DNA from: a virus
Length of the DNA: 64,000 nt
Direction: 5' to 3' (one strand)
Virus record (IMG/VR): IMGVR_UViG_3300045988_105168
Location: 32,001 to 96,000 of that record
Part shown: one piece after another, positions 1 to 64,000 of the stretch
Position numbering within the stretch: position 1 is the first letter of the stretch
Layout: every line of letters starts with the position of its first letter
The notes under the pieces: model-generated
Databases searched by the model: none
What the model saw: only the letters and a program-made list of their open reading frames with translations
Told to the model about the DNA's origin: nothing
Made by a program: the position numbers and the translations under genes

Positions 1-577
1 CAATATGTGTATCTTGCATAATATTGAATGTTGCTGTGTAATTGTATTCAACACCATCACGTTGTTTAAATCCTAAACCAACCTTCTTAGGTGTTTGTTT
101 ACCATTCTTTTCTTCTAACACATATTCATCTTTTCCTCTAACTGTTGCAATAATATGGATTGGCGCTTGTAAAATCTTTTCCATAAATGCATCGTGACGA
201 GGAGTCACTTTTGACCAGTTAGTCCAACTGTTTCCTGGCATCTTATCGTGAATATCTACACAATAATTCCATTCGTGTGAAATACTATCAATAATTAATA
301 CCTTGAACCCTGAGTCTACTGCTTCATTGATTGCTTCAATGTACTTTTCTGGAGTGAATGGTTCTGTTAGTTGCATATCACAAAAATCAAATTCGTTAGC
401 ATAATAACGAATACGACCAGCTTCAGTGTCTATTGCAGCAATTCCGCTTCCTCCACTTTTTCTTGCTAGACCCGTCGCTAAACGTAATGCGCTGTAGGTT
501 TTACCACTTCCACTTGAACCTCCTAACAATATCTTCGTCCAGATTTTTTCTTTTTTGGCTTTTTGAAATCCTGCCAT
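1..577 (-). CDS. Sak4-like RecA-fold ATPase (AAA_24-type), partial: 3' end lies beyond the window edge
   Basis: Own minus-strand translation from ATG 577-575 (GGAGGG upstream): MPGFQKAKKEKIWTKILLGGSSGSGKTYSALRLATGLARKSGGSGIAAIDTEAGRIRYYANEF...FKVLIIDSISHEWNY. Walker A GSGKT and Walker B-like VLIIDS. Absent from the ORF track because no stop lies in the window. Confidence 0.7.
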   Translation of the reverse strand, partial: MAGFQKAKKEKIWTKILLGGSSGSGKTYSALRLATGLARKSGGSGIAAIDTEAGRIRYYANEFDFCDMQLTEPFTPEKYIEAINEAVDSGFKVLIIDSISHEWNYCVDIHDKMPGNSWTNWSKVTPRHDAFMEKILQAPIHIIATVRGKDEYVLEEKNGKQTPKKVGLGFKQRDGVEYNYTATFNIMQDTHI

Positions 578-649
578 ACTTTCCCTCCTTCTGTTCTATA
601 GAATTGGCCTCTCATCTTCTACCCTGTGCTCAATTCTAAATAAATTATA

Positions 650-1708
650 CTATATTTTATCATAAATGTCAATAATTTTTTTTAAAATCTTGACAAACCT
701 TTTTATTTCGTGTAATGTATTCTGTTTACCTAAAGAAACACGTATTGTCTTCCTTGCATCTTCTTCGCTATATCCATAAGCCAATAGTATTTTAGACGGC
801 TCATCACTTGATGCATTACACGCACTACCTGCTGATACGGCAATACCCTCTTTATCTAATATGCCAACAGCAGTTTGAGCGTCTAGCTCATTAAAAGTTA
901 TATTCATAATGTTGTTATGATATGACATTTTTACGCCACTAAAATATAATTTAGAATAAATATAATTCATTAGTTTGCTATATTTCTCTTCTATCTCATA
1001 TCTGTTCTTATAAGCAAGTTCTAACGCTTTAGCCATTCCAACTATACCAGCAACATTTTCTGTTCCACCACGCAATTCGTGTTCTTGATGTCCATATATT
1101 AATGGTTTAAAGTTTTCTTGAAGGTCTCTACGAATAAACAATACACCTACACCTTTTGGAGCGCCAAATTTATGGCCACTAAAAGAAGCTGTCGCATACT
1201 TATATACTGGCTCATCTAAAGGTCTCATTACATAACTATCAGGGAACAAAGGTATCGCCGTTCTTTGTTCGTGTAGATTAATATATTCTTTACCAGCTGC
1301 CTGTGTTAAATCAACGTGACAACAATCAAAGCAGTCGTGATATATGTAATGTTTACCACCGACCTCACTATCAACCAATGGATAAGACATAATTTGAGCT
1401 TTACGAACATTGTTATTAGCCATTATCATTGAGTCGTGAGAGAATGGCGAACATTCACATTTAAAGTTTTTAGAAACCCACGAATTTGACTCGCTAGCAC
1501 CGCTTGTAAAGAATATTTCATCTTCGTAACACCCTAATAATTCAGCAATCTTTTCCCTCGCTTTATCAATAGCTAAACGGGCTTTTCTGCCCTCTTGATG
1601 AATACTGCTAGGATTTCCATATTCTGTCGTTAAATAAGGCATCATCGCTTTTAAAACACGCTTATCAATAGGTGTCGTAGCGGCGTTATCCAAATAAATT
1701 CTCTTCAC
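650..1708 (-). CDS. class V aminotransferase, NifS/IscS-like cysteine desulfurase
   Basis: N-terminal [12 protein letters not shown]-lysine motif [12 protein letters not shown] and active-site cysteine loop [10 protein letters not shown] are all present in the 352-aa ORF. Confidence 0.8.
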
Positions 1709-1739
1709 TCTATCACCTACCTCTCTCTATGTTAATTAA

Positions 1740-1768
1740 ATACTAACATATAATAGTGACTTTGTCAA
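1740..1768 (-). promoter_or_regulatory. sigma-A-type promoter for the desulfurase/Sak4 operon
   Basis: Minus strand TTGACA (1768-1763), 17 nt, TAGTAT (1745-1740) preceded by TGT (extended -10). Lies directly after the lysin terminator. Confidence 0.6.
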
Positions 1769-1773
1769 GATAG

Positions 1774-1802
1774 AAAAAAATGGGCTACATCGCTGTAGCC
1801 CA
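1774..1802 (-). terminator. rho-independent terminator after the endolysin
   Basis: Minus strand TGGGCTACA-gcga-TGTAGCCCA (perfect 9-bp stem) followed by T7, a few nt after the endolysin stop. Confidence 0.8.
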
Positions 1803-1809
1803 TTATTCA

Positions 1810-2895
1810 TTATCTGATTGTTAAAACTTGTCCTGGTTTAATTAAATTAGGGTTATTACCAATTACAAATTTATTCTTAGCATATAATTCTTGCCAAGAC
1901 ATACCATATTTAGCAGCAATTCCTGATAAAGTATCACCAGATTTTACTGTATATGTAACTGTTTCTCCTGCTAATCTAATAGAGCTTTCATTCATCCATC
2001 CTAAATCACCAGTTGTGTTATAAGGATGAGGTGCACCAGCTGCATATCTTGTAATATAAGTAGTTTTATTACTTACATTTCCAGATGCATTGGCAGCAGT
2101 TGAACTCTTATATAATGCTCCATTAATAATAACCTTTGTTCCAATAGCAAATTTTTGAGTTGGTGTTGGTTTTGGTTCTTCATATTTAGTGATAGAAGCT
2201 TCGTCCATCCAACCTAAATCTCCAGTAGTATTATATGGATGTGCAGCCCCAGATACCTTACGAGTAATGTTTGTAATCTTGTTACTTACACTACCTGCTG
2301 GAGATGATGCATTTGAGCTCTTATATAAAGCTCCGTTAATTACAACTTTATCTCCAATATTAAATTTACCACTTGGACTTGGTGTTGGCGCTGGAGTTGG
2401 TTCATCAGGTACTGCTGGATTATAAATAAATCCTCTAAATGTGTATCCTGAACCTAATCCCCATCTTCCATTAGAATTATATCTGTGAGAGTTCCAGAAA
2501 GCACTTCCACCATATCCAGACTCAGAAGTGTATACGTGGTTGTTATCATATACTGCTTCAACAACAGCTACGTGTCCAGCACCATCGTTACCGCTTAATG
2601 TAGCACCTTTTTGCCAACACATAATAGCTCCAACTTTAGGTGTTTGACCAATTTTTAAACCAGCCTCTTTTGCTCTTTCAATAAAGTTTTCAGCGTTACA
2701 GCATAAAGTTTTATACTTCATAGACCCAATTATTTCATTAAATCTACCACAAGCATATCCTACACAGTTTGCTAGAACATTACATCCTGGGTCAGTTGGA
2801 TTACCATTGATACACCAAGAATATCCGCCATTATTGCCATTGTTATAAAACTTATTACCAGCACTAGGTTTACTTGTTCTCATTGTGAAAGCCAT
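1810..2895 (-). CDS. endolysin: N-terminal CHAP/NlpC-P60-type peptidase, two SH3b-like wall-binding repeats, C-terminal LysM
   Basis: Cys/His peptidase region (NCVGYACGRF...GHVAVVEAV). Two roughly 60-aa repeats (KFxIGxKVxINGALYKSS...HPYNTTGDLGWM). Lys[18 protein letters not shown]...PGQVLTI. Likely start is ATG 2895 (AGGAGG 9 nt upstream), not the track's TTG at 2904. Confidence 0.8.
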   Translation of the reverse strand: MAFTMRTSKPSAGNKFYNNGNNGGYSWCINGNPTDPGCNVLANCVGYACGRFNEIIGSMKYKTLCCNAENFIERAKEAGLKIGQTPKVGAIMCWQKGATLSGNDGAGHVAVVEAVYDNNHVYTSESGYGGSAFWNSHRYNSNGRWGLGSGYTFRGFIYNPAVPDEPTPAPTPSPSGKFNIGDKVVINGALYKSSNASSPAGSVSNKITNITRKVSGAAHPYNTTGDLGWMDEASITKYEEPKPTPTQKFAIGTKVIINGALYKSSTAANASGNVSNKTTYITRYAAGAPHPYNTTGDLGWMNESSIRLAGETVTYTVKSGDTLSGIAAKYGMSWQELYAKNKFVIGNNPNLIKPGQVLTIR

Positions 2896-2896
2896 A

Positions 2897-3040
2897 TTAT
2901 TCAACCTCCTCTACGTTTTCAATTATTGTGTCTTCTGTACAAAGTACATCAAACCCATCCTCGTTGAAAGTTGTTTGGATTTCTAAATCCTCAGGCATTT
3001 CAACTACTTCTTCAATAATTTCTTCTTTTTTCTTTGCCAT
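2897..3040 (-). CDS. small acidic protein (47 aa) between holin and endolysin
   Basis: Own translation MAKKKEEIIEEVVEMPEDLEIQTTFNEDGFDVLCTEDTIIENVEEVE. GGAGGAATG-type SD upstream of ATG 3040. Below the track's size cut-off. Confidence 0.4.
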   Translation of the reverse strand: MAKKKEEIIEEVVEMPEDLEIQTTFNEDGFDVLCTEDTIIENVEEVE

Positions 3041-3053
3041 TTTTCATTCCTCC

Positions 3054-3398
3054 TTATTTTTCATTATTTGAGTTTACAGGTACATTTACCGTTAATAAGT
3101 CTTTAATCTTCATTAAGACTTTACCTGCATAAACTAAGTTCGCAGCTTTAATTAATAATGTTGCTCCTGTTAATGTAGTAACCATTTCACCATTAATTTC
3201 AGCCACTTCCATTGGGTAAATATAAGTTGACGCAAAAGCTAAAGCTAACCCAATTAAAAAGAAGGCAGCTTTGCTAATGCCTCCAACTAATTTTTCTTTG
3301 TTGTATTCTTGTTTAAAATCGGCTAACTTTTTACCCATAATAATGTTAGCCACCATTAAACATATTAAAGATAATACAACTGCAATATACTCTGGCAT
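3054..3398 (-). CDS. holin-like membrane protein
   Basis: 114 aa with 2-3 hydrophobic helices (YIAVVLSLICLMVANIIMG, AAFFLIGLALAFAS) and a polar C-tail, immediately upstream of the endolysin. Confidence 0.6.
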   Translation of the reverse strand: MPEYIAVVLSLICLMVANIIMGKKLADFKQEYNKEKLVGGISKAAFFLIGLALAFASTYIYPMEVAEINGEMVTTLTGATLLIKAANLVYAGKVLMKIKDLLTVNVPVNSNNEK

Positions 3399-3410
3399 TT
3401 AAATTCCTCC

Positions 3411-4490
3411 TTAAATAACCTTAAATTTTTCCTTTTTTACTTCTACGAACGAACCACCATTTTGGCTTGTGTACATTTTGTATCTAGTAAATCCACCACC
3501 ATTTTGAGATACGTAGATATATTTGTCAGATACAACCGTAACTGAATTGCTTCCATTTACCGCAGTTGTTCCACTACCGCTCCAATGTTTATTACCAGCC
3601 CAATCATAACAATATGCAAATATACTTGTCGTAGCAACATCCCCAGGTACAAAACCTAAAGCTTCAAATGTTCCAAAGGTATAGGTAACCGCTGTACTAT
3701 CGGTGTCTATACATTGTATTTCAGTACCATTTTTATACAAACGAATTCTATATCCGCCTATTGCTGTAGAGCCAGCTGATGCCGCCGTCCAAGTTGCTTT
3801 AATATTTGCCTTTGGTATTGGTTCACTTTGGTCATAGGTTAATACTGGTGCACCTGGGTTACCTGGAGCGTAGAAGGCCGTCGTAAAACTTGTAACGGCT
3901 GTATACGCCCTACCAGCACTATTAGCCGCGTTTCCTCGTAAATAATATGTTCTATTCGGTGTTAACCCAGTAATAGTACCTGCTTTACTACTAATACCCG
4001 CTACTACAGTACCAAAGTTTGTTAATGATGCATCGATATAACCATCGGATGGAGCTTCACCATTATTGTTAGACACACTAAACGAAGCGTAAACCGACGT
4101 ATCTTTAACACTACTATAACTAATTGCACTCAGTGTTGGTTTAAAAATATACGCAGACATTGTAAAATTACCACCGTGGTTATCTGTACGATTATAAAAT
4201 ACATATCCTGTAAAATATACAGTTATGGTTTTTGAACTTGCTCCGTTACCTATCCATACACTACCACTTGTACTACCAACTTTTGCTGGGAATGCATAAG
4301 TATTCCAAGCAACCGTACCTGGATTGTATACTGTCGTACCGTTAATCTTAACATTTACATTATAAATAGTATAGTAATTGCTACTACTATTACCAGTAGA
4401 ATATAATGCCCATTTCGCATACCCACCATCTTGCCAAACATCTAGTTGTAAATATCTCCCATCATAAGTATTACTATAAAAAGTAGCCAT
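3411..4490 (-). CDS. tail fibre-associated structural protein with FN3-like segments
   Basis: 359 aa, Ser/Thr/Gly/Asn-rich beta-type sequence with an FN3-like stretch (PGAPVLTYDQS...ATWTAASAGSTAIGGYRIRLYKNG). Sits between the fibre cassettes and the holin. Confidence 0.45.
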   Translation of the reverse strand: MATFYSNTYDGRYLQLDVWQDGGYAKWALYSTGNSSSNYYTIYNVNVKINGTTVYNPGTVAWNTYAFPAKVGSTSGSVWIGNGASSKTITVYFTGYVFYNRTDNHGGNFTMSAYIFKPTLSAISYSSVKDTSVYASFSVSNNNGEAPSDGYIDASLTNFGTVVAGISSKAGTITGLTPNRTYYLRGNAANSAGRAYTAVTSFTTAFYAPGNPGAPVLTYDQSEPIPKANIKATWTAASAGSTAIGGYRIRLYKNGTEIQCIDTDSTAVTYTFGTFEALGFVPGDVATTSIFAYCYDWAGNKHWSGSGTTAVNGSNSVTVVSDKYIYVSQNGGGFTRYKMYTSQNGGSFVEVKKEKFKVI

Positions 4491-4501
4491 CTACTCACCT
4501 C

Positions 4502-4900
4502 CTAACTTGCAGTATTTATCCATATAATTGTCTTTCCGCTTTGTGCTGATGGTTGTGTTGAACTAACTTTGATAATTGTATTCCCATCGCTCATTACACC
4601 ATAAGCATTTACGGCTTCTTTTACTCTTGCTGGCGTCATTACTTTATTTGTGATTGCACCAGCAGTTGCTTCGGCAGTTGTTGCAGCTGCTAATGATAAT
4701 GTTCCATCACTAAGATTTAAACCGTTACCAGTAGTAACTTTGATATGACCAAAAGCCGATGTTGTTGCTACACCAAAATCAGTTGTTGTTGACGCGTGAT
4801 TTTTTGTAGCCTTATTTGTATAAAGGTCTGTGAAATTTTCATTTAAAATATTTCTAAACACAGCACCTGATATACCATTATTTAAGGTTTGTTGTGCCAT
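4502..4900 (-). CDS. short tail fibre protein
   Basis: 132 aa. Contains a fibre-type motif AEATAGAITNKVMTPARVKEAV. Strong SD AAGGAGG upstream. Confidence 0.45.
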   Translation of the reverse strand: MAQQTLNNGISGAVFRNILNENFTDLYTNKATKNHASTTTDFGVATTSAFGHIKVTTGNGLNLSDGTLSLAAATTAEATAGAITNKVMTPARVKEAVNAYGVMSDGNTIIKVSSTQPSAQSGKTIIWINTAS

Positions 4901-4926
4901 ATAATCTCCTCCTTTTTAATTTAACT

Positions 4927-5445
4927 TTATGCGGTTCTTTTCCAAACAAATACATCAACTGTTGCTATATTATGCGAATGTGCGCCTCCGCCACCCGTAT
5001 TTTGATTGGTGGCTGTAGCCGCTCTTGTAGATACGTTATCATAAGGCGCACCAGTACTTGACCTTGACCAACCTAATTCAATACATCCAGTACTCCCATA
5101 AGTGGTTGAAACAACTATTGTATCCCCTGAACTACCGCTGTCATTATGCCTTAAACCGTGATGCTTGTGTGAATTTTGGGTATGGGTATGACTTGGCATT
5201 TGAGATACTGTTAATGTGTGTCCTTGAGTTCCCCATCCAACATAGTCTGTTTTACCAATACTAGATTGAGCCGCATATAAATATCCACCATATAATTGCT
5301 CCCAAGTACCACCAAAGTAGGTTGATGGATTTGTTTTATTAATTGACAAATAAATTGAACCAACTGGATATAAATCTTTTATATCAAGTGGTGTTATTGA
5401 TACATTTTTATTATTGTTATATATTCTTCCATATGGTTTTGCCAT
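4927..5445 (-). CDS. tail-collar (MdpB-like) fibre-tip protein, cassette 4
   Basis: PVGSIYLS...NPSTYFGGTWEQ, HTLTVSQMPSHTH, GGGGAHSHN and C-terminal VWKRTA. Paralogous to 6047-6625 and 6655-7217. No SD upstream of the ATG. Confidence 0.65.
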   Translation of the reverse strand: MAKPYGRIYNNNKNVSITPLDIKDLYPVGSIYLSINKTNPSTYFGGTWEQLYGGYLYAAQSSIGKTDYVGWGTQGHTLTVSQMPSHTHTQNSHKHHGLRHNDSGSSGDTIVVSTTYGSTGCIELGWSRSSTGAPYDNVSTRAATATNQNTGGGGAHSHNIATVDVFVWKRTA

Positions 5446-5466
5446 AAATTTCGGTTTATCGTGATA

Positions 5467-6016
5467 TTAAGCCGTACGTCTCCATACATAATTACTTGTG
5501 TTATAGACATCTATTTTAAAAGCCTTTAAACCAATACTATCTAATGTTCGCCCTGTTGCACTCCAAGATTGTAAATACACTGTAACTGGAGTAGATGTTA
5601 CAATTACATCAACGACCTGTCCACTATATTTGTTACCATCACTACAATGAACTGATTGTCTAGTATAAGCACCTCGTGAAGAAAGTTGTAATGTAAAACC
5701 TGTGCCACTACCATAACCAGAAGCAGAACCAATAAGTAACCATCTACCTTGTGGTAATGTAATAGACGCATTACTTATCCAAGTCGCTCTTGCTTCATCA
5801 GTTAACACCAACCCATTTACTTCCAATGTCTCATCTATTTGAGACCATTCTCCTCCAAATAAAGTTCTAGGGTTGACATTATTAGTACTGATATATATAG
5901 AGCCTGTAGGCTGTATACTATCACTTAATAACCTGCCCCCCCCCCTCACAATAGATACTCTTGTCAGAGATTAGGACAGGCAAATCTTTTACTTTTACTT
6001 TTCCATAATTCGCCAT
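5467..6016 (-). CDS. fibre-tip protein, cassette 3, interrupted by a frame offset at a G10 tract
   Basis: ATG 6016 gives MANYGKVKVKDLPVLISDKSIYCE, then the G10 run. The body RLLSDSIQPTGSIYISTNNVNPRTLFGGEWSQ...VWRRTA is open to 5467 in the frame reached with G9. The track shows only the GTG-started body (5467-5949). Confidence 0.6.
5936..5945 (-). repeat. homopolymeric G10 tract (C10 on the plus strand) inside cassette 3
   Basis: Counted directly: c5936-c5945. Confidence 0.95.
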
Positions 6017-6046
6017 AAAAATTTTATAGTTAATTAATCTTTACTT

Positions 6047-6625
6047 TTAAGCTGTACGTTTCCAAATGTAAACTACTAAGTACGGCATTAAATTGTTATG
6101 ATTACCACCACCACCAGTACTATTTGTAGTTCCATCGTGTTGGTGGGCTGATTTATTATTACCCGCATATGTCAACCACTCATTTAATCTATAATTTGTA
6201 GACCACCCCATACCACTATTGCCTATGAAGTCATTATTACTAGCGGCGCCTGCGCCAGCAGAATAATAAGCTATTTCGTGTCTGTGATGGCCACCAACAT
6301 TTGTAAGAAAATAATGTGTATGACTGGGCATTTCTGAAGTTGTTATTTTATGTGTAACCTCACCACCCATATTACCAGCATAAGCTACAAAGCTCCCTGC
6401 GTTAACAGTACCACACCAGTTGTCATTATTTGCCACAATAGTTCCTTCACCAACCAAAGTACGACCCTGAGCTATTTTTATCCAAGTACCACCAAAGTAA
6501 GTTGATGGATTTGTAGAATTAACACTAATATATACAGACCCGATAGGCCATACATCATAAGTATCAATCCCCATTATAGAAACGTTCTTTCCTTTTTGAT
6601 AAAGTCGACCATAAGGTTTTGCCAT
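6047..6625 (-). CDS. tail-collar (MdpB-like) fibre-tip protein, cassette 2
   Basis: PIGSVYISVNSTNPSTYFGGTW, HKITTSEMPSHTHY, GGGGNHNNLMPYLVVYIWKRTA. No SD upstream. Confidence 0.65.
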   Translation of the reverse strand: MAKPYGRLYQKGKNVSIMGIDTYDVWPIGSVYISVNSTNPSTYFGGTWIKIAQGRTLVGEGTIVANNDNWCGTVNAGSFVAYAGNMGGEVTHKITTSEMPSHTHYFLTNVGGHHRHEIAYYSAGAGAASNNDFIGNSGMGWSTNYRLNEWLTYAGNNKSAHQHDGTTNSTGGGGNHNNLMPYLVVYIWKRTA

Positions 6626-6654
6626 AATACTCGACGCTTCGGTTTATTATTTAT

Positions 6655-7217
6655 TTAAGCTGTTCTTTGCCATATATAAACCGCCATATAAGGCATTACG
6701 TTATTATGCCATCCTCCGCCACCTGTGTTTTGCATTGCAATACTGTTACTCCATCCTTTTGTATCCATACTGTAAAGGTAATCCCAGTTATTATAGCTTA
6801 ATGTAGCTAACGCATCTGAATTGTTGTTATAAGGATTATAACCATTACTATTCTTATTTAATGCTGTAACTTTATGGCAATGAGCTGGCATCTCACTTGT
6901 TGTTAGGTAATGATTATATTGGCCGCCCATTTCACCAGCCCAGAAACTATAATTATTATTATTAAGTGTTCCACACCAATTAGTGTTATTATCTGAAGGG
7001 TCTCCAACACCAACTAAGCATCTACCTTGACAAATCTGTGTCCAAGTGCCCCCAAATAAATCTTTAGGGTTTGTGGCGCTCATTGTTAAATAAATACTAC
7101 CGACAGGATAAACTAAATCAAACAGTTTATCGAGCGTCTTGCCCCCCCCTCATACAGTATTGAACTTGCATTTATAAGGACGGGACTATTTTTTACATAT
7201 GTTTTTCCTTTATTCAT
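6655..7217 (-). CDS. tail-collar (MdpB-like) fibre-tip protein, cassette 1, interrupted by a frame offset at a G8 tract
   Basis: ATG 7217 gives MNKGKTYVKNSPVLINASSILYE, then the G8 run. The body frame is open from the tract: GGGKTLDKLFDLVYPVGSIYLTMSATNPKDLFGGTW...GGGGWHNNVMPYMAVYIWQRTA. The track shows only the part from the internal ATG 7083. Confidence 0.6.
7142..7149 (-). repeat. homopolymeric G8 tract (C8 on the plus strand) inside cassette 1
   Basis: Counted directly: c7142-c7149. Confidence 0.95.
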
Positions 7218-7230
7218 AAGTTAAATCGTA

Positions 7231-7309
7231 AAGATTGTCATACCAAAAAGAGGTATACTAACTATAATATACCTCCTTTCTCTCGAAAGTTAGAAGGCAC
7301 GACAATCTT
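7231..7309 (-). terminator. compound hairpin with an intrinsic-terminator core between the leader ORF and cassette 1
   Basis: Minus strand inner stem GGAGGTATA (7276-7268) / TATACCTC(T) (7257-7249), 10-nt loop, then TTTTT. Outer 14-bp stem AAGATTGTCGTGCC (7309-7296) / GGTATGACAATCTT (7244-7231), allowing G-U pairs. Confidence 0.55.
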
Positions 7310-7349
7310 AGCGATGTGTCGCCCCCCCCCTAATCATATAATTTCTCAT
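7308..7349 (-). promoter_or_regulatory. 13-codon leader ORF carrying a G9 tract
   Basis: AAAAGGAGT SD, then ATG 7349: MRNYMIRGGATHR, stop at 7310-7308 at the foot of the hairpin. This is the only strong SD in the whole 4927-7349 fibre-cassette stretch. Confidence 0.4.
7322..7330 (-). repeat. homopolymeric G9 tract (C9 on the plus strand) inside the leader ORF
   Basis: Counted directly: c7322-c7330. Confidence 0.95.
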
Positions 7350-7371
7350 TAAAAATCACTCCTTTTATTCA

Positions 7372-7728
7372 TTAATATTCACCTGTTTTAACGAAGATTA
7401 GAGCGTTATCTTCTAAATACTTTACACGGTCTGCGATTGAGGTTCCTTTACCGTGTTTTAATGCAACCCAAGAATTTGATAAACGTCCATTTTTAGTACA
7501 TAATTCTACTGAGTCACCAACTGACAAACTTTCAGTACTTTTATTTAAGACATTATTTACTCTTCTTGCATTATCGGGTGGAATTGTAACGTTAACTGTA
7601 CCATCAGAATTAATCTGTGTTACAACCGCTGCAACAAAGGAAGTTATACCATAACTCGCTAAACGAGCATCTACAATGTCCTCAATTACTTTTTTAAATT
7701 CCTCTAATTGTCTTGCATCAAAATTCAC
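7372..7728 (-). CDS. small distal-tail/baseplate module protein
   Basis: 118-aa ORF abutting the 421-aa structural gene. Function inferred from position only. Confidence 0.4.
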   Translation of the reverse strand: MNFDARQLEEFKKVIEDIVDARLASYGITSFVAAVVTQINSDGTVNVTIPPDNARRVNNVLNKSTESLSVGDSVELCTKNGRLSNSWVALKHGKGTSIADRVKYLEDNALIFVKTGEY

Positions 7729-7729
7729 G

Positions 7730-8995
7730 TTACATCACCCCTTCTCCATAAGTATTAAAGTTTGCAATATTTGAACAGCTGATTGACATTTGGCATTGGT
7801 CTCCAATAGTATAAGAGATTGATTGAATTAAAAAACGTTCTCTTTGAATGTCATAGTATTGGTCTGTTATTGTAATTAAATTGTTTACAAATAATAATGG
7901 ATTGAATGATACATTGACACTCATAGTTGTTTTTAAAATACCAAATTTTCTTAATTCATAGTCCGCACGTTGTTGTGCTAAATCATCACTATAAATACTG
8001 CTGTCATTGATATATTCAATACGACGTCCAATTCTTTGCACGCACAATGGCGATGCTGGATTATTATTTTTAGCCATAGCCGAAAAGATTTCATTATTTA
8101 TATTATCCCCAACTACGTGTACTTCGTTTACTGCGTTTTCAAAATCATAATTGGCTGTCGCATTATAATAATCTCTTTCTGTATCTTCATAATCCCATAA
8201 TGAAGCCTTTTGAACGTCCAATGTTGTTTCGTTAATATTAATAAAACACAAGTTCCCTTGTGAGTTATAATACACTTCTGCATTTAAAATTGTACCGATT
8301 TCTAAAAGCATTTCTCCCAAAGTGCTTCCTGCGTCCTTTGACAAAGTATAAGGCATCTTTAATCCTGTGAACGCACGGTCATAAATGATTGGTTTTAAAT
8401 CTATTGGGGCACCAGAACCATTATCTAAAGTTAAAATACCAATAATTGCTTGCTCAATATCTGAGTTAACAGGTATTTCATATGTAGCCTCTAAAGTACC
8501 AGCTTTCCCCTCAAGCACCGCGAACTTATCAACAAGCGTCAAAGACACTTGCTTGTCTGAGTCTTGGTGACTTGCCGAAGGGTTCCCTAAAACATAAATT
8601 CCACGTGGGAACCAATATACTTGACCGTCGAATTCTAGCCCGACGTCAAATCTAAATCTGTTATGCACCCAAATTGTATTAATGCTTGGCGTGTATTTGC
8701 CATCTATATTAATTAAATTTATATTTACACTTTTTCTTTGTCCACTCTGATAATTCTCTGTAAAGTTACCAGAATTAATAATAATATCCTCTTGAGGAAT
8801 TTCATAGTTTATTGTTTCGTCTGGGTTAAGAACAAATAATCTAAAGCGTGGTTTATATACTGGACGCTTTAAAACATCTGTTAAATAACTCATACTAACA
8901 CTAGAACTATCAACTAAACGAAGGACTTCGCCATATTGACTCCATAAAGTTGAAGTAGATGTATCGGCTAAAGCCCTTGTATCGTAAGTCGCCAT
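7730..8995 (-). CDS. distal-tail/baseplate structural protein
   Basis: 421-aa ORF whose start overlaps the stop of the upstream gene. Third gene after the tape measure. No motif recognised. Confidence 0.45.
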   Translation of the reverse strand: MATYDTRALADTSTSTLWSQYGEVLRLVDSSSVSMSYLTDVLKRPVYKPRFRLFVLNPDETINYEIPQEDIIINSGNFTENYQSGQRKSVNINLINIDGKYTPSINTIWVHNRFRFDVGLEFDGQVYWFPRGIYVLGNPSASHQDSDKQVSLTLVDKFAVLEGKAGTLEATYEIPVNSDIEQAIIGILTLDNGSGAPIDLKPIIYDRAFTGLKMPYTLSKDAGSTLGEMLLEIGTILNAEVYYNSQGNLCFININETTLDVQKASLWDYEDTERDYYNATANYDFENAVNEVHVVGDNINNEIFSAMAKNNNPASPLCVQRIGRRIEYINDSSIYSDDLAQQRADYELRKFGILKTTMSVNVSFNPLLFVNNLITITDQYYDIQRERFLIQSISYTIGDQCQMSISCSNIANFNTYGEGVM

Positions 8996-9843
8996 TATCC
9001 TCCAATAATAGTAATGTTGTCGATGTCTTCAACTTCTACCCAACTAAATGTAATAGTATTAATTTGCTCTCTAGTCACATCGTCTGTTTGTGATGATGTG
9101 CCTGTAACCATTACTAACATCGCATTACCTTTTCTATCTTTTAATAACTTCATATTACCATCCGCACAGAATTCATTCCACTCGTCTAACATTGTATTAG
9201 GTTCAATATATTCAACTAAACTGCTAGTAGTCTTTTGAACGTTACCTAATAAACAAGTTAATGAACCTGTTGAATAGTTTAGTTTTCCAGAGGATACTTT
9301 AGGAAATCGTGTAAGATTGTTATAAGTAGTGTTGTTAAGAGTTTGCGTCCTAGCAGCACTTGAAATGTTTAAATTAAACTTCCATATGTCACCTGTTGTA
9401 TAATATAAGCCTTTTTCGCTTGTACTTGGAATAATATCTATTAAAGACCAATCCCACCAACAAGTTGAAACATCATTTGAAACTACGGCTTCAGAAATTG
9501 CCGACTCGTCTTCTTTAAAAATATAATATTTATATGTTTTGTTATTTGTAACACCATAGTCGGTCATTGATAAACCACCATCACCAAGTCTAGCAACATA
9601 TACTAATTGGTTAGTATCTTTGACCTCTCTATAAATAGAGAAATTATACCCTAAAGCAACATCGGCAACTCCTCCAGAAGTTGTTGTAGCATCGTCAAAT
9701 GTTACAAGAAATCTCGAATAGTTATTTAATACTGGTACGTACTTCGCAGCATTAAAAATATTCGCGTTCGTAGATGAACTTTCTTCTAAATGAAAGAAGT
9801 CTAATTTTACGTTATTATGCACTGTTAACCCTGTTAATAACAT
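8995..9843 (-). CDS. distal-tail structural protein
   Basis: 282-aa ORF, second gene after the tape measure, tightly packed. Confidence 0.45.
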   Translation of the reverse strand: MLLTGLTVHNNVKLDFFHLEESSSTNANIFNAAKYVPVLNNYSRFLVTFDDATTTSGGVADVALGYNFSIYREVKDTNQLVYVARLGDGGLSMTDYGVTNNKTYKYYIFKEDESAISEAVVSNDVSTCWWDWSLIDIIPSTSEKGLYYTTGDIWKFNLNISSAARTQTLNNTTYNNLTRFPKVSSGKLNYSTGSLTCLLGNVQKTTSSLVEYIEPNTMLDEWNEFCADGNMKLLKDRKGNAMLVMVTGTSSQTDDVTREQINTITFSWVEVEDIDNITIIGG

Positions 9844-9858
9844 ATTTTATCCTCCTTT

Positions 9859-12024
9859 TTATGTTGTAGGGAATATCTCTTCTATTTTAATTCCCGTATT
9901 TGTTATTTGAACTTTCCACCAGTGATTACATACACGTTCAAGTGAAGTTCCACCTTCTACCCAAGTATATGTGTCTGTCCAAGTCGCTGTATCATCCCAA
10001 ATATAGTCATTATTAATTTGGGCAATGTTTGCTGATGATAATACAAACACTTGAGATGTGTTGGTATAAAATGGAAGTTCTAAACTAATATCTGGATTTT
10101 GCACAAATATTAATTTATTTTTATCTATTTTGATTGTAAACTCGCCCTCACTATTTGCATCATCGGTTTCTGTTGTGATTAAATTTACAACTTCTTGATA
10201 TACACCGTTTTGGTCGTAGAAAAAGTTCCCATCTGGACTAAATTGCAGTGTAATATTAAAATCATCTGGTAGTACACAAAGTCCGTCTGGTGTTGACCAA
10301 GTTGCTGTATAACCGTGTGTATATAATGAGTTTACTGTATTGTATGGTGTATTATATAAGTATTGAAATCCTGTATTATTATAAATATTTGATAATACTC
10401 GATATGTGTCACCTGGCATTGGTGTATATGTAAAAGGATAGTCTGCAAGCATTGTTCCTACACCAGTTGTTGCGTTATATGAATTAATAACACCCGTGTA
10501 TCTTGTGCCGATTGTACGATATGGCTCAACTGTAGCTATATCTGCACCTTTAGCAATTTGAAAATTAAAAGTGGAATTAGTAAAAACAGTACCAATAGCT
10601 TGACTATTAATAAAAACTTGTAGATATAATTCAGTATCTTCTGTTAAAGTAAAATTTTGATTATATGACAAATTATATCTAGTGTTGTCACTAGCAGCTG
10701 TTATATAGGTTGTTGTTTTGCTAGAATCCTTTATATAAACCGCAAAACCAGCATTGGATGTATCTGGAAATGAAAAGCCACCACTTAATAATTGACTATA
10801 AGAATATGTGCCAGCAGCATATGTCCCCAATACAAAGCCCAAAATTTCTCCACTACTTGTTGTTGTCCCGTTAAGAGACATAGAATTTAAATTAAGCGTT
10901 CTGTTAAGACCTAAAGCTAAAGTCAATGTTTGTGTTGGAAGTAATATTAAATTTTTACCTTCAACATTAGCAGTAATTTGTACTTGGTCACCATTACCTA
11001 AGGTTTGATTGTCTTCAAATACAGCCTGAGTTAATGAATTAGCACCATCTTGAATTGTACCACTTGTCGCTCCTGAACTATTAGATACAGCCTCATTTTC
11101 TACTGGTGTTACCCACGAAACTTTAACTGCATTGTTCTTATCATCAAATGACGCTAATGGTTGTTGTAAATATTCTACGATGTCGTAAGATACAGTAAAT
11201 TCATACATATCTGTTGTAGATATAATACCCATATCATTTTCTACAGTCATTTGTATTAAATATTTATTTCCTGTTCTAAAACTGTCGTATGTATATGATA
11301 AATTAGCAGAATAAACTTTATCTGACGAAGCCACTAAAGAAATTGTTCCATCGTCGTTTCTTGTATATAAATCAAATTGATGATATACAATAGCAACATT
11401 ATCTGATTGTGTATATGTTCCTTGGAATGTATGATATTTTAATGTTAATGAAGATGGCACGTTACTAATAGCAACCGCAGGAGTTCGCCTTGCATAAACG
11501 ATATAGTCTGGCACGGTTTCAATAAAATCAGAGTAAATCTTATATTGTGTTCCTACAGCAGGTGCTGATGAAAATGCGCTACTAACAACGGCTACACCTG
11601 TATCACTATTATATGATGAAATTGTTTTTGTCTGACTATTGATTGTAATTGCCATACCAGCCTTGATGTTAATATTTGGTTGTAAGTATATAGTTGTTGT
11701 TGTACTTGTCGCCTGTACTAAACCATAAGTAATTAACATATCGGCAGTTGGTTGATATAATCTAACACGCCATTTATAGTTTGTTCCATTACTTAAAGCA
11801 ACAGTTGATGCATTTACTGGAATTTCTAATGTATCACCATTGTATGCATAATTAGTTAATGTAGTTTTTGAGCCAGTATAAATTTCGTTGTTGTCAAAAT
11901 CTACTATTAATAATTGATACGCAGATACATACGAATTAGTTTGAATTTCCATTGTAAACGTATTATCTAAAAGACCATCAATAGACACACCTGATGGTTG
12001 TACATTACGTGGTTGATAAATCAT
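9859..12024 (-). CDS. large distal-tail structural protein
   Basis: About 720-aa Ser/Thr/Asn-rich ORF directly after the tape measure. The likely start is the second ATG (12024), 6 nt after GGAGG. Confidence 0.5.
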   Translation of the reverse strand: MIYQPRNVQPSGVSIDGLLDNTFTMEIQTNSYVSAYQLLIVDFDNNEIYTGSKTTLTNYAYNGDTLEIPVNASTVALSNGTNYKWRVRLYQPTADMLITYGLVQATSTTTTIYLQPNINIKAGMAITINSQTKTISSYNSDTGVAVVSSAFSSAPAVGTQYKIYSDFIETVPDYIVYARRTPAVAISNVPSSLTLKYHTFQGTYTQSDNVAIVYHQFDLYTRNDDGTISLVASSDKVYSANLSYTYDSFRTGNKYLIQMTVENDMGIISTTDMYEFTVSYDIVEYLQQPLASFDDKNNAVKVSWVTPVENEAVSNSSGATSGTIQDGANSLTQAVFEDNQTLGNGDQVQITANVEGKNLILLPTQTLTLALGLNRTLNLNSMSLNGTTTSSGEILGFVLGTYAAGTYSYSQLLSGGFSFPDTSNAGFAVYIKDSSKTTTYITAASDNTRYNLSYNQNFTLTEDTELYLQVFINSQAIGTVFTNSTFNFQIAKGADIATVEPYRTIGTRYTGVINSYNATTGVGTMLADYPFTYTPMPGDTYRVLSNIYNNTGFQYLYNTPYNTVNSLYTHGYTATWSTPDGLCVLPDDFNITLQFSPDGNFFYDQNGVYQEVVNLITTETDDANSEGEFTIKIDKNKLIFVQNPDISLELPFYTNTSQVFVLSSANIAQINNDYIWDDTATWTDTYTWVEGGTSLERVCNHWWKVQITNTGIKIEEIFPTT

Positions 12025-12086
12025 ACACATCCTCCTTTCTTTTATGTATGTTTAGCACCAAAGGGCACCGACATTTATGTCGGCAC

Positions 12087-15000
12087 CTATTGATGTTTTG
12101 TTATATTTACTAAAGATTTTAATTCTGTTACAAATTGTCTAGCATTAGTTACATTTGGTAATTCAATATTACCGAAGTTGTAATTAGTTACAGCGCCACC
12201 ACCAGTAGGTAAATTACTTGTTGTTTGTGGTCGTATTAAACTAGACAACATATTTCTCATTTGGTCGTTATTTAATACAAACTCTGGTTTTGATTTACTT
12301 CCGTGAAGCATTGCTAAACCAGTGTAGTCAACCATACCTCCGTTAGCATATCCTGGAATTGTAAGTGTTTGACCTGGATAAATACGATTTGGATTGCTTC
12401 CGATAACTGACTTATTAGCCTCATAAATCTTTTTCCAAGAAATACCATACTTGCTACCAATACCACTAAGCGTATCACCACTTCTAACAGTATATGTTTT
12501 ATTATTAGAAGTTTGTGTTTTAGGTGCGCTACTAGACGTAGTTGTTGTTGGTGTGTTATATCCACTCAACTTATCAGCAGGTGTATTTTCTAGGTCAGCA
12601 ATCTCCTTCATTGTTGCTAAATAGCCTTGTTTGTATTTTTCTAATACATCAAGACGTTGTTGTAAGATTTGAGCTTCAGCATCAGCACCCAACTGATTTG
12701 CTAAAGTTATTCTTGCCTGTTGTGTTTCATAATCATCAGCAACACTCTCCCAAGACTCTTTATATTTTTCCCAAGCATCGATTTGCTCTTCAATCGCACT
12801 AATTGCTTGTTCTTTTTGTTCTTCGATTGCTCTAATTTCTTCTTCGTTGTTAAATTCATCAAGTGCTTCTTGAGCCTCTCTGATTGCCTCTTGGTCTGCT
12901 TCCCAAACCCAACCAATACCTTCGCGCCATACACGCTTAGTCTTTTCAGCCTTAGCGTTCGCAAGTGCCTCTTGAAGTCTAGCTAATTCTAATTCTCTTT
13001 CAGTTTCTTCGTTAGCCTTTTCTTTATCTGCAATTAATTGGTCATAATACTCTTCTTGTTCATCTCTAAGTTGTTGTAACTTCTCAATCTCATCTTCGAT
13101 AATACCAACGGCAGCCTCTTCAGCAGTATCATAATCATCTTTTTGTTTGTCAGCTTTGTCTTGAAGACCCTTTTTAATTTTATCAGCAAGTTCGTTCCAA
13201 GCGTCAGTACCTTGTTTATAAGCTTTAATTAATTCTTTTAGTTTCTTGATATATTCATCAAGACTAATAGAACCACGCTTATAATCGTCTTCAACCTTAG
13301 TTAAACGTTGTTTTTGAAGTTCTTCGTTTATCTTACGCCAAGCTTCTGTACCTTTATTAACACGTCCTAATAAATTATCAAGACCACTAATATATTGTTC
13401 AATAGTAATTTCATTATATTTGAATTGGTCTTTAAGATTTTCAAGCTCAATCTCCCACCATTCTTTTTCTGACTTAGAAGAAGATTTACTTGAACTTGAT
13501 TTTTTTGCACTACTAGATAAAGTTCTATTCCATAATTTATCTATAGCATTGAATTGATTTTGTACATTTTGGACAATAGCATCCATTAATGCTTTATTAT
13601 CTTCGGTCACACCTTCTACCGCTTTGTATTCCGCAGCCTTTTTAGCTAATTCTTCATATGCAGTACCAGTATTACCTAATTGTGTTTCTAATAAACCATA
13701 TTTTTCTTTTAATTTTTCTATTGCCGCAGCATCATTATTGGCAGCTACAATAGCTAATTCATCATAAGCAATTTGTAATATCTTTGCTTTAGTTTCTTGT
13801 AGTTGTGCTTGAGCTAAGGCATCTAAAGCACTAATATTATCTTTAATTTGACCATTCTCATCAAACAAATATTGTAAGTACTTAGGTTCTAAATCCAACA
13901 AAGACATTAAAGTGTCCATAGTTATATAACCATATTCGTTATATTCCTCAAGCGCTCCCTCTAATGTACTATATGCATCACCTAAAGTATCAAGTTGTTC
14001 TTTTAATGTTTCTATCTCTGATGATAGTGTAATTATTTCATTTGATGCGTCATTTGTAACTTTTACTACACCAGGTTCGATAAGACCTAATTCTTCTAAT
14101 CTAGCAATAAATTCCTCAACAGGAACTCCAGCCTCATAAGCAGCAGATGCAATTTTTTGCATAGCTTGATAAGTATCTAAACCAAATTCGTCTAAATCCC
14201 ATTCATCAGCATTATAAAGTTCCGCCAATTCTTTTATGGCATCAGCATTTAAATCTAAACCATTTAAATGAGATATGGCGCCTTCTATACCGTTTTCGGT
14301 GTTTTTTATTTCTTCATCTATTTTAGCGTTCTGTAATTGTTTTTCCCAACCACCAAGTAAATTAGTAAAGAAATTTTTCATTATAGGGTCATCATTAATT
14401 CCATTTACAAATGTTTGGAATGACGCTATATCTTGTTCTGCCTTTTGCATACCTTCAGTATCGCCAGATGCGACAGCTTTTGCATATGCTTTTTCAGCCT
14501 CTAAAAACTTACCATATTCTTTACTATATTTTTCTTCTGTTAATGCTCTTGCTTCAGCGGCTTGATTTAATACTTCTTGATGTTTTTTAATATATTCATC
14601 AACTTCGCCAAGCTCTTTTTCAATCGCTGTTTTAGCAGCTGTTATTTCTCCTTCTGTTAAATCAAATTGAGACGTCCAATTTTCATCATCTAATAATAAT
14701 AAAGAATTTTCTAGTGACTCTTTTACCTCTTCAGCAGTACCTTCAAACTTAAAAGCGTAATCTTCGTATTTTGTAAAAATATCGCCTAACCAATTTGTAA
14801 ATCCACCAGTATTAGTTCCTGCCCAATCAGCACCTATTGCCTCCTGAACAACCTTAGCCTTATCCCAACTTGCTAATTCTAATTGTATCCAATCTCCAGC
14901 ATCTTTGTTATCACCATAATAATCTCTTTTTAATGCTGATTTAGAACTTGCGATAGCGGCACTGTTATCATCTAAATACTTTTGTGCATTCTTTTTCTCT

Positions 15001-16904
15001 ATTTCTGTTAATTTCTCAATTTCTTCGTCTAATTTTCCATTAACTAAATCAATACCAGAAGCCTGTTCTCCATACTTATCTACTATATCTTTTTGGATGT
15101 CATAAATTTGACCCTTTAGAGCAATTTGTTCTGATAGCGTATGTTGCTCTTCGGTTAATGATTTCTTTAACTCTTTATATTTGTTTATTTGTTCATCTAA
15201 TGATGCATTGTCACTATCTAATGTATCACCGTTTGCTAGTGCCTCGTCAGCTAATTCGCTTTCTAATTCTCTTTGTTCTTGTAACGCCTTTTGTTGTCTT
15301 TCTGTATACTCGTCTAATAAACCAGTAATAATAGTAATAGCAGCAGCGGCAACACCAAAGGCTATTTGAGTTTTTAAAGCGCCCGCATTAAGTTTTTGTT
15401 GAGCTATCATAGCACGCTTTTCAGCGGCTGTTAAATCCTTATACCCTTGAACATTTTTATATAAAAATTTACCAAGTCCTTGTTCTCCTTTTGTTAAGTA
15501 AACAAGACTTTTTACGATATTGTTGTTCATTAACGCATTGGCTTTCATAGCCGTTGTTAAAGTTGTCCATATTTTTGCCCCGCCTTTTAACACTAGGAAC
15601 ACAGCGGTCATTTTGGCTATAAACTTCACAGCATCACTGTTGGCTATTTTTAATAGGTTTGTACCAAAGTCAACAACATCTTTAATAAAATCACTTTCAA
15701 TAAAACTATTCGCCAATTCTTCAAATGCACTTTGGAAAGCCTTTACTTTTCCCTCAATACTATCCATTACTTTAGCATTTTCGGCCATTGCGCTTCCTTC
15801 AGAGTTTAAGGCTGTTTCTGTAGCAGCCAACGCTGTTTCAAAGTTATTTAAAATTGCAGCAGCGTTTTGTGCTTGATATTTACCAGCAATAGTTTCTGTG
15901 ATATACGCCTTTTCAGCAGCAGTAGCCTCTTGATAAACAGGCGCTAAATCTTTTAAAATTTCATAAGTATTTTTTAATGAACCATCAGTTTTATAAACTG
16001 ATAGGTGTAGTTTTTTAAATAATGCCTCCATTTGAGCTATTAACTCTAAACTTTCTTCACCCTCATCGTCCATACCTTGTAAACGTAATGTAATTGTTTT
16101 TAAACCATTTGATACTTTTGATGCATTACGAGTGATTTCTGTACCAGCAGTTAATAAACCAATCATTTGCTCGTAACTGTTACCAGCATTCGCCATTACA
16201 GCTGACGATTTACCTAAGTTATTTGCAATATCTGCCGAACTAACCGCATATTTATTAGCAACCTCATTTACGGCATCAATAATATGAATTGCTTGTTCTG
16301 CTTCAATATTAAATGCCTTCATTTGTGCAATCATAAATTCCGCAGACTCAGCAGCACTTACCTCCTCATCGGCGATATTTGTATACATTAACGCTAATTC
16401 TCCAAGTTTTAATACTTGGTCTTCTGAATAACCAGCCTTAGCAAATTCAGTTGCTGCTTGTACCATTTCAGTTCCCGTCTTAGCAACAGCCTCAGCAGCA
16501 TTATAAGCATCTTGTGTAAATTTTTGTAAAGACTCACCTTCTAAATCCGTTACCTTACGTAATTCTGTTAAAGCACTATCTAATTCAGTAACTTCTGCAA
16601 TCATATCTTTAATGGTATTAATCGTTTGATAGAATACTGTTGTTACCGACATATATGTTGTAAATGATTGAAATGCTTTAGTCCAAGAATATTGCCATTT
16701 ATTAGCGTCAGCTTGACCTTGACGAGCTGTTTGATTTAATCTTTCTAATTCCTTATTTGCTGAAGCAACCTTTTTGGAGTCAATTTTTAATTGTAGATTA
16801 GCCACTTTAGTTTCTAATGACTTAATTTGACTATTTAACTCTGTAACTGTTTTTTGACTGTCGTCAATCTTTGCTGACAACTTAATATAATAATCCTTAT
16901 TCAT
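12087..16904 (-). CDS. tape measure protein with C-terminal LysM domain
   Basis: 1605 aa, long coiled-coil/Ala-Glu-Lys-rich sequence with a hydrophobic central segment. Lys[47 protein letters not shown] near the C-terminus. Confidence 0.85.
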
Positions 16905-16910
16905 CTATTC

Positions 16911-17420
16911 TCACCTCCTGCTTATCCCATATTTTTTAAATTCTTTATCTAACCATTTTGTTATTTTTTCATCTATACCATTTAAATACGAAGTCCAATA
17001 TCCTGTAGAAGTTCCACCCTCTGCCAAATAGTTGGCACCTCCGTTATAAGAATAGTAATCGTTACTTGTTAAATCATTTAAAATCCATACCATATCATTA
17101 CGATAATCTTTACCACTATTACCACCGTGGCTCATTTGACTATTCTCATTATCAGCGCTTGGAGCAATTAAACGACGTCCATCAAATCCGAGTGCACGCA
17201 CATATTTTTCCATATAATCGATATACCAACCACTATAAAAACCACCTTGCTCAAAATAACGATGATATTCTCCTTCTGAAGCTGCGTAAATAGTATCTCT
17301 TAAATGTCTTTGAAAATCATCTAGCAACATCTTAGAAACATTGTCTAAAACGGTCTCCAAAATATGATTTAATTCCTTTTGTAACTGTCCTGCGTTTGAC
17401 GTATAATTGAATGTAGCCAT
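16911..17420 (-). CDS. hypothetical protein upstream of the tape measure
   Basis: The likely start is ATG 17420 (MATFNYTSN, AAAGGAG 8 nt upstream). The track's TTG at 17441 lies in the SD region. Confidence 0.5.
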   Translation of the reverse strand: MATFNYTSNAGQLQKELNHILETVLDNVSKMLLDDFQRHLRDTIYAASEGEYHRYFEQGGFYSGWYIDYMEKYVRALGFDGRRLIAPSADNENSQMSHGGNSGKDYRNDMVWILNDLTSNDYYSYNGGANYLAEGGTSTGYWTSYLNGIDEKITKWLDKEFKKYGISRR

Positions 17421-17454
17421 AAACGCAACTCCTTTCTTCAATTTTTGTTATTTC

Positions 17455-17484
17455 CTAAAAAAAAGAAGACTTATTCGTCTTCTT
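17455..17484 (-). terminator. rho-independent terminator overlapping the stop codon of 17471-17968
   Basis: Minus strand AAGAAGAC-gaataa-GTCTTCTT followed by a T run. The stop codon TAA lies in the loop. Confidence 0.6.
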
Positions 17485-17968
17485 TTGCAATAGTTTTACC
17501 AACAATTTCATTATGTTCGTCAATAACCTTTTGCCATTCTTTTGGTAGTTTATTAACCAACTTTGTCATTGTTTTTGCATCTGGTATTTTTTCCATTATA
17601 AAATTAACAAGTTTATTTAAGTTATTATCTAATACGCTTTCAACACTAACCATTTGTTTTGATAAAGACATCATTAAATGATACGCCTCATCGGCATTAG
17701 TAACCACTCTTAATAATTCATAATGTGTACCGATATTATAATACTTGTTATAATCTTCAATATTATCAATATCGTAACCCTCGATACAAATACTAAACAA
17801 TAAAGCATAAAAATTTGTAATCATTGCTAAAGGACTATAACTATATCCGTCAATATCTCCTTCTTGATTGTAAATTTTTAACACTTCTCCTAATATATAA
17901 TTTACTTCTCCATTTGTCAAATAATCTTGTTTTAATTTGATTTTTTCATTTTTTACAGTAATTTCCAT
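17471..17968 (-). CDS. hypothetical protein (possible tail assembly chaperone by position)
   Basis: 165-aa acidic ORF with an SD upstream. Position only. Confidence 0.4.
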   Translation of the reverse strand: MEITVKNEKIKLKQDYLTNGEVNYILGEVLKIYNQEGDIDGYSYSPLAMITNFYALLFSICIEGYDIDNIEDYNKYYNIGTHYELLRVVTNADEAYHLMMSLSKQMVSVESVLDNNLNKLVNFIMEKIPDAKTMTKLVNKLPKEWQKVIDEHNEIVGKTIAKEDE

Positions 17969-17981
17969 AAAAACATCCTCC

Positions 17982-18500
17982 TTATTTTCTATTATTATCT
18001 TTTATATATGCAAGACCTAAACAAATTGCTTCTGCCTTATCATCGTCTGTATGTTTTGTTTTTGTTTCCGTCTTACTATACACGAACCCTAAACCATAAA
18101 TTTCATTAATTTTATCTACGGCCTTTTGTTTTTGTATATCTCTTTTCATACCTTGTCTTGTCCCGTCATATGTTCCAATAATACTCCTCCAAGACGATGG
18201 CGCATAAAAAGTATATGCAATATTATATTTGAAGCACAATGATAAAATTGCCCCCTGTAAAATACATAAATCTTTACCAGTTTTTAAATTATTGTGGCTC
18301 GTCACAGGGACGTCTTCAAATACCATTTGTGTTATATTGTTTTCATTAATAATATGCTCTATAGCGTCATAAACTTCTTTAATTCTTTCTCTAGGCTCCT
18401 CACTGGTTGTACGAATAATTCCATAATCATAAAGATTAGCCTGTTCATCAAGTAGGCCATACCCAGTTTTCTTGGTAGCCATATCAAGCCCTAAAATCAC
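17982..18500 (-). CDS. RuvC-like Holliday junction resolvase
   Basis: N-terminal ILGLDMATKKTGYGLL (catalytic Asp), FEDV acidic motif and C-terminal DDDKAEAICLGLAY, typical of the RuvC/RNase H-fold. Confidence 0.65.
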   Translation of the reverse strand: MILGLDMATKKTGYGLLDEQANLYDYGIIRTTSEEPRERIKEVYDAIEHIINENNITQMVFEDVPVTSHNNLKTGKDLCILQGAILSLCFKYNIAYTFYAPSSWRSIIGTYDGTRQGMKRDIQKQKAVDKINEIYGLGFVYSKTETKTKHTDDDKAEAICLGLAYIKDNNRK

Positions 18501-18518
18501 TGTACGACCTCCTTTTTT

Positions 18519-18719
18519 TTATCTAAGAATACTTTTATTTTGATTGCCCTTTTTTCTCTGTTTCATATTTCTTTTTAATTGTTCGTGTTTTTGTTGTTCT
18601 TCTAATCTCTGAGAGACATATTCCCATATTGACTCTCTAAATAAGTTTATATAAACTGGTAAAACAATAAACAAACTAACGAGAATTATTAACACGAGCC
18701 CCAGGACTGCATCAATCAC
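18519..18719 (-). CDS. small membrane protein
   Basis: 66 aa with one N-terminal hydrophobic helix (VLGLVLIILVSLFIVLPVYI) and a basic tail. Confidence 0.45.
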   Translation of the reverse strand: MIDAVLGLVLIILVSLFIVLPVYINLFRESIWEYVSQRLEEQQKHEQLKRNMKQRKKGNQNKSILR

Positions 18720-19645
18720 TTTCTTCTCACCAACTTTTTAGTATTAAATGTTTCTAGTTCTTGAGTAATATTTTGAATTTGACCTTTGTCATTCATTTCA
18801 ACATCAACCCACCAAACAGATTTATCATTAGCAAAACCCATACTTCTAGCAAAAGGTGTTAAGTCCTCTAAACACGAAGTTTGGAAGCAATGTGTATCAT
18901 CTTGTTTCATATAAAAACTTTGATGAATATGACCTGTTTGTAATATATGAGGTCTTTCCTCTAACGGAATTGAGTCTAAATACTTTTGTACCTTATAAGA
19001 TTTAGCATAAGCATTTCCACCTTTTCCGTGGAATAATCTAACTTTTAATTTACCAATCTTCATATCGGCAACATCACTACCCAAATAAACTATATCATCT
19101 CTTCTATTTGCAATAGCCTTAACTATTTCTGAACCTGTGGACTTATACCACCAATCATCGTGATTGCCACTAATAACATAAGTTTTACCATCAAATGTCG
19201 GGTATTTTTCAACACAATAATCTACTTGCCCCTCATAAGACGGCTCTCTAAGTTCATAAATATGCTCAGGTCTATTTGAACGACCATCTGTAAAATCTCC
19301 GCTGTGTAAAATATGTTTTACGCCTCTTTCATCAGCTTTCGCGTATAGATACCTCAAAATATCTAAACGGTCATATTTACTACACAAATGTGTATCACTA
19401 ATAAGCAATAAAGGTATGTGCGAACTAGACGCTTCAACTTGATATACATCATTAATTTTAGGTGGCGTTTTTAATCTTACCAATTCCCCATTGATATAAT
19501 CAATTAATTCACCGTCTTGTTTCATTAAGCCTATTAACCCTATCACTTCGTAATCTTTAAGTTGTAATTCATTACAAATTTCAATAAAACCTTTTTTCTT
19601 CTTGACTAAATATTTTATCTTATTACAAAGTTCTTTAGTTTCCAT
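18716..19645 (-). CDS. metallophosphoesterase with N-terminal HTH-like domain
   Basis: Calcineurin-like motifs SDTHL, SGDFTDG, SGNHD, FHGKGG and TGHIHQ appear in order. Confidence 0.7.
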   Translation of the reverse strand: METKELCNKIKYLVKKKKGFIEICNELQLKDYEVIGLIGLMKQDGELIDYINGELVRLKTPPKINDVYQVEASSSHIPLLLISDTHLCSKYDRLDILRYLYAKADERGVKHILHSGDFTDGRSNRPEHIYELREPSYEGQVDYCVEKYPTFDGKTYVISGNHDDWWYKSTGSEIVKAIANRRDDIVYLGSDVADMKIGKLKVRLFHGKGGNAYAKSYKVQKYLDSIPLEERPHILQTGHIHQSFYMKQDDTHCFQTSCLEDLTPFARSMGFANDKSVWWVDVEMNDKGQIQNITQELETFNTKKLVRRK

Positions 19646-19667
19646 AGACGGCCTCCTAAAAATGTCA

Positions 19668-20303
19668 TTACATTTCTAATAACTTGTTTTCTACAAACCA
19701 AGCAAATTTTTTTACTGCATCCTTGTTTAAACTACTTATCTTATCGTTACAAAATTGTACTGCCACAAAACCAACTGGCTCATTATTTGTGTTATAAATA
19801 ACTACGTCATAAAAACCTTTAATACCCATAGTATGTTTCAAACTATAAGTAGATGGCATTGTTTCTTTTAAATCTTCTAAATCTTTCACCAATAATTCCC
19901 CTTTATCTAATAATACTTTTAGAAAGTTAGGAATAACGCTAAGAGGAATACCAGATAAAACGTTTAAACAACTAGCAACCCCATATCGACAAGTCTCATA
20001 GGTACAAGTTGTTTTTAATGCACTACGACCATTAGCATAGTGATTACCATTATGGAATTCATATACTTGCACTCTATCAGCACCTAATAATTCTTTTAGG
20101 TGGTCTGCCTCCTTAATAATTTCATAATCCAAATCTGATTGTCTTTTAATATGTTTTGACACATCAGTCTTTTTATCTTTAAATTCCTTGTCTAGCTTGG
20201 TTTTAAAAGTTTTAAAAGACATATAGGCAGTGGCTGCAATAGCTCCACAAACTGTTCCGATAAACTGTATATTTTCCCACGATAACAATTCTTTCCAGTC
20301 CAT
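19668..20303 (-). CDS. membrane-anchored hypothetical protein
   Basis: 211 aa with an N-terminal TM helix (FIGTVCGAIAATAYMSF). GGAGGGG SD upstream. Confidence 0.5.
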   Translation of the reverse strand: MDWKELLSWENIQFIGTVCGAIAATAYMSFKTFKTKLDKEFKDKKTDVSKHIKRQSDLDYEIIKEADHLKELLGADRVQVYEFHNGNHYANGRSALKTTCTYETCRYGVASCLNVLSGIPLSVIPNFLKVLLDKGELLVKDLEDLKETMPSTYSLKHTMGIKGFYDVVIYNTNNEPVGFVAVQFCNDKISSLNKDAVKKFAWFVENKLLEM

Positions 20304-20333
20304 CTGACCCCTCCTAACATTACGTCTTTATTA

Positions 20334-20383
20334 CGGCATAGAGCTTGGGAGTTGAACCCAATTAATTCCCACCGAAACTCTAT
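20334..20383 (-). ncRNA. tRNA-like acceptor/T-arm minihelix (not a full tRNA)
   Basis: Minus strand ATAGAGT (7-nt 5' acceptor strand), 15 nt, TTGGG-TTCAACT-CCCAA (5-bp stem with a 7-nt T-loop-like loop), GCTCTAT (3' acceptor strand), then G-CC-G. It has no D or anticodon arm. Confidence 0.3.
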
Positions 20384-20398
20384 ATAAAAATGAAGAGA

Positions 20399-20722
20399 TT
20401 AATATAAAACCTCTTCTCCTCTATGATAAGTATTCTTTTTATTAATAGTGATTTTTTCGCCATTTTTATTTATTACATAATATGAAGGTGTGGCTACTAA
20501 AACTTTGCAAGGAACCTTTGGCTCTTTCTTTTTAGTAGTACGTGTTCTTGGTGCACGAGTTGCTGTTTTAGTTTCTTCAACTAATTTATCAGCTACTACA
20601 GTAGTAACATCTTCAACAATTTTATCAACTGTTTCTTCTGTCACATTTTTTGTTGCATCTATAGTTAATTCTATAGTCTTTTCTTCAACCTTCTTATTAT
20701 TTTTGTTTTTGAATATTTTCAT
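20399..20722 (-). CDS. hypothetical protein
   Basis: 107-aa ORF with a Lys/Glu/Thr-rich N-half. Overlaps the upstream ORF by 26 nt. Confidence 0.45.
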   Translation of the reverse strand: MKIFKNKNNKKVEEKTIELTIDATKNVTEETVDKIVEDVTTVVADKLVEETKTATRAPRTRTTKKKEPKVPCKVLVATPSYYVINKNGEKITINKKNTYHRGEEVLY

Positions 20723-20894
20723 ATTTTTTCTCCTCTCTTACTAATCTAGGACATTTTTCCCAGTCGTCTGTATGTATTACCTTATTCTGCTTATGGCAGA
20801 ATTTTTGTTTTAAACAACAATTACCTGTCAAAGAGCAGTTTAAAAACTGCTCAAAGACACTTTTGGTAATATATTTACTATACTTGCAATACAT
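20697..20894 (-). CDS. small Cys-rich hypothetical protein
   Basis: 65 aa with 7 Cys, directly after the major tail gene. Confidence 0.4.
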   Translation of the reverse strand: MYCKYSKYITKSVFEQFLNCSLTGNCCLKQKFCHKQNKVIHTDDWEKCPRLVREEKKYENIQKQK

Positions 20895-20899
20895 AATTA

Positions 20900-21928
20900 T
20901 TATTCAACTGTTACAATAATGTTAGCGTCGATTTCAGGAACGTCTGTGATAGTTGCTTTAATAGTAGCTGTACCAGCAGCAACACCAACAACAATTCCTC
21001 CATCAGCTGTAGCTGTAGCAGTTTTATCACTACTGAAAGTTAATCCTGAAGTAGGAGCTAAGAAAGCAGCAGAACCATCATTTTTGATTGCATAAACTTG
21101 TAACTCTTTAGAAGTTCCGTCAGCAATAGTGAAGTCTCCACCTTTGATAGCTAATGCTACAACACCATCATACCAGTTTGCACCAGTAATCTTTTCAGTG
21201 ATTGTTGCATAAACAGGTCTATTTCCGTCACATCCACCAGCATTTTCTGTAGAAGCTAAAGCTCTTACTGATAATGGAGTTTGAGCTACTGAGTCTGGTG
21301 TCATACTTAATGTAAATGCACCTGTCATAGAAGCTCTAGGTACTTCGATTTGAACTGTACCAATTTGGTTAGTTGTAGAGTCAGAACTTGCTAAAGTACC
21401 AACCATAACTAATCTAATTACTGATGGTAACATATCAGCATATACTGTAACTTGACGAGCAGCAGCATCGTTTGTATAGTATCTTACGCAAACTGTTCCA
21501 TTGTAATCAGCATCAGATAAATTGAAGCTTGTACCTGTGAAAGCAACTCTTTCTACTGTTCCGTCTTCTTTAGTAACCCATCCATAAATAGTTTGAGATG
21601 AGATTGCTAATGGAGAACCAACAACATTTCCTGCACCGTTAGCGATAACAACACTTTCTTCTGTCCAAACATTAGCACCAGTTGTGATTGATGAACCAGT
21701 ATTTAATGCTAAGAATTCTAAAGAGAATTGTGCTTCATTAATAGTGATATTCATTTCAGCTGTATGATAATAGATATATTGTAATTGGTTACCTTTACCA
21801 GCTCTAACGTCAGTGTTAGATAATGTAGTTTCGATAGAACTATCTAATAAAGTTTTACCAACGAATAATAAGTTATCGTTAGAGTCATAACCATATACAT
21901 CAGCTGTACTAACTAAAAACTTTTTCAT
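20900..21928 (-). CDS. major tail protein with C-terminal Ig-like (Big_2-type) domain
   Basis: 342 aa with strong SD AGAGGAGG. Ig-like tail TFSSDKTATATADGGIVVGVAAGTATIKATITD. Codon and position pattern fit a highly expressed structural gene. Confidence 0.6.
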   Translation of the reverse strand: MKKFLVSTADVYGYDSNDNLLFVGKTLLDSSIETTLSNTDVRAGKGNQLQYIYYHTAEMNITINEAQFSLEFLALNTGSSITTGANVWTEESVVIANGAGNVVGSPLAISSQTIYGWVTKEDGTVERVAFTGTSFNLSDADYNGTVCVRYYTNDAAARQVTVYADMLPSVIRLVMVGTLASSDSTTNQIGTVQIEVPRASMTGAFTLSMTPDSVAQTPLSVRALASTENAGGCDGNRPVYATITEKITGANWYDGVVALAIKGGDFTIADGTSKELQVYAIKNDGSAAFLAPTSGLTFSSDKTATATADGGIVVGVAAGTATIKATITDVPEIDANIIVTVE

Positions 21929-21959
21929 ATATATTTTCCTCCTCTTATTATTGATTTAA

Positions 21960-21973
21960 TTTTATATTAAACT
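21960..21973 (-). promoter_or_regulatory. shared late-gene upstream motif AGTTTAATATAAAA (copy 1, upstream of the major tail gene)
   Basis: An identical 14-mer is also found at 27253-27266 upstream of the capsid gene. Here TTTAGA lies 17 nt upstream of TAATAT. Confidence 0.35.
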
Positions 21974-22005
21974 ATTTTCTTTTATATCTAAATAGTAAAG
22001 ATGTT

Positions 22006-22764
22006 TTATTTATTTGCGCCTTCAATTTTATTACGCATTTCTTCCATATCTACTTTTACGTCAGCGTATCTATCGTCTTTAGATAAATCATCCATCCAGT
22101 GTTTAATTACACTGTCATCTTTAAATTTAACCATACCAGACATAGATGCACTTAAATAAATTTCGTAATGGAGTTTAGCATCTACTCTTTGTAGAATTTT
22201 CTCAAACTTTCTTATAGTTAACTCGTATATGTCATTCATCTTTAAAGAAGTAGAAATTAAAACACATATCATTTGTTCTTCTAAAGAACACATTTTTCTT
22301 TTGTTTTGTTGCATTTTATATTGTTCTGCTTTTTCTAAAGCATCTCTGATTTCTTTTTGAATTGTCTCATCAATAGGAGTAATACAATTTTGCTCAAAAA
22401 TAATCTTAGTAATCGCATCAAAATCATCTGCGTTATATTCTACATTATTAATCTTAAAAAATGCTTTGTCATTCTTGTCAACATAAAAATACATTTCAGA
22501 ATTTATATCTATATGTAAAACCATACACAACAACGCTTTTATCATATATACATAAGGCTCTTCATTAACTGCCGAGCAATAATAAAGAAAGCGTAAATAA
22601 GACATACTAATAATGTTAATGTCAGGTATACTATTCTTATCTATCAATAAACAACTTACCAACCAATGAAATTCTATATAGTCTTTCATTGTTGCTGGAT
22701 AAATCTTTAATTCTTTATATGAGATAGGCTCATCAAAATATAATTCTTTAATGTGCTCTAACAT
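22006..22764 (-). CDS. hypothetical head-tail module protein
   Basis: 252-aa ORF, tightly packed. No motif recognised. Confidence 0.5.
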   Translation of the reverse strand: MLEHIKELYFDEPISYKELKIYPATMKDYIEFHWLVSCLLIDKNSIPDINIISMSYLRFLYYCSAVNEEPYVYMIKALLCMVLHIDINSEMYFYVDKNDKAFFKINNVEYNADDFDAITKIIFEQNCITPIDETIQKEIRDALEKAEQYKMQQNKRKMCSLEEQMICVLISTSLKMNDIYELTIRKFEKILQRVDAKLHYEIYLSASMSGMVKFKDDSVIKHWMDDLSKDDRYADVKVDMEEMRNKIEGANK

Positions 22765-22766
22765 AA

Positions 22767-23315
22767 TTATCCCATATTGACAGACATTTTTAACAACTTA
22801 CCTTTAAAAGGTTTTTGTCCTATTGTCTGTACTTTATCATATCTACTAGCTTGATTATCAAAAAATAATACTCCTACACCACCAACATCAGCACCATTTA
22901 AAACTTTCAACAACGTCTGAATAATTACATCAACTCTAGTTGTATAATTAGATAAATGATTAATTTTACCGTGTGTGAACACTTCGATATTAATCGTACA
23001 TATACCTGTAACTCTGTTTTGTGGATAAATTTCAGCAGGATAAATTCTAAGTAATGTTTTCATTTCATCTTCAGCATCATCCATCATATAATCAAAAAAT
23101 ACATTATAATTAGATAAAATTGCCTCACCGTTATAAATCAACTTAGCTTTCTCCTCTGCTGTTAAATTTGGGCGACTATAAGCATCGGCATCATTATACT
23201 TTAATAACTTCCATATAATTTCTGCGTCTGGATTAGTCATTAAATGTTCTATAATTTTGTAAGAAAGATTAGTCATACTTTCATAAGTAGCATATTCTTT
23301 TTCAACTGTTACCAT
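22767..23315 (-). CDS. hypothetical head-tail module protein
   Basis: 182-aa ORF, tightly packed. Confidence 0.5.
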   Translation of the reverse strand: MVTVEKEYATYESMTNLSYKIIEHLMTNPDAEIIWKLLKYNDADAYSRPNLTAEEKAKLIYNGEAILSNYNVFFDYMMDDAEDEMKTLLRIYPAEIYPQNRVTGICTINIEVFTHGKINHLSNYTTRVDVIIQTLLKVLNGADVGGVGVLFFDNQASRYDKVQTIGQKPFKGKLLKMSVNMG

Positions 23316-24604
23316 TAGTATAACCCCCTTAATTTAATTGATAGTTCTACACTATAATCTCCACAAGAGCATCTTACAATTACAGGACTACCCATATACA
23401 TACCTTGATTAGTTAAAGTAAATGTATTATTATCTCCACCAGTAATTACATACTTACCACTAGGAATACCTGTAGATAAATCTGTAAAAGTTACTTCATC
23501 CGCTTGTTTTATACCATTTTTGTATAAATTGACTGAAAATTGTTGTGATTTGTTTTGTAAAACATAAGTGATATTTGGGTCTACAATCAATTCGTATACA
23601 TCCTCTGTTGGTTCCTCTACAACACTAATATTAACACTAGACGTTATATCTGTACCTTCTATCGTTGCCGTTAAAACAACATCTCCCAAAGCCTTTGCTG
23701 TAGCAATATTATCAACTATTTCTACAACAGCCTCATCAGACGTACTCCAAACAATATTTGCCTCTGTAAGTTCTTTAGAACCTTTATAAGCAGTCGCCTC
23801 TAATACTTCACTTTCGTTAATATTTAAAGCGTTAATTGTATCACCAATATTTATTGTAACCTCATTTAAGTATGCATTAGCAAAACCATTTTCTATATCG
23901 TCAAATAATGGATTAATTTCATAATGGTCAATATAAAACTCAGTAATAGTAGGAGAATTATCATCCATAGTTACACCGTTCATATAGTTTTTAGTACCAC
24001 CACCATAAAGTCTAAAAGCAACTCTTTGTTCTGGTGTACCAAATAAAAATCTATCATTTGCTTTAATGGTTACTGTATTCTTATTACGTTGACACCATAC
24101 TTTTTGTTCACCGTTACCAACTATGATTTCCATAGTATCTTCGTTGTTTGCAAAACGTAAAGTGTAATCCATAATACAAGGTTCATAAACCTTTTGACCA
24201 TTTGCGTCAAAAAATCTAAGCACGTTGTTACAACGTCTAACCTCTGCTGTTACAGTCATACTCGCATAAGTGTTTGTATTAATAACTAACCAGTAACTTC
24301 CCTTCCAACGAAATTTCATTCCATAATAAGGTTCTACTGGAAAATCTGGTGCGAATATAAAAGTTTTATAATCGTCACCTAAAATGATACCCGTATTATA
24401 ATTTAATACAGTATCTACACGAACTTTATTAATAAAGGCAAAATCATTTTCGCCATAAGTTTGTTCGTACTCAATCTCGTCATAAACGACATTTGGGGCA
24501 TTATCAAAACTAAAATCTAATATTGCAGCATAATCTGCATAATACGATGCTTTTGGATTTGGCTGTCTAATCTTATTAGCAGCTTCGTAATATTTAAGAC
24601 TCAT
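23315..24604 (-). CDS. structural protein with Ig-like (Big_2-type) domains
   Basis: 429 aa. The C-terminal half has Big_2-like repeats (VWSTSDEAVVEIVDNIATAKALGDVVLTATIEG). Confidence 0.5.
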   Translation of the reverse strand: MSLKYYEAANKIRQPNPKASYYADYAAILDFSFDNAPNVVYDEIEYEQTYGENDFAFINKVRVDTVLNYNTGIILGDDYKTFIFAPDFPVEPYYGMKFRWKGSYWLVINTNTYASMTVTAEVRRCNNVLRFFDANGQKVYEPCIMDYTLRFANNEDTMEIIVGNGEQKVWCQRNKNTVTIKANDRFLFGTPEQRVAFRLYGGGTKNYMNGVTMDDNSPTITEFYIDHYEINPLFDDIENGFANAYLNEVTINIGDTINALNINESEVLEATAYKGSKELTEANIVWSTSDEAVVEIVDNIATAKALGDVVLTATIEGTDITSSVNISVVEEPTEDVYELIVDPNITYVLQNKSQQFSVNLYKNGIKQADEVTFTDLSTGIPSGKYVITGGDNNTFTLTNQGMYMGSPVIVRCSCGDYSVELSIKLRGLY

Positions 24605-24962
24605 CGTTTAAAATTACATCTATCATATTGTTGATAAGCTTCGTACAATGATGAACGATGTATTTAACCCTATCGTGCTCATCTTCTGTAAAGTCTTGCA
24701 TACCAACTAAGATATAAACAAGCTCTACATAGTACTGATTATCTTGCCAAATTTTACTTGCACCTGAGACTTTAGTAATTAAAAAACATAAGTGCTTTTG
24801 ATAATTCTCATATGCCTCCTCACGAGAATAAACCACTTCGTTTTCTTTATTTTTACCTTCAAATATAGGTAGAGTCTTCCAACATTGATTAATTAAGATT
24901 TTTAATGATTGAATTGTTGCATTATCATCTAATTGAAAATTACTATAATTCATAGTTGCCAT
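24594..24962 (-). CDS. hypothetical head-tail connector module protein
   Basis: 122-aa ORF overlapping both neighbours by a few codons. Confidence 0.5.
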   Translation of the reverse strand: MATMNYSNFQLDDNATIQSLKILINQCWKTLPIFEGKNKENEVVYSREEAYENYQKHLCFLITKVSGASKIWQDNQYYVELVYILVGMQDFTEDEHDRVKYIVHHCTKLINNMIDVILNDES

Positions 24963-25398
24963 TAGCCCACCCCTTCCAATCGGTGTGTTTTAAACTATAA
25001 ACTGTTTGTTTATGTTTAACATCTTCAACCATTTGTACTCTATGGTCGGCTTTTGCTTTTAAGTTGTTAGCTTCAGAGTATCTATGTGCTTCAGTTCTAT
25101 TTTGAAGCATAGAAGTAATTTGACGAGTGTCATTTATCTCTTTATCTAACCACATAATTGCAGTCCAGTCAGCAAGAATAGACTTCTCTAAATCGTCAAG
25201 TATAATATTAAATTGATGATTTTCGTCATCTCTGTCTGATAGGTCTTTTACGCAATTTTCAAAATTGGATAAGCCCCTAATCATAAATCCCTCTAAAATC
25301 AACTTAAATTCAGCTGGCGACTCTGTAGAAAGTTTGTTTAACCTATAATCTTCAATAGAGACTAATGCTAAGTCTAATATGTCATCATATGGTGTCAT
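24943..25398 (-). CDS. hypothetical head-tail connector module protein
   Basis: 151-aa ORF. Confidence 0.5.
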   Translation of the reverse strand: MTPYDDILDLALVSIEDYRLNKLSTESPAEFKLILEGFMIRGLSNFENCVKDLSDRDDENHQFNIILDDLEKSILADWTAIMWLDKEINDTRQITSMLQNRTEAHRYSEANNLKAKADHRVQMVEDVKHKQTVYSLKHTDWKGWANGNYEL

Positions 25399-25412
25399 AT
25401 TTCCAGCCTCCT

Positions 25413-26027
25413 TTAATTTTCGTTAGCTAATAACTCCTTATTAAACTCAATACTCTCTAAAAGGTTTACGTTTAAAGAGTCATTGATGTATTGCACAATA
25501 TTCATATCAACACTGTTCTTGTTTTTAGTCAATTTTTCTACTACAACATCTCTAAAGATTTCTTTTTGAGTTTGTGTCATAGAGTCAAAAATTGCTTGGA
25601 ATTTACTACGTTCAGCAGACAATAATTCTAACAAATCATTCTTACTTAGGATTTTTTTATAATCATTAGTTAAATGTTCTGTCTTAACGATTTCATCGTC
25701 AGCAATATAGCATTTTCCTCCCTTAATAAAACTTTTGTTGTTTTTAATAATTCTTCTAGCATCTGAATAAGGAATAGATTGTTCTTCCCCAAATTCATTA
25801 AACGTATAAATTGTTCCACCACCATTAGGTTCTGTAGATAAATTTAACGTATAATTACATAAAGATATAAATACTACATCTCTTTCTCCAGTGTTAGCAA
25901 CAGGTTGCGCTGTTCCACCTTGTTTTATTAATAATTGAACTAGGTTGTTTAATTCTTCAATGGTTTTTTCCATATCTTTAATTTTTTTAGCATCGCTACT
26001 TTTATTTGTTTGTTTTGTTTGTGCCAT
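25413..26027 (-). CDS. hypothetical head module protein
   Basis: 204-aa ORF with an SD upstream. First gene after the capsid terminator. Confidence 0.5.
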   Translation of the reverse strand: MAQTKQTNKSSDAKKIKDMEKTIEELNNLVQLLIKQGGTAQPVANTGERDVVFISLCNYTLNLSTEPNGGGTIYTFNEFGEEQSIPYSDARRIIKNNKSFIKGGKCYIADDEIVKTEHLTNDYKKILSKNDLLELLSAERSKFQAIFDSMTQTQKEIFRDVVVEKLTKNKNSVDMNIVQYINDSLNVNLLESIEFNKELLANEN

Positions 26028-26054
26028 ATTTTATCTCTCCTTTTTTTCTAAATT

Positions 26055-26085
26055 AAAATAAAGAGAGGCCTCTATGAAGCCTCTC
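26055..26085 (-). terminator. rho-independent terminator after the major capsid gene
   Basis: Minus strand GAGAGGCTTC-ata-GAGGCCTCTC (10-bp stem with one G-U pair) followed by TTTATTTT. Confidence 0.8.
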
Positions 26086-26107
26086 CAAATAAATTCAAAT
26101 GTTATAA

Positions 26108-27205
26108 TTATGCTAATTCAATAACACCTGCTAATGCAGAACTAATAGCACCTACACCATAAGATTTGTATAATGTAGCTGTTTGTTGTAAGTTAGCATT
26201 TGCATAGTTACCTTCAACATTAGATAATGTAGAACCTTCAACGAATACTTTAACCATTTTATCAGTACCTGGGCAGATTACATAAATTTTGCTGTCATCT
26301 AATTTAACTGCAAATTCAGTTGTATAGTCTGCAACTTGTTCTAATTCAACAGTTGAGATACCCATAAAGTCTCTCATATAACCAACTTTAACATATTCAT
26401 CTCCTAATAAGATACGAGAATTAGTTGATGCTGGTAAAATTTTAGATAAAGCTAATTTAGTACCTAAGAATACTGGTTTAGCTCCACCATTCCAAGCTTG
26501 AACTTTTTGAGCTAAAGCGATAGCAGTATCTTGAGAGAAACCTGCAATTCTTAATTGGCTAGCTCCAGTTGTGTTTGGAAGTGCATTCATAGCAGCTGCA
26601 AAAGCATCGTAAATATCATATTTCATTTGAGTTTCCATAGATAATACTGCTTTAGCAACGAATTCAGCTAAAGAATAAGTTCCTTTTAATACATCATATA
26701 AAGATACTCCAACTGTAATTCCGTGAGCTTCAGGAACGATAGTTTTTTCTCCTTTGAATTGACGAGTGATGTCATAAGTTCTACGATTTCTTCCACCTTT
26801 TGAAACGATGAATAAATCTCTTGGTTTAAGTTCAACTTTTAAGCTGTCTCCCCAACCACCATTTTTGATTTCAGCAATCATTCCTAAATCTTTAATTAAA
26901 GCATCTGGGATGATTAAGTCAGTTAACATACCAACAACAGCGAAGGCTGCTTCTTTAACGTCACTGAAATTGCAGTATTGAGCTAAATCAGCACAATCTG
27001 ATTGTTTCTTACCTGATAATCTTTCGATTTCATCAGAGAAGAATGTTAACATTTTTTCATTCATTTCAGAAAAACTAACACCATTGGCATTTTGAGTTTT
27101 TCCTTCTTTATATAAGCTGTAGTATTCTACAAAGTTTGTGTATCCTTCTTTTCTTTCAGCACTATCTGCTGTAAAAGCTAAGACACTATTTGGTAATTTT
27201 GCCAT
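26108..27205 (-). CDS. major capsid protein
   Basis: 365 aa. Strong SD AGAGGAGG, own upstream motif and a strong downstream terminator. Position after the scaffold. The composition fits a capsid protein. Confidence 0.65.
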   Translation of the reverse strand: MAKLPNSVLAFTADSAERKEGYTNFVEYYSLYKEGKTQNANGVSFSEMNEKMLTFFSDEIERLSGKKQSDCADLAQYCNFSDVKEAAFAVVGMLTDLIIPDALIKDLGMIAEIKNGGWGDSLKVELKPRDLFIVSKGGRNRRTYDITRQFKGEKTIVPEAHGITVGVSLYDVLKGTYSLAEFVAKAVLSMETQMKYDIYDAFAAAMNALPNTTGASQLRIAGFSQDTAIALAQKVQAWNGGAKPVFLGTKLALSKILPASTNSRILLGDEYVKVGYMRDFMGISTVELEQVADYTTEFAVKLDDSKIYVICPGTDKMVKVFVEGSTLSNVEGNYANANLQQTATLYKSYGVGAISSALAGVIELA

Positions 27206-27252
27206 ATTATATTTCCTCCTCTTTCATTTAGTAATTTTGTTTTTTATTATTT

Positions 27253-27266
27253 TTTTATATTAAACT
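27253..27266 (-). promoter_or_regulatory. shared late-gene upstream motif AGTTTAATATAAAA (copy 2, upstream of the capsid gene)
   Basis: Identical 14-mer to 21960-21973. Confidence 0.35.
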
Positions 27267-27280
27267 TTCTATTCTTCTAA

Positions 27281-27811
27281 TTAGTTAGCTACACATTCTA
27301 ATAAGTAAGCAGTAACTCTTTGAGAACCAATATTGTTTGCACTAGCAACAGAGATATAAGTAGTTTCAACAACTTTGAAGCTTAATCCTTCAACAGCAGC
27401 AGCAGCGAATGATAATTTGTTGCTTCCAGCAGTTGCAACAGCGTAAGCAGCAGCTTCTCCTGTGATACCATCAGCAGAAATTAATACTAAATCTCCTACT
27501 TGTGGTTTAAATCCACTAAATACAACTCCAGCAGTATTAGTGAATGCTCTTGGGTCTAAAGTACCAACTTTGAATTGGTTTCCTAATCCATCAGTTAATA
27601 CAACATCTTCTGGACTATAAGCCATCCATAAACCAGTTAATTCTGCTGGTGCAGTTGCTTCATATACTTGACTTTCATTAGCATTTGCTGAAAGTTCTCC
27701 TTTTCCAAATACGTTTCCATTATCTAAATCTACTTCTCCGATGAAACTTCTATTTAAAGCATCAACATTTTTAGCAGTAGTTAAAGTTGGAATTAAAATT
27801 GATTTTGCCAT
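27281..27811 (-). CDS. head protein (decoration or auxiliary capsid protein by position)
   Basis: 176 aa, strong SD AGAGGAGG, between scaffold and capsid. Confidence 0.4.
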   Translation of the reverse strand: MAKSILIPTLTTAKNVDALNRSFIGEVDLDNGNVFGKGELSANANESQVYEATAPAELTGLWMAYSPEDVVLTDGLGNQFKVGTLDPRAFTNTAGVVFSGFKPQVGDLVLISADGITGEAAAYAVATAGSNKLSFAAAAVEGLSFKVVETTYISVASANNIGSQRVTAYLLECVAN

Positions 27812-27855
27812 ATTATTTTTCCTCCTCTTTCATTTTTAATTTATTTTCTAATTTA

Positions 27856-29355
27856 TTACCATCCATATTTAGATGTTTTTTGTGATACGCTTTCACTAAT
27901 TGTCATTCTAGTGAAACTATATTTATCACTTTTTACTTTACTAGCAACAGCTTCAAAAGCGATTGCTTTTACTTCGTTTTCAAATACTGATAAATTATCT
28001 AATGAGAATTCAGCAGCTTTTTCACGAAGTTCTGCAACACGTTCAGCAGGAATTACTTCTACTACTTCAGACAAAATAGCTTCAACAGATTTCTCTTTTT
28101 CTGCTGTTTCGTATGCAACAAGTTTTTCCTTTAGCTCGCAGTTTTCTTTTTCAAGAGCCTCAAATTTATTAGCTTCTTGTTCATATACTTCAAAGTCTAC
28201 ATAACCACCACGCATAACTCTACCTTTTGAGTCAGAGTCGATTGTGCAAGTTGTTCCCTCTAAAGAATAAGAGTATTTGTAAGTATATCCTTCACAATAA
28301 TCATAGACATATAAATATTCATCATCAAAAGACTCTAAATATCCACATCCAAGAGACTCTTTAACGGCAGAGCGGAATACTTCATATTTTTGTTCAACAG
28401 TTAATGACTCGAAATCTTTATTTGCTTCCATATCTTCTTCTTTATCGTCACCTTCTTCATCCTCATCGTCTTCATCTTTGTCTTCGTCTTCTTTATCAGA
28501 CTCATCCTCAGATTTATCAGACTCTTCGTCTTCCATATAAGTGTCTTCGTCAGAATTAGTTTCTTCAGCAAATTCTTCAGTAGCAACTTCTTCAGTTTCA
28601 ACTTCTGCATTTTCAACTGTTGTTTCAACTTCAGTTTCAGTTACAGGAGTTTCAACTGTTGCTTCTTCTTCAACAACTGTTTCTACAACTTCTTTTTCTT
28701 TTTCATCCATCTTCTCACTCTCCTCCTTTCCTGAACCTTCTGCAAGCCCCATATCTTTAACAAAATTCTTTTTGATTTTTTCAGAATTTTTCAAACGCTT
28801 GCTATAAACTTTCAATGCATTTTCCTTACTAAACTTGATTATAGATGCATTAGCGCCTTCACAGGCAGGTGTGTGAGCTTCTCCAAGTAAAGTTACCCCA
28901 TTAAAAACAAATTTAGTAATATGTTCTAAACCATCTTCATCACTAATTTCTGTCCCTAAAACAGTAATTTCCATAGATACTGCTCTTTCATTATCCTCAT
29001 CCTCAACGAATACATCATAAGCCCATTTAGCATAAACCTTTGACATAATCGCTTGTGCGACAAGGTAATTTCTACCGTCTTTTTCCACAAATTTCATTTC
29101 TGAACTTTCAGGGAAAAATCCTACTATTTGTTCATCAGGTTCGTGTCCTTCAAAATCATCACCATCAAATCCAGCTACTAAGAATTTATTTTTCAAAGTT
29201 CTTTTTGCTTTCTTGATAACTGATAAATCAATAGGCATATCGTGAGCATTATTACCATCGTGGCATACATACACTTCTACGATAGCTAATTGATTATCTG
29301 AATAATCATCGATAACACTAAAACCTTCCACTCCAAAAGAAAGTTTCTTATCCAT
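27856..29355 (-). CDS. scaffold (possibly protease-scaffold fusion) protein with poly-acidic linker
   Basis: Globular N-domain, long Glu/Asp-rich low-complexity centre and a coiled-coil C-terminus. The likely start is ATG 29355 (AAGGAGG 8 nt upstream), not the track's GTG at 29364. Confidence 0.5.
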   Translation of the reverse strand: MDKKLSFGVEGFSVIDDYSDNQLAIVEVYVCHDGNNAHDMPIDLSVIKKAKRTLKNKFLVAGFDGDDFEGHEPDEQIVGFFPESSEMKFVEKDGRNYLVAQAIMSKVYAKWAYDVFVEDEDNERAVSMEITVLGTEISDEDGLEHITKFVFNGVTLLGEAHTPACEGANASIIKFSKENALKVYSKRLKNSEKIKKNFVKDMGLAEGSGKEESEKMDEKEKEVVETVVEEEATVETPVTETEVETTVENAEVETEEVATEEFAEETNSDEDTYMEDEESDKSEDESDKEDEDKDEDDEDEEGDDKEEDMEANKDFESLTVEQKYEVFRSAVKESLGCGYLESFDDEYLYVYDYCEGYTYKYSYSLEGTTCTIDSDSKGRVMRGGYVDFEVYEQEANKFEALEKENCELKEKLVAYETAEKEKSVEAILSEVVEVIPAERVAELREKAAEFSLDNLSVFENEVKAIAFEAVASKVKSDKYSFTRMTISESVSQKTSKYGW

Positions 29356-29557
29356 TAATAACACCTCCTTTAACTAGAAGTTGTAGTAAAAAAGGCATTT
29401 CATTAATGGCCTTTTGAAGTTTCTTTGTTTTTGCAAATATCATTACACCGTCTTTATCAGACAATAATGGTATTCCAGCCTTTATTAAATAATTACCAAT
29501 CACTTTTCCACATTCATAATACCTTTTATTAGTATTATCTAAATTTGAAATATACAT
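29348..29557 (-). CDS. small hypothetical protein
   Basis: The likely start is ATG 29557 (MYISNLDNTNKRYYECGKV), one nt after the upstream stop. 69 aa. Confidence 0.4.
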   Translation of the reverse strand: MYISNLDNTNKRYYECGKVIGNYLIKAGIPLLSDKDGVMIFAKTKKLQKAINEMPFLLQLLVKGGVING

Positions 29558-29558
29558 A

Positions 29559-30077
29559 TTACTCTCCAAAAACATTAAATGAAGGCATATCGTGGTCAAA
29601 TTTCATCATCGCCATATCGCTATCGCCATACATTTCTGCTTTATCTACTAATAATAATATGTCTTTTGTGATAGGTATAATTTCTAATAAAAACTCTTCT
29701 AAATATACTTTAGTACTATAATCTTTGCTTTCTTGAGCTAATACAATAGAGTCCTTAATTAAAGACTCAAGTTGTAAATTGATTTCTAGCATCTTATTAA
29801 AACAATCTAATACTGTATCGTAGTCTTGGTCTCCTGTAGGAGTTTCTCCATAAATTGTAGTACAATCTCTACTATCCATATAATCAGAAATTTCATCTGC
29901 TAATAAAGGATAAAGATGTGCTAAATTATGATGAAGAATGTTAGACGTGATAGGCATTACGAAAGTTACAGATAAAATACTACAAATTCTATCAAGCATA
30001 CGATTATTGTAAAAGCAATGAGAAATAATCTTTTCTAAAGACTCTTTCATTTCTTTTGAAATTAATCCTTCACTCAT
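29559..30077 (-). CDS. hypothetical head module protein (helical)
   Basis: 172-aa ORF between portal and scaffold. Confidence 0.5.
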   Translation of the reverse strand: MSEGLISKEMKESLEKIISHCFYNNRMLDRICSILSVTFVMPITSNILHHNLAHLYPLLADEISDYMDSRDCTTIYGETPTGDQDYDTVLDCFNKMLEINLQLESLIKDSIVLAQESKDYSTKVYLEEFLLEIIPITKDILLLVDKAEMYGDSDMAMMKFDHDMPSFNVFGE

Positions 30078-30089
30078 ATTCTAACCTCC

Positions 30090-31691
30090 TTATATTTTTC
30101 CGCCTTTTTCTATATTTGAAGCTTTGGCTCTCGTCTTAGCTCCACTATCTGTTAAGTCGGCGTCATCTTTTGCTGGTCTTCCAGCGCCGTCTGGAGACAT
30201 AGTATTAACGTTAAGCATCATCATTAACTTATCTGTAAATCCTGTTGCTTGCGCCTCTTCTAATTCTCTCTCTAGTTCAATTTTATTTAAACCTAAAGAT
30301 GATGCAATTTTGTTAGGTAAAACAACACCTTTATCAGCATAAGTAAATGCTTCTGTTTGACGTCTACTTCTATCAAACTGGTCATTACATCCGACAAATC
30401 TAAATTTCCATTTAAATTTCTTTGTTCTTCTATTGATGTTATATTCTAAGAAGTCCTCGAATTGTGGATATATAGACTCTGCTAATAGTTCATCTAAATT
30501 TAAAGATAATTGAGTTTCGATGGCGTTTTGATTTTCATCTGTTGAGAAAATAACTTTACCACCACTTAATAAAGAACTTGTAATAGCCATAAAGTTTTTA
30601 TAAGTATCTTTATCTGTATTTTCAAACTCAACACCTTTAATATCTTCTGTTGGTAATGCTAATACTTTGATAGCATTTTCAATACCTTGTGTTGCTAAAC
30701 CAATAAACTTACCTAATACATCTGCATCAATAGCTAATTGATTTGCTACACTTGAAGATTTCTTTTCTTTTAAATATGGAACTGAACTGACTAATAATTT
30801 TCTAGCAGCAGCCATACTTTGGTCAACTTGCAATCTTCTCATTACTGGTACTATTGCCATTTCTGGTAACATTCCACTAAAGAATGGTACTTGTAATGAA
30901 TGTTTTGGGTTAAATTTAAAACACCAAAAGCCATTTTCAGGAGATGTTTGTACCCATTGTGCAAATTTTCCAGTTCTATCATTTAATTTGTTACTTGGTC
31001 TATATTTGTTAGTATCACCATTGAATACTTCAAGATATTTCTTTTTTAACCAATCTGGATAACAATCTAAATCAACCACACCTTGTAAAAAATAATTCAT
31101 ATCTATATCATATAATAGACCGTATTCAAATTTACCAGTAACCTTAGCGTATTTCCAAGGCCATTGTTGTAAAACACTTTTGGTTTCAAATTCTCTAAAG
31201 ATACCATAATATGTTTCTTCCATTAATAAGTTCCATAGCACCTCTTTAAATTGCGCTCTGTAATTAAACTTATCTAAGAAGTCAGCCACTATCTTATAAT
31301 CATTTTTATATTTATTACTCTTATAATCTTCTGGTGTGGCATTTATACAAGTCATCTCTAAATCAAAAGCAGGTAAATTTGCGATATATTCTAAATTACG
31401 CTTATACATTAGACTGCTAAAATAATAAGACTGACTGTATGACACTAATTGACTTTCATTATTAGAAGGATTTTTTAAAGCATCTTCGATACCTTGTCTA
31501 TCAGGTACTATTGTAGATACATTTAAATTTTTCATTAATGTATTTTGTGTCATTGGACTAAATACACCGTCATTATATCCTTTAGCGAACTCTAACACAT
31601 CAAATGCTTTTTGTACCGCTTCTAAAGTTTCAACAACTTCTTCTTCGGTTAGCTTTACTTGTTCGTCTTTCATAATACACCTGCCTTTCAT
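30090..31691 (-). CDS. portal protein
   Basis: 533 aa. Start overlaps the terminase stop (TAATG). Size and position are typical of a portal. Basic/Gly-rich C-tail. Confidence 0.7.
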   Translation of the reverse strand: MKGRCIMKDEQVKLTEEEVVETLEAVQKAFDVLEFAKGYNDGVFSPMTQNTLMKNLNVSTIVPDRQGIEDALKNPSNNESQLVSYSQSYYFSSLMYKRNLEYIANLPAFDLEMTCINATPEDYKSNKYKNDYKIVADFLDKFNYRAQFKEVLWNLLMEETYYGIFREFETKSVLQQWPWKYAKVTGKFEYGLLYDIDMNYFLQGVVDLDCYPDWLKKKYLEVFNGDTNKYRPSNKLNDRTGKFAQWVQTSPENGFWCFKFNPKHSLQVPFFSGMLPEMAIVPVMRRLQVDQSMAAARKLLVSSVPYLKEKKSSSVANQLAIDADVLGKFIGLATQGIENAIKVLALPTEDIKGVEFENTDKDTYKNFMAITSSLLSGGKVIFSTDENQNAIETQLSLNLDELLAESIYPQFEDFLEYNINRRTKKFKWKFRFVGCNDQFDRSRRQTEAFTYADKGVVLPNKIASSLGLNKIELERELEEAQATGFTDKLMMMLNVNTMSPDGAGRPAKDDADLTDSGAKTRAKASNIEKGGKI

Positions 31692-33451
31692 TAATATATA
31701 TAACCTACTAAATATTTTAATGCGTCCACATCGGCACGTCCTATATCGGCTTTACCTTGTTTCTCATATTCAAAAACAACAGATAAACCATACATTAAAG
31801 AAGTGGCGCGGTCACGCTTTGCGGATTTAACTATACGGTCATATAATATTTGACCATTTAATCCGAAATCTCTTTTTATATTACTAAGCTCCTGCATTAA
31901 ATTATCGTGCTCTACGTGCATCACCTGTTCTGCCGCATCATACTTACCACTCTTATATAATTCATCAGTTTCGTTACTATCTACCAATAGTTTTAAACTC
32001 TGGTCTTCAAAACAACTCTTCATATAAGGATAATAAGTGCTATTGAATTCAGCCGTTGCTTGCACACCTCTAATAATAGGTTCAGCATTAGGCAATGTTC
32101 TCATAGTTTCTTCATCGTCATCTTGAATTAAAGGTGGATATTCTTCAATATCTCCTTTTTCATTTCGATAACTCCAAGGCTCTTCTAATAAAGATAAAAG
32201 ACCCTGTCCAGCACTACGAACGTCGATAACCAATTTCTCTGTATTAGGAAATTGAATATGCAATAATTCTCTTAATAATTCCCTTTGTTCTTTTAAACTA
32301 GCCCCGTTTAAAGTTTTGGTATACACAACGTGTTTGTCAAATGTACCATTACTTTTTGGGATAAGTTTAATAACGTGAGTACACGAGTTGTCCGAACCGC
32401 TCTTAGTTGATACGGCAACGTCGTGTGTAATTATGTATGAGTATTGTGTTTTTTTAGGCTGTGATAATTCACATCTATCTAAAACTCTACACTTATTAGT
32501 TAATGAATAAGGATAATAACTATCGTTAGAACTACCAACGAATGTTCCTTCATACTCATACGCAAATTTATCTAAAGACATATCTGGACTTTCTTTTTCT
32601 AGTTCAATTTCTTCCATAGAAAATAGTCCAGCGTCTATACCTACTTGATAATCTAAGCTAGCAACAAAATAATGTTTGTCACCACTTATCATCGAATGAT
32701 AGAAGTTTAAAAACTTTTGATATAAGTCGCAAGTCTTTAACCACGCAGATGAAATATAAATCATTCTACCTTTTTCAATAGGATTTTCTGGGTATCTATC
32801 GTGTAAATCGATAGCGTTTTGTCTTGGAGTTTTAATCATCGGTCTAATAACTTCTGTTAAAGTGTTATCTCTAACAAGTCTGGCCTCGTCCACTAAAACT
32901 AATTGAAAACGCCAACCACGAGCATTATCACCTTTTTGGTTAGTACCTAATGTAATTGCCCTAATTGAACTACCATTTTTTAGTTTAACTATACAGTCAT
33001 CGGTACCAGCCTTAATAGAAGCAATCTCTCTTCGGATATTTTCATTCTTAGATAATTCACCTTCTATTTTTTGTTTAATAACCATACGTGCTTGATTACC
33101 ATTTCCAGATACTATACCAATAGCCATACCTGGATATAAAATAGCCATACATATCATAAATACCGCACATAGCCAAGATTTACCAAGACCACGACAACAA
33201 ATTAACATTGCATTTGGGTATCTTGCCATAGCTCGCATAATTAACCTTTGAAAAGGGAATAAATTTATACCTAATATATCAACCGCAAATTTATCAATAT
33301 AGTATCTATAATAAGATAAGAATTTTGTCCATTCTTCATAATCGATACTCTCCTGATTAATTGGGTCGTAACTTAATGGGTTGTCAGTGTTGTTATTACT
33401 CCAATCTTGTTCTGCTCGTCTTTTTTTACTGAAGTTTTTATATGATGCCAT
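31691..33451 (-). CDS. terL: terminase large subunit
   Basis: 586 aa. Walker A-like CCRGLGKSW, Walker B LVLVDEA, and a C-terminal nuclease-type region with conserved acidic residues. Confidence 0.85.
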   Translation of the reverse strand: MASYKNFSKKRRAEQDWSNNNTDNPLSYDPINQESIDYEEWTKFLSYYRYYIDKFAVDILGINLFPFQRLIMRAMARYPNAMLICCRGLGKSWLCAVFMICMAILYPGMAIGIVSGNGNQARMVIKQKIEGELSKNENIRREIASIKAGTDDCIVKLKNGSSIRAITLGTNQKGDNARGWRFQLVLVDEARLVRDNTLTEVIRPMIKTPRQNAIDLHDRYPENPIEKGRMIYISSAWLKTCDLYQKFLNFYHSMISGDKHYFVASLDYQVGIDAGLFSMEEIELEKESPDMSLDKFAYEYEGTFVGSSNDSYYPYSLTNKCRVLDRCELSQPKKTQYSYIITHDVAVSTKSGSDNSCTHVIKLIPKSNGTFDKHVVYTKTLNGASLKEQRELLRELLHIQFPNTEKLVIDVRSAGQGLLSLLEEPWSYRNEKGDIEEYPPLIQDDDEETMRTLPNAEPIIRGVQATAEFNSTYYPYMKSCFEDQSLKLLVDSNETDELYKSGKYDAAEQVMHVEHDNLMQELSNIKRDFGLNGQILYDRIVKSAKRDRATSLMYGLSVVFEYEKQGKADIGRADVDALKYLVGYIY

Positions 33452-34290
33452 TATAAACTCCTCTCGATGTTAGAAAATTGTTTCAATAATTTGTCATACA
33501 TATCTTCATCTGTTGGAATATGCTCTGGAACCCAGTTATGTTTTTCAACAGCATCAAATACTCTACCAAAACAACCTAAAGCAACATCATTTGCTCCACG
33601 TTGACTTTCTGCGAATTGGGCAGATTTTGACAACATATCGAATAACTTAGTAGCTTTTTCATAAGCTACATCAGAGCCTTCTTCGTTTTTAAGCATTCTT
33701 TGATATGCTTTCATTTGAGATAAAGACGCCTGTGCTATTTTACGAGCATAGTCCTTATGGTTAGTAGTGACTATTTTAAAGTCATTTTGTAAACCCATAT
33801 AATAATCATTCAAATATTTCAAATCTGATTTAGTATATACACCTTGCCAATCATCGTCCCATTTAGGGGCTTCGTCTATTGCAGTTTGTACTTCTTCACT
33901 AATTGTAGCATCTTCGCTTAATTCAAAAATACTATCTGTATATCCTAAACCTTCATATTTTCTTCTTTGTGTAAAATTTAATATTCTTAAATAATCCCCT
34001 AAATAATTGTTACTTTCGGAATTACATACCTCATTCCAAATATCCATTATAAAAGGAGTATCTAAAACTTTTAAAACATCATATACCGATTGTAAATTAT
34101 TAACATCAACCATTTTGTTAACACAATCTTTACAATATGGATGGTGTGATACTGTGGCATTACGTGATTTATAGAAATCATCAAGAGTTAAATGTCTACC
34201 CATTTTGTCACAGTCTTTATTTTGGCATATAACTTTTTGTCCTTCGACCTTTTTTATAGGCTTCTTATATTTAGTAGCCACAATCCTCAC
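33451..34290 (-). CDS. putative terminase small subunit / DNA-recognition protein with N-terminal zinc ribbon
   Basis: 279 aa, CQNKDCDK...CKDC motif. Stop overlaps the terL start. The call rests on position. Confidence 0.4.
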   Translation of the reverse strand: MRIVATKYKKPIKKVEGQKVICQNKDCDKMGRHLTLDDFYKSRNATVSHHPYCKDCVNKMVDVNNLQSVYDVLKVLDTPFIMDIWNEVCNSESNNYLGDYLRILNFTQRRKYEGLGYTDSIFELSEDATISEEVQTAIDEAPKWDDDWQGVYTKSDLKYLNDYYMGLQNDFKIVTTNHKDYARKIAQASLSQMKAYQRMLKNEEGSDVAYEKATKLFDMLSKSAQFAESQRGANDVALGCFGRVFDAVEKHNWVPEHIPTDEDMYDKLLKQFSNIERSL

Positions 34291-34314
34291 CTTTCTTTCA
34301 TTAAAAAAACTGGA

Positions 34315-35496
34315 TTATTCCAGTTCTATAATATTATAAGACTCAACACCTTTATCTGTACAAACACATACCATTTGAGATGCTTTGCCCGTCAATCTTT
34401 TTTCTATGGTATAATCATCACCACTACCAGCTAGACTTCCGCCTCTAATAATCTTAATACCACCTTCATCAGACATAGCACAAGTATGTAAATGTCCAAA
34501 AGTAATTGCATAAGGAAAATATCCTAACATCATAGATAAACTAGCAACACCATTTTTAGAAAAAGCATCATAGTCTCCGTGAACATTAACATACTTTTTA
34601 CCTCTTATATCCATTACAGCAAAAGTAGTATCTGGATTATTAGTAATAATATCGATGTTTTTAACATCGTTTAATGCTGCATCCATATACCATATTACTA
34701 AATCATCTAAACGCTCATCTTTTAAAGCGTCTTCTTTTTTATCTAAACGTGAGTGGTTACCACTAACGCTAGTTACTATTACTCTATTGAAATGATGACT
34801 TAATTCATAAATAAATGCAGTAATCAGTTCGCTTGCAAATTTGATTTGTTGAATAACATTTTCTTGATTAGTAATCGCTATTGATTTATGTATTGAATTG
34901 CTTATTAAATCTCCTTGCAAAGAAACATAGCATTTATCAGAATTATTCTTTTTACCAATTTCAATAATTTTATTTACATATTGTCCCATTCTTATTTGTG
35001 CAATTTTAGTGTTATACTCGCCATTAAAACTCTTAAAAGTTTGGCCAATATGCAAATCACTTAATAAAACTAATAAATCATTATCGGCTGTATTATTATC
35101 CGAATAATTACTATCTGGAAAATTAATTTTACCGAAATCAGTGATTTTTTGTTCTAATATATCTAAACGAGTTTCTAAACGAGCGTCATTTCTTAAAGCA
35201 CGATTATATGCAGTACGTTCGTCATTTAATCTAAAACGTTCTTTGATAATCTCTTGCTTCTTTTGTTCCATCTTGTTTAGTTGTTCGTTATCGAAGTATT
35301 TATCTTTTATAGAGTCAAACACCATCATAAAACTTTGATACATCTTACGATACCAAGACTCATTGTAATCGTGATGTAATTCTTCATTTAATAGGTTACA
35401 CACATCCTGCCAAGTACCTATTAAATCTTTATTATCACACACGCGCCATATGTACGCATTTTCATCTTCATTTTCTAGCCTTTTAAATGCTTCCAT
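34315..35496 (-). CDS. metallophosphoesterase (calcineurin-like) with N-terminal coiled-coil region
   Basis: Motifs LSDLHIG, QGDL, SGNHSR, VHGDYD and FGHLH appear in order. Confidence 0.7.
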   Translation of the reverse strand: MEAFKRLENEDENAYIWRVCDNKDLIGTWQDVCNLLNEELHHDYNESWYRKMYQSFMMVFDSIKDKYFDNEQLNKMEQKKQEIIKERFRLNDERTAYNRALRNDARLETRLDILEQKITDFGKINFPDSNYSDNNTADNDLLVLLSDLHIGQTFKSFNGEYNTKIAQIRMGQYVNKIIEIGKKNNSDKCYVSLQGDLISNSIHKSIAITNQENVIQQIKFASELITAFIYELSHHFNRVIVTSVSGNHSRLDKKEDALKDERLDDLVIWYMDAALNDVKNIDIITNNPDTTFAVMDIRGKKYVNVHGDYDAFSKNGVASLSMMLGYFPYAITFGHLHTCAMSDEGGIKIIRGGSLAGSGDDYTIEKRLTGKASQMVCVCTDKGVESYNIIELE

Positions 35497-35590
35497 ATCT
35501 TCTCTCCTTTTTTACTGTGAAATCTTATTTTTCTCTTTCATTAATAATATTTTTGTATCGAACAAGTGTTTGCCCTGTATTTATAAGGGT

Positions 35591-36376
35591 TTACGAGGTT
35601 TGGGTTTTCAAACCTCTCTTCTTTTCCCTTGTTTTTCTTAAATTTTCTTGATATGCACACATTGTGCAGTATTTTTTTGGTGAACGTGTTTTTTTAATAA
35701 CTATTCCACATATAGCGCATCTTTTGTATTCTGTAGGCTTTTCGTAAATCATTAATTCGCCTAGTACATTTTCATAATTTGAAATCTCAATCGCCACTTC
35801 GCCATTGTTTTTTGCGAATGGTATATAAATATAATTATGTGATTTAAAATTATCTATTTTATATAACCCTTTATTAAATAATAAATTACACAATCTATAT
35901 CTATCGGCCACTCTGAGTTTGGATAAACCAGCCAACTTCCATAAATCATTATTATTTTCAACAACCATCATAATTTCATTTTTCTTACTATAGAACTGTA
36001 AGTGTCTAACTTTACAAGCCCATTTATAATATACCAAATAAATAAATAACAAATTTCTCGCAAGCTCTTCCTCTATAGCCTCAATAATTTCTAATTCCTC
36101 TTTATATATTTCAACCTTAATACCAGTCACAAACTCATACTCGTTTGCTTTTGATATAATTTTAGAGAATATCATATCTTTATCTCTGTCTGATAAATAT
36201 TCACCACCAGACATAGGTATATTAGACAATACCTCTTTAATCTCAGAATGAGAATAGTTTAGAGATGTTAGATGTCGTACCAAAATACAACGTTCTCGAC
36301 CTTGTGTTTTTACAGTGCTGTATTTCTTATTAGCTATAATCTCTTCTGCATATTTCTTTTCATCGAATACTAACAT
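35591..36376 (-). CDS. hypothetical protein with C-terminal zinc ribbon and basic tail
   Basis: 261 aa, CAICG...CTMC then KTREKKRGLK. Start overlaps the RNA polymerase stop. Confidence 0.5.
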   Translation of the reverse strand: MLVFDEKKYAEEIIANKKYSTVKTQGRERCILVRHLTSLNYSHSEIKEVLSNIPMSGGEYLSDRDKDMIFSKIISKANEYEFVTGIKVEIYKEELEIIEAIEEELARNLLFIYLVYYKWACKVRHLQFYSKKNEIMMVVENNNDLWKLAGLSKLRVADRYRLCNLLFNKGLYKIDNFKSHNYIYIPFAKNNGEVAIEISNYENVLGELMIYEKPTEYKRCAICGIVIKKTRSPKKYCTMCAYQENLRKTREKKRGLKTQTS

Positions 36377-39120
36377 CTCTTTACCTCCTCTAAAGAATAA
36401 TGATGACCTAAATACTCAAATCCATTTTCATCTTCCACAACTACCTGTGATTTGCCATACGGAATAATATCTATAATATCATCACCTATAATATCCCAAA
36501 TACAATCATAAGACCATCCATTACGCTCACATAATACTATTAAGTGGTTAAATAGTTCTTTAAAAGATGTAAATAATTCTAACATCTCATTTTTATACTC
36601 ATCACGATTAGCATATAAGACATTTTTTAAAATCTCATTCATATCGTCATCTTGAATACCCTCATTGTCTACCAACGCCTCAATACCTTTATATTTACGT
36701 TGTGCCTTATACTCTTTATATATTTGTTCTAGTTTTGCCATCTTATCTTCTTCTACTTCTATGTCTTCTGCAAACTCTGGCAATAAACTTACACAATTAG
36801 GTTTGTATTTTATATCAAACTCTACATTCTCTATTTCTTTACATAATAAATTCATAATACAATCTGTTTCTAAAACAGGAGAATACTTACGATATTTTCT
36901 TAATAAATTCATTTCGCCCTCAGTGTGGTCTTTCTTTCGTAATAAAACTTTAATAGGGACTCCAAAATGAGTTAAACTAATACTATTAAAATTCTTCTCA
37001 TAATTCTTATAGTCATTCATAAGCGTATTATATAAATAAATAAAGAAATATGGTTTTTTCTTAACTACCATCGAATTGTATTTATATTTCTCTGCTTTGG
37101 TTATATCATCGTCGTCCTTATTGATATGTACCCAATGCCTCCAAGACTTAGGAAAGTTTGGTGGGGTTGTTCCTTTGATTTTATCAATCTCAGCCCCTTG
37201 TAATTCTCTCAGTAATTTTAATCTTTTCTCAATTTCTTCTTTTTGCTCTACCTGTTTTTCGCCTCTAAACAAAGGTAACATTGCAAGCATACTTGTAGAG
37301 TAGTTTGTAATCTGCCCTACTTTTGTATCAAGTCCTTTAATATCACATCTTACTTGATTTGGTAAAGTTATCTTTTGTGTAGGCACAGCCTCTTTATCAT
37401 ACATAATAGGGAGTTCATCTCTTTTTGCTCCTTTTAAGAAATAAGGATTGTCTGTTGCCATACAAATATCCCCATCAAAATCGGAGTCGGCGTGTTTTAC
37501 AACACTAATATCATAGATGTTATAAATAATACCGCTATATATATATTTATACCATTTACGCATTTCCTCAGTATTAGCAAGTTGTTGTACATTAACTTCA
37601 GAATAATGTGTCAATGGACTTCTTAACAAACAAACCTCTCCAGTAATATTTCTTTCATTCCAGAAGTTACCATAAACATAATTCGCTGGCAATAAACCGT
37701 CTGGACTTAACCCAAGAGCACTTCGACATTGAGCTACTGGGTCACTAATCATAAATGAATAATTACCCTTTACCCAAATACGACCGATTTTTGCTTGGCG
37801 TATACTTTCCTTAATAGAATTATAAATCTTTCTTTGAATAAATCCGTCTTTTAACATTTCAGGATTTTTAATGATAGCTTTTGTAAATACACTACCACAA
37901 GAATTAATAATACTATCAATATTAAGCGCTGGATTTTTTACACCAACATTATATGTTAAAGCATATTCAATATTTCCACTACAAATGTTTTTTATCCATT
38001 CTGTTGTATACGATACCAAACCAGCAATATCTTCTTTGGTTAAATCTAAAACTTGAATATATTGATAATTGGTTAAAACATATTCATCGTCTGCTTCTTT
38101 GTTATAACGGGCTACTCCCCATTTTAAATTATATGCTTTGTGATAACTTAAATATCCTTCCCAAGAAGAATAATATTTCGCCATCTTAAATTGACTCTCA
38201 GATAATAAAACGTCAATATCATCAATATTGTATTCTGTACCGTATCTATCTTTAATAGTTAAAACCCCGTGTTCTTTAGCATATGCTTTAAAATCAAAAG
38301 GAACCAAGTTACCTTTAACAAACGCTGTTCTTACAACAAACGAACAAGGTGTATAATTTAAATGCATATCCTCCGCCCAACATTTTGCCATTTCTGGACT
38401 TATTAAACCTTGACCATCGGCACTATTTAATTTTATATCTTTATAAATTTGTTCTACTGTATTACCATCTTCTGTCTTATTAATCCAGTTTAACTTTTGT
38501 TGAGGGATTACAGTATCAAAATCTTTAATGACACACACTCTTGGTTCTCTTACCCATAATACAGATGAAAAAGATAAAGCATAATAAGCGGATAATTTTG
38601 CTAGATTAATTGTCTTAATCTTTCCGTTAAGACCACACATCAATCTCTCTTGCATATAATCAAATAATTCTTCATTGATAAAAGAAACAGTATTTCTTCT
38701 CATTTGTCCTGAACCAACCATAAACCTAACATAATGTTTACCATTTAAATCAAAACCATTACGTCCCAATTCTCTATATTCTTTTTTTGTGACAACTTTT
38801 ATATTAATAATATCGTCTACAAATAATAAGTCGTCTAATTGTGATTGTAGGTCTTTAATCTGATTTAAACTATCTGGAGTTGTTGGTTGTTTTCTTATTT
38901 CTTTCATTTCTTTACGAATTGATTGAACTTGATTATATAAAGACACGTGGTCTCTATCGTCATTATAATACTCCCTAATTTTAGCGAGTACTAAATTATC
39001 ACCAATAGAAACAACATTCCCGTCTCTTGATGCCTCTTTAAATGAATAATGTGTCATTTTGCCAATCTTGTTTGATGGTATCTTATAGATATAATAAGAA
39101 TTTTGTAAAACCTTTGCCAC
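36370..39120 (-). CDS. single-subunit two-barrel RNA polymerase (YonO / cellular RdRP-like)
   Basis: 916 aa. LLRSPLTHYSEV followed by HADSDFDGDICMATDNPYF, the RxP...DxDGD catalytic signature of double-psi-beta-barrel RNAPs/RdRPs. GTG start 5 nt after AGGAGGG. Confidence 0.7.
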   Translation of the reverse strand: MAKVLQNSYYIYKIPSNKIGKMTHYSFKEASRDGNVVSIGDNLVLAKIREYYNDDRDHVSLYNQVQSIRKEMKEIRKQPTTPDSLNQIKDLQSQLDDLLFVDDIINIKVVTKKEYRELGRNGFDLNGKHYVRFMVGSGQMRRNTVSFINEELFDYMQERLMCGLNGKIKTINLAKLSAYYALSFSSVLWVREPRVCVIKDFDTVIPQQKLNWINKTEDGNTVEQIYKDIKLNSADGQGLISPEMAKCWAEDMHLNYTPCSFVVRTAFVKGNLVPFDFKAYAKEHGVLTIKDRYGTEYNIDDIDVLLSESQFKMAKYYSSWEGYLSYHKAYNLKWGVARYNKEADDEYVLTNYQYIQVLDLTKEDIAGLVSYTTEWIKNICSGNIEYALTYNVGVKNPALNIDSIINSCGSVFTKAIIKNPEMLKDGFIQRKIYNSIKESIRQAKIGRIWVKGNYSFMISDPVAQCRSALGLSPDGLLPANYVYGNFWNERNITGEVCLLRSPLTHYSEVNVQQLANTEEMRKWYKYIYSGIIYNIYDISVVKHADSDFDGDICMATDNPYFLKGAKRDELPIMYDKEAVPTQKITLPNQVRCDIKGLDTKVGQITNYSTSMLAMLPLFRGEKQVEQKEEIEKRLKLLRELQGAEIDKIKGTTPPNFPKSWRHWVHINKDDDDITKAEKYKYNSMVVKKKPYFFIYLYNTLMNDYKNYEKNFNSISLTHFGVPIKVLLRKKDHTEGEMNLLRKYRKYSPVLETDCIMNLLCKEIENVEFDIKYKPNCVSLLPEFAEDIEVEEDKMAKLEQIYKEYKAQRKYKGIEALVDNEGIQDDDMNEILKNVLYANRDEYKNEMLELFTSFKELFNHLIVLCERNGWSYDCIWDIIGDDIIDIIPYGKSQVVVEDENGFEYLGHHYSLEEVKRC

Positions 39121-39130
39121 ATTATCCCTC

Positions 39131-39685
39131 CTAAACTATTTTTTCTAATAAAACCTCTTTTATTTGATGTTCTAATGAACCTATACTTGCAGCGGCAATA
39201 GTATAATCAAACTCAAAATCATCTAAAGCCACCTCGCTTAAATGTTGTTTTTGCTCTTCTGTTAATGAAGAACTATATTGGCTCCAATCTGCGTTTAATC
39301 TATTAACCCTAATAGCCATTACTTTATCCCCAAACATTGCTTTTGGATAATATATTTCATTTGGGAAGCGCGCATCATCGATAATAACAAAATCAACATA
39401 ATCTTGACATATCTCTACATCTTCGCATATTCTTCCTACGTGAAAGTTTGGCTTATTAAGTTTTTGTCTAATAATATCAGTACCTAATTGTTGCAATAAT
39501 TCTCTGCCGCCATTATCTTTTTGACCATTCCAACCGCAATATCTTGTAGCTAAATCTTTTAAGTAATAAGCATATCGAGTAATCACAACCTTATACCCTA
39601 ATTCCTCTAATTGTTTTTTTAAAATCTCAGAGGCAGTAGTTTTTCCGTGCTCTGCTTTGCCACTAAATAAAATCATTCTTCTCAT
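39131..39685 (-). CDS. P-loop deoxynucleoside monophosphate kinase-like protein
   Basis: 184 aa, Walker A FSGKAEHGKTT, size and LGTD motif typical of phage dNMP kinases. Confidence 0.55.
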   Translation of the reverse strand: MRRMILFSGKAEHGKTTASEILKKQLEELGYKVVITRYAYYLKDLATRYCGWNGQKDNGGRELLQQLGTDIIRQKLNKPNFHVGRICEDVEICQDYVDFVIIDDARFPNEIYYPKAMFGDKVMAIRVNRLNADWSQYSSSLTEEQKQHLSEVALDDFEFDYTIAAASIGSLEHQIKEVLLEKIV

Positions 39686-39689
39686 TTTT

Positions 39690-40280
39690 CTATTCTCCTT
39701 TTTTACTTAACGTCTTATAATCATATGACGAATAAAACGATAATATGTCATCTATTTCTAGCCAAGTATTTACGACCAAAATATCTGTATTGTTATAATT
39801 AGACTGCCAATTAAAATTATGATTATCTTTGTACAATATTTTAATATCGGCATTTGTGTCTAAAGCCGCTGTACAATCATCAATTTGAATTCCATTAGTC
39901 ATATCTACTTGTTTTTTGCTTAAACTATTATTAGTGATGCCTACAAAGCTGACATTACCTGGGATATTTTCTTTTACCCACTGTTCTTTCTTTTTTAAAT
40001 TCTCCGCTGTCCCTTTTGTAGTAATAATAAATTTTACTTTACCATCGTATTTATTTAAAACTTTTAAAAAGTCGCTCTTAAATTTTAAATTAGAAAAGAA
40101 CTCATCACTTTCAAAAATACCTAATTTTTCTTCCTCGGTGATGGGGGCTATAGAAGTATAACCGTAATCTTCAAGGTCGTCTTCGCTTTTATTTAATCCA
40201 TACTTGTCATTTAAGATTTCTATAACCTTCTGATTACTCTCGACTATCGTATTATCAAAATCTACATAAACGGTTGTCAC
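39690..40280 (-). CDS. HAD-family 5'(3')-deoxyribonucleotidase-like protein
   Basis: 196 aa, N-terminal VDFDNTIV (DxDxT/V nucleophile motif). GTG start after AGGAGG. Confidence 0.6.
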   Translation of the reverse strand: MTTVYVDFDNTIVESNQKVIEILNDKYGLNKSEDDLEDYGYTSIAPITEEEKLGIFESDEFFSNLKFKSDFLKVLNKYDGKVKFIITTKGTAENLKKKEQWVKENIPGNVSFVGITNNSLSKKQVDMTNGIQIDDCTAALDTNADIKILYKDNHNFNWQSNYNNTDILVVNTWLEIDDILSFYSSYDYKTLSKKGE

Positions 40281-40317
40281 TTAACGAGCCTCCTTTCTCT
40301 ATCCTATTTACATATAC

Positions 40318-40346
40318 ATTATAACAAAAAAAAATGAATTTGTCAA
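40318..40346 (-). promoter_or_regulatory. consensus sigma-A promoter for the nucleotidase-kinase-RNAP operon
   Basis: Minus strand TTGACA (40346-40341), 17 nt, TATAAT (40323-40318) preceded by TGT. Confidence 0.7.
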
Positions 40347-40353
40347 CAAAGAT

Positions 40354-40382
40354 TTGACAAAAACAAAGTTATATGATAGAAT
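40354..40382 (+). promoter_or_regulatory. sigma-A promoter for the reversed two-gene island
   Basis: TTGACA (40354-40359), 17 nt, TAGAAT (40377-40382). The track's TTG start at 40354 is this -35 box. Confidence 0.65.
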
Positions 40383-40398
40383 AAGGACGGTGATAATT

Positions 40399-41115
40399 AT
40401 GAACAATTTTACAAGAGAGGAAATAAGAATAGGAGATAAAATAATAGACAGACTTACTGATGAAGAAGGAATGAATTGGTATCCTTTAAAAACATTTTTG
40501 TTTTCTATTTTATGTAAATCAGATAAAGTATCGTCTTTTAGAGATAGTGCTATGGCGCGTTATATGCAAGTTATAGAATATCAAACTGAAAGACCTGGTA
40601 TGAAAAGACCAATTAAAACCTGGTGTATTAATGAGTTAGGTATTAAATATTTACTAAGACATATGAAAGTTAATCGCACACAAAATAAAGCGTTATATGA
40701 AGCGAGAGAAAAGGGTTTTTATGAGGCGTGTTTATATTTTAAAGTAAGAACGCCCGACGAACTAGACCCATTATATATAAATACACCACCTAAAATTACC
40801 GACTACGACATCTGGTCTGTTACTTGTTTAGAAAACGACTTTAAACTTAAAGGTAATGATAGATGGAAGAAGTGTTCGGAGTGTGGATATTATTATCCAG
40901 ATAAAATAAGATATTTTGGAAGCGATACAAAAAAGAAAGCCAAGTGTCTACAATGTCAAGGAAAAGATTTTAAATGTAGAAATAAAGTGATACAATTTAT
41001 ATATGAAAACGATGGCTTAGATTTATTATATAAGTTATCTTTAAATAAAAATGATGATACGGTAGAAGCTCTTAAAGTTTTTATAAACAAAGGAGGAAAG
41101 AATAATGAGAATTAA
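40399..41115 (+). CDS. putative DNA-binding protein with C-terminal zinc ribbon
   Basis: The likely start is ATG 40399 (MNNFTREE). C-terminal CSECG...CLQCQG. Confidence 0.5.
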   Translation: MNNFTREEIRIGDKIIDRLTDEEGMNWYPLKTFLFSILCKSDKVSSFRDSAMARYMQVIEYQTERPGMKRPIKTWCINELGIKYLLRHMKVNRTQNKALYEAREKGFYEACLYFKVRTPDELDPLYINTPPKITDYDIWSVTCLENDFKLKGNDRWKKCSECGYYYPDKIRYFGSDTKKKAKCLQCQGKDFKCRNKVIQFIYENDGLDLLYKLSLNKNDDTVEALKVFINKGGKNNEN

Positions 41116-42319
41116 TGTGGTTGATGCAGGATGTGGTATTGGTAAAACAACAGCACTAATAAATAAAATGAATGATGATATGACCGAACAAAAATATTTG
41201 TTTGTTACACCATTCCTTAGTGAAGTAGAAAGAATAAAAAAGGCTTGCCCTGATAAACATTTTGTCGACCCTCAAGAAGGACAAAACAAAAATAAACTAC
41301 TAGATTTATCTAAACTGATTGAAGAAGGGCAGAATATAGTTACAACACACGCCTTATTTAAAAAGTTAGATAAAGATATTGTCGATGTCACCCTACTAAG
41401 AGATTATATATTAGTAATGGATGAAGTTGCCGATTTAGTTGAAGAATTACCTATATCAAAATCGGACTTAAAAAATATATCTGAAAACTATATATCTGTG
41501 CATCCTAAAAGTCATATGGCAGAATGGCTAGATAATGATTATAGTGGAAAATTTGATGAATATATGCGTATGGTACAGAAGAATAATGTATTCTCTTATG
41601 TAGATAAAAATAATAAAGTGGTGTCTTTAATGTGGTTATTCCCTTATGTTATATTTGAGTCATTTAAACAAGTATTTGTTTTAACTTATATGTTTGATGG
41701 CCAAATTCAAAAGAAGTATTTTGACCACTTCGGAGCAACTTATGCAAATTGGTATGTTAAAGATTTTCACTTAACCCCAACACCACAAAAATATGATTAT
41801 AGTAAAACTAAACAGTTAATAACTGTATGTAAAGTAGAACGCTTAAATCTTATAGGATGGAAGAAAACAGCACTGTCAATGTCGTGGTTTAATACAAATA
41901 AAAATACTTATAAAATGTTAGAATTGCAAAATAATATACGTAGTTTCTTTAGGAGCCACGTAAAAACAACCAGTGATAAATCCTTATGGACTACATTTAA
42001 AGAATATAAAAAGTATATCAAACGACACGGTTTCACTGGCGGGTTTGCCCCTATTAATTCAAGAGCAACTAACGAGTATGGTGATAAAACAGCAATAGCA
42101 TATATCGGTAATAGATATTTCAAACCTACGGTTAAAAATTTCTTTACATTTAATAATATACCAGTCAATCAAGAATTTGAAGATAAATTTGCTCTTTCAG
42201 AGCTAGTACAATTTGTATATAGAAGTGCAATTAGAAATGGTAAACCGATAGATGTGTACATACCATCCAAGAGGATGAGAGATTTATTCCTTGAATGGTT
42301 AAAAAAACCAAACATTTAA
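41105..42319 (+). CDS. SF2 helicase-like P-loop NTPase
   Basis: Motif I DAGCGIGKT, motif II VMDEVAD and a motif VI-like QFVYRSAIRNG. 404 aa. Confidence 0.55.
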   Translation: MRINVVDAGCGIGKTTALINKMNDDMTEQKYLFVTPFLSEVERIKKACPDKHFVDPQEGQNKNKLLDLSKLIEEGQNIVTTHALFKKLDKDIVDVTLLRDYILVMDEVADLVEELPISKSDLKNISENYISVHPKSHMAEWLDNDYSGKFDEYMRMVQKNNVFSYVDKNNKVVSLMWLFPYVIFESFKQVFVLTYMFDGQIQKKYFDHFGATYANWYVKDFHLTPTPQKYDYSKTKQLITVCKVERLNLIGWKKTALSMSWFNTNKNTYKMLELQNNIRSFFRSHVKTTSDKSLWTTFKEYKKYIKRHGFTGGFAPINSRATNEYGDKTAIAYIGNRYFKPTVKNFFTFNNIPVNQEFEDKFALSELVQFVYRSAIRNGKPIDVYIPSKRMRDLFLEWLKKPNI

Positions 42320-43554
42320 GTTTGGTTTTTTGTTTGTTCTTCTAAATTATCAAAATTATCTTCTGTCCACACAAAGTCTTCTGGTATATATTTTCTAATG
42401 TAGCTCATATCAGATGGTTCCATTCTATTCATTATTTTTGCGAATTGTTCTTTACCCTCTTTAGATATACGTTTGCAATATTTATCAAACCAGCACTTCA
42501 ACGACATCCAATTAGAATTTCTTACATATTGCCAAGCATCATCTTCATCGTCTTTTTTAGATGCCGCCTCTTTGGCTTCGTATATTAAACCTAATTTATC
42601 ATTAGCTTTGGCAACCAAATAGCTTTCTATCTCTGTACCTTTAACTATCGGCATATCTACATCCATTTGTTGTAATTGTCGCATTACTGACTCTGTTGCT
42701 ACTAATGTATTTTCTTCCAACCCTTTTTCTTCATAAAGCATATCTCTATATTGTTTTAAGAAATCGTCACTTGCTTCATCCAATACATCTGTAATATCTC
42801 TAACATCTGTATAACTATCACTAATAGCCTTAAATAATTCTGGACAACAAGTCTCTGCTGTTACAACAGATGCAGCCGTTAATTTTCTTAACTCATAATA
42901 ATTAATTGCTTTTCTATCTCTGTCTAAATCAACGACGTCTGAATTAAAATTATATCCATATTTAAAATTATCGTCAGATTGAATATATAATCCTTCAACA
43001 TACATTTTACCTTTAAACTTTGGTTCTAATAAAATATAACCATTTTCAGACTCAACCATATTACCATAGTCGCCATCTATACAAGGAAAGTATGTTAATA
43101 ATTCATCGTATAAATCTTTATCTACACCAGAAATAGAAAAACATAAATCTGTCTCCGCGCGCTCTAAATTATTAACCTCTATATTTAATACTTGCGTACC
43201 GAATTTTTCACTAATAGTAAAGTTTGGTATCCACTCTTCGTCAGCATTAATAATATTAACCGTGAAACCCTTTCTTAATAAAACTATTAACGCTAATTTA
43301 TACCCTTCTCCAAACTTACCAATCATTCCTTCAATACTGTCTTTACTTGAACAACCAAGTACTAATGATGATTTAGGTAATTTGGTGTTTTTGTTTCTTA
43401 TATATAGAACTCTTTCCGACTCACTATATTCAATTTCTTTCGGATGACCACAATTTTCGCCATCAATAGCATTTTGTAATAATTCTCTAATCGCTTCTCT
43501 TATTCCCCAATTACAAACGTAATTAGGAGATAGAGGTAATTCATAATTTTCCAT
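42316..43554 (-). CDS. GHKL-superfamily (HSP90/MORC/histidine-kinase-like) ATPase
   Basis: Bergerat N-box REAIRELLQNAIDG and Gly-rich lid GKFGEGYK. 412 aa. Confidence 0.6.
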   Translation of the reverse strand: MENYELPLSPNYVCNWGIREAIRELLQNAIDGENCGHPKEIEYSESERVLYIRNKNTKLPKSSLVLGCSSKDSIEGMIGKFGEGYKLALIVLLRKGFTVNIINADEEWIPNFTISEKFGTQVLNIEVNNLERAETDLCFSISGVDKDLYDELLTYFPCIDGDYGNMVESENGYILLEPKFKGKMYVEGLYIQSDDNFKYGYNFNSDVVDLDRDRKAINYYELRKLTAASVVTAETCCPELFKAISDSYTDVRDITDVLDEASDDFLKQYRDMLYEEKGLEENTLVATESVMRQLQQMDVDMPIVKGTEIESYLVAKANDKLGLIYEAKEAASKKDDEDDAWQYVRNSNWMSLKCWFDKYCKRISKEGKEQFAKIMNRMEPSDMSYIRKYIPEDFVWTEDNFDNLEEQTKNQT

Positions 43555-43573
43555 TTTATAATCCCTTTCTTCC

Positions 43574-44041
43574 TTAGTAATCTGCTAGCATCTCTTGATA
43601 TTCTTCTTCGTTTTGAACGCACATAAAGTTTCTAATATAATCATCTTTAATTCTTTCCATTAGCTCAGCATATTCCCTTTTAAACTTATCAAACGGGAAT
43701 TGCATTATAGTATGGTGTTCATCGTCTTTACTATAAATACGTTGCCAAACTATATTAAGTATGAAACCAAAATTTTCTGGGGCGTATTCTTCTTCAAATC
43801 GATTAAGGTCTCCGTATGTTAAGTATGCCACTAAAGTTAAATCTCCTTGCCCCTCGCCCTCTAATATTATTTTATTAACGGCGCTTTCATCATCTCGTTC
43901 TTCTAAATCAAATAACATATCAAGTTCTGTTTTTAAATAAGATAAATAACTAACTGAAAATGTACAATATCCTAAATGTAGGTCTGCCCATCCAGCACTA
44001 ATATTATCAATATTAATCACTCCACACCACTCCTGTTCCAT
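43574..44041 (-). CDS. hypothetical protein
   Basis: 155-aa ORF, tightly packed. Confidence 0.5.
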   Translation of the reverse strand: MEQEWCGVINIDNISAGWADLHLGYCTFSVSYLSYLKTELDMLFDLEERDDESAVNKIILEGEGQGDLTLVAYLTYGDLNRFEEEYAPENFGFILNIVWQRIYSKDDEHHTIMQFPFDKFKREYAELMERIKDDYIRNFMCVQNEEEYQEMLADY

Positions 44042-44261
44042 TGCAACTTCTACAAGTCTCTGGCGCGGTCGTTGTTGTTACCCAACTATTACCTGTCGAA
44101 CTATAAAATCCACCAGATACAAAACCACGTCCCATACACACTGGGCACGTAAACGGCTTCTTTGTATTTAATATACGATAAGCATTACCACCATTATTTT
44201 CTAGCATTGGTATTTGTATTGTTTCTTTTTTCATATTTTCTGGTATTTGAATAAAATCCAT
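44013..44261 (-). CDS. small DnaJ-type zinc-finger protein
   Basis: CPVCMGRG and CRSCNGTG (CxxCxGxG x2). Confidence 0.5.
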   Translation of the reverse strand: MDFIQIPENMKKETIQIPMLENNGGNAYRILNTKKPFTCPVCMGRGFVSGGFYSSTGNSWVTTTTAPETCRSCNGTGVVWSD

Positions 44262-44857
44262 TATTCCACCTCCTTAAATACTGATATTGTATTATTACCC
44301 CTATATCCTCTGTCTATAGAAGAACTTTTTCCACTAACAAATAAATCTATGCGTTGCTCATTATTAACATACATACACGCGCCACAACTATCCAAGATAA
44401 TTCCCTCGTATTCAACGCCATCTATAATAAGTTCAATAGTATCACGATAATGATAATATGTTTTATCACTACGAGCAACATTCCATTTTCCGCAAACACC
44501 ACTTTTTGCATTTAAACATTCATAAGTGGCGGCCGCTAATACAAGTTTACCATCATATGTGTACCAACCTTTGTTATTGATTTGAAAATCATCTTCACAT
44601 AAACCCGAACCAGTACACGCGCCTGTACCATATCCATCATTATTCCAAAAACTTGTTAATCGATATTGCACATATTGTTTTGGCTCTTCTTCAATTATTT
44701 CTTCAACTATCTCAATTTCCACCTTTTCGGAGGGCGGAATATTTTCTTCTACTTTTACTTCATTTTCTGTAGGTTTTTGATGGTTTTGACCGTTAAATCG
44801 TATAAAAACTAAACAAAATAACATAAAATAAAGTGCTAAAATACATACTTTTTTCAC
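44261..44857 (-). CDS. secreted/membrane-anchored 3D-domain (RlpA/MltA-like double-psi barrel) protein
   Basis: N-terminal hydrophobic anchor VCILALYFMLFCLVFI. C-terminal LVLAAAT...IILDSCGAC...RIDLFV pattern typical of 3D domains. Confidence 0.5.
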   Translation of the reverse strand: MKKVCILALYFMLFCLVFIRFNGQNHQKPTENEVKVEENIPPSEKVEIEIVEEIIEEEPKQYVQYRLTSFWNNDGYGTGACTGSGLCEDDFQINNKGWYTYDGKLVLAAATYECLNAKSGVCGKWNVARSDKTYYHYRDTIELIIDGVEYEGIILDSCGACMYVNNEQRIDLFVSGKSSSIDRGYRGNNTISVFKEVE

Positions 44858-44912
44858 GTCTTTCAGACCTCCTATTATATATATCTTAGCACATTATATT
44901 GTTTTTGTCAAC

Positions 44913-45317
44913 CTATACTTCGCGTCTTGGATTGTATTGTGGTGGAGTCCAGTCGCTCAACTCTTTTTCTAAGAAGTAAATCTCATTAATAAGTTCGTCT
45001 TTTGACATATTTTCTAATTCTTCACGACGCTCTTCTTCTCCCCAGTCTACTGGTTGATAATTTCCATACTCGTCTCTTAATAAACAAGCGTGATTATAAT
45101 TTTGTGTAACCATCACGTCAATTTCGCCATCTTGTTCCCATTTTACACCAGCAACTAAAGTATCGCCTGTAGCAGAAAAAGTAAAGTCAGTTTCTTTTTC
45201 TTTAGATTTAACTAATTTTTCAATAACCTCATCAATCATTTTTTGTACATATGCATCTTTAACGTGTACTGCATCTTTTTGAGTGTCAAAATATTTACCT
45301 TTGAACTTTATTTGCAT
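44913..45317 (-). CDS. hypothetical protein
   Basis: The likely start is ATG 45317 (MQIKFKGKYF, GAGGAGG 9 nt upstream). Confidence 0.5.
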   Translation of the reverse strand: MQIKFKGKYFDTQKDAVHVKDAYVQKMIDEVIEKLVKSKEKETDFTFSATGDTLVAGVKWEQDGEIDVMVTQNYNHACLLRDEYGNYQPVDWGEEERREELENMSKDELINEIYFLEKELSDWTPPQYNPRREV

Positions 45318-45567
45318 TATCGATTTCCTCCTCATCCCAAGTATCGTCACCATAATTTAAAACTTGCATCATTCGAGCAACATTAACAATGCTTAATTTA
45401 TCTTGAACTTCGTCATCTGTTATAATGCCTTTTTCTACTAATAATTCACAAAGTAATAATAACCTTGCTAAAATTTCAGCAGAACACTGATGTTCATAAT
45501 GAAATACTTCTTTTATATAAGCTTCTATAGCTTTAAGCTCCTGGTTGGTCACAAGCAGCACCTCCAT
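45295..45567 (-). CDS. hypothetical protein
   Basis: 90-aa ORF in a co-directional operon. Confidence 0.4.
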   Translation of the reverse strand: MEVLLVTNQELKAIEAYIKEVFHYEHQCSAEILARLLLLCELLVEKGIITDDEVQDKLSIVNVARMMQVLNYGDDTWDEEEIDNANKVQR

Positions 45568-45820
45568 TTTCTGCGCAATCTACAAATAGTTCATACGTTT
45601 CTTCATAAAGCATTTTATATCTGTTGGCTTCATATATCCAATAATCACGTGCCTTCTCTAAATCAACAATTTCTTGGTTGTTTGTTTCAATAACTCCTAC
45701 AAGGTCATCTGAAATAACCATAAGCATCCAACTAAATAAAATAAGCATTACCGATAAACACAAACCAGCAACCATTCCTGTAAAATATACAGCCTCTCTT
45801 TTTCTTCCAAATTCATCCAT
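45533..45820 (-). CDS. small membrane protein
   Basis: 95 aa with a TM helix (MVAGLCLSVMLILFSWMLMVI). Confidence 0.45.
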   Translation of the reverse strand: MDEFGRKREAVYFTGMVAGLCLSVMLILFSWMLMVISDDLVGVIETNNQEIVDLEKARDYWIYEANRYKMLYEETYELFVDCAENGGAACDQPGA

Positions 45821-45821
45821 A

Positions 45822-46064
45822 CTATTTACCTCCCATATAAAAGTCTAACGCAAACGCACGAACAATCTGTATTTCAGGATTACGGTTGTGTTTTAGTTCG
45901 TCATCATATGTTTGCAAATAATAATCTAACTTATTATCTATACTGGCGTTTTTGTTAATAATAAATTCGGTATCTTTTTGACCAGGTATAGTTATTTCAA
46001 CTCCAACGTCCGCTTTATTTTTCTTAGCGTCCATAAAGATAATTGTCAATTCCTTCTTCGTCAT
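45822..46064 (-). CDS. hypothetical protein
   Basis: 80-aa ORF. Confidence 0.45.
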   Translation of the reverse strand: MTKKELTIIFMDAKKNKADVGVEITIPGQKDTEFIINKNASIDNKLDYYLQTYDDELKHNRNPEIQIVRAFALDFYMGGK

Positions 46065-46287
46065 AATCTTCCTCCTCTACATCATCAAACATTCCCAAAC
46101 GATAATCGTCGTAAATAGCATCAACATCTTCTTCATACACATCTACAAGCTCTACATCTACAACTTCTTCGTCTCTAGTATCAATAAGACTATTTTCTTC
46201 GGCTAATTCATAAGCGTCTTCTTTATTAGTAGCAGACACTTTAATATATTGCTCCTTGGTTACTTTAAATAAATATTCTTTTATCAT
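46024..46287 (-). CDS. small strongly acidic protein
   Basis: 87 aa, Asp/Glu-rich (DVYEEDVDAIYDDYRLGMFDDVEEEDYDEEGID). Confidence 0.45.
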   Translation of the reverse strand: MIKEYLFKVTKEQYIKVSATNKEDAYELAEENSLIDTRDEEVVDVELVDVYEEDVDAIYDDYRLGMFDDVEEEDYDEEGIDNYLYGR

Positions 46288-46832
46288 ACTTCTTCCATCT
46301 CCTCAAAATCAGATTGTTTAACTTTAGAAAGAAATAATCTTACACCACAGATAGTTAAATCTATATTGGTTGCTAATGCCTTTGCAACAATTTCTGCAAA
46401 ATTATCATCCTCGTCCTCATCAACAATAGCGCCAATTTCATATAATACTGGTTTTACGTGGTTATAAATCATATCGTCTAGCGTTTCGCCATCCTCAATA
46501 GCTTCAACGTCTGTAAAATCTCCATAATCTACACATAAGCAAAGTAGGTCTGGGTCACTTAGGAAATAATCAATAGTTTCTCTCATATCTTCTTCGCCAT
46601 TTTCTTCTAATAATTTTTGTTCAAATGTTTGCATTTCTAACTCTACAGTTAAATCATCATCTTGCGGTTTCACATCAAAACATTTTGAGTTCCAAATAAA
46701 CACACTCTTACCATCGCCCTTTGGCATAATCTCAATCGATACTAAAACACCACAATCATATGTTTTAGCAATTTCATAATTACTTTCATAATATCTGTCA
46801 ATAAAACTTTCAACTAATCTTTTTGTTCTCAT
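46284..46832 (-). CDS. acidic hypothetical protein
   Basis: 182-aa ORF with acidic patches. Confidence 0.5.
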   Translation of the reverse strand: MRTKRLVESFIDRYYESNYEIAKTYDCGVLVSIEIMPKGDGKSVFIWNSKCFDVKPQDDDLTVELEMQTFEQKLLEENGEEDMRETIDYFLSDPDLLCLCVDYGDFTDVEAIEDGETLDDMIYNHVKPVLYEIGAIVDEDEDDNFAEIVAKALATNIDLTICGVRLFLSKVKQSDFEEMEEV

Positions 46833-46841
46833 ATTATCCTC

Positions 46842-47030
46842 CTATTCCCATTCAAATGTAACGTTGTTACCTTCTCCTAATAACGTCCAATTTCTATCTG
46901 GAGAAACCTTACATTCTGGGCACTCTGTCTTTAGTAATTTTTTCATCTTTTCTTTTTCTACAAATATTAAGTGTCCGCACTTTTTACACTCAAACACTAA
47001 ACAATTAAACTTTACTTTTTTGGCTGTCAT
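46842..47030 (-). CDS. small zinc-ribbon protein
   Basis: 62 aa, CKKCGH...CPEC. Confidence 0.45.
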   Translation of the reverse strand: MTAKKVKFNCLVFECKKCGHLIFVEKEKMKKLLKTECPECKVSPDRNWTLLGEGNNVTFEWE

Positions 47031-47311
47031 TCACACACCTTCTTCACACTGTTAACTTTAAACGCTTCAGAGCTATTTCCGCAATATAAAGTCCCATATC
47101 TTGATAAACACTCTTGAGCTATACCAGTATTACCGTTATAATCAACATATTCATAATGACATACTGGCGGCTTATACTCTTTTATATATGTTATGATACC
47201 ACCTATAAATTTAAAACCTAAAACAATGGCAGCTATAAGAAGAACCCCTGTTATAAGTACACCAATAAACTCTAATACAGCCTGTACTTTATTCCAATAT
47301 TTATTTCCCAC
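47027..47311 (-). CDS. small membrane protein
   Basis: 94 aa with a TM helix (FIGVLITGVLLIAAIVLGF). Confidence 0.45.
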   Translation of the reverse strand: MGNKYWNKVQAVLEFIGVLITGVLLIAAIVLGFKFIGGIITYIKEYKPPVCHYEYVDYNGNTGIAQECLSRYGTLYCGNSSEAFKVNSVKKVCE

Positions 47312-47567
47312 TAAATATTACTCCTTCATCAATTAAAGTAAATTCGTGAATTTCCATTCTTTTCTTTAAATCGTCAAGATACGACTGAATATCTTGCTCT
47401 GTATATCGGCGGTCTCTATTACAATACATATCCCACGGTAAAGCCTTACGGCTTGTCGCGTGTTGAAATGCTTTCTTGGCTCCAGCTGGCGTGTCATAAA
47501 AAGGAACATTTTGTTTATAAGAAACCTTATATAATTCGCCGTCTTTATATAATGCATATAATTTCAT
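47301..47567 (-). CDS. hypothetical protein
   Basis: The likely start is ATG 47567 (MKLYALYKDG, AGGAGG upstream). Confidence 0.5.
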   Translation of the reverse strand: MKLYALYKDGELYKVSYKQNVPFYDTPAGAKKAFQHATSRKALPWDMYCNRDRRYTEQDIQSYLDDLKKRMEIHEFTLIDEGVIFSGK

Positions 47568-47569
47568 AA

Positions 47570-47860
47570 TTAACCTCCTATCACCCAACATTTAAACGCA
47601 CCCTTATCATCAGGTTCGCACTCTAAGAATAATTGCATTGAGCCGTCCTCGTAACCCATAATCTCTTCCCAGTCGCCGTCGTCAATAACTTCTTGTTTGG
47701 TCTTGTATCTATACCACGTTACAAAAGGTTCCCAGTCATCAAGTTCGCGGTCGTAATTTGATTTATACTCGGCAATGGCAGCTTCCTTTGTATAATTATT
47801 GTAATTGAAGGCCATACCCTCATCACCAAGAAGTAGAAAATCAGCTGTTACTTTCGCCAT
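47570..47860 (-). CDS. hypothetical protein
   Basis: 96-aa ORF. Confidence 0.5.
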   Translation of the reverse strand: MAKVTADFLLLGDEGMAFNYNNYTKEAAIAEYKSNYDRELDDWEPFVTWYRYKTKQEVIDDGDWEEIMGYEDGSMQLFLECEPDDKGAFKCWVIGG

Positions 47861-48182
47861 TTAAACCATCCCATAATATAGACTTTGCCTTCTCAACATT
47901 TCCAAACTCTAATTCTTTTAAAGCGACGTTTATCCTTTTTAAAAGTGCGTCCGTCGTTTCCGCCATAGCTTTCTGATTACTAATTAACGCCTCGTTCGTC
48001 TCTGCCAACTCACGCAGACATTCTTCCATCGCGGCAAGTAATTTATATGTCCCGCCACTTCCACGTCCGCCATAATAAATTTGTATAGGCGCGGCCTCTT
48101 TACGCATACAGGCTTTAATGTGGTCTTTGATTTCTTGTATAGTCGGTTCTAACTCTTCAATTCTTTCTACGCCAATCTCCAT
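47841..48182 (-). CDS. hypothetical protein
   Basis: The likely start is ATG 48182 (MEIGVERIEEL). Confidence 0.5.
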   Translation of the reverse strand: MEIGVERIEELEPTIQEIKDHIKACMRKEAAPIQIYYGGRGSGGTYKLLAAMEECLRELAETNEALISNQKAMAETTDALLKRINVALKELEFGNVEKAKSILWDGLNGESNS

Positions 48183-48186
48183 AGTA

Positions 48187-48489
48187 TCACCTCTCAAATA
48201 TTATATTTTTAAACTTATGCCCAGGCAGCCAAGGTGGCAACATCATTATTGGATGCACGTATATATTTAAACCATCTGGCGTCTCAATTCGGCGCTGGTT
48301 CTTACTTATCTTCGACTCTAAACAGCCACGGGCAATATCTGAGAACACTTCATCAGCTGCCTTGGCCGTTGAACATATATACAACACATCTTTGGCCGCG
48401 CTGTCCTTACGCGACATTATATTGTAAAAATGTGTAAATGCTTCCTGTGACGTTTCTGCTAGGGCACGCACCTCATTAAATAAAACCAT
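48187..48489 (-). CDS. hypothetical protein
   Basis: 100-aa ORF. Confidence 0.5.
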   Translation of the reverse strand: MVLFNEVRALAETSQEAFTHFYNIMSRKDSAAKDVLYICSTAKAADEVFSDIARGCLESKISKNQRRIETPDGLNIYVHPIMMLPPWLPGHKFKNIIFER

Positions 48490-48719
48490 TATTGTGACGA
48501 ACCCTCCTTATATTCAGCCAGCTTTCTTTCTGCCTGTTCTCGCTTCGTCTTTTGAACGAGCTCGATATTCTTCGTAAGATTTTCGGGTGTAAATGTGGCT
48601 GCCACATCTTCATTAGTTATGACGCCTTTAGCAATCAGCAACTCTAATATCAACATATCCCTAGCAATAAATTCATCTGAGTTAGAGTAGCCCTTAAATA
48701 ATTCATCAAAATCAAACAT
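48489..48719 (-). CDS. hypothetical protein
   Basis: The likely start is ATG 48719 (MFDFDELFKG, GGGAGG upstream). Confidence 0.5.
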   Translation of the reverse strand: MFDFDELFKGYSNSDEFIARDMLILELLIAKGVITNEDVAATFTPENLTKNIELVQKTKREQAERKLAEYKEGSSQ

Positions 48720-48720
48720 A

Positions 48721-48921
48721 TTAATACCTCCCAATTAATTGATAGTTGGTTACGCCAACATTCGTAATTCCTTCGTTAGTTTCCATAATATAATTTTGAA
48801 GCTCCTTAATATCATCAACGGTCTTAATCTTGCGTTTTAACTCTAATGTTATAATTCCAGTGCCGCCCTTAAATATATAAGCCACTAAGTAATGATAAAA
48901 CCTCTTCTTTCTCTTAAACAT
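48721..48921 (-). CDS. hypothetical protein
   Basis: The likely start is the ATG in a TAATG overlap with the upstream stop (MFKRKKRFYHY). Confidence 0.4.
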   Translation of the reverse strand: MFKRKKRFYHYLVAYIFKGGTGIITLELKRKIKTVDDIKELQNYIMETNEGITNVGVTNYQLIGRY

Positions 48922-49199
48922 TAATACGTCCAACCTCCAAACGCCCAATGGGCAACAATTTCATCGCAGTCTTCACAAACTACATCAAATTCACACAAGC
49001 AACCATCTGGAATATTATCTCCTCCAAAATCCCGATTAGCTTCCTTCAAGTGTTGGCCGTCACAATGCGGACAACGTACTGGTGTACCGTCATAATCAAT
49101 GTAGCCATCATCAACCAATCTAGTTACCATATCTTCATATACGGCATCGTTTAAAGCATCTAACTCAAAATCCCCACTGAATTCAAATAACTCTTCCAT
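48921..49199 (-). CDS. small zinc-ribbon protein, first gene of the leftward operon
   Basis: 92 aa, CPHCDG...CEDCDE. TAGGAG SD upstream. Confidence 0.5.
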   Translation of the reverse strand: MEELFEFSGDFELDALNDAVYEDMVTRLVDDGYIDYDGTPVRCPHCDGQHLKEANRDFGGDNIPDGCLCEFDVVCEDCDEIVAHWAFGGWTY

Positions 49200-49224
49200 A
49201 TCTTATTCTCCTATCTTTATATAT

Positions 49225-49253
49225 ATGATACCATATTATATTACATATGTCAA
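49225..49253 (-). promoter_or_regulatory. sigma-A promoter for the leftward operon starting at 49199
   Basis: Minus strand TTGACA (49253-49248), 17 nt, TATCAT (49230-49225) preceded by TGG. Confidence 0.65.
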
Positions 49254-49272
49254 TAAAGTTTTCGCAAAAAGC

Positions 49273-49301
49273 TTGACAGATTTCCTAAATAGTAGTATAG
49301 T
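49273..49301 (+). promoter_or_regulatory. sigma-A promoter for the 36-codon peptide gene
   Basis: TTGACA (49273-49278), 17 nt, TATAGT (49296-49301). Back-to-back with the leftward promoter. Confidence 0.65.
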
Positions 49302-49340
49302 ATATACATCAAAGGCGCATAATAGAGTAAGGAGGGAATT

Positions 49341-49451
49341 ATGTTTAATTTATTATTAAGTATGTTATGTTGGAATGCCTTTAAGGCAACACCTGAGAGC
49401 AATGCAAAAAGGAGACGTTATAACTTATCTACCAATTTCAGTAGACGTTAA
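49341..49451 (+). CDS. 36-aa peptide (hydrophobic N-half, Arg-rich C-half)
   Basis: Own translation MFNLLLSMLCWNAFKATPESNAKRRRYNLSTNFSRR. TAAGGAGGG SD 6 nt upstream, own promoter and terminator. Below the track's size cut-off. Confidence 0.5.
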   Translation: MFNLLLSMLCWNAFKATPESNAKRRRYNLSTNFSRR

Positions 49452-49465
49452 GCGTCTTTTTTTTT
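49443..49465 (+). terminator. short hairpin plus T9 terminator
   Basis: AGACG-ttaag-CGTCT then nine T. The peptide stop codon lies in the loop. Confidence 0.5.
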
Positions 49466-49934
49466 GTTGTAATGCCGACAACAGTTCTATACTAAATCAT
49501 AAAAGCAGGCATTACACTGTTGTGACGAACCCGCGGTTTGCAAGGTTTGGTTTTCCCTATGGCAGAACTATGGCTGTCCTATTGCTTTTTTATATATTCT
49601 ATACTCTCTTATTCTTTAAGGACTACCCTTTTTAGCCCTTATAAATAAAGGCCTTTTAGAGCATATGGTGCAAAAAAATTTTAAAATTGAACCAAATGCG
49701 TCTTAGAGGTCTAAAAATGGTTTGCTATGGCAGCCTATAATGTATTAATAAGTAGGTGTGTATAATAAGTTGCCATAGAGTCTAGTCTATAAGCTAAGAC
49801 TGCCTATATACGAGCAAAGGCTACTAAGAGTCCTCGCGTCCCAAGTATTATTGTAAAGACTACCCCTACTAAATGTAAAAATGTAAAGAAAGCCATTATT
49901 TGTAAAGGAATTTTGGCTGTCCGTGTGTTCAGAT

Positions 49935-49954
49935 GAGACGTATGTCTCTTTTTT
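49935..49954 (+). terminator. short hairpin plus T-run terminator inside the non-coding block
   Basis: GAGAC-gtat-GTCTC followed by six T. Confidence 0.4.
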
Positions 49955-50040
49955 GTTTAGTGGCTGTATAAGGTAAGACAAGTGCTGCCTGTGTGTGAGG
50001 GAAGATTTCCTGGCAGTGTAAAGAGTAAGGAAGACTTTTT

Positions 50041-50088
50041 GGCTGGAAAAGTGTGATTTTCTGGGGGTTTTGGGCTGGAAAAATGTGA
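50041..50088 (+). repeat. direct repeat GGCTGGAAAA(G/A)TGTGA x2
   Basis: Copies at 50041-50056 and 50073-50088 in a G+T-rich stretch. Confidence 0.8.
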
Positions 50089-50176
50089 GAGCTGTGTGTT
50101 GACGTGGGAGATGGGTGTAGTTGCGTGACTACGTGGATGAGTGGAAATTCGTAAGGCGGCCTTCCGAAAAGAGCAG

Positions 50177-50235
50177 CTACATTATAAAGTGGGGGTTTTT
50201 TGCCTTTTTAATTGTAAAATACCCCCATAATGTAG
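50177..50235. other. long interrupted hairpin
   Basis: CTACATTAT-aaagt-GGGGG, 26-nt loop, CCCCC-ATAATGTAG (14 paired positions). Confidence 0.6.
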
Positions 50236-50274
50236 TATAAATGTATATTTTAACCACATAAACCACCAAACCAC

Positions 50275-50307
50275 CAAAAAAAGCCGACTACTTAACAAGT
50301 AGCCGAC
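50275..50307 (-). terminator. terminator downstream of the 193-aa AT-rich gene
   Basis: Minus strand CTACTT-gtt-AAGTAG core with flanking partial GC pairs, followed by a T run (A run 50275-50282 on plus). Confidence 0.45.
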
Positions 50308-50324
50308 TTCACAAGTATTTTTTT

Positions 50325-50906
50325 TTATGCTGTTATCTCTTCAAGTGTTATTTTATCACTAATTAAAATATAATCTTGATAATCTTTTAACCTCTTTTCA
50401 TAATGTTTAAAACTTTTATATATAATATTATCTATTGTTTTTATACTTGCTTTTATCTCTTCTTTTATCTCTTCTTTTTTATCATATTGTTTAATTAGTT
50501 TATAATCAATTATTTTATTATCTTGTTTTATAACCTTATATAAATTATAATATTTTATATAATGTAAATAGATGCTATTATTATTTTTTAAATCAAATAT
50601 AGCGAGTTGCTTGTTATCTCTTCCAACTTCTAACGCTTCCAAATAATCTATAATATGTATAGATATATCAATATACATTATATCATTATCAACCCATAAA
50701 CCAATATAAACATTATCAATATTTTTTATTTTTTCTTTTTTCTTTTCTATCTCTTTTTTAATCTCTTCTATATTGTTTATATCTGTTTTTATCTCTTCCC
50801 CGTATAAACTAACCATAAAACCATTATTATATGATATATTATTATAGTTTTTGTCTAGTGTAGCCCCCTTGTTTTCTATTATTTCAATTATTTTTTTATT
50901 ATCCAT
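50325..50906 (-). CDS. hypothetical Lys/Ile/Asn-rich protein in an AT-rich island
   Basis: 193-aa ORF. Composition is visibly more AT-rich than the rest of the window. Confidence 0.5.
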   Translation of the reverse strand: MDNKKIIEIIENKGATLDKNYNNISYNNGFMVSLYGEEIKTDINNIEEIKKEIEKKKEKIKNIDNVYIGLWVDNDIMYIDISIHIIDYLEALEVGRDNKQLAIFDLKNNNSIYLHYIKYYNLYKVIKQDNKIIDYKLIKQYDKKEEIKEEIKASIKTIDNIIYKSFKHYEKRLKDYQDYILISDKITLEEITA

Positions 50907-51001
50907 TTTTTACCGTTCCTTTACTTTTCTATTATATTTTTTTAACCTTAACCCCTTATATTCTTATTATATGTAATATATCTTTTTTTATACTCTTTTT
51001 T

Positions 51002-51244
51002 TTACTCTTCCCCCTCTTCCTCTTCTCTTTTTACTATTGCTTTTATATTCTTTTTAATTAATGATATAAAAGCCGTAAACATTATATAATTAATAATATC
51101 ACTATTAAAATATAAGTTAACTCCATCACTAGCCATTAAGTTAAGCCCATATAATAGAGCCATAAAGCCACCTAATAAAGCCATAAACCCCACATATAAA
51201 ACCCACTTTTTAAATCTCCATTTTTTAATTTTTTTTACTTTCAT
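51002..51244 (-). CDS. small membrane protein in an AT-rich island
   Basis: 80 aa with two hydrophobic helices and an acidic tail EEEEGEE. GAGG SD upstream. Confidence 0.45.
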   Translation of the reverse strand: MKVKKIKKWRFKKWVLYVGFMALLGGFMALLYGLNLMASDGVNLYFNSDIINYIMFTAFISLIKKNIKAIVKREEEEGEE

Positions 51245-51301
51245 TTTTTTAACCTCTTTTCTAGTTAAGGACTTTTTTATTATCTCCCCTTAACTAATAT
51301 A

Positions 51302-51330
51302 ATTATATCAAATAAAAAAAAATAATACAA
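51302..51330 (-). promoter_or_regulatory. sigma-A promoter for the AT-rich island genes
   Basis: Minus strand TTGTAT (51330-51325), 17 nt, TATAAT (51307-51302). Phased T/A tracts lie upstream. Confidence 0.5.
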
Positions 51331-51402
51331 GCATTTTTTTACATTTTAACATTATTTTTTTACATTTTACATTTTTTTGTAAAGTGCTTTTTTTTTGCCT
51401 TG

Positions 51403-51435
51403 TTTTTCTACTATATAAAAAAGCCGTGCTATAAT
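51403..51435 (+). promoter_or_regulatory. conserved early promoter, copy 0 (points into ORF-free repeats)
   Basis: TTTTTCTACTATAT box, TGcTATAAT. CTAC to -10 spacing is 22 nt, as in all other copies. Confidence 0.6.
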
Positions 51436-51492
51436 GTTTATAGATAAAAAAAGCAAGTATAAAAAAGCCGTTTTTATCATATAATATTAATA

Positions 51493-51528
51493 GAGCCGAC
51501 ACGAGCCACGAGCCGAACGAGCCGACAC
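51493..51528 (+). repeat. short tandem repeat GAGCC(GA)(C/A)AC x4
   Basis: GAGCCGACAC GAGCCAC GAGCCGAAC GAGCCGACAC read directly. Confidence 0.8.
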
Positions 51529-51607
51529 GAACGAATGTTCACACGAACAAGTGTTTGTCAACCAAAAAAGGTTGACAGACTAACACGAACGAATGTTTGA
51601 CACGAAT
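51525..51607 (+). repeat. two copies of ACACGAACGAATGTT..ACACGAA flanking the palindrome TGTCAACC-aaaaaa-GGTTGACA
   Basis: Direct repeats at about 51525-51548 and 51583-51607. Palindrome arms at 51556-51563 and 51570-51577. Confidence 0.75.
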
Positions 51608-51609
51608 AC

Positions 51610-51727
51610 ATAACACGGCATAGAGTTTTTGTGGGGAATTTTGCACGAGAGCATAACACGGCATAAAAAAGTTGTGGGGGAAATCGGCAGAATATAACAC
51701 GAATTTAAAAAATCGTGGGGAAATTTC
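51610..51727 (+). repeat. three tandem 41-43-nt repeats ATAACACG-N-(T/C)GTGGGG(G)AA(A)T
   Basis: Units start at 51610, 51653 and 51694. The last ends at the upstream edge of promoter copy 1. Confidence 0.8.
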
Positions 51728-51731
51728 AAAA

Positions 51732-51764
51732 TTTTTCTACTATATGCAATTTATATGGTATAAT
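51732..51764 (+). promoter_or_regulatory. conserved early promoter, copy 1
   Basis: TTTTTCTACTATAT, 22-nt register, TGgTATAAT. Confidence 0.6.
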
Positions 51765-51825
51765 TAAAGCAGAAAAGGACATAATATAAGTAGAGCAACA
51801 AAAAAATAAAAAAAAGTTAAAAAAA

Positions 51826-51856
51826 TTTCTACTATATCAAAAAGTTGTGGTATACT
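51826..51856 (+). promoter_or_regulatory. conserved early promoter, copy 2
   Basis: TTTCTACTATAT, TGgTATACT, same register. Confidence 0.6.
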
Positions 51857-51889
51857 AGAAGTGTAAAAAGCAAGGAAGAGGTGTTAAAA

Positions 51890-52105
51890 TTGTATAAAAA
51901 CGAGATTAAAAAAGAATTACAAGCCATTTATAATAGCAATAAAAACATTGATAATGAATTAGTGAATATTAAGGTTGCTATACATAATTTGGAGAAATTA
52001 GGTTGTAATACAAAAGACCTTGAAAAAATGCTTGATAACATTGGAATTGAATTTTATAAATTTAAAGTTGAGAATAAAGAAGTATTAAAGAATTGGAGAG
52101 TGTAA
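51890..52105 (+). CDS. small early protein
   Basis: The likely start is TTG 51890 (GAGGTG 6 nt upstream). The track's start at 51845 lies inside promoter copy 2. Confidence 0.45.
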   Translation: MYKNEIKKELQAIYNSNKNIDNELVNIKVAIHNLEKLGCNTKDLEKMLDNIGIEFYKFKVENKEVLKNWRV

Positions 52106-52108
52106 ACT

Positions 52109-52393
52109 ATGAATAATAAAGAATATAGAACAAACTATGCTAAAAAATATAAATTAGAATTTGAGGACTATAACGGGTGGTGTAATAGGGACACTTGGTT
52201 AGTTATGCTATGGTTGAATAACGACCAAAACAACTACGAGGGTATAACAAGAATTATTAATAACACGCACGAGTTAAAAGATTTGAGTGATATGCAATTA
52301 TACGGCATTTTAAAAGACTTTCACTATGGGGACAAAATCAATTTTAATAGGGTTGATTTGGACGAGGTTAGATTTGGTTTAACTGAAAATTAA
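52109..52393 (+). CDS. small early protein
   Basis: 94-aa ORF with a GGAGAG SD. Confidence 0.5.
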   Translation: MNNKEYRTNYAKKYKLEFEDYNGWCNRDTWLVMLWLNNDQNNYEGITRIINNTHELKDLSDMQLYGILKDFHYGDKINFNRVDLDEVRFGLTEN

Positions 52394-52408
52394 GCCAAAA
52401 TCTAGCAG

Positions 52409-52490
52409 AACGGAAAGAAATCACACACTATAAGGTTTTTGAAATACCTATAACGGAAAGCAATGGAAAGAAATCACGGAATATAAGGTT
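52409..52490 (+). repeat. 29-nt direct repeat (AAYGGAAAGAAATCAC....TATAAGGTT) x2 in a GGAAAG-rich untranslated spacer
   Basis: Copies at 52409-52437 and 52462-52490. Further (A/T)(A/C)GGAAA(G/C) words lie between and after them. Confidence 0.75.
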
Positions 52491-52546
52491 ATGGAAAGCA
52501 GAGCCATAACACGAGCCGTGAAAAAGAACGGAAACGAGGGAAAATT

Positions 52547-52753
52547 ATGTTTGAAGATAAAAAAATCACTATTGAAAAAGTAAAAGATTTAATTTATGCA
52601 CTACAAAATGAATTTGATAATGAATTGGACTATGATTATACGAGTGAATATAAGGCAGAATTTACGGAAACGGACTTTAATATTATGCTTGAATTTTTAG
52701 AAAGATTTGTTGGAAAATTTGAATTATCTATTGTAGAAGAATTAGAAGATTAA
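52547..52753 (+). CDS. small acidic early protein
   Basis: 68-aa ORF with a GAGGGA SD. Confidence 0.5.
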   Translation: MFEDKKITIEKVKDLIYALQNEFDNELDYDYTSEYKAEFTETDFNIMLEFLERFVGKFELSIVEELED

Positions 52754-52766
52754 GAGGTGGAAAACT

Positions 52767-53048
52767 ATGTTTGATTTAACTATAACACAAGAGGTTAACA
52801 AGTTATTAAAAGACATTAGAAAAGAATTAAAAAACAAGGGTTATAACAAAAGCACGAGCCGTACTAATAGATATATAGGCACAATGCACTTGAATTATAC
52901 GACTGAATATTTTATTAAAGGCAACTTATTATTTGAAATTGAAAGAGATTTGAATAATAGCACTATAACAACAAGACTATTCTATAACGGCACAAACGGA
53001 AAAGAAACAAAAGAAATAAGACTAGCAGACATTTTAAGTCTAGCATAA
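52767..53048 (+). CDS. small early protein
   Basis: 93-aa ORF with a GAGGTGG SD. Confidence 0.5.
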   Translation: MFDLTITQEVNKLLKDIRKELKNKGYNKSTSRTNRYIGTMHLNYTTEYFIKGNLLFEIERDLNNSTITTRLFYNGTNGKETKEIRLADILSLA

Positions 53049-53065
53049 CAAAAGAGGTGGAAATT

Positions 53066-53494
53066 ATGATAGAAAGCAGATTAATGGAAATTTACGAGGG
53101 AATTTTTAAAGATAGCAAAATTGCAATAACAAAAAATAGTTTTAGTGGAGATAATGTTTTATGGGTACAACTATATCTAGCACAAAACGAGCAAGAAGAA
53201 ATCAATGGTTATTTTGACAACGATATGTTCGGCATTATATTTAAAATAACAAAAACGGCAGAAGATAACTATATAATGGAAAATAAACAAAATAGATACC
53301 TTGTAAAGCCGACAAATAAATATTTAGTATATGAAAGCAAAAAAGTTGCTTTTAGAAAAACACAAGGCAACGAGGACAAAATTATAACAACATTTAAAAA
53401 GTATGTGGAAAATCTACACAAGGCACTTGTAGAAGATTTAAAACAAGGCAACATACACGAAAATCATATAACACTTTTAGAAAAAAAGATTTAG
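53066..53494 (+). CDS. early protein
   Basis: The likely start is ATG 53066 (MIESRLMEIYEG). The track's GTG sits in the SD GAGGTGG. Confidence 0.5.
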   Translation: MIESRLMEIYEGIFKDSKIAITKNSFSGDNVLWVQLYLAQNEQEEINGYFDNDMFGIIFKITKTAEDNYIMENKQNRYLVKPTNKYLVYESKKVAFRKTQGNEDKIITTFKKYVENLHKALVEDLKQGNIHENHITLLEKKI

Positions 53495-53496
53495 AA

Positions 53497-53529
53497 TTTT
53501 TCTACTATATCAATTTTATATGGTATAAT
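53497..53529 (+). promoter_or_regulatory. conserved early promoter, copy 3
   Basis: TTTTTCTACTATAT, TGgTATAAT, same register. Confidence 0.6.
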
Positions 53530-53561
53530 AATATTAAGAAAAAGGAAAAGAGGAACGGAAA

Positions 53562-53750
53562 ATGAAGATAGAAGAAATTAAAAACACAATAAAATCATTA
53601 GCAAGTAGTCAAGGGTTTTACGGCAGATTATTAGCAAGTATGGAAACAATGGAAGAAATGTTCCCACAAGACTATGAAGAAGTTGTAAAAGAGTTAGAAA
53701 GCCAAAATTTTCAAAATGCAGTTGATTTAGTAATGTATTTTGAGTGTTAG
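53562..53750 (+). CDS. small early protein
   Basis: 62-aa ORF with an SD upstream. Confidence 0.5.
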   Translation: MKIEEIKNTIKSLASSQGFYGRLLASMETMEEMFPQDYEEVVKELESQNFQNAVDLVMYFEC

Positions 53751-53763
53751 GAGAGTGAAAACT

Positions 53764-54159
53764 ATGGAAAAATTTATTGAAGATATGACAAAAAGTTTAG
53801 AAAATATTGGAGCAACAAACATTAGTTTTAACACACACGAAATGAAAAAACATTTTAAAGCAGATACTATTGGAGCATTATTTGAAAGCACAAACGACTA
53901 CTATATAACAATATCTTTAACGGACAACTATTGCTTATATATAGAGGGTTTAAACGAGGACTATGTATCATTAGTTAACAATTTTAAAGTAGAAGATATA
54001 AGACATTTAATGATAGAATTAAACGACTATAACGGCAACATTTGTATAACAATACAACATTATGCAGAATTACAAGGTGTAGGACTTGAAACAACTATTA
54101 ACGACCTAAAAGAAAAAGTTTTAGACCTTGCAATTAATAAAAGTATTTTAAATGATTAA
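53764..54159 (+). CDS. early protein
   Basis: The likely start is ATG 53764 (MEKFIEDM, AGGAGAG upstream). Confidence 0.5.
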   Translation: MEKFIEDMTKSLENIGATNISFNTHEMKKHFKADTIGALFESTNDYYITISLTDNYCLYIEGLNEDYVSLVNNFKVEDIRHLMIELNDYNGNICITIQHYAELQGVGLETTINDLKEKVLDLAINKSILND

Positions 54160-54171
54160 TGGGGTGGAAAT

Positions 54172-54384
54172 ATGTATGTAATTTTTAATGAATATACGGA
54201 CATTTACGACCATTTACAACTTGTAGACAACATTTGTTTTACAACCTATGAGAAAGCAGAAGAGTATTTATTAAAAGGTGTAGAAAAATGGAAACACGGA
54301 GAATTAAAAAACGAGTATATAATATATAATTGTTATGTAGGCACAAGTACTTATATTATTGAAAAACTTGAAATAATTTCATAA
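54172..54384 (+). CDS. small early protein
   Basis: 70-aa ORF with a GGGGTGG SD. Confidence 0.5.
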   Translation: MYVIFNEYTDIYDHLQLVDNICFTTYEKAEEYLLKGVEKWKHGELKNEYIIYNCYVGTSTYIIEKLEIIS

Positions 54385-54417
54385 TTTTTCTACTATACGA
54401 AAATCTTATGATATAAT
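54385..54417 (+). promoter_or_regulatory. conserved early promoter, copy 4
   Basis: TTTTTCTACTATAC, TGaTATAAT, then ATAGGTGTAAAG. Confidence 0.6.
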
Positions 54418-54443
54418 ATAGGTGTAAAGAGGAGGAAAGACCT

Positions 54444-54620
54444 ATGGAAAAATTAAAAGAATTATTATTTGATTTATTTGATAACTACGAGGAATACGAG
54501 GACATTAGAGATAGTTTAAGAAGTTTAGCAAGTGATAACGAAATCACGGAGCAAGAATACGACATAATTTTAGATAACTATGATAAATGGTTAGCAGAGT
54601 ATGAAGAAAAAGAGGTGTAA
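54444..54620 (+). CDS. small acidic early protein (58 aa, not in the ORF track)
   Basis: Own translation MEKLKELLFDLFDNYEEYEDIRDSLRSLASDNEITEQEYDIILDNYDKWLAEYEEKEV. GAGGAGG SD upstream. Confidence 0.5.
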   Translation: MEKLKELLFDLFDNYEEYEDIRDSLRSLASDNEITEQEYDIILDNYDKWLAEYEEKEV

Positions 54621-54622
54621 AT

Positions 54623-54994
54623 ATGGAAATTAAAAAAATCATTTGTAAAAGTGGAAGAGAATATAATATAGTAAATGAATATTGGGAAACAAGCCGTGCT
54701 TGGGGACATAAAAGCACACTTGTAGCACAATGGGGAGATATGGGGAGCAGAAAAGTAACATATCAAAATAGAACTTGGGAAAGTTATAAATATCAAACTT
54801 GTATGTATGGTTTATTAAGTAGCATTTTAGAAAATGATTTAAAAGACTATATAACACGAGAAAAAGAAAACAAGGGTATAACAAGACTTTCAAAAGAGAT
54901 TAGAGCAGAATTAGAGCAAGAGTGGAATAACAACTCTTATACACAAGATTTAAAAGAAATACAAGAAAGAATTAGTAATAGAAATTTTGATTAA
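54623..54994 (+). CDS. early protein
   Basis: 123-aa ORF with a GAGGTG SD. Confidence 0.5.
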   Translation: MEIKKIICKSGREYNIVNEYWETSRAWGHKSTLVAQWGDMGSRKVTYQNRTWESYKYQTCMYGLLSSILENDLKDYITREKENKGITRLSKEIRAELEQEWNNNSYTQDLKEIQERISNRNFD

Positions 54995-55006
54995 TGAGGT
55001 GTAAAT

Positions 55007-55228
55007 ATGAAAGACATTTACGATAACGGAGAAAAAGTTTTAGGTAGAATTTACGACCTAAAAGAATATATATGCAGAAATTGTGAGGACTACGAGGAAG
55101 TCAAGGAAATAATTGAAGAATTAGAAAACTATGACGAGGACACAATAGCAGTAATTAATTATAGTAATGGTATGGGTTATTTAATAGATTATTTTACTAT
55201 TAAAGATAAAATGGAAAAAGAGGTGTAA
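55007..55228 (+). CDS. small acidic early protein
   Basis: 73-aa ORF with a GAGGTG SD. Confidence 0.5.
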   Translation: MKDIYDNGEKVLGRIYDLKEYICRNCEDYEEVKEIIEELENYDEDTIAVINYSNGMGYLIDYFTIKDKMEKEV

Positions 55229-55230
55229 TT

Positions 55231-55422
55231 ATGAGTGTAAAAGATTTAACAAGAGAGCAATTAATTGAATTAAAGCAAAAATATTATACTGAAAGAAACG
55301 AAAATGTTAGTTATGGAGAATTAGCCGATATTGATAATTTAGTTAGTGATAATGAAATTTTTGAGGAATACGGACATATAACATTTGTAGAAGAGGACTT
55401 CTTTTGTATATGCAACAATTAA
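55231..55422 (+). CDS. small early protein
   Basis: 63-aa ORF with a GAGGTG SD. Confidence 0.5.
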   Translation: MSVKDLTREQLIELKQKYYTERNENVSYGELADIDNLVSDNEIFEEYGHITFVEEDFFCICNN

Positions 55423-55682
55423 AAAATATTATGTATTTATTTGATACGAGCAATTTATACCTTGAATTTAAATATAATAAAAGAGTGGCAAGGGCAAAAG
55501 GTACGACCGAAAAAATTATTACTTGTGATTATTATATTGTACCATTTAACAAGGAATTTGTGAGATTTAACAATAGTATAAAATCATACGATACTATCAA
55601 GAATTTAAGAGCCGAAAAAGTATATTATCATACTGAATTAGAGGGTGTTGTTATTAGAATAAGAGAGTATTGGGAGAGGTAA
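55410..55682 (+). CDS. small early protein
   Basis: The start is uncertain (ATG 55410 or 55431). The track uses TTG 55404. Confidence 0.4.
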   Translation: MQQLKNIMYLFDTSNLYLEFKYNKRVARAKGTTEKIITCDYYIVPFNKEFVRFNNSIKSYDTIKNLRAEKVYYHTELEGVVIRIREYWER

Positions 55683-55684
55683 TT

Positions 55685-56026
55685 ATGAAAGCAAAAGACA
55701 AGTTTTTACTTAATTGTGATATATTTAAAAGAGAATTGGCAGATTTACAAGCCGAAATTGATTATGCAGAAGATACGGAAATACACGGCACACTAGCATA
55801 TATTGGAGCAAATTATAGTTATGAATTGGCAAACATTTGTTTTGGACTTGGTTATGCAACTTGGTTTTTTATGATAGGAGAGTATATTGGAGAGCCATTT
55901 GACTATGAAACATTAAAACAAGGTGTTTGTGATACTATTATATCAAACGAAGAAATTTGCAAGGAATACACGGCAGAAGAAATTAATAAAATAAAAAATG
56001 AAATTTTAAATGCAAAAATTAATTAA
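55685..56026 (+). CDS. early protein
   Basis: The likely start is ATG 55685 (MKAKDKFLL, GGGAGAGG upstream). Confidence 0.5.
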   Translation: MKAKDKFLLNCDIFKRELADLQAEIDYAEDTEIHGTLAYIGANYSYELANICFGLGYATWFFMIGEYIGEPFDYETLKQGVCDTIISNEEICKEYTAEEINKIKNEILNAKIN

Positions 56027-56059
56027 TTTTTCTACTATATCAAAAATATATGTTATAAT
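56027..56059 (+). promoter_or_regulatory. conserved early promoter, copy 5
   Basis: TTTTTCTACTATAT, TGtTATAAT, then ATAGGTGTAAAG. Confidence 0.6.
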
Positions 56060-56088
56060 ATAGGTGTAAAGACAAAGGAGGACTATGT

Positions 56089-56436
56089 ATGAATAGTAAA
56101 GAAATAAAAGAGCAACAAACATTTTTAAATTGTTATAAGACATTAACCGACGAACAAAAACTAAAATTAAAAGAGTTGAGTTTACGAGAAATGATTATGA
56201 GTTGTTTGGTATATGGAGAAGATATTTTTACAAGTGTTTGTATTAATGCTTGTAGTGAATATTATCATAGACCTTATGCAGAAGAATATATTGATATATT
56301 GGGTTATGATAGGGTTATGGAAATCTATAACGACCAAAAAAATTATTTTGATACAAAATGCAGAGTTGAGAAAAATGTTTATACCGATTATGAGGGTTTA
56401 ACATATAATAGTTTAATTGAGGAGGAATTGTTATGA
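56089..56436 (+). CDS. early protein
   Basis: 115-aa ORF with an AAGGAGG SD. Confidence 0.5.
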   Translation: MNSKEIKEQQTFLNCYKTLTDEQKLKLKELSLREMIMSCLVYGEDIFTSVCINACSEYYHRPYAEEYIDILGYDRVMEIYNDQKNYFDTKCRVEKNVYTDYEGLTYNSLIEEELL

Positions 56437-57527
56437 GTTATGAAAAAGTAAAATGTATAACAAGAAAGCCAAAAGAGAATAAAATAATTATAACAAGTGC
56501 TTGTAATAATGTACGACCATTAACATTTGGAAAATGGGAATACGGAAAAGCAGATATGAGTTATAAAGAAAAAATGTTTTATTTATTAAAAGATATTAGT
56601 GGTGGAAATTTACAACTTAACAATAGTTGTTATGAGTGGAATTATGCAGTACTAAAAACAAGAGATTATATGCAAGAAAAATATGGCAAGGAATATCATT
56701 TATACGATTTAGCCACTATGAAATATACTTCTTATTGTTTAGGAGAGCAAATAAGTAGCCGATACACTCCTATAACACAAACTGAAATAGAGAGTGGCAA
56801 CTATAACTATATTTTAGAGTGGGAGAGTAAAGATAATAAAAGTAAAGTATATTATAGAGCCGAAGAATATAACAACGAGAAAGCAAGAGTTATGGAAGTA
56901 TTGGAAGAATATTATAATGTATTTATTGGTTATTTAGAAGAAAAACACGAGGGAAAATACTATTTATATAGTGAAACTTATGGTTATGTTAAGCCAAAAG
57001 GTACAAACGGCAGTTTTTACTATAATATGAGTAGCAGTTTAGTTGAAAATATGGACTACAAAAAAGCATATTGTTTAGCAAGAACTATTGGCAGAGATAT
57101 TGAAATTGTAGCCGTTCCTAAAAGAGAATACAAGCCGACACAAAAACAAGTGGAAGAAAGCAAACAAAGAATTGAATTGTTAGGTTTAGAGCCACGATTT
57201 AGTGAAAAATTATATATGAGTGATAGATATATGATAAGAGAGGTAAAAGATAAGGAAAAAGAACTAATCAAGGCAATAAATGAATTTGAGAAAGAATATA
57301 ATGCTTATGTTTATCACATTGTGTATAATGATACTAATATAGGGCAATTATATACTATGTTATATGTTAGTAGCCACGAAGAAGAGTGGGCAAGTGATAG
57401 AGCAGATATAAAAGAAAAACAATTATATGCTTATGTATGGAATAGAACTGATAATTATTGCAGTGAAATTGGTTTAGTAGGAATAGAACAAGTAGAACAT
57501 TGCAATTTGTTAAAAAGAATTTTCTAA
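56433..57527 (+). CDS. early protein (364 aa), function unknown
   Basis: GAGGAGG SD. Overlaps the upstream stop (ATGA). Confidence 0.55.
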   Translation: MSYEKVKCITRKPKENKIIITSACNNVRPLTFGKWEYGKADMSYKEKMFYLLKDISGGNLQLNNSCYEWNYAVLKTRDYMQEKYGKEYHLYDLATMKYTSYCLGEQISSRYTPITQTEIESGNYNYILEWESKDNKSKVYYRAEEYNNEKARVMEVLEEYYNVFIGYLEEKHEGKYYLYSETYGYVKPKGTNGSFYYNMSSSLVENMDYKKAYCLARTIGRDIEIVAVPKREYKPTQKQVEESKQRIELLGLEPRFSEKLYMSDRYMIREVKDKEKELIKAINEFEKEYNAYVYHIVYNDTNIGQLYTMLYVSSHEEEWASDRADIKEKQLYAYVWNRTDNYCSEIGLVGIEQVEHCNLLKRIF

Positions 57528-57529
57528 AA

Positions 57530-57560
57530 TTTCTACTATACAAAATTGTTATGATATAAT
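57530..57560 (+). promoter_or_regulatory. conserved early promoter, copy 6
   Basis: TTTCTACTATAC, TGaTATAAT, same register. Confidence 0.6.
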
Positions 57561-57586
57561 TAGTATGTAATGAGGAAGTGATAGTT

Positions 57587-57835
57587 ATGATTATGGAAAT
57601 AAGAGCCATAAACACACTAAAATTAATTGATACACAAGAAATCAAAAGCAGAAGAAAATTTGATAAAATGTGTAAAAAATTAACAAAATTAGTACTAAAA
57701 CACGACAAAAAGAGCCAAAAAGAGGGTAAAAACGAGGAATTTTTAATTAGAGTAAAAAAGAACTCTTATATAGTAAAAAGTGGCAGATATGGTTTTGTCG
57801 TAGGTATTAAGAAGGCAGAGAGCCGTTGGTTATAA
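57587..57835 (+). CDS. small basic early protein
   Basis: The likely start is ATG 57587 (MIMEIRAINT, GAGGAAG upstream). Confidence 0.45.
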   Translation: MIMEIRAINTLKLIDTQEIKSRRKFDKMCKKLTKLVLKHDKKSQKEGKNEEFLIRVKKNSYIVKSGRYGFVVGIKKAESRWL

Positions 57836-57843
57836 CACGGCAA

Positions 57844-57903
57844 ACAAAACTCTTATGAGTTTTGTGAGTAGCATTATGCTCCGTTCCGTGTAGTGCTATT
57901 CAC
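57844..57903 (+). other. two adjacent hairpins in a 110-nt untranslated spacer
   Basis: ACAAAACTC-ttat-GAGTTTTGT (9 bp) and GTGAGTAGCA-20 nt-TGCTATTCAC (10 bp with one G-U). The spacer is flanked by TATAACACG words at 57831 and 57921. Confidence 0.55.
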
Positions 57904-57944
57904 AAAGCCCATAAGGGTAATATAACACGAGGAGGAATAAAGAA

Positions 57945-58205
57945 ATGATTAAGGAAGTTAAAACAAAGAAAAATGTAATTATGGTAAATAAAAATCACGA
58001 AAGAGGTTATGAAAGTAAACAAGGTGTAATGATTATAGAGGAAGAAAATGGCAAAAAACATATTCTTGACCTTACAAGTAATACCGATATATCTACAAGT
58101 GATTATATTGATATAGCAGATACTAAAAAGACAAAAGAAGAAATATTATTTAAAAACATTATGTTAGATACTGAACGATTAAAAAAGTTAAGTGAGGGGA
58201 AATAA
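57945..58205 (+). CDS. small early protein
   Basis: 86-aa ORF with a GAGGAGG SD. Confidence 0.5.
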   Translation: MIKEVKTKKNVIMVNKNHERGYESKQGVMIIEEENGKKHILDLTSNTDISTSDYIDIADTKKTKEEILFKNIMLDTERLKKLSEGK

Positions 58206-58206
58206 T

Positions 58207-58536
58207 ATGAATAGAGATTATTGTATTGTTATTGATAATGGTGGTAATGTTTATAAAGTAAAGCAACAAGCAATGATACAATGTTTTGATAAAATAATTG
58301 CACCATTAGATATAATTAGTCAAGTTGGCAATGAAAGTGAAATGGAGATAGCACACGAAATTGGTTTAGATTATGTAAAACAACTTGAAAGTGGTTTAAT
58401 GAGTGCATTAGACGAATTATCTATATCAAGTGGTGGAGAATTTGATTATTATGATAAATTACGAGAATTAACGGGTTTTGGAAATTATCAAGCATTAGAC
58501 TTTTTAGATATGTTTAGTGATAACGAGGGAGAATAA
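58207..58536 (+). CDS. early protein
   Basis: The likely start is ATG 58207 (MNRDYCIV, GAGGGG upstream). Confidence 0.5.
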   Translation: MNRDYCIVIDNGGNVYKVKQQAMIQCFDKIIAPLDIISQVGNESEMEIAHEIGLDYVKQLESGLMSALDELSISSGGEFDYYDKLRELTGFGNYQALDFLDMFSDNEGE

Positions 58537-58538
58537 CT

Positions 58539-58778
58539 ATGTATAATGGTAATATGCAGATATTAATATATGAAAATGTAAATTATACAAAAGTAGGAAG
58601 TATGCAGTCAATTTCATTAGCACCGATAGGGGCAACATTAGAATTAAATGGCAAGGCATATAGAATAATTGATTATATTATATTAGAGCAATGTACTACT
58701 TTATATATGGTTGTAAAACTTATTTCAAAGCACGAATATAGTGCATACGAGGGTTTAAAGAATAGAGGTGTAATATAA
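58539..58778 (+). CDS. small early protein
   Basis: 79-aa ORF with a GAGGGAG SD. Confidence 0.5.
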   Translation: MYNGNMQILIYENVNYTKVGSMQSISLAPIGATLELNGKAYRIIDYIILEQCTTLYMVVKLISKHEYSAYEGLKNRGVI

Positions 58779-58948
58779 TGACAAAAGAACAATTAATGAA
58801 TAATTTATATGAGATTATAGCAGAACATATTGAGGAATTGGCATACGAAAACGGAGCAAGTATTTATTTGACTGATAAAAACGAATTATATATTGATTTG
58901 AACGATACCGAACAAGTGTTCGTGTTGAAAGCAGAGGTGGAAAAGTAA
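58778..58948 (+). CDS. small acidic early protein (56 aa, not in the ORF track)
   Basis: Own translation MTKEQLMNNLYEIIAEHIEELAYENGASIYLTDKNELYIDLNDTEQVFVLKAEVEK. GAGGTG SD upstream. TAATG overlap with the next gene. Confidence 0.5.
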   Translation: MTKEQLMNNLYEIIAEHIEELAYENGASIYLTDKNELYIDLNDTEQVFVLKAEVEK

Positions 58949-59196
58949 TGAATACACAATTAACTATGCAAAGCATTTTAGATTTAGCATTAAAATTAGA
59001 AGAACAAGGACTAAATCTATCTAAATTAAAGGTATATTTAGGGGACGACGACGAATTAAATGGGGTACACAATGCTTGGTATTGTGAACTTGTTGAAAAC
59101 GACGGAGAAGAAGAAAATAATTGTATAGTTGACTTAATTAATGAAAATATAGGCAACTATGTAGAAGATAACGAAAAATTTATTTTAATTAGTTAG
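58948..59196 (+). CDS. small acidic early protein
   Basis: 82-aa ORF with a GAGGTGG SD. Confidence 0.5.
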   Translation: MNTQLTMQSILDLALKLEEQGLNLSKLKVYLGDDDELNGVHNAWYCELVENDGEEENNCIVDLINENIGNYVEDNEKFILIS

Positions 59197-59210
59197 AAGA
59201 AATTTTCAAA

Positions 59211-59243
59211 TTTTTCTACTATATGAGATTTATGTGTTATAAT
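59211..59243 (+). promoter_or_regulatory. conserved early promoter, copy 7
   Basis: TTTTTCTACTATAT, TGtTATAAT, then ATAAGTGTAAAA. Confidence 0.6.
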
Positions 59244-59286
59244 ATAAGTGTAAAAAGAAAGAAAGACTTTTTATAGGAGGTATATT

Positions 59287-59835
59287 ATGGAAACACTAAA
59301 TCAAAAATTAAAAAGATTAGTAAAAGAAAGTGAAAAAGAATTACAAGCCATTGGACTTGGAGATAAGTTAAAAAGTGATATTAAATACACAATTAACTAT
59401 AAAGCCAAAAAGAGATTAGGACAATGTTGTAATAAGAATAGTATTAATATTTCAAGTTGGTTATTAGAAATAGGGTTAGACCACGATATAAAAAATACTA
59501 TTATTCACGAAATTCTACATAGTTTTGAGGACACGATAGGACATAAAGAAAAGTGGCAATATTATGCTAGATATGTTAACAATAGAACTGATTATCATAT
59601 AACAAGATTAGCAAATGTTGACGGCATTTATGCAAGAGCAAATAAAACTAGACCACGAAGAGAAGTGAGTTATAAATATGAGATAACTTGTGAAAAATGT
59701 GGTAAAGTATTTTATAGACAAAAAATGACAAAAAGAATATTTAATAGTTTTACACAAGGAACTATGGTACATAAATCTTGTGGAGGACACGACTTTAAAA
59801 TAGTTGACATTAAAAATTGTGAAGTGTTATGGTAA
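59287..59835 (+). CDS. SprT-like zinc metalloprotease-domain protein with C-terminal zinc ribbon
   Basis: HEILH (HExxH) in an SprT-like context (KRLGQC...INISSWLL...TIIHEILH). CEKCG...HKSCGG. Confidence 0.6.
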   Translation: METLNQKLKRLVKESEKELQAIGLGDKLKSDIKYTINYKAKKRLGQCCNKNSINISSWLLEIGLDHDIKNTIIHEILHSFEDTIGHKEKWQYYARYVNNRTDYHITRLANVDGIYARANKTRPRREVSYKYEITCEKCGKVFYRQKMTKRIFNSFTQGTMVHKSCGGHDFKIVDIKNCEVLW

Positions 59836-59851
59836 AAGAGGAGGTAATTTT

Positions 59852-61402
59852 ATGGAAACTAATTATTTAAGAGATTATTATAAAAAAGAAACACACGACT
59901 TAACAAGTTTAATTAATGCAAATTCAAAGAACGAAGAAAAGATACAAGCAATTAAAAAAGAAATAACAAAATTGCAAAAGAGTATTGAATTAAAAAGTGA
60001 AGAATTGCATAAAGAAGTAGAAAGAGTGTATACAAGTAATTTTATACCTTTATCAAAAAGAGTTGTTGTGAGATATGACGGAAGAAGTAATGAAAGTTTA
60101 TTTGATATTGCTACGGGGTTAGAAGTTGATAATATAGAAGAGGACGATATTGTTTATACTATATATAACAAAAGTGATATTATCTCCGTAGTAGTTGGGT
60201 ATAGTTATGAGTTAGCAAGTATTATCACAAAAAAATATAAATATAATATTAATAGAGATAACACAAAATTTAACACAAAACTATTAGAAGAACGAGTAAT
60301 TAGTTTTATGGACGGCAAACAAGCAAGATTTGTTGCAGAAACTGAACAAGTTATTGAAGAAAACACTTCTTGGAGCGAATTACAACCTCTTGAAAGAATA
60401 AAAGACGGAGAGTTTGTTAACACTCTATATGGTGTAAATTATGAGGGAAGATATGATTTAAGAGAATTAAGAGAAAGAAATTTATGTAATAAATCTTTTG
60501 AAATTATTTTAAAAACATCTCCAAAAGAAATATTAGACGACTTATTAAAGTTAAATTTAGAACAAGCACAACCTATTCACAAGATTATAGGTGTATCACT
60601 AGAAACATATAATAAAGCCGTTGAAAGAGGTGTTATTAGAACATTATTTGATAATAGAGATTATATTGGTGGTAAAAAGAACGAAACTTATGGTATAAAT
60701 AAAACTGAAAGTGAGTGGTTTGAAACTATTGACGAAATGAAACACTACGAAGAAGATTTACAATTTTATAACATAGATTATAGTGGAGCATATTATTATC
60801 AAAGAAATGGAAGTTTATTAGAAACTTTATTAACAAGTTATGCAGACGAAGAAGTATTTAAAGATAATTATTCATTTGGTAAATTCTCAAATTATGTAAT
60901 TAATGAAACAATAAATCAAGGTTATAATAGAGTTAGAGATTTTGTAAGTGAATTAAGAGATTATCTTCGTATGTGTAAACAAGACGATATTAAGCCGACA
61001 TTATATTCAAGTTATTTAAAACAAACACACGATATAACAAGTAGAAATCATAATGTTAGAGTGGAAAAAGAAAACGAAGAAACATTTAAGAGCAGATATA
61101 AAGACTTTAAAGAATATAAAGGAAAAGTTTATAGTGTAGTAGCACCAAAAGATAGTAATGACTTGAAAAAAGAGGGAGATACATTAAATCATTGTGTAGC
61201 AAGTTATATTAAAAGAGTTATTGACGGAGAGTGTTTAATTTACTTTTTAAGAAAAGACAAAGAAGAAAGTTTAATAACATTTGAAGTTAGACATAACACA
61301 ATAGTACAAGTAAGAGGACTACACAATAGAAAGCCGACTGAAAACGAACAACAAGCATTAAAAGAGTTTGCTAAATATAGAAAAATGGAGGTAAATTTCT
61401 AA
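59852..61402 (+). CDS. PcfJ-like protein
   Basis: C-terminal EGDTLNHCVASYIKRVIDGECLIYFLR...FEV...VRG is the PcfJ-type signature. The likely start is ATG 59852 (GAGGAGG upstream), not the track's 59804. Confidence 0.55.
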   Translation: METNYLRDYYKKETHDLTSLINANSKNEEKIQAIKKEITKLQKSIELKSEELHKEVERVYTSNFIPLSKRVVVRYDGRSNESLFDIATGLEVDNIEEDDIVYTIYNKSDIISVVVGYSYELASIITKKYKYNINRDNTKFNTKLLEERVISFMDGKQARFVAETEQVIEENTSWSELQPLERIKDGEFVNTLYGVNYEGRYDLRELRERNLCNKSFEIILKTSPKEILDDLLKLNLEQAQPIHKIIGVSLETYNKAVERGVIRTLFDNRDYIGGKKNETYGINKTESEWFETIDEMKHYEEDLQFYNIDYSGAYYYQRNGSLLETLLTSYADEEVFKDNYSFGKFSNYVINETINQGYNRVRDFVSELRDYLRMCKQDDIKPTLYSSYLKQTHDITSRNHNVRVEKENEETFKSRYKDFKEYKGKVYSVVAPKDSNDLKKEGDTLNHCVASYIKRVIDGECLIYFLRKDKEESLITFEVRHNTIVQVRGLHNRKPTENEQQALKEFAKYRKMEVNF

Positions 61403-61737
61403 TGAGTAGTTTACATAATATTGAAATTAAATTATATGATTTGCAAGACGAGTTTGAAAATTGTGAGAGTGATAACAATTACAAGAAAATTTGTGAGGAA
61501 CTTATCACTCTTGCAAGTGAACTTGTAGAGAAATTAGATAGACATTATGATAAACTTAATGAAATTGACGAATATATAGGAGAAAATATTAACGACCAAA
61601 ACTTAATAGATTATGAAAGTTTAGTTTGGGAATTAAAGAAAGATAATTTATATACTGACGAAGTTGAAAGTTGGTTAGATAGATATATGAAATTCTATAA
61701 CAAAAAAGTTGTGGAGGAGATTAATATATGGAATTAA
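61402..61737 (+). CDS. small acidic early protein
   Basis: 111-aa ORF with a TAATG overlap. Confidence 0.5.
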   Translation: MSSLHNIEIKLYDLQDEFENCESDNNYKKICEELITLASELVEKLDRHYDKLNEIDEYIGENINDQNLIDYESLVWELKKDNLYTDEVESWLDRYMKFYNKKVVEEINIWN

Positions 61738-62000
61738 AAAATTGTGTAGATTATCATATTTTAAAAGCAGAATTAACAAACGAACAATTAGATATGATAG
61801 ATAAGGTAATAAAACATTATATTGCTTATGCAGAAAAGTATGACGACGGAGAAATTGACATTATAGGAGATTATACTAGGTTATATGGCAATGGTTATGT
61901 ATTAAATTGGTATGAGGGTTTAATGACGACCGAAGAGTTTATAGCAGAAGTAAAAGACGGCAATGTATATGTTGGAATATTAGATTTTAGGAGGTTATAA
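61728..62000 (+). CDS. small early protein
   Basis: 90-aa ORF with a GGAGGAG SD. Confidence 0.5.
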   Translation: MELKNCVDYHILKAELTNEQLDMIDKVIKHYIAYAEKYDDGEIDIIGDYTRLYGNGYVLNWYEGLMTTEEFIAEVKDGNVYVGILDFRRL

Positions 62001-62002
62001 TT

Positions 62003-62278
62003 ATGAGTATATTAAAAAGTAAATTTATAGAAAATTTTAATATGGAACGAATAGCACTTGATTTAATGGACTTAATTGAAGATATTGATATGACTTGTGA
62101 AGTATTAGATAATTTTGTTTACGAAAAATTTAACGAAGAATTTATGTATGGAGAAATTTATGACATATTTAAAGACGAAATGAGTAAAGAAGATTTACAA
62201 TGTTTGTTAGAAGATATGGGACACGATTTTGTTGATTTAGACGAATTAGACGAAGAAGAACGAGAAAAATATTATTAG
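62003..62278 (+). CDS. small acidic early protein
   Basis: 91-aa ORF with an AGGAGG SD. Confidence 0.5.
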   Translation: MSILKSKFIENFNMERIALDLMDLIEDIDMTCEVLDNFVYEKFNEEFMYGEIYDIFKDEMSKEDLQCLLEDMGHDFVDLDELDEEEREKYY

Positions 62279-62289
62279 GAGGTGTAATA

Positions 62290-63189
62290 ATGAATAAAGA
62301 AATATGCTTTAATTGTGGAAAAACAAAAGAGGACTATGAAAGTGCATATTGTGATAAATGTTGGGAAGAGGAACAAAAAAGACTTAATACTAGGAAATTA
62401 ACAATTAAAAATAAAGATAATAACAAATCAATAGAATTAGATTTTGATAGTTTAGATTTTGGTTTTGGAATTGGAGATTATTTTTATAATGGAAATTGTA
62501 CGGGTAGCCAAATAGGTTTTTGTTGGAACGAAGAACTAGGGCAAGAATATGTAGACCATATTTTTATGACCTTATATGTAGGCAATGAAGAAGAAAGCGA
62601 CTTATACAATTTAAATACTACATTAAAGAATTTAGATTTAAGTAAGCCATTAGAAATAGTTTTATCAAATATGGACTATGCAATATTTACAATGTGGTAT
62701 GACGAAACACATTGGGTTGGTTTTCATTATTATACTGACGAAGAAATAGCAGAAAGAGAAAAATTAAAAGATAGTGTAATTATTACATTAGACAAATCAT
62801 TACTAAATAATCAAGATATGGACTTCTTTCATTATGGTTATAGTTATGAACTAGGTGTATGCAAATATGGTAGCATTTGGTGTTGTAGCCGTGGAGAGTT
62901 AAAATGTGAGTATACTGACGGAGATATAAATACACGAAACTATGACGATATAATTAGATACTATGTTAGAAATAACGACGAATACTATAAAGCAGTTGAA
63001 AGTGGTAAATTATACTTTATGCTAGGTAATTGGTTTGAAATTGAATTTATTGATAATGAGGGTAATTATGTAGATAATATTTATGACGATACATTTGGAA
63101 GTATTGGAGAGTGCATTGATACATTACTACACGACCTACATAATGACGAAAAATTTATTGAAAAGTTTTTAGAAAATTCTACCATATAA
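62290..63189 (+). CDS. early protein with N-terminal zinc ribbon
   Basis: 299 aa, CFNCGK...CDKC. AGGAGG SD. Confidence 0.5.
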   Translation: MNKEICFNCGKTKEDYESAYCDKCWEEEQKRLNTRKLTIKNKDNNKSIELDFDSLDFGFGIGDYFYNGNCTGSQIGFCWNEELGQEYVDHIFMTLYVGNEEESDLYNLNTTLKNLDLSKPLEIVLSNMDYAIFTMWYDETHWVGFHYYTDEEIAEREKLKDSVIITLDKSLLNNQDMDFFHYGYSYELGVCKYGSIWCCSRGELKCEYTDGDINTRNYDDIIRYYVRNNDEYYKAVESGKLYFMLGNWFEIEFIDNEGNYVDNIYDDTFGSIGECIDTLLHDLHNDEKFIEKFLENSTI

Positions 63190-63206
63190 AAATCTTATGG
63201 TATAAT
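63176..63206 (+). promoter_or_regulatory. conserved early promoter, copy 8 (degenerate box overlapping the preceding stop)
   Basis: ATTCTACCATAT, TGgTATAAT, same 22-nt register, then ATAATTGTAAAA. Confidence 0.5.
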
Positions 63207-63253
63207 ATAATTGTAAAACAAAGAAACATTAATAAAATTAAGGAGGAAAAGAA

Positions 63254-63745
63254 ATGTTTAAAGTTTATTACAAAGGCAATGTAGTTGCAGAATATGAAAC
63301 AAAAGAAAGTTGTGGTACTTATATTCAAGAAGAGTTAAGATACAACAAAGAAATGAGAAGAGAAGATTTTGAGGTGTATGAGTTAGTAGAAAATACTTAT
63401 GGAGATAATATTAACGATTACTACGAAGAAGAAGTTGAAGAGTTGTTTGACGAAGAATATGAAGATAACGACGATAATGAAGAAGATTATGAGCCATTGG
63501 CAACATTAGTTGGTGTTGGTGTTAAAGATACCGAAAATGGTTTAAAGATTATGTTAGTAGGTACTGACGATAATGTATTAGGAGAATATGAATTAGTAAT
63601 GAATATTAGTGGTTATAAAGAAATACAATTATTCAATATTTGTTATGAAATTTCTAAAAATGTTAAAGATTTATATTATAATGTTAGAAGAATACCTACA
63701 CAAGAAGAAGTGTTAAATGTAGTTAGAGAAGTAATGGTAAAATAG
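63254..63745 (+). CDS. early protein with poly-acidic centre
   Basis: 163 aa, EEEVEELFDEEYEDNDDNEEDYE. AAGGAGG SD. Confidence 0.5.
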   Translation: MFKVYYKGNVVAEYETKESCGTYIQEELRYNKEMRREDFEVYELVENTYGDNINDYYEEEVEELFDEEYEDNDDNEEDYEPLATLVGVGVKDTENGLKIMLVGTDDNVLGEYELVMNISGYKEIQLFNICYEISKNVKDLYYNVRRIPTQEEVLNVVREVMVK

Positions 63746-63781
63746 CCATTACTCTCTATTACAATAATAAGGAGGAAAATT

Positions 63782-64000
63782 ATGTATCAAGAACTTATAG
63801 ATAAATGCAGACAAGCATATAAGAATAACAATATAGTTAGTGCATATCATTATTGGGAGCAAATTCACGAGTTGTTATCTAATAAACTAGAAGAGTGTAA
63901 AGAGGACGGAGAACAAAGGTGGAAGATATATGCAGAATATCACGATAGTATAATGCAAATTCCTAATCAAGAAGTATATGATATTACTGATTATGGAAAA
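63782..64000 (+). CDS. early protein, partial (runs off the window)
   Basis: Own translation MYQELIDKCRQAYKNNNIVSAYHYWEQIHELLSNKLEECKEDGEQRW... AAGGAGG SD. No stop before 64000. Confidence 0.5.
   Translation, partial: MYQELIDKCRQAYKNNNIVSAYHYWEQIHELLSNKLEECKEDGEQRWKIYAEYHDSIMQIPNQEVYDITDYGK

Follow-up and report, generated by a model that had tools for sequence, protein, structure and literature searches.

Predicted LexA-type SOS boxes in a repeat-rich region heading the early genes of an uncultured gut phage

A repeat-filled gap at the head of the early genes of an uncultured gut phage carries predicted LexA-type SOS boxes and has the features of a DNA-level control region. The ~115-kb phage is a relative of Clostridium phage c-st and, at a greater distance, of Bacillus SPbeta, and the gap separates a leftward gene block from the rightward early genes in the 64,000-nt stretch of its genome that we analysed (the window). 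In the explanation that we favour, and for which we see a roughly even chance, the repeats form a control region heading the early operon of a phage that is temperate or of the plasmid-prophage type, with a cassette core of LexA-type SOS boxes. The direct evidence consists of the match of these boxes to a known operator sequence, their enrichment, and the conservation of element order and of half-sites among related phages. The region does not look like an antitoxin-mimic RNA, which a sequence-only reading of this DNA had proposed as one possibility.

A conserved layout ahead of the early genes

Fourteen related phages share a common layout, in which an early promoter (P0) is followed by an operator slot, two or three oriented two-box units and a second promoter (P1). 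Their flanking genes are only 68-90% identical, yet the order is kept. Copies of the phage from other samples are 100% identical throughout the gap and thus provide no population variation, and neither megablast nor blastn found close DNA relatives among GenBank phages; PLSDB plasmids gave just one 43-nt chance match. The genome encodes a tyrosine recombinase, and some relatives carry a perfect parS site. The putative host belongs to the Bacillota, class Bacilli, its sole label being a metagenome-assembled genome (MAG) bin, Candidatus Coprovivens (Bacilli). The features of the region are collected in Table 1.

Table 1. Promoters, repeats and predicted binding sites in and around the P0-P1 gap (window coordinates)
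Feature	Position	Strand	Description
Predicted SOS box	35559..35572		Gap upstream of packaging/structural run, downstream of YonO-type RNA polymerase genes
Auxiliary early promoter P0	51403..51435	+	TTTCTACTATAT at 51405-51416, 10 nt, extended -10 TGcTATAAT at 51427-51435
Second TATAAT	51481..51486	+	~45 nt past the P0 -10
GAGCCGACAC-type tandem repeat	51493..51530	+	Tandem Repeats Finder: period 9, 4.2 copies
Predicted SOS (LexA/Cheo) box 1	51528..51541		CGAAC-GAAT-GTTCA = CGAACGAATGTTCA; fits CGAAC-N4-GTTCG and the clostridial GAACnnnnGTTC form
Predicted SOS box 2	51544..51557		CGAAC-AAGT-GTTTG = CGAACAAGTGTTTG; 2-nt overlap with left arm of palindrome
Perfect 8-bp inverted repeat	51556..51577		TGTCAACC-A6-GGTTGACA; between SOS boxes 2 and 3
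Predicted SOS box 3	51586..51599		CGAAC-GAAT-GTTTG = CGAACGAATGTTTG
Unit 1	51610..51639	+	ATAACACG-N13-GTGGGGAAT; weight-matrix score 28.2
Unit 2	51653..51683	+	ATAACACG-N13-GTGGGGGAAAT; weight-matrix score 35.9
Unit 3	51694..51723	+	ATAACACG-N13-GTGGGGAAAT; weight-matrix score 34.5
Early promoter P1	51734..51764	+	Same type as P0
Early promoter P2	51826..51856	+	TGgTATACT; serves first early gene, 51890-52105
Solitary fourth unit	52506..52535	+	ATAACACG-N13-AACGGAAAC; score 30.0; leader of third early gene, start codon 52547
Perfect SOS-box palindrome	58909..58922		CGAACAAGTGTTCG; 3' end of early ORF 58778-58948

P0, a predicted promoter kept in all relatives, has no gene of its own

P0 has an extended -10 element of the sigma-A type (TGnTATAAT) and the same architecture as the promoters that precede genes. 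As first read from the letters, its register is identical to that of the other copies, of which we find seven (51734, 51826, 53499, 54387, 56029, 57530 and 59213); exact or one-mismatch copies occur solely on the + strand, at or beyond 51405. Transcription from P0 is expected to start near 51442. The absence of an ORF behind it was confirmed: all three frames are closed, and none holds a coding sequence with a ribosome-binding site. The number of gene-serving copies, previously given as eight, comes down to six in the window, P1 being a promoter whose gene is present in the relative L053 and deleted here.

In all 14 relatives P0 occupies the same position and carries that phage's own upstream element, co-varying with its other promoters, which marks it as a maintained promoter. 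This element, in the -35 position, differs between related phages and is uniform within each genome, the pattern expected of an immunity-type operator; alternatively, an activator or sigma-like factor specific to each phage could recognise it. Divergent promoters lie in an AT-rich stretch at 51310-51400. The second TATAAT, perhaps a weak promoter in its own right or a pause element resembling a -10, recurs at a comparable distance in L061, L070, L072 and L079 and is absent from L053, L059 and L060. Between 51436 and 51890 we found no terminator-like site, so P0 transcripts would continue into P1, P2 and the early genes.

The operator slot contains predicted LexA-type SOS boxes

All of the repeats picked out in the sequence-only reading are present at the coordinates given there and exceed chance; within 235 nt, CACG occurs 10 times and CGTG once. 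The first, the GAGCCGACAC-type tract, is rich in CACG, includes one CGAAC half-site (51512-51516) and runs into the first SOS box. It is lineage-specific: L053 and L060 lack it, and L059 and L061 have CACGAC repeats instead. Beyond the tract lie the ACACGAACGAATGTT copies, which do surround the perfect palindrome at 51556-51577 as had been described, although they number three (51525, 51541 and 51583) rather than two. Searching IMG/VR with this 15-mer returned 49 single chance matches, none of them informative.

The published LexA operator of Bacillus, Staphylococcus and clostridia is CGAAC-N4-GTTCG, or GAACnnnnGTT(C/T), with the clostridial form GAACnnnnGTTC/T. All three boxes of the cassette fit this Bacillus/Staphylococcus/clostridial consensus, the host being known only by its Bacilli bin label. 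CGAAC-N4-GTTY occurs six times in the window against 0.42 expected, and none of 100 shuffles reaches six. Such palindromes fill the operator slot of the window and of 8 of the 14 relatives; across these nine genomes, 18 boxes fall inside the ~300-nt P0-P1 gaps and 6 in ~98 kb elsewhere, several being perfect 14-bp palindromes. Identification of the ACACGAACGAATGTT repeats as predicted LexA-type SOS boxes is thus supported by sequence.

Comparison among relatives shows that four phages share an almost unchanged box-palindrome-box block set in diverging flanks. In L059, L060 and L061 the second box is either identical or a perfect CGAACAAGTGTTCG, and the orthologue of the third is a perfect CGAACAAGTGTTCG; perfect orthologues of cassette boxes are found in L070 as well. 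L053 keeps just a downstream GAACGAATGTTT box, found also in L060. L059 and L060 have exactly the same palindrome and L061 has it with a 1-nt change; in L079 it is degenerate and in L053 deleted. As a terminator it lacks a T-run after it on either strand, and as a promoter it creates back-to-back TTGACA hexamers with no conserved -10; we rejected both roles. Relatives without SOS boxes (L076-78 and L081) have other repeats in the same slot, which fits an exchangeable operator cassette.

Further boxes lie outside the cassette. The one at 35559 is found at the same position in six of seven close relatives with its RAAC/GTTY half-sites kept, and its central N4 reads ACTT, GTTT, AAAT, GTAA, ATAT or GTAC; retention of half-sites while N4 varies is as expected of a dimer operator. 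In the P0 cassette N4 is mostly AAGT or GAAT, making this comparison less informative there, and such unusual uniformity could mean that the boxes share a recent ancestor or that something other than LexA binds them.

The cassette boxes span +86 to +157 from P0, -243 to -172 from P1 and about +36 to +107 from the second TATAAT, and they overlap no recognisable promoter, -35 or -10 element. We infer LexA binding, a roadblock and the role of the units from sequence, as follows. P0 would be a real extra promoter whose transcripts must pass a cassette of protein-binding sites before reaching P1, P2 and the early genes, and the core of that cassette would be the three LexA-type boxes flanking the perfect 22-bp palindrome. 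As long as the host is undamaged, transcription would be blocked 86-157 nt past the P0 start by LexA dimers, perhaps joined by a second protein bound to the palindrome. DNA damage would lift the block through RecA-stimulated self-cleavage of LexA, allowing P0 transcripts to enter the early genes and lytic growth to follow. Through the boxes ahead of the late packaging operon and within the early region, both of these would come under the same damage signal. Because P0 shares the upstream element of the other early promoters, it would be shut independently of LexA should that element be a repressor operator. Among the window proteins we found no LexA, co-repressor or lysogeny repressor. The model leaves the units, the GAGCC repeat and the palindrome unexplained.

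Natural variants argue against an essential packaging or replication site

L055 has lost the whole P0-to-P1 cassette, through recombination between promoter copies and with its flanking genes kept, so the cassette is not essential. This loss, together with that of the palindrome in L053, argues against an essential cis site and makes it decidedly improbable that the repeats are a pac recognition region or replication origin bound by a small terminase or an initiator protein. The idea draws on position: SPbeta has its pac, or genome opening region, between yonP and yonR (bioRxiv 10.1101/2021.11.22.469490), an equivalent topological gap between a leftward yonP/yonO/late block and rightward early genes. 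The SPbeta gap has four RGGGGAWA motifs on the early strand, and G-run/A-run motifs lie on that strand in both phages. The two gaps share no sequence homology, however, and the window has 12 kb of small genes between its polymerase gene and the gap. The P0-P1 region also lies at the cumulative GC-skew minimum, but this coincides with the switch in transcription direction and is therefore not independent evidence. Several metagenome contigs end in or beside the gap; their ends are scattered (50587 to 51541) and come from AT-rich, low-coverage assemblies, and we set them aside as physical termini. The terminal repeats at the c-st ends carry none of the motifs. Repeat units with a period of 29-44 nt, no helical phasing, and primase-helicase and polymerase genes more than 50 kb distant also speak against an origin, and with the dispensability of the cassette they make the iterons suggested earlier unlikely.

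The same deletion bears on whether the arrangement is adaptive at all. Recombination between promoter and leader cassettes repeated across a hyperplastic early region might delete the genes between them and leave piles of regulatory sequence, a largely non-adaptive stacking; such stacking has reportedly been described for T4-type 'promoter-early stem-loop' cassettes (Arbiol et al. 2010). L055 indeed equals L070 minus ~237 nt, with the junction inside a 44-nt promoter repeat; the gene behind P1 is lost in the window and survives in L053, the solitary leader unit appears homologous to those of the array, and unit number and spacing differ between phages. Against this, the order of elements persists across 14 phages despite the divergence of their flanking genes, boxes are invariant while linkers drift, and SOS-box half-sites are clearly constrained. 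Debris would not be expected to be maintained in this way, and we regard stacking as an improbable account of the region.

Oriented bipartite units form a separate element

Downstream of the SOS boxes, the three tandem 41-43-nt units that had been reported as ending exactly at P1 are indeed present, spaced 43 and 41 nt apart from start to start; the last ends 7 nt short of the T-run that opens P1. Each consists of ATAACACG and, after 13 nt, a second box, which across the family is of the GTGGGG or the AACGGGG type. ATAACACG occurs eight times, always on the + strand, against 1.64 expected, and a weight matrix for the unit gives five hits on the + strand and none on the - strand in 64 kb, with none on the - strand of any of the 14 relatives. 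The period between units takes values of 29, 30, 34, 35 and 41-44 nt in five phages, while the inner spacing is invariant, as are 8 + 6 nt per unit. The boxes stay invariant as the linkers drift, and the elements recur in independent related phages. Unit 3 is identical in L053, L059 and L060 and 1 nt off in L061, despite their different promoter elements. The solitary unit is kept in position in L053, L055, L059, L061, L070, L072 and L074. Without exception, the units are found shortly before a gene start or another promoter. They form an element distinct from the SOS boxes, older and conserved more widely.

Tandem units behind an early promoter resemble the ToxI, CptI and TenpI arrays of type III toxin-antitoxin systems, with their ~35-45-nt repeats, and the pseudo-ToxI repeats by which phages escape; type III systems occur in gut Firmicutes. 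A decoy RNA mimicking such an antitoxin is nonetheless highly improbable here. The near-identical repeats of uniform length that characterise these arrays give way in the relatives to a period of 29-44 nt in which the boxes alone are conserved, and the units have neither a conserved fold nor a terminator. No ToxN or AbiE match was found among the 102 window proteins with Pfam and PADLOC, the sole PADLOC defence-family match being a DndA/SspA-like desulfurase. Nor did related repeats beside ToxN/AbiEii-like genes turn up in potential hosts, as the decoy proposal had anticipated: a two-unit pattern scan of 185,579 species genomes, IMG/VR and JGI metagenomes, which required exact boxes and would miss diverged arrays, matched relatives of this phage only.

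The suggestion that the array consists of operators fares differently in its two parts. It holds for the middle element, where the match to LexA-type SOS boxes is one of sequence; it does not hold for the units, which had been read as paired CACG...YGTG half-sites and are asymmetric throughout the family. A conserved CACGR/YYGTG hairpin is likewise absent: just 50% of cells pair when 22 units are compared, and those of the AACGGGG type cannot form it.

These data bear on whether the units act as RNA. In a long P0 leader they could soak up an RNA-binding protein or serve it as a translational operator, or could load a factor onto the transcribing polymerase in a nut-like manner, with the solitary unit as target or second loading site; we judge this unlikely, though it accounts for several observations. 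Every unit is on the early strand and within a transcribed non-coding leader, in several phages a ribosome-binding site adjoins the solitary unit or overlaps it, and free linker length is what independent RNA modules would show. C/T and A/G variation beside CACG/GTG in the GTGGGG-type units is compatible with G-U pairing. The + strand also folds somewhat better (z of -3.9 versus -2.5), but scores that are significant on both strands mainly reflect the DNA palindromes. A rigid 13-nt spacing of unpaired boxes is more typical of double-stranded DNA recognition, 21 bp being two helical turns, and the missing conserved structure and terminator leave no discrete RNA delimited. Rfam gave nothing at gathering scores over the whole window or at E<=1 for 47-53 kb. 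No candidate RNA-binding protein emerged; a DUF7249 protein has a confident model (pLDDT 92.6), and a fold search of the PDB with it returned no match and no functional clue. Like lambda nut sites (boxA and boxB), the units are oriented, bipartite, transcribed elements between early promoters and genes, in more than one copy per early region. Unlike them, they have no boxB-type hairpin and no N-like arginine-rich first gene, and three tandem copies would be unusual; the resemblance is purely one of position and shape.

Read as promoters, the two boxes would be -35-like and -10-like elements recognised by host polymerase with a phage-specified sigma factor or appropriator, or by another phage polymerase, driving a second temporal class of rightward transcription before P1 and the third early gene. 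Invariant boxes and spacer length, free spacer sequence and neighbour distance, and strict co-orientation make a classic promoter pattern, and the location of units right upstream of gene starts or promoters agrees with it. The reading is quite unlikely all the same: 64 kb contain only four good copies and the late block none, and no sigma factor turned up among the proteins of the window. The second box (GTGGGG/AACGGGG) is not known to resemble any -10 element, as judged informally against Bacillus sigma consensus sequences. The late promoters of the YonO-type polymerase were set aside as candidates: the units have no late-strand copies, and the 35497-35590 gap, syntenic with the start of YonO transcription in SPbeta, contains no unit-like motif.

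Informal comparison by eye with consensus sequences gave misfits in spacing or key positions for DnaA boxes, sigma-B and sigma-F promoters, NrdR and Spo0A boxes, and also for Shine-Dalgarno-type stabilisers, CRISPR repeats and Cas12a handles. Most likely, and this is our leading guess from the arrangement of the boxes, the ATAACACG-N13-GTGGGG units are asymmetric sites bound by a conserved factor, of phage or host, that acts on the same leader. It is a long shot that they represent a new kind of oriented transcribed module. In that case the three units on the SOS-released P0 leader and the one before the third early gene would serve to capture a factor from the host or the phage, either an RNA-binding protein (as decoy or translational operator) or a nut-like factor loaded onto polymerase, such that only damage-released polymerases would carry the signal into the early operon.

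Known phage control regions

The closest precedent, by analogy, for LexA control of P0 is phage GIL01 of Bacillus thuringiensis. There LexA binds two boxes, dinBox1 and dinBox1b, downstream of the first of the tandem early promoters P1-P2, direct repeats at the second early promoter are the target of a small phage protein, and the SOS-release logic has been shown experimentally (PMC4551915, PMC11511902). In both regions tandem early promoters precede the early genes, Gram-positive SOS boxes lie past the first start and direct repeats are tied to the next promoter; a further link from an SOS box to a late promoter is, on our side, a prediction. GIL01 is an extrachromosomal prophage that uses host LexA rather than a CI-type repressor, and no CI-type repressor is seen in our window. 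The differences are considerable. GIL01 is a 15-kb tectivirus, whereas the phage described here is a tailed phage of ~115 kb known from its sequence alone; it has three full boxes and a palindrome 86-157 nt downstream, where the GIL01 boxes adjoin the start. Lying farther downstream than in GIL01 and clear of the promoters, these boxes would need to repress by roadblock. No gp7-like or gp1-like protein was identified, and in place of the 8-nt GGGACAAA repeats of GIL01 there are bipartite 30-nt units beside P1.

SPbeta, a large phage of the same broad group, offers a second comparison in its SPBRE elements, which are bound by the master repressor MrpR (PMC10516654). Like the early-promoter element described here, SPBRE is a ~12-15-bp element repeated at many early-gene promoters. 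The two have no sequence similarity, and an early protein with a tyrosine-recombinase fold, which we considered as an MrpR homologue, was rejected for want of specific similarity (E = 9.3).

Implications

On our reading the control region would be of a kind already known, an SOS-box-controlled early region, plus one unexplained element. If host LexA gates P0, a widespread group of uncultured phages of the human gut, ~100-115 kb in size and recorded in dozens of samples, would be wired directly to the host DNA-damage response, and induction by antibiotics and inflammation would be predicted. The GIL01-type strategy of a 'borrowed LexA' would then reach beyond small tectiviruses to large tailed phages of the SPbeta/c-st type. 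Three separable cis-elements emerge from the comparison: phage-specific elements in the -35 slot, exchangeable operator cassettes and a conserved, oriented bipartite unit. The last of these is without a described counterpart and is the part most worth experiment.

Setting of the gap and its leading promoter

The repeat region occupies a 645-nt gap at which the direction of transcription switches: genes at 650-51244 lie almost all on the minus strand, among them those for a tape-measure protein, a terminase and a protein matching the Pfam RdRP family, and small plus-strand genes start from 51890 onward. The sequence is AT-rich (27-38% G+C). Its terminase shares 53% identity with the Clostridium phage c-st enzyme and about 30% with terminases of the SPbeta group, an identical early protein is present in many human-gut metagenome samples (longest contig with it, 114.8 kb), and the genome beyond the window carries a DnaG/DnaB-type primase-helicase, PolIII-alpha and a tyrosine recombinase. 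These features identify the source as a large gut phage, uncultured and akin to SPbeta and c-st; no close DNA relative of the window was found among GenBank phages. The putative host label, from one MAG bin only (Bacillota, class Bacilli), is compatible with the Gram-positive LexA operator type.

Related phages (handles L053-L081) were collected by a scan for the promoter pattern, by a scan for two successive repeat units through three public collections, and by searching for homologues of DUF7249, a conserved gene downstream, and then looking up their contigs. Together these searches yielded 14 distinct phages spanning the gap, with flanking genes 68-90% identical. All share one layout: a leftward gene, an AT-rich stretch, the auxiliary early promoter P0, 200-350 gene-free nt, the next promoter copy P1 and the first early gene.

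The sequence-only reading had proposed that P0 is an extra early promoter in the register of the others with no ORF behind it. Both points are confirmed, as all three frames are closed and a ribosome-binding site and start codon are absent. P1 had been counted among the gene-serving copies and serves no gene in the window: about 60 nt (51765-51825) separate it from the following copy, P2, where the relative L053 carries a 65-aa gene. P0 itself is found in 14 of 14 relatives. Across the window copies and those of L053, L055, L056, L059-L061 and L070-L081, each phage has one uniform element of 12-14 nt at the -35 slot, which differs between close relatives (TTTCTACTATAT, AAACTACTAAATA, AAAGTCCTATATTT, TTTACTTCCCTAGT and others), with TGnTATAAT at a constant distance after it in every phage; L056 has two additional tandem copies of its own element without a -10. 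The co-variation of the P0 upstream element with that of each phage's other early promoters gives good evidence for P0 being maintained as a promoter, and it also suggests that the element would be read by a phage-specific (immunity-type) factor. Its nearest precedent is the SPBRE of SPbeta, bound by the master repressor MrpR (PMC10516654); the recombinase-fold protein of this phage has no specific similarity to MrpR.

Several other features lie leftward of P0. Between the structural and replication modules, a class-V aminotransferase/cysteine desulfurase is encoded next to a CHAP-LysM lysin; its best PADLOC matches are SspA and DndA, and no further Dnd or Ssp genes were seen. Inside the minus-strand block, in an ORF-poor stretch (49200-50320), a 36-aa ORF (MFNLLLSMLCWNAFKATPESNAKRRRYNL...) has a strong AAGGAGG ribosome-binding site, is kept in three relatives with mostly synonymous changes and stands back to back with a minus-strand TTGACA-N17-TATCAT promoter; its hydrophobic head and basic tail resemble those of type I toxins, and SPbeta has yonT and bsrG. 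A likely leftward promoter with an extended -10 (TGATATAAT) is followed by a conserved 5'-leader hairpin (TAGTTAAGG...CCTTAACTA) before an 80-aa membrane-protein gene.

Features of the window and of related phages (coordinates run on the window unless a related phage is named)
Feature	Position	Strand	Detail
Desulfurase gene	650-1708	-	
Gap, candidate location of polymerase promoter	35497-35590		
SOS box	35559-35572		short gap, downstream of YonO-type polymerase genes, upstream of packaging/structural genes
916-aa protein	36370-39120	-	Pfam RdRP match, E 1e-17; family holds SPbeta YonO single-chain RNA polymerase
36-aa ORF	49341-49451	+	
Likely leftward promoter	51266-51305	-	
P0 (copy 0)	51403-51435	+	promoter motif: TTTCTACTATAT (51405-51416), 10 nt, TGcTATAAT
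Copies in exactly the P0 register	51734 (P1), 51826 (P2), 53499, 54387, 56029, 57530, 59213		
GAGCCGACAC tandem repeat	51493-51530		period 9, 4.2 copies
15-mer repeats	51525, 51541, 51583		
SOS boxes in gap	51528-51541, 51544-51557, 51586-51599		
Array units (starts)	51610, 51653, 51694	+	
Second ORF-free gap	52394-52546		
Solitary unit	52506	+	
Weak unit match	54851	+	
Early gap with hairpin	57836-57944		
Perfect SOS palindrome	58909		at end of early ORF
65-aa gene	L053 4120-4395		
27-nt direct repeat			operator slot; L076 three copies, L077 and L078 two to three
GTCAAGTA-type repeats			operator slot; L081
TGTTTCACGTGAAACA	L072 2783-2798; L073 1574-1589; L074 2783-2798; L075 2783-2798; L079 2790-2805; L080 1064-1079		

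SOS boxes in the operator slot

Tandem Repeats Finder confirmed the GAGCCGACAC repeat, and the perfect palindrome TGTCAACC-A6-GGTTGACA was recovered as described. The ACACGAACGAATGTT repeat is real but present in three copies, where two had been reported. CACG outnumbers CGTG by 10 to 1 within the 235-nt repeat tract. The counterpart of the 15-mer in relatives is a perfect 14-bp palindrome, CGAACAAGTGTTCG: L061 and L070 have two boxes each, three of the four being exactly CGAACAAGTGTTCG and the other L070 box CGAACGAGTGTTCG, and L059 and L060 have one palindrome each. The Gram-positive LexA operator is CGAAC-N4-GTTCG in Bacillus subtilis and Staphylococcus aureus and GAACnnnnGTTC/GTTT in clostridia, and the window's three boxes all fit this consensus (CGAAC-GAAT-GTTCA, CGAAC-AAGT-GTTTG and CGAAC-GAAT-GTTTG). 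Judged by sequence, the 15-mer repeats are LexA-type SOS boxes.

CGAAC-N4-GTTY occurs six times in the window against 0.42 expected, a count that 0 of 100 shuffles reach, and in the window and eight relatives 18 boxes lie inside the P0-P1 gaps of about 300 nt versus 6 across about 98 kb of flanks. The box-palindrome-box block is nearly invariant in four phages, its surroundings having diverged or been lost. No LexA-like, S24-peptidase or helix-turn-helix repressor is encoded among the window proteins, so the binder would be host LexA. The alternative offered earlier, an operator array, is thus supported for the middle element of the region, the SOS boxes. In L076-L078 and L081 the same slot holds unrelated repeats, which fits an exchangeable operator cassette that would set the induction signal.

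Oriented bipartite units

The three tandem units preceding P1 were confirmed with the repeat finder, at spacings of 43 and 41 nt. Their first box, ATAACACG (box A), has 8 copies, all on the plus strand and in the early region, against 1.6 expected. Over 15 units from five phages, box A, the 13-nt length of the inner spacer and GTGGGG are invariant, and the spacer sequence and the unit period (29, 30, 34, 35 or 41-44 nt) vary; more distant relatives have the same architecture with another second box (ATAAC-NNN-N13-AACGGGG or TACGGGG). A weight matrix derived from 22 units gave five matches in the window, comprising the array, a solitary unit and a weak match, with none on the window minus strand, about none in shuffles and no minus-strand match in any relative. 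The third early gene has the solitary unit in its leader; at least seven relatives keep the unit at that position, with the second box touching or overlapping the ribosome-binding site.

The sequence-only reading had put forward an early repeat RNA mimicking the antitoxin of a type III system, an explanation that is not supported and failed each test run. Unit length is not fixed across phages, a conserved fold and a terminator are absent, and 0 of 102 window proteins match ToxN, AbiE or another toxin. Across 185,579 species genomes, IMG/VR and a metagenome collection, the two-unit pattern matched this phage group alone, in a scan that demands exact boxes and that a strongly diverged host counterpart would escape. 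Both strands fold at lower energy than shuffled sequence (z = -3.9 and -2.5), so DNA palindromes mainly account for the signal. A CACG...YGTG hairpin was rejected as a family feature, as 50% of cells pair and AACGGGG-type units are unable to form it.

Each unit is bipartite, asymmetric and oriented: its two boxes start a rigid 21 bp apart, about two helical turns, and the outer spacing is free. An asymmetric site for a DNA-binding protein fits this pattern, as does a promoter for some transcription factor; an unstructured RNA site would be less typical, although RNA-level readings are kept alive by the strict orientation and by the positions in leaders. Rfam, a search of the literature and annotated records of phages and plasmids gave no counterpart, and the conserved flanking protein DUF7249 gave a confident structure model with no PDB match.

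A second gap free of ORFs, again lacking a standard early promoter, contains two 36-nt repeats (AACGGAAAGAAATCAC..TATAAGGTT) at a spacing of 53, followed by the solitary unit, and GGAAAGAAAT-type motifs recur in the equivalent gap of relatives. A further early gap with no standard promoter holds a 9-bp hairpin (ACAAAACTC-TTAT-GAGTTTTGT) and a pair of ATAACACG boxes, of which the second lies immediately against the next gene's ribosome-binding site.

Loss of the cassette by promoter recombination

SPbeta-like phages open their genomes for packaging in the topologically equivalent yonP-yonR gap, which too has G-run/A-run motifs on the early strand (bioRxiv 10.1101/2021.11.22.469490). That the present gap is a packaging site or a replication origin nevertheless has a low probability: L055 equals L070 minus about 237 nt, with the junction within the 44-nt promoter repeat, L053 has lost two boxes as well as the palindrome, helical phasing of the units is absent, more than 50 kb separates the gap from the replication genes and the c-st ends share none of the motifs. 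The L055 junction indicates that the whole cassette can be lost by P0-by-P1 recombination with flanking genes intact. Together with the 65-aa gene missing behind the window's P1, this deletion shows, on comparison of the genomes, that repeated promoters drive deletions and gene loss in the early region. Such recombination could account for some stacking of elements but not for the conserved order or the invariant boxes.

Directly after the DUF7249 gene, several relatives carry a perfect TGTTTCACGTGAAACA, the chromosomal parS (ParB/Spo0J) consensus, which has no copy in the window. It hints that host partition proteins may serve these relatives, either in the manner of plasmid prophages or as in phi29-like spore entrapment.

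A proposed LexA roadblock model

The closest worked example for this control region is phage GIL01, which has two tandem early promoters. Two boxes bound by host LexA lie downstream of its first transcription start, direct repeats at the second promoter are the target of a 58-aa phage protein, and lysogeny rests on LexA and not on a CI-type repressor (PMC4551915, PMC11511902). By analogy, LexA on the three boxes would block transcription started at P0, DNA damage would free that transcription, and a second protein may occupy the palindrome between boxes. The sequence match, the enrichment and the conserved order and half-sites are seen directly in the sequences; LexA binding and the roadblock mechanism we infer from the GIL01 parallel. 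The model is weakened by the position of the boxes, 86-157 nt downstream of P0 and overlapping no promoter, by their unusually uniform central bases and by the upstream element that P0 has in common with the other early promoters. We regard an SOS-gated control region as about evenly balanced between right and wrong.

Another SOS box, preceded by a hairpin (GAGGTTTG...CAAACCTC), lies in a gap that corresponds by synteny to the YonO start of the late operon in SPbeta. The equivalent position has a box in 6 of 7 close relatives; these boxes keep the RAAC/GTTY half-sites and show six different tetranucleotides at the centre. Since the half-sites are kept while the central bases vary, this box evolves as a genuine dimer operator would, and LexA may control the late-operon start through it. 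The promoter of YonO-type single-chain RNA polymerases is still undefined in the literature (PMC5467207), and the conserved gap is a candidate location for it.

The SOS-box part of the region belongs to a known class, prophage switches borrowing host LexA, with GIL01 the closest member. CTXphi is a looser parallel, as are the antirepressors under LexA control in phage 186 and related phages. What sets this case apart is the phage itself, by its size and type, the placing of three full boxes and a palindrome as a proposed downstream roadblock, and a conserved box heading the late operon. The interest rests mainly on the bipartite unit as a conserved signal and on the comparative set, which resolves the region into three cleanly testable cis-elements.
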